The position numbers and the translations under genes are program-made. The notes beneath the pieces were generated by a model. That model worked only from the letters and a program-made list of their open reading frames with translations, did not search any database and was not told where the DNA came from. This document shows, one piece after another, positions 1 through 36,562 of a stretch of 36,562 nt of DNA; position 1 is the stretch's first letter, and each line of letters starts with the position of its first letter. This DNA is from a virus. The stretch is taken from positions 1-36,562 of IMG/VR virus record IMGVR_UViG_3300040770_000423. One strand, 5' to 3'.

Positions 1-7882: not shown

Positions 7883-8581
7883 TTAATAGTCGTGACTTAG
7901 TTTATTTTTAGAGTTCCAAGAAATATCGTTTCCTTTTTGCTGGCCAAGGTCGCGTTTTGGTAAAAAGTCAGCATCCACGTTGTTTCTTGGATTTTGTACC
8001 ATTTTAAGCCACGAAACCGAATCGTCGCGCCTTTGAATTCTAAACTCGGGAATGTTTCTCGGATTAATTCGCGAATGTAATTCATAAAGCGCTATGTTTA
8101 TGACGTGGCGCTTCATTAAGGCGTTTCTTTTTTCGCCTGTTTCAAACTTTGTCGCGTCAGAAAATAAGTCGCTGGCGTTAGTATCTACCAAAGCCGTATA
8201 ATAAGCGCCGTCAAGACCTATTTCAATAAATTCGCCTGTCGCGCTGGTTCCGGCCGTAGTACACTTGTAAACCTTTAAATTTTCCTTAGCCACTAAAGAA
8301 CCGACTGAATAGTTTATTCCTGAAGTTATTTTTGGCGCGTTTAAATAAATAAAGTCGCCTTTTTTAAAGGTTTCGCCAGCCAAATATTCAAAGACCGGAA
8401 AAAATATTTTCGAAACATCATAACGCCCTGACAAATAAGAAGAAATTTCTTGAATAACATTCGCTTCAGTTTCTTCAATTATGTTTTCGGCTGTTGTTCC
8501 TTCAGAACCCGAAAACGTCACAACGTCAAGGTCTTCTTCGTCAATAAGAAGGAAATAATCGCGTTTTGTTAAAAAAGCCAT
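7883..8581 (-). CDS. Head-tail adaptor (Mu gp36 / DUF1320-like) with an internal insertion of about 90 aa
   Basis: The N-terminus (LTKRDY...IIEETEANVIQEISSYLSGRYD) and C-terminus (IALYELHSR...WL) resemble the gp36 family; at 232 aa it is much longer than typical members. Confidence 0.5.
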   Translation of the reverse strand: MAFLTKRDYFLLIDEEDLDVVTFSGSEGTTAENIIEETEANVIQEISSYLSGRYDVSKIFFPVFEYLAGETFKKGDFIYLNAPKITSGINYSVGSLVAKENLKVYKCTTAGTSATGEFIEIGLDGAYYTALVDTNASDLFSDATKFETGEKRNALMKRHVINIALYELHSRINPRNIPEFRIQRRDDSVSWLKMVQNPRNNVDADFLPKRDLGQQKGNDISWNSKNKLSHDY

Positions 8582-8588
8582 AATTTTT

Positions 8589-9152
8589 TTAATTTATTCT
8601 TGTTAGTATTAAATTAGTTCCGGCCTTTACAACAGAAACGCCGCCGGCTACTTCTGAACCGTGGAAAAGCTGAAGGTCGCCGGCAACCGTGGCTTCAAAA
8701 TGACCTTCTATAATTGTTAACATGTCAGCGTTTGCCGTATCGACTGAAATAGTAGTTCCCCAACCTGAAACGCTTTTTGTTCTTGCTGCAAAGGCGCCTA
8801 TAACCGCGCCCGTTGCAAGAACTTGGTCTTGGTCAGGCGCGCCCGTTGAAGCCGCCGCTGAAACGTCAGACCATCTGACCAAAGCATTAAAAAAAGGCGT
8901 GGTTCCCGTAAAATTAACGGAAAACCTTATTCCTGTAGTTGTTAAAGCTGACTGATAACGAACCATGTACTTAAAGCGATAAACACCAACAGGAACAGAA
9001 ACGACGTCCAAATTCGTGACTTTTGAAAGCGTAACCGAAGAAGTCGTTTGGTCAGCTGAAAGCGCGCGCGTATAATTTAAAGAAGCTACGTCAATAATAG
9101 CTTCTTCAAGGCGTCCGTTTGTTCCAATAATTAACACTTTTATACTTGACAT
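8589..9152 (-). CDS. Fibre/appendage-like beta-rich protein, hypothetical
   Basis: 187 aa, rich in Gly/Thr/Ser/Val. Its N-terminal motif KVLIIGTNGRLEE is similar to that of the next gene. Confidence 0.4.
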   Translation of the reverse strand: MSSIKVLIIGTNGRLEEAIIDVASLNYTRALSADQTTSSVTLSKVTNLDVVSVPVGVYRFKYMVRYQSALTTTGIRFSVNFTGTTPFFNALVRWSDVSAAASTGAPDQDQVLATGAVIGAFAARTKSVSGWGTTISVDTANADMLTIIEGHFEATVAGDLQLFHGSEVAGGVSVVKAGTNLILTRIN

Positions 9153-9155
9153 TTT

Positions 9156-9662
9156 CTATGCTCTTAAAATAGGCGTTTTTATATTCACGTGTAAGCTTGT
9201 CGCGCTGTTTGCTGTTCCTAATTCCTGAACAAGTTGACCCGAATTGACCGGAGCCGTAGCTGTTACTAATCCAGCTGTCGCGCTTAAATAATAAGTCGTT
9301 CCAGCTGTCAAACCCGACAAAGCTGAATTATTGTCGTCAAAATAGACCAACGCATTACCTGACAATAAAACGGACGCTATTACATAACCCATTGCGCGCT
9401 TTGCTAAACTTGTGGCGTCTGCCTTCATAACCATTCCGGCGGCCGTTACATAAACGAAGTCACCAGCGGCCAAAGCTTCACCAGCGACAAAAGTATTTGC
9501 GTCCGAACCAATTCCGTTCGGAAACATTGAAGCGTCAATTTTACCGTCACCGCCTAAAATTACAAATTCGCTAGCGTCGCCAGCACCGGCCGAAGTACTT
9601 TTTCCGGCGTACTCTTGTTGCGAGCCGTTCGGATTTACTTGTATTAATTTTCTAATTGCCAT
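9156..9662 (-). CDS. Fibre-like protein with a globular C-terminal domain paralogous to that of 9665..10306
   Basis: 168 aa; contains GKIDASMFP, a motif common near tail-fibre N-termini; its AGEAL...YYLSATAGLVT region aligns by eye with the neighbouring gene. Confidence 0.45.
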   Translation of the reverse strand: MAIRKLIQVNPNGSQQEYAGKSTSAGAGDASEFVILGGDGKIDASMFPNGIGSDANTFVAGEALAAGDFVYVTAAGMVMKADATSLAKRAMGYVIASVLLSGNALVYFDDNNSALSGLTAGTTYYLSATAGLVTATAPVNSGQLVQELGTANSATSLHVNIKTPILRA

Positions 9663-9664
9663 TT

Positions 9665-10306
9665 TTAAAATTTATTTATTGTTACTGAATCTTTTATTAT
9701 CTGAAGCGTATTTTCGTTAACTGCATAACCTATTATCTTGGTAAAATTAAATTCACTATCATTTGATAAAACCAAGGTTCCGGCGGTTCCGGCTAAATAA
9801 TGAGCATTTGCAACCAAACCCCAACCAAGAAGACTAATTTCGCCTATCTGAATAACTTCAACGTTTCCGCCTATTAAAGCGCTTGTTCTACTGAAACCAA
9901 CGAAGGCGAACTTGTGCAAATCATTTGAAGCGTCTAATTTATAAGCCAAGCCGTCAAAAATAGCTATTGGCGTATGACTGTTTAAAGGTTCGCCAGCTGT
10001 TTTGTAAATTATTCCGCCTTGAATACCTTGAACGCCCTGAAGACCACGAACGCCCATTTCGGCGACTTCAATATTAACGGTTTCAAAGGTTTCAGCGACT
10101 TCAATATTAACGCTTTCGTTTACTTCTGTTAAATTAACTACAAGCGTTTCATTTACTTCGGTTACTTCAATATTAACGCTTTCGTTTATTTCGGTTAATT
10201 CAATTTTAACAGCTTCAGTAAGTTCAGCAACCGTTATTTCGACCGGATAAACACCTTGCTGAAAGCTTAAATTTACGTTCGAAATAATTTCTGTTACTAC
10301 AATCAT
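9665..10306 (-). CDS. Fibre-like protein: acidic tandem repeats, a short collagen-like G-X-Y run, then a globular C-terminal domain
   Basis: 213 aa; repeats of the VNIEV(T/A)E type at aa 22-82; GVRGLQGVQGIQGG at aa 85-98. Confidence 0.5.
   Translation of the reverse strand: MIVVTEIISNVNLSFQQGVYPVEITVAELTEAVKIELTEINESVNIEVTEVNETLVVNLTEVNESVNIEVAETFETVNIEVAEMGVRGLQGVQGIQGGIIYKTAGEPLNSHTPIAIFDGLAYKLDASNDLHKFAFVGFSRTSALIGGNVEVIQIGEISLLGWGLVANAHYLAGTAGTLVLSNDSEFNFTKIIGYAVNENTLQIIKDSVTINKF
10061..10243 (-). repeat. In-frame imperfect tandem repeats (66-bp period) encoding the acidic VNESVNIEV repeats
   Basis: acttcaatattaacg occurs three times (from about 10066, 10098 and 10164). The copies starting at 10098 and 10164 share 29 nt with one mismatch. 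Confidence 0.8.
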
Positions 10307-10311
10307 ATCTT

Positions 10312-10635
10312 TTAAAATTGAATAGGAACTTCGCCTTTTAGGTAGGTCTGAACGTTTCCGTCAGCAAAAATAATTTTAATATCATAAACATAATTTCCTT
10401 CAGGCAGTTGAAAGCCGTCTATCTGTTCAAGAACCACTTCGCCAGCTTCTACGTCAACAACCGTTATATTTTTCCCAATTAACCATTCGTAAACCACTTC
10501 TAAAGAAGAAGCGTTTCTTATTTTACAAATTACTTCAGCGCCTAAAACACTAAAATTAAACTTAAACTTTACCGGTGAAAATGTCGAACCGTTATAGTGT
10601 TCTTCTAAATGGTGTATTTTAGGTATTACGCTCAT
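10312..10635 (-). CDS. Hypothetical small beta-rich protein, first gene after a promoter
   Basis: 107-aa ORF with ATG start; a -7 box lies 18 nt upstream. Confidence 0.5.
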   Translation of the reverse strand: MSVIPKIHHLEEHYNGSTFSPVKFKFNFSVLGAEVICKIRNASSLEVVYEWLIGKNITVVDVEAGEVVLEQIDGFQLPEGNYVYDIKIIFADGNVQTYLKGEVPIQF

Positions 10636-10652
10636 AATGTGAAATCTTTTGC

Positions 10653-10660
10653 CAAATATA
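10653..10660 (-). promoter_or_regulatory. Bacteroidota-type -7 promoter box TATATTTG
   Basis: Matches the TAnnTTTG consensus on the minus strand; located between a terminator and the ATG at 10635. Confidence 0.5.
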
Positions 10661-10661
10661 A

Positions 10662-10696
10662 TAAAAAAAAAGCGCCCTAAATTAATAAGGCGCTTG
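10662..10696 (-). terminator. Rho-independent terminator
   Basis: On the minus strand: AAGCGCC, a 12-nt loop, GGCGCTT, then a T9 run. Confidence 0.7.
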
Positions 10697-10709
10697 AATT
10701 TAAAATAGT

Positions 10710-11069
10710 TTACGCGTTTTTTGTCGCGTTTTTCAAAAGTTCAATTTCTTCGGCTTTTTTCTTGGCCTTATAAGCTTTGTCTGTTTCGGCCTTTTTAGCC
10801 TTAGCTTCAGCAATCTTTTCGTTTTCTTCGTCTGTTGGTTCCGCCTTGGTCACAGCCTTAGAAATTCGCATTTCGTAAACTTCACCAACAACAAAAACTT
10901 CTTCTTGTTCTTCGCCAAGGTCAACTTCTTCAGTAAAAGCGGCAACCCTGAACCCGTCCTTAAGTTTGTCAACGTTTACTTCGTCGGCTGGAACAAATGA
11001 AGCTATATATTTGCCAGCTTCTAAATGGTCGACGTTAGTACAAACGACATTAAATTTTGTCTTTTTCAT
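10710..11069 (-). CDS. Hypothetical protein with an acidic core and a Lys/Ala-rich tail (119 aa)
   Basis: The ORF-track start at 11102 is a TTG. I prefer the ATG at 11069 (MKKTKFNVV...), which places a -7 box 30 nt upstream. Confidence 0.6.
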   Translation of the reverse strand: MKKTKFNVVCTNVDHLEAGKYIASFVPADEVNVDKLKDGFRVAAFTEEVDLGEEQEEVFVVGEVYEMRISKAVTKAEPTDEENEKIAEAKAKKAETDKAYKAKKKAEEIELLKNATKNA

Positions 11070-11099
11070 AATTATTTGATTTATTAATTTATTAGAATT

Positions 11100-11107
11100 C
11101 AAATATA
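11100..11107 (-). promoter_or_regulatory. Bacteroidota-type -7 promoter box TATATTTG
   Basis: TAnnTTTG match on the minus strand between the terminase stop and the ATG at 11069. Confidence 0.5.
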
Positions 11108-11119
11108 ATATTTTATGCG

Positions 11120-12676
11120 TTAATAAACGTTTTTCTTTGTTCTGTTTCTTATAATAGCTTTCGCGGCCATTCTTGACGACCCGAAGCGGTCAAAACTTTG
11201 ACTAAAAAAATAGGTAAAGAAATAGTCATTCGCGTCGGTATTATGTCCGTACTTTTCGAAAATTACGCCTGTAGTTGAATTTTTCTCTTTTTCCTTATGC
11301 TTTGAACCGTCTGAAGCTTGCTTTAAATACTTATAATCGCTTATAGTACGAACGCAATTTTCGCCAAAACTAACTTCAATGTCGTCAAGGCCATTCAAGA
11401 CCGCGTTAAACCAATTACAGCGAAGTTCGACGTTCGGGTTCTTAGAAGGAACGCGCCTGACCACATTAAAACCAGCGTCGCGAAGTTCGTTTTCAATCAG
11501 TACAAAGAAATTAACGCCCTTTTCAAGCTTTACGTCTGCTTTTCGGCTGGTCGCGTCACCATAAACAAAAACGGTCATTCCGTTAGGTTCGTAGCGTTCA
11601 GCGAATTCTTTTATCGTATGTTTAAGCGTGTTTCTTGGGTCTTCAAGACATATTTCGTCAATTTGCCAAGCCTTAAGGCCTTCAGCTTGAAAAATATCTA
11701 AGGTCATAAAAGGATTAACATTTTCGTCGAAACTTAAATGAAGCGACTTTTCAGGGTCATAAAGCCACGGCCTGACGTGCCTTTTAACGTCAAAATTCTT
11801 GTACATTTCGCCGCCTTTGTTCAATTTACCCCAATTACCAAGGCCGTAAACGCTGTAAAAATCCCAATCGTTAACGCGGTCAAAATCAAAGTCAAGAAGC
11901 GTCTGAACGTCTTCAAAGCCGAAGGTTCCGCAAGGCGAGCCAACGACCCAAAAATTATTTAAGTACGTTGACTTAATAACGACTATATTTGAAGGCTTTT
12001 CGACGCCTTTTATAAACAAAGGCGCGCCTTCATACTTTTCTGTTACTGTCGTATAAATCGGGTCTATATTAAGCCTTAAAACGCCGTTCCTGTCGATAAG
12101 TGAATTCGAAAGCGGTCTTTTTTCCTGTTTATCAAAAACTTCTTTTTTAATCCAATGCTCTTCGTCTATAGGATTAAACATGCAAATAATTTGCTGACCA
12201 GCTTGACCCCTTAAACGCTTCCTTATTTGCTTAAAGTCAGCATATTCCATTTCTGAAATCTCGTCTAAAATTACGCGCTTATAGCCTGAAATTCCTTTTA
12301 TTTTTTGGTTGTCGTCAAGTCCTTTAAAATCAATTACGGCGCCGTTTACGCAAGTTATTTTTCTGTAATTAATTTTAAAAAAGCCTTCAAGCTTCAAAAC
12401 TCTTATTATAGTAACAAAGTCCTTAAAAATAGTACTTTCAAGGGTCGCGCTTACCTTACGAAAAACTAGCGAATCGGTTCCTTCTATCAAAGAACCTATT
12501 AAAATAACGGCTTGGCTTACGCTGTAAGTCTTGGCCGAAGAAGAACCGCCGTAACACCATATAAAACGGCGTCCGGCGTTCTTAAACTCGCGTTCGATAT
12601 GGTGAAAGTTTGGATTAAATAGTTTTGGATTAAAACGAAGCTTAACGCGTTCGGTATTGTTATTCTGTTTCGTCAT
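11120..12676 (-). CDS. terL: Terminase large subunit (PBSX-like family)
   Basis: 518 aa; Walker A-like GGSSSAKT; Walker B VILDEISE; C-terminal nuclease-like region; overlaps the small-subunit gene. Confidence 0.9.
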   Translation of the reverse strand: MTKQNNNTERVKLRFNPKLFNPNFHHIEREFKNAGRRFIWCYGGSSSAKTYSVSQAVILIGSLIEGTDSLVFRKVSATLESTIFKDFVTIIRVLKLEGFFKINYRKITCVNGAVIDFKGLDDNQKIKGISGYKRVILDEISEMEYADFKQIRKRLRGQAGQQIICMFNPIDEEHWIKKEVFDKQEKRPLSNSLIDRNGVLRLNIDPIYTTVTEKYEGAPLFIKGVEKPSNIVVIKSTYLNNFWVVGSPCGTFGFEDVQTLLDFDFDRVNDWDFYSVYGLGNWGKLNKGGEMYKNFDVKRHVRPWLYDPEKSLHLSFDENVNPFMTLDIFQAEGLKAWQIDEICLEDPRNTLKHTIKEFAERYEPNGMTVFVYGDATSRKADVKLEKGVNFFVLIENELRDAGFNVVRRVPSKNPNVELRCNWFNAVLNGLDDIEVSFGENCVRTISDYKYLKQASDGSKHKEKEKNSTTGVIFEKYGHNTDANDYFFTYFFSQSFDRFGSSRMAAKAIIRNRTKKNVY

Positions 12677-13217
12677 AATCTATCGTTTCAATGTCGCCGC
12701 CAATATAAAATTCAGTCTTGGTTTTTACCGTGTTTTCAATCTTTTCTTCAGCGTTCCAGCCTAAATTTTTAAGCGCAAAAACCGCCCCTTGCGGAAAAGC
12801 TTCCTGAAGCTGAAGTTCGTAATTCATTTCTATCAAAGCGCGCGCCTTCTTGATAGTGTGAATAAATTCAGGATTTTCTTCGTAAGAATAAAAGCTTCTT
12901 CTGTCTGAAAAACCACAAAAAAGGACAAGGCCTGTAATAGTAAGTTTAACCTTATTTTCGTAACAATAAATAAAATAAGCGGTTATTTCTGTTTCAATTT
13001 CTTCAGCTGTTGAATAAAGCCTTGGCCGTCCGACAGGGTTCTTTGAAAAAATCAATTCAATAAAATCTTTTTGTTTATCGACGACCGACTTTTTAACAGC
13101 TGGATTTTTTTCTTCACTCGTTTTATCTTCTATTGAAAAAGGTATTAAAGAAGAATCACGAACGGCCAAGCGTTCGGCCTTCGTTATTTCAGTTTTCGTT
13201 TTTCTTGGCTGCTTCAT
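12660..13217 (-). CDS. terS: Terminase small subunit
   Basis: 185 aa; GRPRLYSTAEEIETEITAYFIYC...TITGLVLFCGF is typical of phage small terminase DNA-binding domains; directly upstream of terL. Confidence 0.7.
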   Translation of the reverse strand: MKQPRKTKTEITKAERLAVRDSSLIPFSIEDKTSEEKNPAVKKSVVDKQKDFIELIFSKNPVGRPRLYSTAEEIETEITAYFIYCYENKVKLTITGLVLFCGFSDRRSFYSYEENPEFIHTIKKARALIEMNYELQLQEAFPQGAVFALKNLGWNAEEKIENTVKTKTEFYIGGDIETIDYDETE

Positions 13218-13888
13218 TATTGTAAAATATTTATTTCTTTAGAACCATTATAAAAAACTTCAGAAGGGTTTTCAAGGCTTTTTTTGTAAAAAGCTAAAAA
13301 ATCAGGCGTAAATAAAATTTCAAACCCTTGAAGACTATCGAACCCTTCATTTATAAATTCTATTACAAAACCTTTAAATTTTTCAAAGTTTTCAGGCGAA
13401 ACTATTTCGTCTATTTTTTGAACAGTTCCTTCTTCAAGGTTATAAAGATAATTAAAAACGCCGTTCCTGTATTCGAATTCGGTTCGTTTTAGACCTCTTT
13501 TATAAATTGGCGACTTATCTTCTATTATTGCATAAATAAGGTCTTGAAACTCTTTTAATGACCTGAATACAAAAACCCGAAAACCGTGTTCGTGTAAAAT
13601 AGTATGAATGTTTTTTTGGTTTTCCTGTAGTGTTCCGGTTGGCGTCTTACATTCCAAGAAAAACGTCCTTTTCCAAAAATGAAATTCTAAGTCCGGTATT
13701 CCTGAAACTACGCCCATAGCTTTTAACTTGTTTCCGCGCGCGCCCGACATTTGACCACCGTTCGGAACGTGATACATTAAACCGCGTAAATTTGGAAAAG
13801 TATTATGAAACCATTGAAAAGCGTCGGCTTGAATTCTTTCTTCCTTCTGTTGAACCGTTTCGGCTGTTTTATCTGTTGAATTTTGCAT
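13217..13888 (-). CDS. VRR-NUC domain nuclease with a C-terminal extension
   Basis: GIPDLEF....FFLECKTPTGTLQENQ matches the VRR-NUC PD-(D/E)xK core. Confidence 0.7.
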   Translation of the reverse strand: MQNSTDKTAETVQQKEERIQADAFQWFHNTFPNLRGLMYHVPNGGQMSGARGNKLKAMGVVSGIPDLEFHFWKRTFFLECKTPTGTLQENQKNIHTILHEHGFRVFVFRSLKEFQDLIYAIIEDKSPIYKRGLKRTEFEYRNGVFNYLYNLEEGTVQKIDEIVSPENFEKFKGFVIEFINEGFDSLQGFEILFTPDFLAFYKKSLENPSEVFYNGSKEINILQ

Positions 13889-13920
13889 TTTTTGAATTTT
13901 TAATTTATTATTTTTTCGTT

Positions 13921-14195
13921 TGGAACATTAGGAACATCATTGGAACATTAGAAAAAAACTTAATGTTCCAGCGTGAACCCCTTTATTAATAAGCCTTTAG
14001 AACAAGTGGAACAATAGGAACATTGAATTATCAACATTTAGTATATATTATATATTAGTAATTATCACTATACTTTCAAAGTGTTCGAATTTCAATGTTC
14101 CTATTGTTCCACTTCACGCGAAACCGCGCCAACAAAGGCCGGACGCTGGAACATTGACTTTTTTATTAATGTTCCACTTTTAAACTGTTGTTCCA
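13921..14195. promoter_or_regulatory. Array of 11 copies of (T/A)GGAACA(T/A)T in both orientations; candidate replication origin or operator cluster
   Basis: Forward copies start at 13921, 13930, 13941, 14007, 14016 and 14147. Reverse copies are at 13962..13970, 14094..14102, 14103..14111, 14168..14176 and 14188..14195. This is the only long non-coding gap (310 bp). Confidence 0.6.
14004..14114. repeat. 24-bp perfect inverted repeat flanking a 63-bp AT-rich spacer
   Basis: aagtggaacaataggaacattgaa (14004..14027) is the exact reverse complement of 14091..14114. By hand count the spacer 14028..14090 is about 81 percent A+T. Confidence 0.9.
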
Positions 14196-14198
14196 TTT

Positions 14199-15698
14199 TT
14201 AAAATTTAAAAGCTTTTTGTTCCGGTTCCTTTTGTTCCGGTTTTTGGTATTTTGCCGGTTCTTCGCCATTAATATAAGCCGAAGTTGTTCTTAAGTTTAC
14301 ATAATAGCCGCGCGTTTTGTGTCCGTTAATTCGCTGAATACCGGCTAAAAAACCGAGTTGAGCCATTGACTTGCCAACGAAGCGCGAATTAAGCGGCTTA
14401 CCGTTGAATTTTTCCGATAGCGTCGAAATAATGTCAGGCAAAGAATAAAACTGTCCTGTCGCGTCTGTTATTTCGAAACATTGCTTTATTAGGTCTTTTT
14501 CAAGGTCTGAAATTTCGAAGCCTTTGTTCGCCAAGTCGCGCGACTTCATTTCTTCGCTGGTTAACTGCTGGTTATAGTCGTCGGAGTGATAAAGCGCGTA
14601 AGCTTGCGCCCAAACGGCGTGAATGTCTACTTCGGTTTTATAGTTCCAATTTATGTCTTCAACGTTAACGCATAACCAGCGCGTATTTTCTGTATCTGTC
14701 AGAAATTCGTTCTTGTTAGTAGACCCGAAGAAGTTCGTTCTTCTTGGCTGTTCTTCAGCGTCCACGGCGTAAGCTTTTCGTTCTTTTATCGTGGTCATTG
14801 AAATAATAGATTTCAAATGATTTACTTCAATATTCGAAAGCGACGCTAGTTCTTCAAGGTTATAAATAAAATTTTCTGAAAAACTAAAATACGTGTCTTT
14901 GTTGTCGCGAATTGGCGCTTCAGTATAATACTTAGTTCCGAACGGGTTCAGGAAACGAATGAAGGTCGATTTTCCTTTTTCTTGCTTCTCGCCCACCAAG
15001 ACATAAACGAAACGATTTTCGACGCCGTAAAGCGCGCAACCTACACAGCGAACCAGCATTTTTCTAAATTGCGAAACGTGAAAATCTTGGTCTGTAGTTT
15101 TTACAAAATTTGCTAGTTTCCCAATATGGTCGACGTCACGGTTCCAAGTTGGCAGCTTTTCAAAATAATCGATAAAAGGGTTGTAAGTTTCTACAAAGTC
15201 GGAACGAAGCAAAGACTTAAGTTTATCAATAGAAAAAGAAAAACGAACGTGCTGAAGCTTGCGAAAAAGGCTGTCAGGGTTTAAACTAACAAATTCGCCT
15301 TCGTTGTTTTTTTGTCTGTATTCGCTTCTTTGCGTTACTTCGTTTCTGACAAAATCCCAATTTTTACGAAGAAAATTTTCTACTTTGTAAATTTCCGGCT
15401 TGTCGTCAATTCCGAAGTCGTCTTTGTTCTGCTGAAATACCTTAACAAAAACCGCTTTCACTTTTTCATAACTCAAATAAAAGCGTTCGCATTGATGTTT
15501 TATGTCAGTATCGTTCCACTCGCGGCCGGCTTTATTAACCGCATGAACGAACGAATAAATTTCGCGCCAAGCTGTTTTTTCTTGGTCATTTCTTGCTTCT
15601 TGTACTTCAGGCGTTTCGTCGAATTCAACATATTTTTTTTCAATTATAAAGTCGTCTTTTATAAACATATCGCTGTTTATGTTTTCTTTTTGCTCCAT
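14199..15698 (-). CDS. VirE-family / D5-like P-loop NTPase (replicative helicase partner of the primase)
   Basis: 499 aa; Walker A GEKQEKGKST; Walker B-like region FIYNLEEL; layout typical of virulence-associated protein E-type phage primase-helicases. Confidence 0.75.
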   Translation of the reverse strand: MEQKENINSDMFIKDDFIIEKKYVEFDETPEVQEARNDQEKTAWREIYSFVHAVNKAGREWNDTDIKHQCERFYLSYEKVKAVFVKVFQQNKDDFGIDDKPEIYKVENFLRKNWDFVRNEVTQRSEYRQKNNEGEFVSLNPDSLFRKLQHVRFSFSIDKLKSLLRSDFVETYNPFIDYFEKLPTWNRDVDHIGKLANFVKTTDQDFHVSQFRKMLVRCVGCALYGVENRFVYVLVGEKQEKGKSTFIRFLNPFGTKYYTEAPIRDNKDTYFSFSENFIYNLEELASLSNIEVNHLKSIISMTTIKERKAYAVDAEEQPRRTNFFGSTNKNEFLTDTENTRWLCVNVEDINWNYKTEVDIHAVWAQAYALYHSDDYNQQLTSEEMKSRDLANKGFEISDLEKDLIKQCFEITDATGQFYSLPDIISTLSEKFNGKPLNSRFVGKSMAQLGFLAGIQRINGHKTRGYYVNLRTTSAYINGEEPAKYQKPEQKEPEQKAFKF

Positions 15699-16585
15699 TA
15701 AGTAAGTGTTAATTGTGCTAACATTCCAGCCTGAACGGCTGTTTTAGCTGTTTTTTGATAGCCTGAAATTCCTTTTGAAAGATAGGAATTATTATTTATC
15801 AAACTGTTAATAAAATCAATAGCTTCACTCTGTTCTACGTAACCGCTTGCGACATAACCTCCTAGAGTAACGCCGGCGCTCCTTACTTGTGGATGACCGT
15901 CCGAAACAATAGACGCGAAAAGGTTTATTATTATATTTTGAACGCGCGCTTTATCGCCTTGGCCTATAACCACCGGAACAGACGGAACCGCTGAAGCGAC
16001 AAAAGCGTTTATCATTTTTCCGCGTTTCGTCCAAGTTTCCGCTTCAGGCCTGTATAACAAATCGGGGTCGTACGACAAAAATAAAGGTAAAATTGCGTTT
16101 TGTCCTGTTCCGTCGAAACCTTTGAATTTTTCCATTTCAATACCTAAGCCGTAAAAATACGACTTGAATTCGTCGACTGTATTAACAACCGGAATTTTAA
16201 CCAAAAACTTAACGCCTTTTTTTGAAGGCGAAAGCCAACCAGCAACAACTGAAGGAAAAGTTTCGAAAATGTATTTTTTGAATTGCGTCGCGTTTTCAAT
16301 GTGGTCAAAGTCCAAAACAAGAAGTCCGGTAAACTTTATAATGTTAATATAGCCGCGGCCTTGGCCGTCAGTATAGACGCAAGGCGTAAAATAAAAAAGG
16401 TTTTCTTGCTTTAGTGTCGCCTTAAGTTTTGCGTCGCCTTCAGCTTCAGCTTTTGCTATTTTAGCAAAAACGGCTTTAATTTCGTCATTCGGGTTTTTGT
16501 TCGCGTTAAGAAATTCCTGAAGCGTAACTTCGCCGATTGGTTTTTTTGAATTTACGCGCGCTGGGTAGAATTGAAAAGTTATCAT
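15698..16585 (-). CDS. Primase-like protein (BT4734 / VirE N-terminal-like, AEP fold)
   Basis: TGLLVLDFDHIE...WLSPSKKGVKFLVKIP resembles the VirE_N primase motif. The track start at 16654 is a TTG; I prefer the ATG at 16585 (MITFQFYP...). A TACTTTTG -7 box lies at 16642..16649. Confidence 0.6.
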   Translation of the reverse strand: MITFQFYPARVNSKKPIGEVTLQEFLNANKNPNDEIKAVFAKIAKAEAEGDAKLKATLKQENLFYFTPCVYTDGQGRGYINIIKFTGLLVLDFDHIENATQFKKYIFETFPSVVAGWLSPSKKGVKFLVKIPVVNTVDEFKSYFYGLGIEMEKFKGFDGTGQNAILPLFLSYDPDLLYRPEAETWTKRGKMINAFVASAVPSVPVVIGQGDKARVQNIIINLFASIVSDGHPQVRSAGVTLGGYVASGYVEQSEAIDFINSLINNNSYLSKGISGYQKTAKTAVQAGMLAQLTLT

Positions 16586-16742
16586 ATAACGCGAATTATT
16601 AATTCTGTCAAAAGACAAACGCCGGCCAAAATTAAAGCCGACAAAAGTAAACAACCGATATAAGTTCTTATTTTGTCCGAAGTCGTTAATCCTGTTTTTA
16701 TTTTTTTTCCGTTAAAAATAAAATATTGGTTTTCTTTGTTTG

Positions 16743-17066
16743 TCATAGCTGTATAATTTTTGTTAGTTCAATGAAATTCGGCGCGTTAAGGTCTGAAACA
16801 ATAATTTGGTTAAAAGGTGAAGGAAAAAATTTTTTAATCCCGTAAAAGCTTGCACCGTAGCCGAATTCTATTCCTTTTTTATTTGTTCCGTTTATCTTTG
16901 AAAAAAAGTATTGATTTAAAATCGTTCTGAAATAATCGGGAATGTATATAATCATACTTTCGACGTTTCCGTTGTTCTCTTTTTGAACCTGATAAATTGC
17001 TTTTACTACATCTTCAATAATTACGTCAATGTCTTCGTAACTGAATTTTCTTGTTTTTGTTGTCAT
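16743..17066 (-). CDS. Hypothetical protein
   Basis: 107-aa ORF with ATG start; no motif recognised. Confidence 0.5.
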   Translation of the reverse strand: MTTKTRKFSYEDIDVIIEDVVKAIYQVQKENNGNVESMIIYIPDYFRTILNQYFFSKINGTNKKGIEFGYGASFYGIKKFFPSPFNQIIVSDLNAPNFIELTKIIQL

Positions 17067-17076
17067 TTTTATATTT

Positions 17077-17568
17077 TTAAAATTTAAACCCCGTTCTTAC
17101 AAAACCGCTGTATCTCATTTCGTTTGGATAGTCGTTGAATTCTAAGTCCGAACGATAGTCGTAAGTAGAACGAACGCCTATAAAAAAACTATTTGAAAGC
17201 ATAACGTCAAAACCAGCTTCGACGCCAGCGGTCGGAAAAATAGCTTTGCGCGAAATAAAGCCAAGTCGGCCGCCGGCGTAGTATCTTACTTTATCAAAAT
17301 AACCTGAAGTAAAAGACAAACCAACCGCGCCGGTAAAATCAGTATAACCGTCTTTTAATACTGCAAAATTAGTGACTGAAGCGCGAACGTAAACCGCCCG
17401 AACAGTTTCAATTTCGACCCCTACACAAAGACCGCCTTCTTTTATGCTGGCCGAAGGGTCAAAAACAGCTGAAGCGGCGAAGAATTGGTTCGTATTTAAA
17501 CGAAAACCTGATTGAGCGCATATACTGACAGAAGCCAAAAAAAACGCGCTTAGAATTGATTTTTTCAT
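17077..17568 (-). CDS. Secreted outer-membrane beta-barrel protein (small OMP, OmpX/Lom-like size)
   Basis: Signal peptide MKKSILSAFFLASVSICAQ; alternating hydrophobic beta-strand pattern with frequent aromatic and Gly residues; C-terminal GFKF with a terminal Phe, as in the OMP assembly signature. Confidence 0.7.
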   Translation of the reverse strand: MKKSILSAFFLASVSICAQSGFRLNTNQFFAASAVFDPSASIKEGGLCVGVEIETVRAVYVRASVTNFAVLKDGYTDFTGAVGLSFTSGYFDKVRYYAGGRLGFISRKAIFPTAGVEAGFDVMLSNSFFIGVRSTYDYRSDLEFNDYPNEMRYSGFVRTGFKF

Positions 17569-17579
17569 TTTATTAAAGT

Positions 17580-17609
17580 ATTAAAGCGACCGAAGTCGCT
17601 TGGTTAGTT
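17580..17609 (-). repeat. Intergenic 30-bp repeat forming a 7-bp stem with a cUUCGg tetraloop in the minus-strand RNA (copy 1)
   Basis: attaaagcgaccgaagtcgcttggttagtt; stem 17584..17590 / 17595..17601. Confidence 0.8.
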
Positions 17610-17843
17610 ATTTCTTGCTTCTAAAAATTCAAAAACGTCTTCGCTTGTTTCGAAGGCTTCATTTGTAACGCATTGTAAATGTACAATGCCAAAACCAAAA
17701 CCTTGGCTACATATGGCCGAACAGGCTTCTTTATAAGCGTCTTGAAGTTCTTCTTCATTTGAAAAGCTTTGTTCAAAGCAAATTGTTTTGTAATAGGTTC
17801 CGTAAACCTTTGATTTTCCTTTAATTACGAATAAATTTGTCAT
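17604..17843 (-). CDS. Hypothetical small acidic protein (79 aa)
   Basis: ORF with ATG start, bracketed by the two hairpin repeats. Confidence 0.5.
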   Translation of the reverse strand: MTNLFVIKGKSKVYGTYYKTICFEQSFSNEEELQDAYKEACSAICSQGFGFGIVHLQCVTNEAFETSEDVFEFLEARNN

Positions 17844-17856
17844 TTTTCTTTAATAT

Positions 17857-17886
17857 ATTAAAGCGCCCGAAGGCGCTTGGTTAGTT
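17857..17886 (-). repeat. Intergenic 30-bp repeat, copy 2, carrying a compensatory stem change
   Basis: attaaagcgcccgaaggcgcttggttagtt. It differs from copy 1 only at the two paired positions (A-T becomes C-G). Confidence 0.8.
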
Positions 17887-17888
17887 TA

Positions 17889-18071
17889 CTAAAATTCTCC
17901 GTTTTGTTTATTTATTAGTACGTTCGCATTTTTTGAGTAAAAAGAATATAAAATTTCGCCTTCTGAAGTAGTATAATCAGTATTACACATTAAGTCTTCA
18001 AGCTTGTCAAGTTTTTCTTTTCTTTGTGTTTTTGTCATTTTATTTACTTGTAATTGCGTTAAATTTTCCAT
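17889..18071 (-). CDS. Hypothetical small protein (60 aa)
   Basis: ORF with ATG start; a -7 box lies 32 nt upstream. Confidence 0.45.
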   Translation of the reverse strand: MENLTQLQVNKMTKTQRKEKLDKLEDLMCNTDYTTSEGEILYSFYSKNANVLINKQNGEF

Positions 18072-18102
18072 TTTGTTGCTGTTTTTGTTGTTATTACTTC
18101 AG

Positions 18103-18110
18103 CAAATATA
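18103..18110 (-). promoter_or_regulatory. Bacteroidota-type -7 box TATATTTG(C); a second box TAAATTTG(CA) lies at 18142..18149
   Basis: TAnnTTTG matches on the minus strand in the AT-rich gap 18072..18157. Confidence 0.45.
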
Positions 18111-18157
18111 CAAATGTTTTTTACATATTAAAATTTTTTTGCAAATTTATTTTACAA

Positions 18158-18550
18158 CTAAAAAGGACATTCAAATTCGTCGCCACGAAAGCCGGCGCCC
18201 TTGCTGGCATTTTGTCGATTTGTTAATAACGTAATATTCCAAATGTGATAACCGTGAATATTGCAACGCCTGTCAATTGTAGCGTTTTTTCCGCGTCGGC
18301 CTTTTACGGTACAATAGCCGGTTATTTTGCACCAAGCGCGAAATTCTTCAAGCGTAATCGTAAAGTCTTTTTTTCTGTTTAAAGCATTTATTCTGAATTG
18401 CGTAAACCTTACGCCTACAGGGTCGGCCTGTCTTCTTTTTCTTTGATAATGCTTATAGCATAAACCGGCCAGCTTTGCGACCGGTTTATTGTTACAACCG
18501 AAGGCGCAACAAAAGCGGCCTTCTTCTTTTTTATTCTGACTTAAAACCAT
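18158..18550 (-). CDS. HNH (His-Me finger) homing-type endonuclease
   Basis: N-terminal Cys cluster CCAFGCNN...GLCYKHYQRKRR, then IDRRCNIHGYHIWNITLLTNRQNASKG (the IDR..N..GY...N.....N..K pattern). The track start at 18556 is a TTG; I prefer the ATG at 18550. Confidence 0.7.
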   Translation of the reverse strand: MVLSQNKKEEGRFCCAFGCNNKPVAKLAGLCYKHYQRKRRQADPVGVRFTQFRINALNRKKDFTITLEEFRAWCKITGYCTVKGRRGKNATIDRRCNIHGYHIWNITLLTNRQNASKGAGFRGDEFECPF

Positions 18551-18845
18551 AACCAAGAAATTTTTCTACTATGAATGAATCAATGAACCAAGCGCCCGTT
18601 TTTCGTTCTTCGAAGGCCTTCTTTTTATCAAAAATACGAACTAAACAAGATAACAAAACATATCGGTCAGCTTTTACGTTCCCTAAATTACCGGAAAAAA
18701 CTATTTTAACGGCTTTATAATATGTTTTAGTAGTCTTTATAGTATTACCCTTTTTTGTTGCTTTAAATAGCCTTATTTCGCCGAAAAATATCGGTTCGCC
18801 TTTTTCACCTTGGTTTTCTATTGCTTTTTTATATATTTCGTTCAT
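18531..18845 (-). CDS. Hypothetical protein
   Basis: 104-aa ORF with ATG start; its 3' end overlaps the HNH gene. Confidence 0.5.
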   Translation of the reverse strand: MNEIYKKAIENQGEKGEPIFFGEIRLFKATKKGNTIKTTKTYYKAVKIVFSGNLGNVKADRYVLLSCLVRIFDKKKAFEERKTGAWFIDSFIVEKFLGYGFKSE

Positions 18846-18848
18846 TTA

Positions 18849-19589
18849 TTAACGTATTACAATATTTTCTTTTGAAACGGGTTCTTCAATCCTAAAAGCT
18901 TTAAAAACATTTAATAGTGCAAAAACATCATTTTCGCAATAAGTCGCAATTCTTTGAAGTTCGCCTTCGTGAAACGCTTTAGCTACTAATGAACCGTTAA
19001 GGTCTTCTTTTGGCGTAGGTATTCCGAAAGCTAAACAGATAGCCGGCAATCCAGCCGAAGAAGAACCGCCCATTTTATAAATTTCGTGAGTGTCAAGGTT
19101 TAACTGTTCCCAAGGTTTCATTCCGGCCGCGTCTAATATTGAAGGTATGGAAATCCTATTTATTAACATTCTTTTTGATATAAAAGGAAAATCGAAACCT
19201 TTTCCAAAATGCGCGCATAAACGCGCCAAAGGAATAGCCGCGCAAAAACTCAAAACGTCTGCCTTGAATTTTTGAAGCGTGACGCCTTCGTTATTATCAA
19301 AGTATGAACGAATTAAAAATTTGCCTTGGTACATGAAACCGGCCGAAATACAGACCACGCGCGAAAATTCAGGATAAAGACCGGCTTCTTTTTCCCATAG
19401 TTCAGAATAATAAAGCGGAATTACATCGCCTTTTTTTTGTTCCGGCGGCGCTTCATTCCTAAATTTGAATTTATAAATCCATTCACTTTGAACAACTTCA
19501 GGCGCTTCGGCCAAGGTTAACCAATTTGGCGCCGTTTCAATGTCTAAGAAAAGAACCGTTTCAATTTTTATTTCGTTTAATATTTTCAT
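18849..19589 (-). CDS. Stand-alone 3'-5' exonuclease related to the PolB exonuclease domain
   Basis: Exo I LFLDIETAP; Exo II-like GKGFDFPFISKRM; Exo III YCENDV. Confidence 0.75.
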   Translation of the reverse strand: MKILNEIKIETVLFLDIETAPNWLTLAEAPEVVQSEWIYKFKFRNEAPPEQKKGDVIPLYYSELWEKEAGLYPEFSRVVCISAGFMYQGKFLIRSYFDNNEGVTLQKFKADVLSFCAAIPLARLCAHFGKGFDFPFISKRMLINRISIPSILDAAGMKPWEQLNLDTHEIYKMGGSSSAGLPAICLAFGIPTPKEDLNGSLVAKAFHEGELQRIATYCENDVFALLNVFKAFRIEEPVSKENIVIR

Positions 19590-19894
19590 TATATTTTAGT
19601 TATTAAGTTTAAAATTCCTTTACGTTCCAACAGCCACAAAGGCGCTGAAATTATTATTTTATTTCCTTGGCCTGTTCTTGTAAAGCTGGCGGTTTTAAGT
19701 CCGAACCATTCGCGACGGCTCCAAGAACCTTCTTCAACTCCTTTTTTTACTAAACAGCAAAAGCTTTCGGTTTTAACGCTGTCTGCATAATGCGAAGCGT
19801 AAAATTTAATAATTTGATTTTTTGGTTTTTTACAAATACAGGCTTCACAATTTCCGGCGCAAATTATCGCGTCTTTTACTTCAATTTCATTCAT
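19589..19894 (-). CDS. Hypothetical Cys-rich protein
   Basis: 101-aa ORF; N-terminal CAGNCEACIC cluster; coupled to the flanking genes. Confidence 0.5.
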   Translation of the reverse strand: MNEIEVKDAIICAGNCEACICKKPKNQIIKFYASHYADSVKTESFCCLVKKGVEEGSWSRREWFGLKTASFTRTGQGNKIIISAPLWLLERKGILNLITKI

Positions 19895-19900
19895 TTTTAT

Positions 19901-21385
19901 TTAGTTTAAATTATACATTTTTTTCATTCTATCGACCCAAAAAGAAGGCGCTTTAAAACCTCTTAATTTTGCATAGTCAATAAGTTCAAGTTCTTTATTT
20001 ATTGCAATTTGTTTAATAATCCAGCCTAATTTATAGCCTTTTATAGTTCGCACTTGTTCCAGCTGTTCAATGGTTAAGCTGCCCCAAGCTTGGCCGACAA
20101 TTTCCGGCGGCAAAAGATTATAATTTTGAACCTCTATAAATTCGCCTTCTTCAAGTTTTCGTTCTTCTTTTGGAAATTTAAAACCGCAAAATTTGCAAGC
20201 TGGCGCTGAAGCGTGAATAATAGCGCCACAACCTTTTTTAAAATTTTCGTCAAGTCTTTCTTCAGGACATTCTTTAACGGGTGCAACGCCGGCTTTATCG
20301 TTTCTTTTATGCGTAAGGCTCCAAGTCCGTTCCTGTTCCCAAAACCCAAGCGCGTAAACATTTCCGCCCATATCTAATAAATTAAAATGCTCTTTTTGTA
20401 GCCAGCCGGAAACGTTTACTTTTTCTTTTGGTGTTATTCGTGAACCACGGCCACCCATTTGAAGCCAAAGCGAAAGCGAAAGCGTTACGCGGTTAACTAT
20501 TACGGTTTCAATAGTCCATTCGTCGAACCCTGTAGTCGCTATGTCTACATTACAAAGTACTTTAAAAAGACCAGCCTTAAAAGCTTTAAAAATGTCTTCG
20601 CGCTGTTTTTTTGGCGTGGTTCCGTCAACGTGAACAGCTGAAATTCCAGCTTCATTAAAAGCCGCTGTAACTTTTTTTGAGTGTTCGACGTTAATATTGA
20701 AACATATTGCTTTAGTGTTTGGCGTAAACTTATTATATTTTTCAACGACGCCGTCGTAAAGCTTTTTTTTGTCAAACATGTCAAACATTTGCTTATTGTC
20801 ATATTCGCCACCTTTAACGGCTAATTTTGAAGCGTCCATTTTAACCGAAAAAGTAACGGCTGGAACTAAAAAACCCTGCTGAATTAATTCGCTTATAGTA
20901 ATTGTTTCAACTATTTCGTTATATACTTCGCTTAATTGCGTCATTTTTCCGGTTCTTATAGGCGTGGCCGTGGCTCCTATTACATAAACGCCGGCTTTTT
21001 TATACGTTTCAATTACAGGGTCGAAAATTTGTTTATGCGCTTCGTCTATAATTAAAAGATTAATTTCAGGAAAAACGCGGCGCTTTAATGTCTGAACTGT
21101 TGCAACGTAAGAACTAGCATTTCTTTTTATTGATTTTCCGGCCGTTATTATAGCTGGATTTAAACCGTAGTCAATTAGTTTATTTTTTGCCTGTTCCAAA
21201 AGTTCTGTTCTGTCGACTGCTATCATAACAATAAAACCTTTATTAACGCTTTCGCGTGCTATGTCGGCGAATGTAACTGTTTTTCCTGAACCCGTAGGCG
21301 AACAAAGAACGACGGCTAAATTGTTTTTTTTGAAGTTTTCGCGAATTTCATTTTTCGCTTCTTCTTGGTATGGCCTTAAATTCAT
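19901..21385 (-). CDS. SF2 DEAD/DEAH-box helicase with a C-terminal zinc ribbon
   Basis: Motif I CSPTGSGKT; motif II IIDEAHK; motif VI QMGGRGSR; CPEE...CGAI...CKFCGF. The track start at 21433 is a TTG; the ATG at 21385 (MNLRPYQEEA) is the typical helicase N-terminus. Confidence 0.9.
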   Translation of the reverse strand: MNLRPYQEEAKNEIRENFKKNNLAVVLCSPTGSGKTVTFADIARESVNKGFIVMIAVDRTELLEQAKNKLIDYGLNPAIITAGKSIKRNASSYVATVQTLKRRVFPEINLLIIDEAHKQIFDPVIETYKKAGVYVIGATATPIRTGKMTQLSEVYNEIVETITISELIQQGFLVPAVTFSVKMDASKLAVKGGEYDNKQMFDMFDKKKLYDGVVEKYNKFTPNTKAICFNINVEHSKKVTAAFNEAGISAVHVDGTTPKKQREDIFKAFKAGLFKVLCNVDIATTGFDEWTIETVIVNRVTLSLSLWLQMGGRGSRITPKEKVNVSGWLQKEHFNLLDMGGNVYALGFWEQERTWSLTHKRNDKAGVAPVKECPEERLDENFKKGCGAIIHASAPACKFCGFKFPKEERKLEEGEFIEVQNYNLLPPEIVGQAWGSLTIEQLEQVRTIKGYKLGWIIKQIAINKELELIDYAKLRGFKAPSFWVDRMKKMYNLN

Positions 21386-21407
21386 ATAGTAGTTATTTTG
21401 TTGACTG

Positions 21408-21415
21408 CAAATATA
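21408..21415 (-). promoter_or_regulatory. -7 box TATATTTG(CA) for the minus-strand replication operon; lies within a 9-bp inverted repeat
   Basis: TAnnTTTG match 23 nt upstream of the ATG at 21385. The inverted repeat is tgcaaatat (21406..21414) / atatttgca (21424..21432). Confidence 0.5.
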
Positions 21416-21461
21416 AGTAAAAAATATTTGCAAAAAAATTTTAATATATCAAAAACATTTA

Positions 21462-21469
21462 TATCTTTG
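21462..21469 (+). promoter_or_regulatory. -7 box TATCTTTG(CA) for the plus-strand early operon
   Basis: TAnnTTTG match 32 nt upstream of the ATG at 21501. Confidence 0.5.
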
Positions 21470-21500
21470 CACCATACAACAACAAAAAAACACCTTTAAA

Positions 21501-21764
21501 ATGCCTAAAAATAACGCTAAAGTCAATAAAATAGAACAAAGTACTATAAAAGAAGTAAACCAAAATTTTGTAATTCGTTACAAATTTGACGGCGATAAAA
21601 AAACTTCTTTAATTGGCGCCGGAAAATATGCGGTTCTTTTGGAAAATTCAAAAGACCCTATTGAAATGGCAATTCGTCATTTTGAACGCGCTTTAAATTC
21701 CGCTGAAGTCAAAACGATTATACGCTTGCGCGGTGGTCTTACTGTAAATTTTTGCTCGAAATAA
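21501..21764 (+). CDS. Hypothetical early protein
   Basis: 87-aa ORF with ATG start; first gene after the divergent promoter region. Confidence 0.5.
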   Translation: MPKNNAKVNKIEQSTIKEVNQNFVIRYKFDGDKKTSLIGAGKYAVLLENSKDPIEMAIRHFERALNSAEVKTIIRLRGGLTVNFCSK

Positions 21765-21778
21765 TTAAATAAAAAAAA

Positions 21779-22033
21779 ATGAAGAAAATTAAAAAACCAA
21801 CGGCCGAAGAAAAAAAACGCGTTCCGGTCGACGACAGTTTAAAAATACGCGTTATAAATGCGAAGGCGCTTTTGCCAAAAAGCGGAATAACTTCGCTTTT
21901 AGTGTTTCAGTTTCCTGAATTAGATACGATAAAAAAGCGTTCATTAATGGCTAATGTTTTGCAACTTAGAACGACAAACGCCGGAATCACTGAAAAACTT
22001 GAAGCGCTTGTTTTAACCTTAAAATCTGAATAA
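21779..22033 (+). CDS. Hypothetical early protein (basic)
   Basis: 84-aa ORF with ATG start. Confidence 0.5.
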   Translation: MKKIKKPTAEEKKRVPVDDSLKIRVINAKALLPKSGITSLLVFQFPELDTIKKRSLMANVLQLRTTNAGITEKLEALVLTLKSE

Positions 22034-22062
22034 TAAAAAATTAACAATTAAATACAAAAATT

Positions 22063-22731
22063 ATGTCAACAAATTCTTTTATTCCTGAAGGCTACGCGCA
22101 ACCAACCAGCGCCGGCGGTTTTACAAAATTAGAAACAGGCGAAAACAAGCTTCGAATTCTGTCTTCTCCTTTACTAATGTGGTTAGAATGGCGCGACGGT
22201 AAGCCAACCCGTCACTTATACGTTCAAGGCCAGCCAGCACCAGCGAAAGGCGCCGGTCAAAAAGACAGCGTAAAACATTCGTGGGCGGTTATAATTTGGA
22301 ACTATAAGACCGAAAAAATTGAGGTTTTTGAATTAGACAAAGCCGGCGTAATAGCTTCAATCTTGGCTTTATCTGAAAAGCCTTCTTGGGGGCATCCTAA
22401 AAACTTTGATTTGATTATTACGAAAAAAGGTTCAGGAATGGAAACTGAATATGTAACTACGCCGGAACCACCAAGCGAACCTTCGAACGCTATAGTCGAA
22501 GCTTACACCGAAAACCCTGTTGACCTTCGTCAACTTCTTGTCGAAGGCGGAAATCCGTTTATAGGAAAAGCCAGCGCTGGAAATCCAGCAAACCCAAACG
22601 CAACACCAGCACAAAGCAACGCGAAAGTCGTGACTGCTGAAAATTGGGTTCAAGGCGACGAAATTCCGGCCGGCTTTATAATAAACCCTATTGACGGCGT
22701 AGGAATTGTAAAAAAAGACCTTCCTTTCTAA
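22063..22731 (+). CDS. Putative single-stranded DNA-binding protein
   Basis: 222 aa: a globular N-terminal ~140 aa, a Pro/Ala/Asn-rich low-complexity linker, and a C-terminus ending DLPF, reminiscent of the bacterial SSB tip DDDIPF. It sits next to the ATPase gene. Confidence 0.4.
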   Translation: MSTNSFIPEGYAQPTSAGGFTKLETGENKLRILSSPLLMWLEWRDGKPTRHLYVQGQPAPAKGAGQKDSVKHSWAVIIWNYKTEKIEVFELDKAGVIASILALSEKPSWGHPKNFDLIITKKGSGMETEYVTTPEPPSEPSNAIVEAYTENPVDLRQLLVEGGNPFIGKASAGNPANPNATPAQSNAKVVTAENWVQGDEIPAGFIINPIDGVGIVKKDLPF

Positions 22732-22744
22732 GTATTAATTAACC

Positions 22745-22771
22745 AAGGCGCGCTTAAAAACGCGCCTTTTT
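22745..22771 (+). terminator. Rho-independent terminator or attenuator
   Basis: Stem aaggcgcg / cgcgcctt, 8-nt loop, followed by a T run. Confidence 0.65.
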
Positions 22772-22783
22772 AAATCAAAAACT

Positions 22784-22972
22784 ATGAATATAATAATAAA
22801 TATTATTGTAATGCTGGCGCTTTTCATTTCTTGTATTGTTACTATTGCTATTGCTTTTATCATGCTTTGGAATTGGAACCTTGAATTTTTAAGGTATTTT
22901 TTATTTTCTTTTCTTGCTTGGTTTCTTGTTTCGGTATTGGATAACAGGCTTCAAAAATCTAAATTTTATTAA
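22784..22972 (+). CDS. Small membrane protein with two predicted TM helices
   Basis: 62 aa: MNIIINIIVMLALFISCIVTIAIAFIMLW ... FLFSFLAWFLVSVL. Confidence 0.55.
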   Translation: MNIIINIIVMLALFISCIVTIAIAFIMLWNWNLEFLRYFLFSFLAWFLVSVLDNRLQKSKFY

Positions 22973-22990
22973 TAATTAAATCAAAAAAAA

Positions 22991-24265
22991 ATGTCAAAAG
23001 AAACACAAATTAAGAGGATTAAAATTCAGAACTTTAAAGGTTTACGCGCTTTTGAAGGCGAAGTTTTAGGAAAAGACGTTTATCTTACAGGACGTAACGC
23101 AAGCGGGAAAACTTCATTTATTGACGCTGTTTGGTTAGCTTTAACCGGTAAAAATACACCGCCTAAGCCTGTCACTTCAGGCGCAAAAAAAGGCCTTATT
23201 GAAGTCGAACTTGCTGACGGCTATATTGTGCGAATGAATTTATCTACTACAGGAAAAACGCCTGTAAAATTCGAAATTGAAAATTTAAACGCAATTGAAG
23301 AAAAAGACAAGTTTGTTAAGGCTCCAAGAACTTGGCTAAACGAAAGAATTGGCGTTATTGATTTTGACGTAAACGAGTTTTTTAAAATGTCAGACGCTAA
23401 ACAAGTTGAATATTTTTGTAAAATTACAGGCGTAGACGTTTACGAAATAGACCAACAAATTGAAGAAATGACAGACAGCCGTAAATTCGATAAAAAGAAG
23501 CTGGCCGAAGTTTTGCCTTTAGCTGGTTTTTTTAATCCTGAAGACGCTGAAAAATCACCTGTTGACGTTGTGGCCTTGGCCAAAGAAATAGCTGTTTTAA
23601 AAGAAGCTGAACGCGCCAAAGCTGAAACTTGGCAAAAGGTAACGGACGGCGTAGCTGAACGCGAAGCTAAAATTATAGAAGTTTTTGCTGAAATTGACGC
23701 TTTAATTTTAAAACGCGACGCCTTAGCGCAACAAATTAAAGACGGTTATTCATGGCTTGAAGTTTCTACAAATAAACCGGTTCCAAATAAAGGCCTTGAA
23801 GCTAAAGAAAACGCTTTTATCAATAGCGAAGTAATAAACAAAAGAATAATCGAAGCGAAGGCCTTTAGAGAAGCCGACGAACGTATTGACGCGCTTAATG
23901 CTTCAATAGAAGAAGCTACTGAAGCGATAGCAAGCGAAAAAGACAAAAAAGCGGCTGTTATAGCTGAAAAAATAGCTATTGAAGGCCTATCTTATGACGT
24001 CGAAAAAGAATGTTTCTTGTTTAACGACCTACCTTTTGACAAGACGCAAATAAATACAGCTTCTCAATTAATAGCCGGTTTAAAAATTGGCGCTTCACTT
24101 TTAAACGAAGTTAAAATTCTTAAAATAGACGCTTCGCTTATAGACAAAGAAAACTTTGAAAAAGTGCAAGCTTGGTCTGCTGCTGAAGGTATCGAGTTAT
24201 TTGTTGAACTTGTAGACCGCGAAGCCGGTTCTTTAAAAATAGAAATAGAAGAAAATGTTTTGTAA
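22991..24265 (+). CDS. SMC/Rad50/RecF-like ATPase (recombination/repair)
   Basis: N-terminus IKRIKIQNFKGLRAF...GRNASGKTS (Walker A); central coiled-coil; C-terminal Walker B ILKIDASL. Confidence 0.7.
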   Translation: MSKETQIKRIKIQNFKGLRAFEGEVLGKDVYLTGRNASGKTSFIDAVWLALTGKNTPPKPVTSGAKKGLIEVELADGYIVRMNLSTTGKTPVKFEIENLNAIEEKDKFVKAPRTWLNERIGVIDFDVNEFFKMSDAKQVEYFCKITGVDVYEIDQQIEEMTDSRKFDKKKLAEVLPLAGFFNPEDAEKSPVDVVALAKEIAVLKEAERAKAETWQKVTDGVAEREAKIIEVFAEIDALILKRDALAQQIKDGYSWLEVSTNKPVPNKGLEAKENAFINSEVINKRIIEAKAFREADERIDALNASIEEATEAIASEKDKKAAVIAEKIAIEGLSYDVEKECFLFNDLPFDKTQINTASQLIAGLKIGASLLNEVKILKIDASLIDKENFEKVQAWSAAEGIELFVELVDREAGSLKIEIEENVL

Positions 24266-24491
24266 TTTTACAGAAGGAAATGAAGAACCAACGCTTGACG
24301 AATTAGTTCGTCAGCGTGGTTCTTATTTGGCTTTTTTACCTTTTACGCATACAGAAAACGACAGAACAAAGCTTTTAAACGAAATTAGAAGTATTACAGA
24401 CCAAATTTATTTAATTATGACCGGTAAGGTATATGACAGAAAAAAAGACCTTAAAACAAGCGGAACAGGCCAAGCCTTTAACGCAAACTGA
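24255..24491 (+). CDS. Hypothetical protein
   Basis: 78-aa ORF with ATG start; overlaps the ATPase stop by 11 nt. Confidence 0.45.
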   Translation: MFCNFTEGNEEPTLDELVRQRGSYLAFLPFTHTENDRTKLLNEIRSITDQIYLIMTGKVYDRKKDLKTSGTGQAFNAN

Positions 24492-24566
24492 AAAATTCGA
24501 AAGACTTAAATCTTTAAATAATAATTTAGCTTTGTTAGCTTCTGAATTTGAACTTGTGCTTCAGCT

Positions 24567-24983
24567 TTAATTTACTATTAGAACAGCCGAAGTAACTATT
24601 GCACCAAGAACAAAACCTTTTAATAAACCCATAAAACCGCGCCTTAATCCGGCGCTTTTTTCGTTTTTAGCTATTATTTTAACGTCTTCGACTATCTTGT
24701 TAAGATTTTCGTTTTGTTTCGTTAGAAGCGCCGTTTTAGTTTCAAGAAGAATAATTTTGTCTTTTAATTGAAATTTTATCGTATCACAAGCCGAAAGCGC
24801 GCCGGTTATGTAGGTAAATTTTTCCTTTATTTTTTTTCCTTCAATCATTTTCAGGCTGGCCGAATCCATATCTTTAACAGAAACCTTAACGCTATCTGTT
24901 TGCTTATTCCTTTGCGAGTTTTGCGAAAATGCGGCGACGTTCAGCAACAGAACGACTAATATAATTAAACTTTTCTTTTTCAT
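24567..24983 (-). CDS. Spanin-like protein: cleavable signal peptide, coiled-coil and C-terminal TM anchor; no lipobox Cys
   Basis: MKKKSLIILVVLLLNVAAFSQ...; C-terminal GFMGLLKGFVLGAIVTSAVLIVN. Its start lies 80 nt inside the upstream gene, in another frame. Confidence 0.55.
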   Translation of the reverse strand: MKKKSLIILVVLLLNVAAFSQNSQRNKQTDSVKVSVKDMDSASLKMIEGKKIKEKFTYITGALSACDTIKFQLKDKIILLETKTALLTKQNENLNKIVEDVKIIAKNEKSAGLRRGFMGLLKGFVLGAIVTSAVLIVN

Positions 24984-25260
24984 AAATTATTGTTATTTCG
25001 TTTGAACGTGATTTATATTTTTCTTCTATAGCTTCGAGTTCCTTTATTCGGGCGTCTTTTGAAACTAACAAACGGTTTATTTCTGAAACCTTCAAGTCAA
25101 TAGCTTTATTTTCTTTTTCAAGCCTTAAAACCTCTTTTTTCTGTCTTTTATTGTCTGCTTTTATTGGTGAAATAACTAAATATTGAACTAAACCAATACC
25201 AAGCCAAAGCAAAACTAAAAGAACTAAATATACTTTGTATGTTTTTAAAAAACGCTTCAT
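24904..25260 (-). CDS. i-spanin-like protein (N-terminal TM helix plus coiled-coil)
   Basis: VYLVLLVLLWLGIGLVQYLVI, followed by a charged helical region; ATGA overlap with the amidase gene. Confidence 0.55.
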   Translation of the reverse strand: MKRFLKTYKVYLVLLVLLWLGIGLVQYLVISPIKADNKRQKKEVLRLEKENKAIDLKVSEINRLLVSKDARIKELEAIEEKYKSRSNEITIIYEKEKFNYISRSVAERRRIFAKLAKE

Positions 25261-25847
25261 AAAACGAATTTTTTTAACGCGTTACATATTGCGGCCGAAA
25301 TCTTGTTTTGTCCTTCTTCTGACATTAAAATATTATAGTCTTCTTTATTAGTCATAAAAAAATTCTCGACCAATACGGCCGGACAACTTGTTTTATCCAA
25401 AACAAAAAAGTTTTCTTCTTTGTCGCTGTCGCTGTCAGAAGTGTCGGTTCTGAATTTTGCTTTCGGAAAAGCTTTTTTCATTTCAACATAAATTTCTTCA
25501 GCTATTTCGTCTGAAGCCGTTTTTCCTTTTGACGTAAAAATTTCCCAACCTGAAGCCGTTTCGACGCCAGCGTTACAATGCAAACTTACAAAAATAGCTT
25601 CTTTGTATTTATTCGCTCGACGAACTCGTTCACCAAGCGAAATGTCTGTTATTTCAGGAACCAATTCCACGGCTGGAACGCCAGCTTTAAGCAACAGAGC
25701 GATAGTTTTCTTTGCTATAGCGCGGTTAATTACACCTTCATATAAAATTCCTTTTCCAAAGTCAGGTGAGCGTTTTCCGGCCGTTTGTGGCACGCCGTTA
25801 ATTATGCCACCGTGACCGCTGTCAATTAAAATAATTTTCTTTTTCAT
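25257..25847 (-). CDS. Endolysin, N-acetylmuramoyl-L-alanine amidase (Amidase_3 type)
   Basis: IDSGHGG, YEG and SLHCNA motifs (zinc ligands of MurNAc-LAA amidases). Confidence 0.9.
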   Translation of the reverse strand: MKKKIILIDSGHGGIINGVPQTAGKRSPDFGKGILYEGVINRAIAKKTIALLLKAGVPAVELVPEITDISLGERVRRANKYKEAIFVSLHCNAGVETASGWEIFTSKGKTASDEIAEEIYVEMKKAFPKAKFRTDTSDSDSDKEENFFVLDKTSCPAVLVENFFMTNKEDYNILMSEEGQNKISAAICNALKKFVL

Positions 25848-25870
25848 TTTTCTTTGTCTTTTATAGTTGT

Positions 25871-26143
25871 TTATATTTCGCCGAATTTCGCCCTGTATTT
25901 GTCAATTATGTTTTTTTGAGTGTCAACAATTCCTTTTAAATAATTGTTTAATTTTAAAAGTTCTTCGACCTGAAGCTTTACGTCGTCTATTAACGCTTTT
26001 TCAATACTCCTTACAGTTTTTAAATTTTCCAATTCAGTCGTCTTTTCGTTTTGCCTTTTTAATCTTATTCCGCTTATAAATAGCACGCTAGTTCCGAATA
26101 AACCAGCTAAGACTTCCCAATTTTTAACAATAAAACTATTCAT
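25871..26143 (-). CDS. Holin candidate (single N-terminal TM helix, charged helical C-terminus)
   Basis: 90 aa; WEVLAGLFGTSVLFISGI then RLKRQNEK...; immediately upstream of the endolysin. Confidence 0.5.
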   Translation of the reverse strand: MNSFIVKNWEVLAGLFGTSVLFISGIRLKRQNEKTTELENLKTVRSIEKALIDDVKLQVEELLKLNNYLKGIVDTQKNIIDKYRAKFGEI

Positions 26144-26144
26144 A

Positions 26145-26978
26145 TTAAAAACCTGTATATTGAATCCAAATAGCCGAATAAAACCTTGGTTCTATGTCAA
26201 AAGGCGCTGAAGTTCCGTTTCCTGTTCCTGTATTTCCGCCACCGCCTGAAGCCGTTTGTCCTGTTGTACTTGTGGAATTAGGCGAAGAATCCCGACCGCC
26301 GCCGCGCCAATCTCCCGAAGCTTGAACAACGTGTCCGCCGTGCGAGTGTGCCGGAACAGTATGCGAGTGTGCCGGTAAATTATCGACCGCTAAATTTCTT
26401 GTTTTTGAACCGCCCCTCGTGTTTATGTCGTTTTCAGTTCCAGCCATTTTTATAAACATATTCCTTAAGTCTATAGCTGGCGCGCCGTTTACCGTTCCGC
26501 CGGTTCCGTCCATAACTCGGTAAAATTTAGGTATGTTAACAGCGTCAAACCACAAAATCGCTGAACCTATAGGCTGGCGCGTTTCCGATAAGCGCGTTAA
26601 GCTTGAAAAATCAAAGCTTGAAATCTGAACGTCGCCGGCTTCAGCTGAATTTGTTGACGCGTATCTTGTAACGTAGGCGTCTTTTAAGTCAAGCGCGCCG
26701 TCGTTATTAGCGTCGACGTTATAAGCTGCTTTTTCCGTGTGTTCGTGAATATAAACAGTTGTTCCCAAGGCCGAAGACCTAAAAGGAAATATTTCCTTGT
26801 CTTTCACTAGATAACCGTCCGAAAGCGTTCCGGCCGTGTTTATAATCCCTTCAAGAATAACGGCGTCGCCTGTAAGGTTGGTTAAGGCTTGAATCGGCTT
26901 GTTATAGCTGTCTTGAATGAAATCTATTGTTTCGGTCGTCATAGGAAAACCACCTGAAAATAATTTTATTAAATCCAT
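26145..26978 (-). CDS. Tail fibre protein with a phage tail-collar domain
   Basis: LPAHSHTVPAHSHGG motif; Gly/Ser/Thr-rich loop; C-terminal FDIEPRFYSAIWIQY, typical of the collar domain. Confidence 0.75.
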   Translation of the reverse strand: MDLIKLFSGGFPMTTETIDFIQDSYNKPIQALTNLTGDAVILEGIINTAGTLSDGYLVKDKEIFPFRSSALGTTVYIHEHTEKAAYNVDANNDGALDLKDAYVTRYASTNSAEAGDVQISSFDFSSLTRLSETRQPIGSAILWFDAVNIPKFYRVMDGTGGTVNGAPAIDLRNMFIKMAGTENDINTRGGSKTRNLAVDNLPAHSHTVPAHSHGGHVVQASGDWRGGGRDSSPNSTSTTGQTASGGGGNTGTGNGTSAPFDIEPRFYSAIWIQYTGF

Positions 26979-27466
26979 AATATTTTAAATCTTTTTGAAG
27001 CTAGTTTATAATAATTTGTTTCGGCTTTTATTCTGTTTTCAAAGTTAATCAAAGCTATTGAATTATTCGGCTTTAAAGCTATTGGAAAATTAATAATAAA
27101 ATCGACTTCAATAACGTTTTCAGCTTGTTTTTCATTTACGTATTCAGTTCCTAAAAATACAGGCTTGTTTTCTATTGTCGAATATATAAATAAAGGGTCA
27201 AAAATTGCTTCTTCTGAAATGAAAATTCTTCGGTCGCTTTTGTCAAAAGAATCGTTAAGGACTTTTTCAAGAAGTAAAACTTGGCCGGTATGAATAACTT
27301 TGTATTTTTCTTTTTCTCTGAACCTTAAAAAATCAGCGTGAACAACTGCCAGCGGTTCAACAAAAAGATTAATATAATCTATAAAAACGCTTTTGCGCCA
27401 AAATATAGGCGTCATTAATAAAGCCAATTTTTGAAAGTCTATTTTAAAAATTCTATTATAATTCAC
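26969..27466 (-). CDS. Hypothetical tail/baseplate-associated protein
   Basis: 165-aa ORF; GTG start at 27466 overlapping the upstream gene, so the start is uncertain. Confidence 0.45.
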   Translation of the reverse strand: MNYNRIFKIDFQKLALLMTPIFWRKSVFIDYINLFVEPLAVVHADFLRFREKEKYKVIHTGQVLLLEKVLNDSFDKSDRRIFISEEAIFDPLFIYSTIENKPVFLGTEYVNEKQAENVIEVDFIINFPIALKPNNSIALINFENRIKAETNYYKLASKRFKILWI

Positions 27467-28328
27467 GGCTTATAAATGTAAAGTTTGTATTTGTTTCGTC
27501 AAGCTTCATATAACCAGCGTCAGAAATATAATATTCGTCTATAGGTGAATAACTAAACAGGCCATATTTCGCCGAAGCCGAAACAAGAACCGGTTCTTCT
27601 ACGCCCGAAACAGCCTGTAAAAAGTCGGTTAATTTAGTTAGTATTATTTCGCCGTTGAACTCCAAGTTTCTTAAAAACGTACGAACAGCGTCCTGAACAG
27701 GTTCATTTGCTGAACCGTCCAAACGCGCGCCGTAAACATCCAAAACCAAAGGATTGTAATAAATAGTATAATTAACTTTAAAGTCGTCAGGAACGCGTGA
27801 AATTATTGTCAAACGGGTTCCGGCGTACTTAATAGCTTCAGCATAATTTTTGAAGGCAATAATTTGAGCCGTTGAAAGTGCCGAAAGTTCGCCGTTTGCG
27901 TCTTCTGTAGCGACTTTAATTTTTAAACGTCCGTCTATTTCTTCGACAGCGCTTTGTTTTATTATTAAGCTGGCCAAAACGTCGGCCTGAATAAATCCTG
28001 TATTATCGTAAACGCCGAATTCATTTAGTAAAAAACCAAACTGAAATTCTAGCATTTTTTGCCTATACCAAGGCTTTGTTCCTATCTTATTAAGCGAAAT
28101 AAGTTCTTCAATTTCTTCTTTAAAAGTGTCAAAAACTTGTTCTAAAGTCCAAATTGAAAAAGCGCAAATATACGCCCAAAGACGCCAAACAGCAACCTTT
28201 GAAGTACTTGTTAAGTTTTGAAGCGTATTCTGTTCGCTTAGGGTCAAAACTTCAAGCGCCGACAGCGAAGGCGTGACGCTTTTCTTTTGAAGAATAATTT
28301 CCTGTATTTCGTTTAACGTTCTTGACAT
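27456..28328 (-). CDS. Baseplate wedge protein (J-like), putative
   Basis: 290 aa; called on position in the baseplate block and loose resemblance to J-family proteins. Confidence 0.4.
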   Translation of the reverse strand: MSRTLNEIQEIILQKKSVTPSLSALEVLTLSEQNTLQNLTSTSKVAVWRLWAYICAFSIWTLEQVFDTFKEEIEELISLNKIGTKPWYRQKMLEFQFGFLLNEFGVYDNTGFIQADVLASLIIKQSAVEEIDGRLKIKVATEDANGELSALSTAQIIAFKNYAEAIKYAGTRLTIISRVPDDFKVNYTIYYNPLVLDVYGARLDGSANEPVQDAVRTFLRNLEFNGEIILTKLTDFLQAVSGVEEPVLVSASAKYGLFSYSPIDEYYISDAGYMKLDETNTNFTFISREL

Positions 28329-28341
28329 TTTTGTTTTTATT

Positions 28342-30243
28342 TTATGTAAGTCTTACTTTTAAATTTCCTGTTGGCGTAACGTATCTTTGACCGATTTTAA
28401 CGCCACCAGCCGCCGCCGCCGTATCGTCTACAAAAGTAGTTGTTACAGGAATAATTTCGTCTTCAAATTTTTGCGGCAAATCATTAATATAATTTACTAT
28501 TGCGCCGCGGCCTATTGCGTAAACTAAATCAGGGTCAGGCGCTCCGGCGTTACATGTTTTTAAAAAATAGTGAACGTTTATAACTAAACCGTTGTCGGAT
28601 GTTATACCCTCGAAAACCTGATTGTAATCAGTAGGTGAAGAACCTAATTTTTTACATTTAGGAATATTTATTAGTAAAACATTTCTAGCCTCATAAAAAG
28701 ATAAATCTCCAACTTCTTCAACTAAAGGAAAATCGAGGTATCTAGGCGAACCAACGCCTTTATCTGTTCGCATAAATACAGCTGCACCGATTTTTTTTAA
28801 TTTTGGTGCAATAACCGTTTGCAATCCGCTGCTTCTGAAAGTTGAATTTGTGAACGTTTCACAGTTTGCAAAATGAACGCTTGTTACCGGCGTATCTATA
28901 AATAAATTTTCGCCTATGTGTTCGTTAAAATCAGGAAAAGAAAATTTATCTATTGTCGCTGGCAATAAAGAACAACCTTTAAAACTCCAGCAACTTCGAA
29001 GTTTTGGAAATCTTAAATAAGTTATTTTTGAATATTCAAAATTACCACCGCCGCCAATATATTCGACGCTGTCAAAATTATATTCTGACAAATTAGTTGG
29101 ATATTCAAAAACAAAGTCTGCTATACTTTTTAATTTAGGCATTTTTATAGAATAAACATTTGTGTTTCCTCTAAAAAATCCGCCTTCGTGACTTTTAACA
29201 AATCCGCCTTCGTCATGGTAAAACGTGCAAGCTCCGCCGGCTTGGCTTCCTCTGAAGTCGCCTGTCGCGTAATCGCTTATCGCTAAAAATTTAACAATTC
29301 CATTTTCTATTTTAAAATTTTTAACTACTTGCGAAATGTTTGAAGAATTGTAACCAGCGCCCGCGCCGCCGAAAACTTTAATAAAAGGAACAAGCGAATT
29401 TAGGTCTGTAATTACAGCGCTCATTCCGCCTATAAATGTATTGTAAGTCGGTTCGACTGAACTTGTGCTTAAATTCCCTTCAACAACCCAAACGTCGACG
29501 TCTATATTTGTTAAAACAAAACTTTCGCCTTTTACAAATACCAAATTATTACCGATAAAAGTAATTCCAGCGCCGGAAATAGTGACGGCGCCGTTTCCTT
29601 TTACTGTGCCTTTAATTTTTGCGCCTTCGTCAAAAGCAACGTTTGCGTCTAAAGGAACAGACAAAGAAGTTGGATTTGTATTTTCAAAAACAATTCTTGT
29701 ATTTTGGTCGTCTAAGTCTAAAACTTTTGAAGCCGTTAATTCTATTTGAATAAAATCATTTATTAATGAATTTAAAGTTTGCTGAAGCTGGTTAATAATT
29801 TGAATATAGGCGGTACTAAAATTATTTTCAGAAAGTCCAAAACCGTTAACAGCTTCGACTTTGTTATTAAGTTCTTCTTGAAGTCCTGTGACTTGTGATA
29901 TTGAACGCGTAGCTAAACTGTTAAGCGCTTCAGTAAGTCCTGAAACGTCGCCTATAGCCACATTTGAAAGCGTGTCTAGTGCGAATTGAAGGCCTGAAAT
30001 ATCGGCAACTTCAAGCGTTGACAAAGCCGTATTAAGTCCATTCAAAGCCGTTTGAAGTCCTGAAACGTCGTTAATTCCTAATTCATTAAGCTTATTGAGC
30101 GCTGTTTCAAGGCCTTGAACTTGTGAAGCTAGTATTGTGCTGTCAAGGTGAACAAAACTTTCTAAGAAGTCATAAAATTGCTGCTGTGTCGGCTTGTCGC
30201 CTTTCTTGAAATAGTTCTTAAGAACTGAAATCGATTTTTTCAT
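28342..30243 (-). CDS. Tail fibre: conserved N-terminal anchor, repeat stalk, and C-terminal BspA-type LRR-like region
   Basis: 633 aa; N-terminus KPTQQQFYDFLESF; six VSGLQxALNxL-type repeats; C-terminal half with FxxCxxL / IxxxAF-like periodicity. Confidence 0.7.
   Translation of the reverse strand: MKKSISVLKNYFKKGDKPTQQQFYDFLESFVHLDSTILASQVQGLETALNKLNELGINDVSGLQTALNGLNTALSTLEVADISGLQFALDTLSNVAIGDVSGLTEALNSLATRSISQVTGLQEELNNKVEAVNGFGLSENNFSTAYIQIINQLQQTLNSLINDFIQIELTASKVLDLDDQNTRIVFENTNPTSLSVPLDANVAFDEGAKIKGTVKGNGAVTISGAGITFIGNNLVFVKGESFVLTNIDVDVWVVEGNLSTSSVEPTYNTFIGGMSAVITDLNSLVPFIKVFGGAGAGYNSSNISQVVKNFKIENGIVKFLAISDYATGDFRGSQAGGACTFYHDEGGFVKSHEGGFFRGNTNVYSIKMPKLKSIADFVFEYPTNLSEYNFDSVEYIGGGGNFEYSKITYLRFPKLRSCWSFKGCSLLPATIDKFSFPDFNEHIGENLFIDTPVTSVHFANCETFTNSTFRSSGLQTVIAPKLKKIGAAVFMRTDKGVGSPRYLDFPLVEEVGDLSFYEARNVLLINIPKCKKLGSSPTDYNQVFEGITSDNGLVINVHYFLKTCNAGAPDPDLVYAIGRGAIVNYINDLPQKFEDEIIPVTTTFVDDTAAAAGGVKIGQRYVTPTGNLKVRLT
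29860..30126 (-). repeat. In-frame repeats encoding the (D/Q)(V/I)(S/T)GLQxALNxL fibre stalk
   Basis: Seen in the translation at aa 40-128: QGLETALNKL, SGLQTALNGL, SGLQFALDTL, SGLTEALNSL, TGLQEELNNK. Confidence 0.75.
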
Positions 30244-30245
30244 TT

Positions 30246-30536
30246 TTATCTTACTATAAAATTATTTTCAATAATCATTTCGCCAACTCCATAAGAAGCA
30301 ATTTCGACGCGTGGAAACCCTGTCGCAAGTTCGACTTTTTTAGTTAAAAAATAAGTTGAAATTTCATTTTTTTTGCTGGCCGTTTCCGGTATTAAATAAA
30401 CATCATTTGAATTTATGTCGTCCGTTATAGATAAGCCGTTTATTAAAGCGAATATAAACGCGCCTTCTAGCGTGCCAATAGTTTGACAAGCTACGTCTAA
30501 AACGCTTTGATTTTCTTTTATTTTTATCGTTGTCAT
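30246..30536 (-). CDS. Small LysM-like / tail protein X-like protein (putative)
   Basis: 96 aa; IKENQSVLDVACQTIGTLEGAFIFALINGLSITDDINSNDVYLIP resembles the LysM fold pattern. Confidence 0.4.
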   Translation of the reverse strand: MTTIKIKENQSVLDVACQTIGTLEGAFIFALINGLSITDDINSNDVYLIPETASKKNEISTYFLTKKVELATGFPRVEIASYGVGEMIIENNFIVR

Positions 30537-30826
30537 TTCAGTCTTTTTGCAATTATATTAATACCTTCTTCGTTTAAATCTATTTTTGAAACAGAAAAAT
30601 TATCAAGAACTAACTGACGCCTAATGTCTTGCTTAAGTTCTTGGCCTGACTTGGAACCTTTTAACTCGTTTATTATTCCTACGCCTATTAACGGCGTTTC
30701 AAAGAAAAAACCCTTATTAGTTCGAAGTATGTTTTGAATGTGAATTTCGTCACTTTCAAAAAGTTCAAAGTCACCATTCTTAATAACTATGTCTTCTGTA
30801 AAATTAATGTCTTTTGCTGGTTCCAT
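30533..30826 (-). CDS. Baseplate protein W/gp25-like (putative)
   Basis: 97 aa; NGDFELFESDEIHIQNILRTNKGFFFETPLIGVGI resembles small baseplate wedge proteins. Confidence 0.45.
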   Translation of the reverse strand: MEPAKDINFTEDIVIKNGDFELFESDEIHIQNILRTNKGFFFETPLIGVGIINELKGSKSGQELKQDIRRQLVLDNFSVSKIDLNEEGINIIAKRLK

Positions 30827-30830
30827 TTTT

Positions 30831-31616
30831 TTAGTGCGTATTTTGTGAATTACTTATTTCGTTTTGAGTTAAAGCCGCAGTTCTTGGCGCCCAGCTTGCT
30901 AGTCTTGTTTTAAGTGCCGCGCCGCCGTCATTATTTACAGGCGTCCAGCCGCTAAATTTATTCTTCAATTCAGCAAAGTCTTCCTTTAGCTTGTTAAATT
31001 CCGTGACCAGCGCCGCGCCTTTTGGAACTCCGCCGTTTGCGCCGCCGTTCAAAGATACGGAACCAACGACAGAAACCGCGCCTGTTATAGTTGTTTCGCC
31101 GGTTATTTCGACGGCTCCGGTCATTTTTATAGCTGAAGCGATAATTTCGGCCGCGGTTCCTGTAAGTTTAAAAGTTTGGCCGTCTATTTCGAAGCTTGTT
31201 GAGTTTATTTTTGTGTTTTCGGCACTAACATTTATGTTTTCGGAATCAATTCCTATTTCTTCGGCTTCGATTTTTACGTTTTTGACATTTAGATTTGCGT
31301 TTTCAGCGTCTAAAAATAAGGACATTGCTCCAATTTTTAATTCTATCTTTTCTATTTCGCTATTTAAGGCGATATAAGCGACTTCTTTTGAAATAAAGCT
31401 AACTATTACGTCTGAACCTATTTTTGGGTAAATTACAACGCCCAACGCAGCCGAAACGGTCGCCTGAAGCCTTACGTCGAAAATGTTTGCTGAACCGTTC
31501 AAAGGCTTCGCCTGAATGGTTTTAGCTGCTTCGTCTATTTCAGCAACAGAACACAAGACAGAATAGTTTTCTTCTTGGCTTTCTAGCATTTTTTTTAATA
31601 TGTCTTTTATTTCCAT
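30831..31616 (-). CDS. Baseplate central spike (gpV / Mu gp45-like)
   Basis: 261 aa; N-terminal OB-like region followed by beta-helical repeats (NANLNVKNVKIEAEEIGIDSENINVSAENTKINS...). Confidence 0.6.
   Translation of the reverse strand: MEIKDILKKMLESQEENYSVLCSVAEIDEAAKTIQAKPLNGSANIFDVRLQATVSAALGVVIYPKIGSDVIVSFISKEVAYIALNSEIEKIELKIGAMSLFLDAENANLNVKNVKIEAEEIGIDSENINVSAENTKINSTSFEIDGQTFKLTGTAAEIIASAIKMTGAVEITGETTITGAVSVVGSVSLNGGANGGVPKGAALVTEFNKLKEDFAELKNKFSGWTPVNNDGGAALKTRLASWAPRTAALTQNEISNSQNTH

Positions 31617-36562: not shown

Follow-up and report, generated by a model that had tools for sequence, protein, structure and literature searches.

What could be the function of a 310-bp gap that is filled with short repeats, lies between replication and packaging genes, and is the longest interval of a Flavobacterium phage genome for which the ORF list gives nothing on the coding strand? 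The window, meaning the whole stretch of 36,562 nucleotides that was analyzed, is a complete circular assembly of 36,517 bp. Its contig ends are a 45-bp terminal overlap of the assembly, which carries no information about genome termini and was set aside as a clue to pac or cos. GC skew was also set aside as an origin marker, being uninformative: the cumulative skew falls steadily and has no turning point. The virion genes include those for the major head protein (capsid), protease, portal, terminase, tape-measure protein, and amidase (lysin), and nucleotide identity to the cultured myovirus pippi8-1 (MN812205; host Flavobacterium sp. LMO8), whose homologous gap spans 10689–10986, is 72%. Among the window ORFs scanned there is no integrase, no phage-inducible repressor, and no interference gene. 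As first choice for the gap, a previous sequence-only reading had proposed an origin made of iterons and an AT-rich unwinding element; its alternative was a master operator for the early-to-late switch. The comparative and structural evidence favors the first choice. With a probability of roughly 80%, the gap is the replication origin of the phage and would, by analogy, complete a three-part pri-rep-ori module like those described for staphylococcal pathogenicity islands (SaPIs) and other phage-inducible chromosomal islands (PICIs). A replicon of this type is a known kind of system, not a new one, here probably present in a true phage.

The array contains 11 GGAACA cores within 273 bp, located at 13922, 13931, 13942, 14008, 14017, and 14148 on the plus strand and at 13964, 14096, 14105, 14170, and 14189 on the minus strand. 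Its parts are the following:

13921–14195, no strand assigned: whole iteron array and proposed ori, with 11 GGAACA iterons in two mirror-image half-origins and an AT-rich core between them
13921–13949, plus strand: left outer iterons TGGAACATT (13921), AGGAACATC (13930), and TGGAACATT (13941)
13962–13970, minus strand: iteron TGGAACATT, head-to-head with the iteron at 13941 (pair 13941–13970)
14004–14027, plus strand: left arm of the 24-bp inverted repeat, with the core-facing inner tandem iterons TGGAACAAT (14007) and AGGAACATT (14016)
14028–14090, no strand assigned: iteron-free core of 63 bp and 81% A+T, proposed DNA-unwinding (melting) element
14091–14114, minus strand: right arm of the 24-bp inverted repeat, with the inner tandem iterons AGGAACATT (14094–14102) and TGGAACAAT (14103–14111)
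14147–14176, no strand assigned: right head-to-head pair TGGAACATT-N12-AATGTTCCA, mirror of the pair 13941–13970
14187–14195, minus strand: outermost right iteron TGGAACAAC, 4 bp past the VapE stop codon
14218–14238, minus strand: three further GGAAC cores at the end of the helicase ORF, encoding the low-confidence tail KPEQKEPEQK

The inventory of repeats given by the sequence-only reading was reproduced from the sequence. The 11 words lie in 13921–14195, and both of the sites that it described as palindromic and operator-like are exact, with N10 between 13941–13950 and 13961–13970 and N12 between 14147–14155 and 14168–14176. The 24-bp inverted repeat (14004–14027/14091–14114) is indeed perfect and extends to 45 nt at 80% complementarity, and the spacer estimated at about 81% A+T measures 81.0% (14028–14090). 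On the left, the three direct copies follow each other at intervals of 9 and 11 bp. The supposed enrichment in the gap was also borne out by a genome-wide count, in which GGAACA reaches ~40 copies per kb in the array and ~0.9 per kb elsewhere, with no similar density at any other place. The hexamer is somewhat over-represented in the genome as a whole (47 copies vs. 12.4 expected), and the motif counts across the whole window reveal neither a second GGAACA cluster nor a second copy of the element. The strict 9-mer WGGAACAWT has 10 matches in the window against 1.15 expected, a number reached in none of 100 shuffles, and nine of the 10 lie in the gap; AGGAACATC (13930) and TGGAACAAC (14187–14195, minus strand) deviate from the pattern by one flanking base. 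The last 40 nt of the upstream (helicase) ORF hold two more GGAACA and one GGAAC, and the tail encoded there has a pLDDT below 50 in the AF2 model. The 3′ end of the helicase gene may be part of the origin. The ORF at 13792–13989 (plus strand) and gp021 of pippi8-1 are both treated as spurious because they run through iterons.

That reading missed a mirror symmetry of the entire array, which has its axis at ~14059 and holds for spacing as well as for orientation. The core-to-core distances are 9, 11, 23, 43, and 9 on the left, 80 across the center, and 9, 42, 23, and 19 on the right, and the orientations relative to the plus strand are + + + − + + on the left and − − + − − on the right. Six iterons thus flank the 63-bp core on its left side and five on its right, and the inner tandem pairs converge on it. 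A second inverted repeat, 34 nt long and 88% complementary, is nested in the same structure (13941–13974 with 14143–14176). The richest 40-bp window of the core (14026–14065) reaches 90% A+T. The A+T richness of the core alone is unremarkable for this genome (62.6% A+T), since ~1.6% of its 63-bp windows, in 39 regions, are equally rich; what counts is its central place in the array.

The array starts 4 bp past the VapE stop codon (14199–14201) and abuts the 3′ end of a gene for a VapE/SF3 helicase, with an AEP primase gene adjoining, so that its placement next to primase and helicase genes in the sequence-only reading is accurate. The features of this side are:

14199–15698, minus strand: rep, encoding a VapE-family SF3 helicase of 499 aa (Pfam VapE-like_dom), the proposed self-loading initiator-helicase
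14292–14504, minus strand: predicted winged-helix domain, helicase residues 399–469 (AF2 models), proposed iteron reader
15698–16654, minus strand: pri, encoding a BT4734-like (VirE_N) protein of 318 aa (PF08800, 3.6e-10), an AEP-type primase

The rep product matches PF05272 (VapE-like_dom, Pfam 3.5e-33). When a profile built from 60 sequences was searched against the sequences of the PDB, the sole match was 7pds_A (E 2.1e-12), whose entry name, “Similar to D. nodosus vapE,” corresponds to SaPI1 Rep1. The same structure is the best Foldseek match of the AF2 model among 350,542 chains (E 4.6e-15, 422 aligned columns), followed by the NrS-1, ASFV, and MPXV primase-helicases and SaPI5 PriRep5. 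Identity to Rep1 in the structural alignment is only ~14%. On the strength of the profile match, the rep product is homologous to SaPI1 Rep1 and is a putative self-loading replicative helicase. The pri gene precedes and abuts rep, and in many relatives the two are fused into forms of 720–800 aa. [quoted passage not shown]

The proposed reader of the iterons lies in the C-terminal domain of the helicase (residues ~372–499). Residues 399–469 adopt an H-S-H-H-S-S topology in two independent AF2 runs (pLDDT 70–88), with a helix at 438–447 and the predicted wing at 451–469. When this domain alone is submitted to Foldseek, the top matches are nearly all winged-helix DNA-binding domains (PerR/Fur, RFX5, F-93, Cdt1, ORC/Cdc6), all of them with E ≥0.017. 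Because no match of the isolated domain reaches E ≤0.001, the predicted winged helix is called from its topology, the consistency of the weak matches, and the full-length similarity to Rep1. The helicase is the only early protein scanned with a recognizable DNA-binding domain; the domain scan detected no such family in the 21501–22731 products, among them the 21501–22033 products that the sequence-only reading had named for binding assays, or in five other early proteins. By homology to SaPI Rep (PMC9371898), the best candidate for the iteron-binding protein is the predicted C-terminal winged helix of the adjacent helicase. A covariation test by partial Mantel correlation against the iteron word does not single out this domain over the ATPase domain (partial r = 0.20 for either domain when the other is controlled for).

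In SaPIs, Rep is an SF3 helicase whose C-terminal winged-helix domain binds iterons of 5–6 nt, and the origin consists of 6–12 iterons immediately downstream of the rep ORF, with an AT-rich center and at least two opposed iterons per side (PMC9371898). The origins of Gram-negative PICIs have the same layout, and in the case of EcCICFT073 plasmid maintenance was assayed with pri-ori constructs and with deletion derivatives of them (PMC6092414). All of the sequence-level traits of these origins are present here: the array lies 3′ of rep and comprises 11 short iterons in opposed sets around an AT-rich center. The primase gene is located directly upstream of rep (15698–16654), as a separate gene like that of SaPI1, while it is fused in SaPI5 and in many relatives of the present pair. 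The predicted initiator is, as in SaPI1, a VapE-family SF3 protein, with Rep1 (PDB 7PDS) both detectable from sequence and the best match in fold. There are also differences from the SaPIs. The host phylum is Bacteroidota instead of Bacillota, the primase comes from the BT4734-like AEP family, and the array is a near-perfect nested palindrome with two head-to-head iteron pairs. The element is also not a satellite island of the PICI type, which would be small and integrated, with an integrase, a master repressor, and genes for phage interference but no full virion module; it is a complete 36.5-kb tailed phage with such a module of its own. In contrast to the Gram-negative PICIs, the layout here occurs in true phages and in Bacteroidota islands.

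Other replicons share parts of this organization. In the satellite phage P4, the alpha protein combines primase and helicase and binds the origin through a C-terminal winged helix that reads short (octamer) iterons. Replication of P4, however, depends on iterons in two distinct regions, ori and crr, and its primase is of the DnaG/toprim type and fused to the helicase, whereas the GGAACA cluster of this genome is single. SV40 large T and papillomavirus E1 are SF3 helicases that act as their own initiators and assemble as two hexamers, and the core origins of these viruses present short words (GAGGC pentamers) in inverted sets with an adjacent AT-rich tract. Their origin-binding domain has a different fold and is N-terminal to the helicase, and their hosts are eukaryotic. 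The resemblance is thus a functional analogy, implying no homology beyond the ATPase core. Initiator-binding words beside an AT-rich unwinding element are also found in iteron plasmids (RepA/π/RepE) and in the lambda O-ori system, in which direct repeats of 17–22 bp, usually accompanied by DnaA boxes, are recognized by a dedicated initiator of the WH1-WH2 or O type, and this initiator brings in DnaB, the helicase of the host. By contrast, the words in this array are 6–9 bp long and form inverted sets, and the predicted initiator is the helicase itself, so the array does not fit an origin of the iteron-plasmid or lambda type. DnaA boxes are not enriched either: TTATNCACA with at most one mismatch occurs 33 times against 31.9 expected, and the gap holds one weak one-mismatch site. 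A host DnaA-dependent origin was rejected on this count.

Arrays are also present at the same position in related phages, and their divergence indicates which parts are maintained. In a phylogenetic footprint of nine phages with VapE identities of 67–85%, 40 of the 55 iteron-core columns are invariant, compared with 20 of the 255 other columns, and eight of the 11 iterons are kept in place in all nine. The cores conserved throughout are 13922, 13964 (iteron 13962–13970), the two of the left arm, the two of the right arm, 14148, and that of the outermost right iteron. The remainder are less conserved (13942 and 14170/14171 in five of nine relatives, 13931 in three of nine). The relatives conserve the short words in both orientations and not the stems; spacers and even the arrangement vary, and all-direct arrays exist among related loci (e.g., L039).

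Beyond these close relatives, a survey covered 76 VapE loci from viral and bacterial contigs, in which a cluster was defined as at least five copies of a 7-mer; shuffled controls never exceeded four copies. Such a cluster is present at 59 loci and missing at 17. At 44 of the 59, it begins at most 200 bp before or 350 bp after the VapE stop codon, where position alone would give ~5, and these loci span 28–85% protein identity and several phyla. The array lies 0.35–1.65 kb downstream of VapE at nine loci; at six, the best cluster is upstream of the gene and resembles low-complexity sequence. At the loci L060–L064 the array begins 127 bp before the VapE stop codon. The repeated word is lineage-specific (GGAACA, GGTTACAC as in FPSV-S1, CTGGTCAC, GGTTACATTA, GGTAACAG, GGCAACC, GGGTACC, GTAGTCA, CGAGTAA, and others), and the distance between words tracks the distance between VapE proteins (Mantel r = 0.60). 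A comparison of 45 non-redundant arrays shows that the most AT-rich 40-bp window falls in the central third in 32, that the largest iteron-free gap is A+T-richer than its own locus in 42, and that an orientation flip across this gap is typical. In chromosomal Bacteroidota elements the array follows VapE with integrase, AbiE, transposase, or DnaG-like genes as neighbors, and the same order is found at the locus L058, which belongs to an element encoding a MobA/VirD2 relaxase.

In phages, an origin and a site for packaging or late control cannot be told apart by position alone, because VRR-NUC and terminase genes nearly always follow downstream of the array as well. In the window it directly precedes VRR-NUC, terS, and terL, and it carries palindromic sites spaced as is typical for dimeric repressors or activators, as would suit an operator platform from which a separate regulator switches on VRR-NUC, the terminase, and the structural genes. 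This alternative of the sequence-only reading found little support and is improbable. The promoter consensus of Bacteroidota differs from the sigma-70 type, and its −7 box, TAnnTTTG, occurs at other intergenic sites but on neither strand within 13795–16075, including the gap. A sigma-70-type scan does return 10 promoter-like hexamer pairs against 2.3 in shuffles, but such matches are expected from the AT-rich core and were attributed to it. Nor is a promoter in the gap needed, since the flanking genes are co-oriented and read-through from the helicase gene would suffice. A regulator is also hard to place, with no early protein scanned other than the helicase having a recognizable DNA-binding domain, and arrays follow VapE in chromosomal islands and a mobilizable element with no late genes in the flanks examined. 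A packaging site of the pac or cos type, with repeats bound by the small terminase, is more doubtful still. In lambda, Nu1 is preceded by the R sites of cosB, and a similar placement is found here, 0.7–1 kb upstream of terS in the window and in most phage relatives, and directly upstream of a TerS homolog at L017–L019. The distance from array to VapE is nevertheless constant (0–50 bp), whereas that to terS varies from 0.2 to >2 kb, with ~2 kb to the small terminase gene in Cellulophaga phage phi17:1. At L059 the array sits between VapE and an SNF2 helicase, and this helicase and a nuclease gene separate it from a TerS-like ORF. The chromosomal elements and the relaxase element L058 have no terminase or late gene in the ~3 kb downstream of their arrays or among the ORFs scanned. 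Conversely, Nonlabens phage P12024S possesses VRR-NUC and terminase but neither a VapE gene nor a large gap there. A cos or pac site would be tied to the terminase that reads it and be absent where a packaging module is lacking, whereas the arrays stay with VapE also at loci whose examined flanks show no terminase gene; they travel with VapE and not with packaging genes.

The long inverted repeats must be capable of forming hairpins in any read-through RNA, and the 24-bp stem or the whole 275-nt quasi-palindrome could in principle act at the early/late junction as a terminator, attenuator, or RNase III site. The cmscan matches are confined to long-hairpin precursor models, namely plant miRNA families that score 28–51 bits against gathering scores of 89–249, and reflect generic hairpin potential; a known RNA family was rejected accordingly, the matches arising from the palindrome itself. 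On its coding strand, the gap has no predicted intrinsic terminator. The conservation of short words in both orientations, rather than of stems, is the signature of protein-binding sites in DNA, which makes a role at the RNA level very unlikely. The palindromic and AT-rich character of the array, together with its location in the only large non-coding gap, might also suggest a non-functional or selfish repeat, either a miniature inverted-repeat remnant or a product of slippage. This reading is hardly credible for an element whose cores are invariant while its spacers diverge across nine phages, which has no other copy in the genome, and which recurs at the equivalent position in the 44 loci mentioned above, across the same range of protein identities and phyla.

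The reading of the gap as a replication origin is carried by the array with its enrichment and symmetry, the selective conservation of its cores, the linkage to VapE 3′ ends, the homology to Rep1, and the winged-helix topology of the C-terminus. By analogy with SaPIs and PICIs, we infer binding of these words by the winged helix, melting of the core, loading of two hexamers, and a start of replication at this place. In the proposed mechanism, the VapE-family SF3 helicase, whose gene ends 4 bp from the array and which carries the predicted C-terminal winged helix, would recognize the GGAACA iterons through this domain, with one hexamer assembling per mirror-image half-origin (six and five iterons). 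The two assemblies would distort and melt the 63-bp, 81% A+T core, and the helicase would load itself without a separate loader. The AEP primase from the preceding gene would then prime synthesis, and extension would presumably be carried out by a host polymerase, because no phage polymerase gene was seen among the ORFs scanned. With its 5–6 iterons, each half-origin may correspond to a single hexamer and its six winged helices, which would imply that two hexamers load face to face, a question left open in the study of SaPI Rep (PMC9371898).

Whether the same replicon is widespread can be judged less firmly. That a VapE replicon operates in true tailed phages as well as in integrative and mobilizable elements of Bacteroidota, with a word that changes along with the VapE protein, has about even odds; the tailed-phage carriers would include Winoviridae, Cellulophaga Helsingorvirus, Flavobacterium Muminvirus, Staphylococcus Triavirus phage 47, and Paenibacillus phage AJG77. 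In the literature searched, no origin is described for these Flavobacterium or Cellulophaga phages and no paper pairs VapE with iterons; the pippi8-1 paper mentions neither repeats nor an origin.

For a replication specialist the result is no surprise, and it represents a useful annotation rather than a new kind of system. With the gap annotated as origin, the gene now called “virulence-associated protein E” would be relabeled as an initiator-helicase, which replaces a misleading name, and in pippi8-1 a 42-codon ORF within the array, probably spurious, would be dropped from the annotation. Flavobacterium has few genetic tools, and the ~2.8-kb pri-rep-ori cassette (13880–16654) is a candidate minimal replicon for this genus. 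The lineage-specific words are ready material for specificity-swap work and, if the wider reading is true, the 40-plus pairs of helicase and word would form a natural data set on how winged helices read DNA. The result weakens the view of this origin layout as a diagnostic mark of PICIs and suggests instead that phages and their satellites draw on one common pool of VapE replicons.

The window is a complete circular assembly of a phage genome, in which an exact 45-bp terminal direct repeat (bases 1-45 = 36518-36562) leaves 36,517 unique bases; because of this overlap, the contig ends are uninformative on the physical termini. The genome encodes virion and lysis proteins (major head, protease, portal, terminase, tape-measure, amidase), and the minus strand carries nearly all genes in the ORF list. 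The 12000-17000 segment shares 72% nucleotide identity with Flavobacterium phage vB_FspM_pippi8-1 and the lotta8 phages (Winoviridae), more distant relatives being the F. psychrophilum FPSV phages and the Cellulophaga phages phi17:1 and phi18:1. The iteron array lies in the following neighborhood:

13217-13888, minus strand: VRR-NUC nuclease gene, transcriptionally downstream of the gap and the small and large terminase genes come next
13889-14198: gap between two minus-strand genes (VapE and VRR-NUC)
14199-15698, minus strand: VapE-like P-loop protein of 499 aa (PF05272, 3.5e-33), transcriptionally upstream of the gap
15698-16654: BT4734-like/VirE_N gene, directly preceding the VapE gene; the family is a member of the archaeo-eukaryotic primase superfamily (PMC5862659)

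Elsewhere in the window, back-to-back Bacteroidetes-type -7 boxes (21400-21470) are located at 21408-21415 (minus, TATATTTG) and 21462-21469 (plus, TATCTTTG), between a divergent SNF2-type helicase gene and the 21501 gene. These are probably early divergent promoters, and no GGAACA cluster was found near them. A 33-bp tandem repeat (10100-10215; 3.5 copies, 75% match) falls within ORF 9665-10306.

All repeat coordinates proposed in the sequence-only reading hold on the window sequence. The 11 motif copies correspond to 11 GGAACA cores in 13922-14194, both palindromic operator-like pairs are exact, the 24-bp inverted repeat is perfect, and the spacer, put at about 81 percent A+T, contains 81.0% (14028-14090). 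In the genome-wide count suggested as a check, 9 of 10 WGGAACAWT matches fall in the gap (1.15 expected), and GGAACA itself is mildly over-represented (47 found vs. 12.4 expected). Since 1.6% of 63-bp windows in the genome are equally AT-rich, the A+T content of the core, taken alone, is not special. The entire array is mirror-symmetric about ~14059, a feature absent from that reading, with core-to-core spacings of 9, 11, 23, 43 and 9, then 80, then 9, 42, 23 and 19, and plus-strand orientations + + + - + + / - - + - -. A second, nested inverted repeat pairs 13941-13974 with 14143-14176, and three extra GGAAC cores within the final 40 nt of the VapE ORF encode a low-confidence protein tail.

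Related phages, in which a lack of repeats would have spoken against the proposal, carry repeat arrays: the pippi8-1 gap has identical GGAAC words, FPSV-S1 shows the same layout with the word GGTTACAC, and phi17:1 uses CTGGTCAC. Among nine GGAAC-word phages (VapE identity 67-85%), 40/55 iteron-core columns are invariant vs. 20/255 in the rest of the gap, and 8 of the 11 iterons are positionally kept in all nine. Such conservation of short words amid a diverged background is characteristic of DNA sites bound by proteins. In pippi8-1, an annotated 42-codon "hypothetical protein" (gp021, QHB38585.1; L001 3299-3427 in locus coordinates) lies within the array and spans its repeats; it is probably not a gene.

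VapE homologues were gathered from viral contigs and bacterial genomes, and the densest cluster of any 7-mer was located at each of 76 loci, a set that is partly redundant (e.g., L060-L064). Clusters of at least 5 copies were present in 59 of these loci; in 90 shuffled controls, no cluster exceeded 4 copies. In 44/59 loci, the start of the cluster falls within -200 to +350 bp of the VapE stop codon, where ~5 would be expected because this interval covers about 8-9% of each locus. It lies 0.35-1.65 kb downstream of VapE in nine further loci, and in six the best cluster is upstream and low-complexity in appearance. The words differ by lineage (GGTTACATTA, GGTAACAG, GGCAACC, GGGTACC, GGTTGTA, GTAGTCA, TACTACA, CGAGTAA, and others). 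Of 45 non-redundant arrays, 32 have their most AT-rich 40-bp window in the central third, and in 42 the A+T content of the longest stretch free of iterons (commonly 50-100 bp) exceeds that of the locus; iteron orientation usually reverses across this stretch. The densest array seen, ~18 copies of palindromic GGGTACC, follows a VapE fusion gene (L059 3740-4062). At another locus, 16 tandem copies of AACAGCGGC lie ~1.4 kb downstream of VapE (L017 5665-5896); distinct from the GGTAACAG-type array adjoining the gene, they are probably a coding repeat.

A 60-sequence helicase profile has a sole match among PDB sequences, 7pds_A (E 2.1e-12), entered there under the name "Similar to D. nodosus vapE"; this protein is Rep1 of the staphylococcal pathogenicity island SaPI1 (PMC9371898). 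The same entry is the best Foldseek match of the helicase AF2 model (mean pLDDT 76.5; E 4.6e-15, 422 columns), followed by other primase-helicases (NrS-1, ASFV, MPXV E5, SaPI5 PriRep5). Residues 399-469 are arranged helix-strand-helix-helix-strand-strand in both the full-length and the C-terminal-only models. Foldseek matches of the C-terminal domain alone are nearly all winged-helix DNA binders, including PerR/Fur, RFX5 (TM 0.69 on target), SSV1 F-93, Cdt1, and ORC/Cdc6, the best at E 0.017 and none statistically significant. Iteron-word distance correlates with VapE distance over 40 loci (r = 0.60); partial r is 0.20 for the winged-helix region and likewise 0.20 for the ATPase region, so that this test does not separate the responsible domain. 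We hypothesize that the array is bound by the adjacent helicase through its predicted winged helix. One relative (L012, IMGVR_UViG_3300020045_009111; VapE 60% identical) is without a dense array directly after VapE. Its 142-aa ORF (4521-4949) ends in a segment 55% identical over 29 aa (E 1e-7) to residues 439-467 of the window helicase, the recognition-helix and wing segment, and is followed at 4950-5354 by a (TA)n-rich core whose flanks hold, by eye, only about four AAGACAAT-like words. The locus may pair a stand-alone copy of the origin-binding domain with a reduced origin.

SaPI Reps are SF3 (Rep1, PriRep5) or SF6 (Rep2) helicases, whose C-terminal winged-helix domain reads penta- or hexanucleotide iterons (PMC9371898). 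The origin comprises 6-12 iterons directly downstream of the rep ORF, with an AT-rich region near the center and at least two oppositely pointing iterons per side, and SaPI1 encodes its primase separately, SaPI5 as a fusion (PMC9371898). The window displays all sequence-level characters of a SaPI origin. The element is a full phage and not a phage-inducible chromosomal island (PICI).

In phages, the position of the array alone is ambiguous, as it lies between the replication and packaging modules. Other loci resolve this ambiguity: the array travels with VapE. In chromosomal Bacteroidota loci it directly follows VapE, its neighbors being a tyrosine integrase, an AbiE toxin-antitoxin pair, transposases or a DnaG-like primase, with no terminase gene within ~3 kb downstream or among the scanned ORFs. 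A MobA/VirD2 relaxase lies downstream in L058, VapE and an SNF2 helicase gene flank the array in L059, and in phi17:1 the small terminase gene is ~2 kb away from it. In Nonlabens phage P12024S, which encodes VRR-NUC and a terminase, both a VapE gene and a comparable gap are missing. This linkage disfavors a pac or cos site. The alternative offered by the sequence-only reading, a regulator platform for the early-to-late switch acting as late-gene operator, is likewise disfavored, since the gap has no Bacteroidetes -7 box and arrays also occur in elements without late genes in the flanks examined. An RNA hairpin would form in a read-through transcript, but words and not stems are conserved among relatives, and no known RNA family matches.

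The first proposal of that reading, an iteron replication origin beside the primase/helicase genes, is supported by the SaPI-like layout, the VapE linkage and the Rep1 homology. The observation is real, and we consider the origin reading right with a probability of about 0.8; the gap is probably a Rep-iteron origin of the already known SaPI/PICI type. A literature search on these phages found no description of such an origin. A host DnaA-dependent origin was also considered and rejected, DnaA boxes not being enriched. In several relatives, the array is followed after a few genes by one for a small protein with a Bac_DnaA_C helix-turn-helix: L036 (4901-5332, E 6e-14), L060 (4289-4639, E 4e-11) and apparently also (by eye) L014 and L015; the window has no gene of this type.

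The most likely mechanism is that of the SaPI model. Helicase subunits would use the winged helix to bind the GGAACA words, one hexamer forming on each mirror-image half-origin (6 and 5 iterons), the tandem words lying on one DNA face given their 9-11 bp spacing. The AT-rich core between the hexamers would then melt, the helicase would load itself, and the AEP primase would prime synthesis.

Bacteroidota chromosomal contigs (L072-L074, L075, L077, L082, L084, L089) contain compact units in the order integrase, small ORF, (primase-)VapE and iteron array, some followed by AbiE toxin-antitoxin genes; in layout they resemble PICI-like or other small integrative elements. VapE homologues were found in 339 phage records, four of which were checked for arrays. 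Directly after the VapE stop codon, Staphylococcus phage 47 carries 5-6 copies of TGATGCAACA (L090 3579-3878) and Paenibacillus phage AJG77 10 copies of ACTGCAACA (L093 3528-3696); both are true phages of Bacillota with VapE fusion proteins of 775-815 aa. Flavobacterium phage mumin6-4 (L092, MN812223) has its main array, eight AGGTAAC copies, at 4306-4571. A T5orf172/MUG113 nuclease gene (3748-4311) stands between this array and the VapE stop codon, where two copies are left, and looks like a homing-endonuclease-type insertion parting rep from its origin. In Bacteroides phage SJC15 (L091), VapE is followed by a 296-bp gap with no array in it. The module thus appears widespread in true phages. 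The finding is of use for annotation, offers Flavobacterium a candidate minimal replicon, and shows that the SaPI/PICI-type origin layout is not restricted to satellites.
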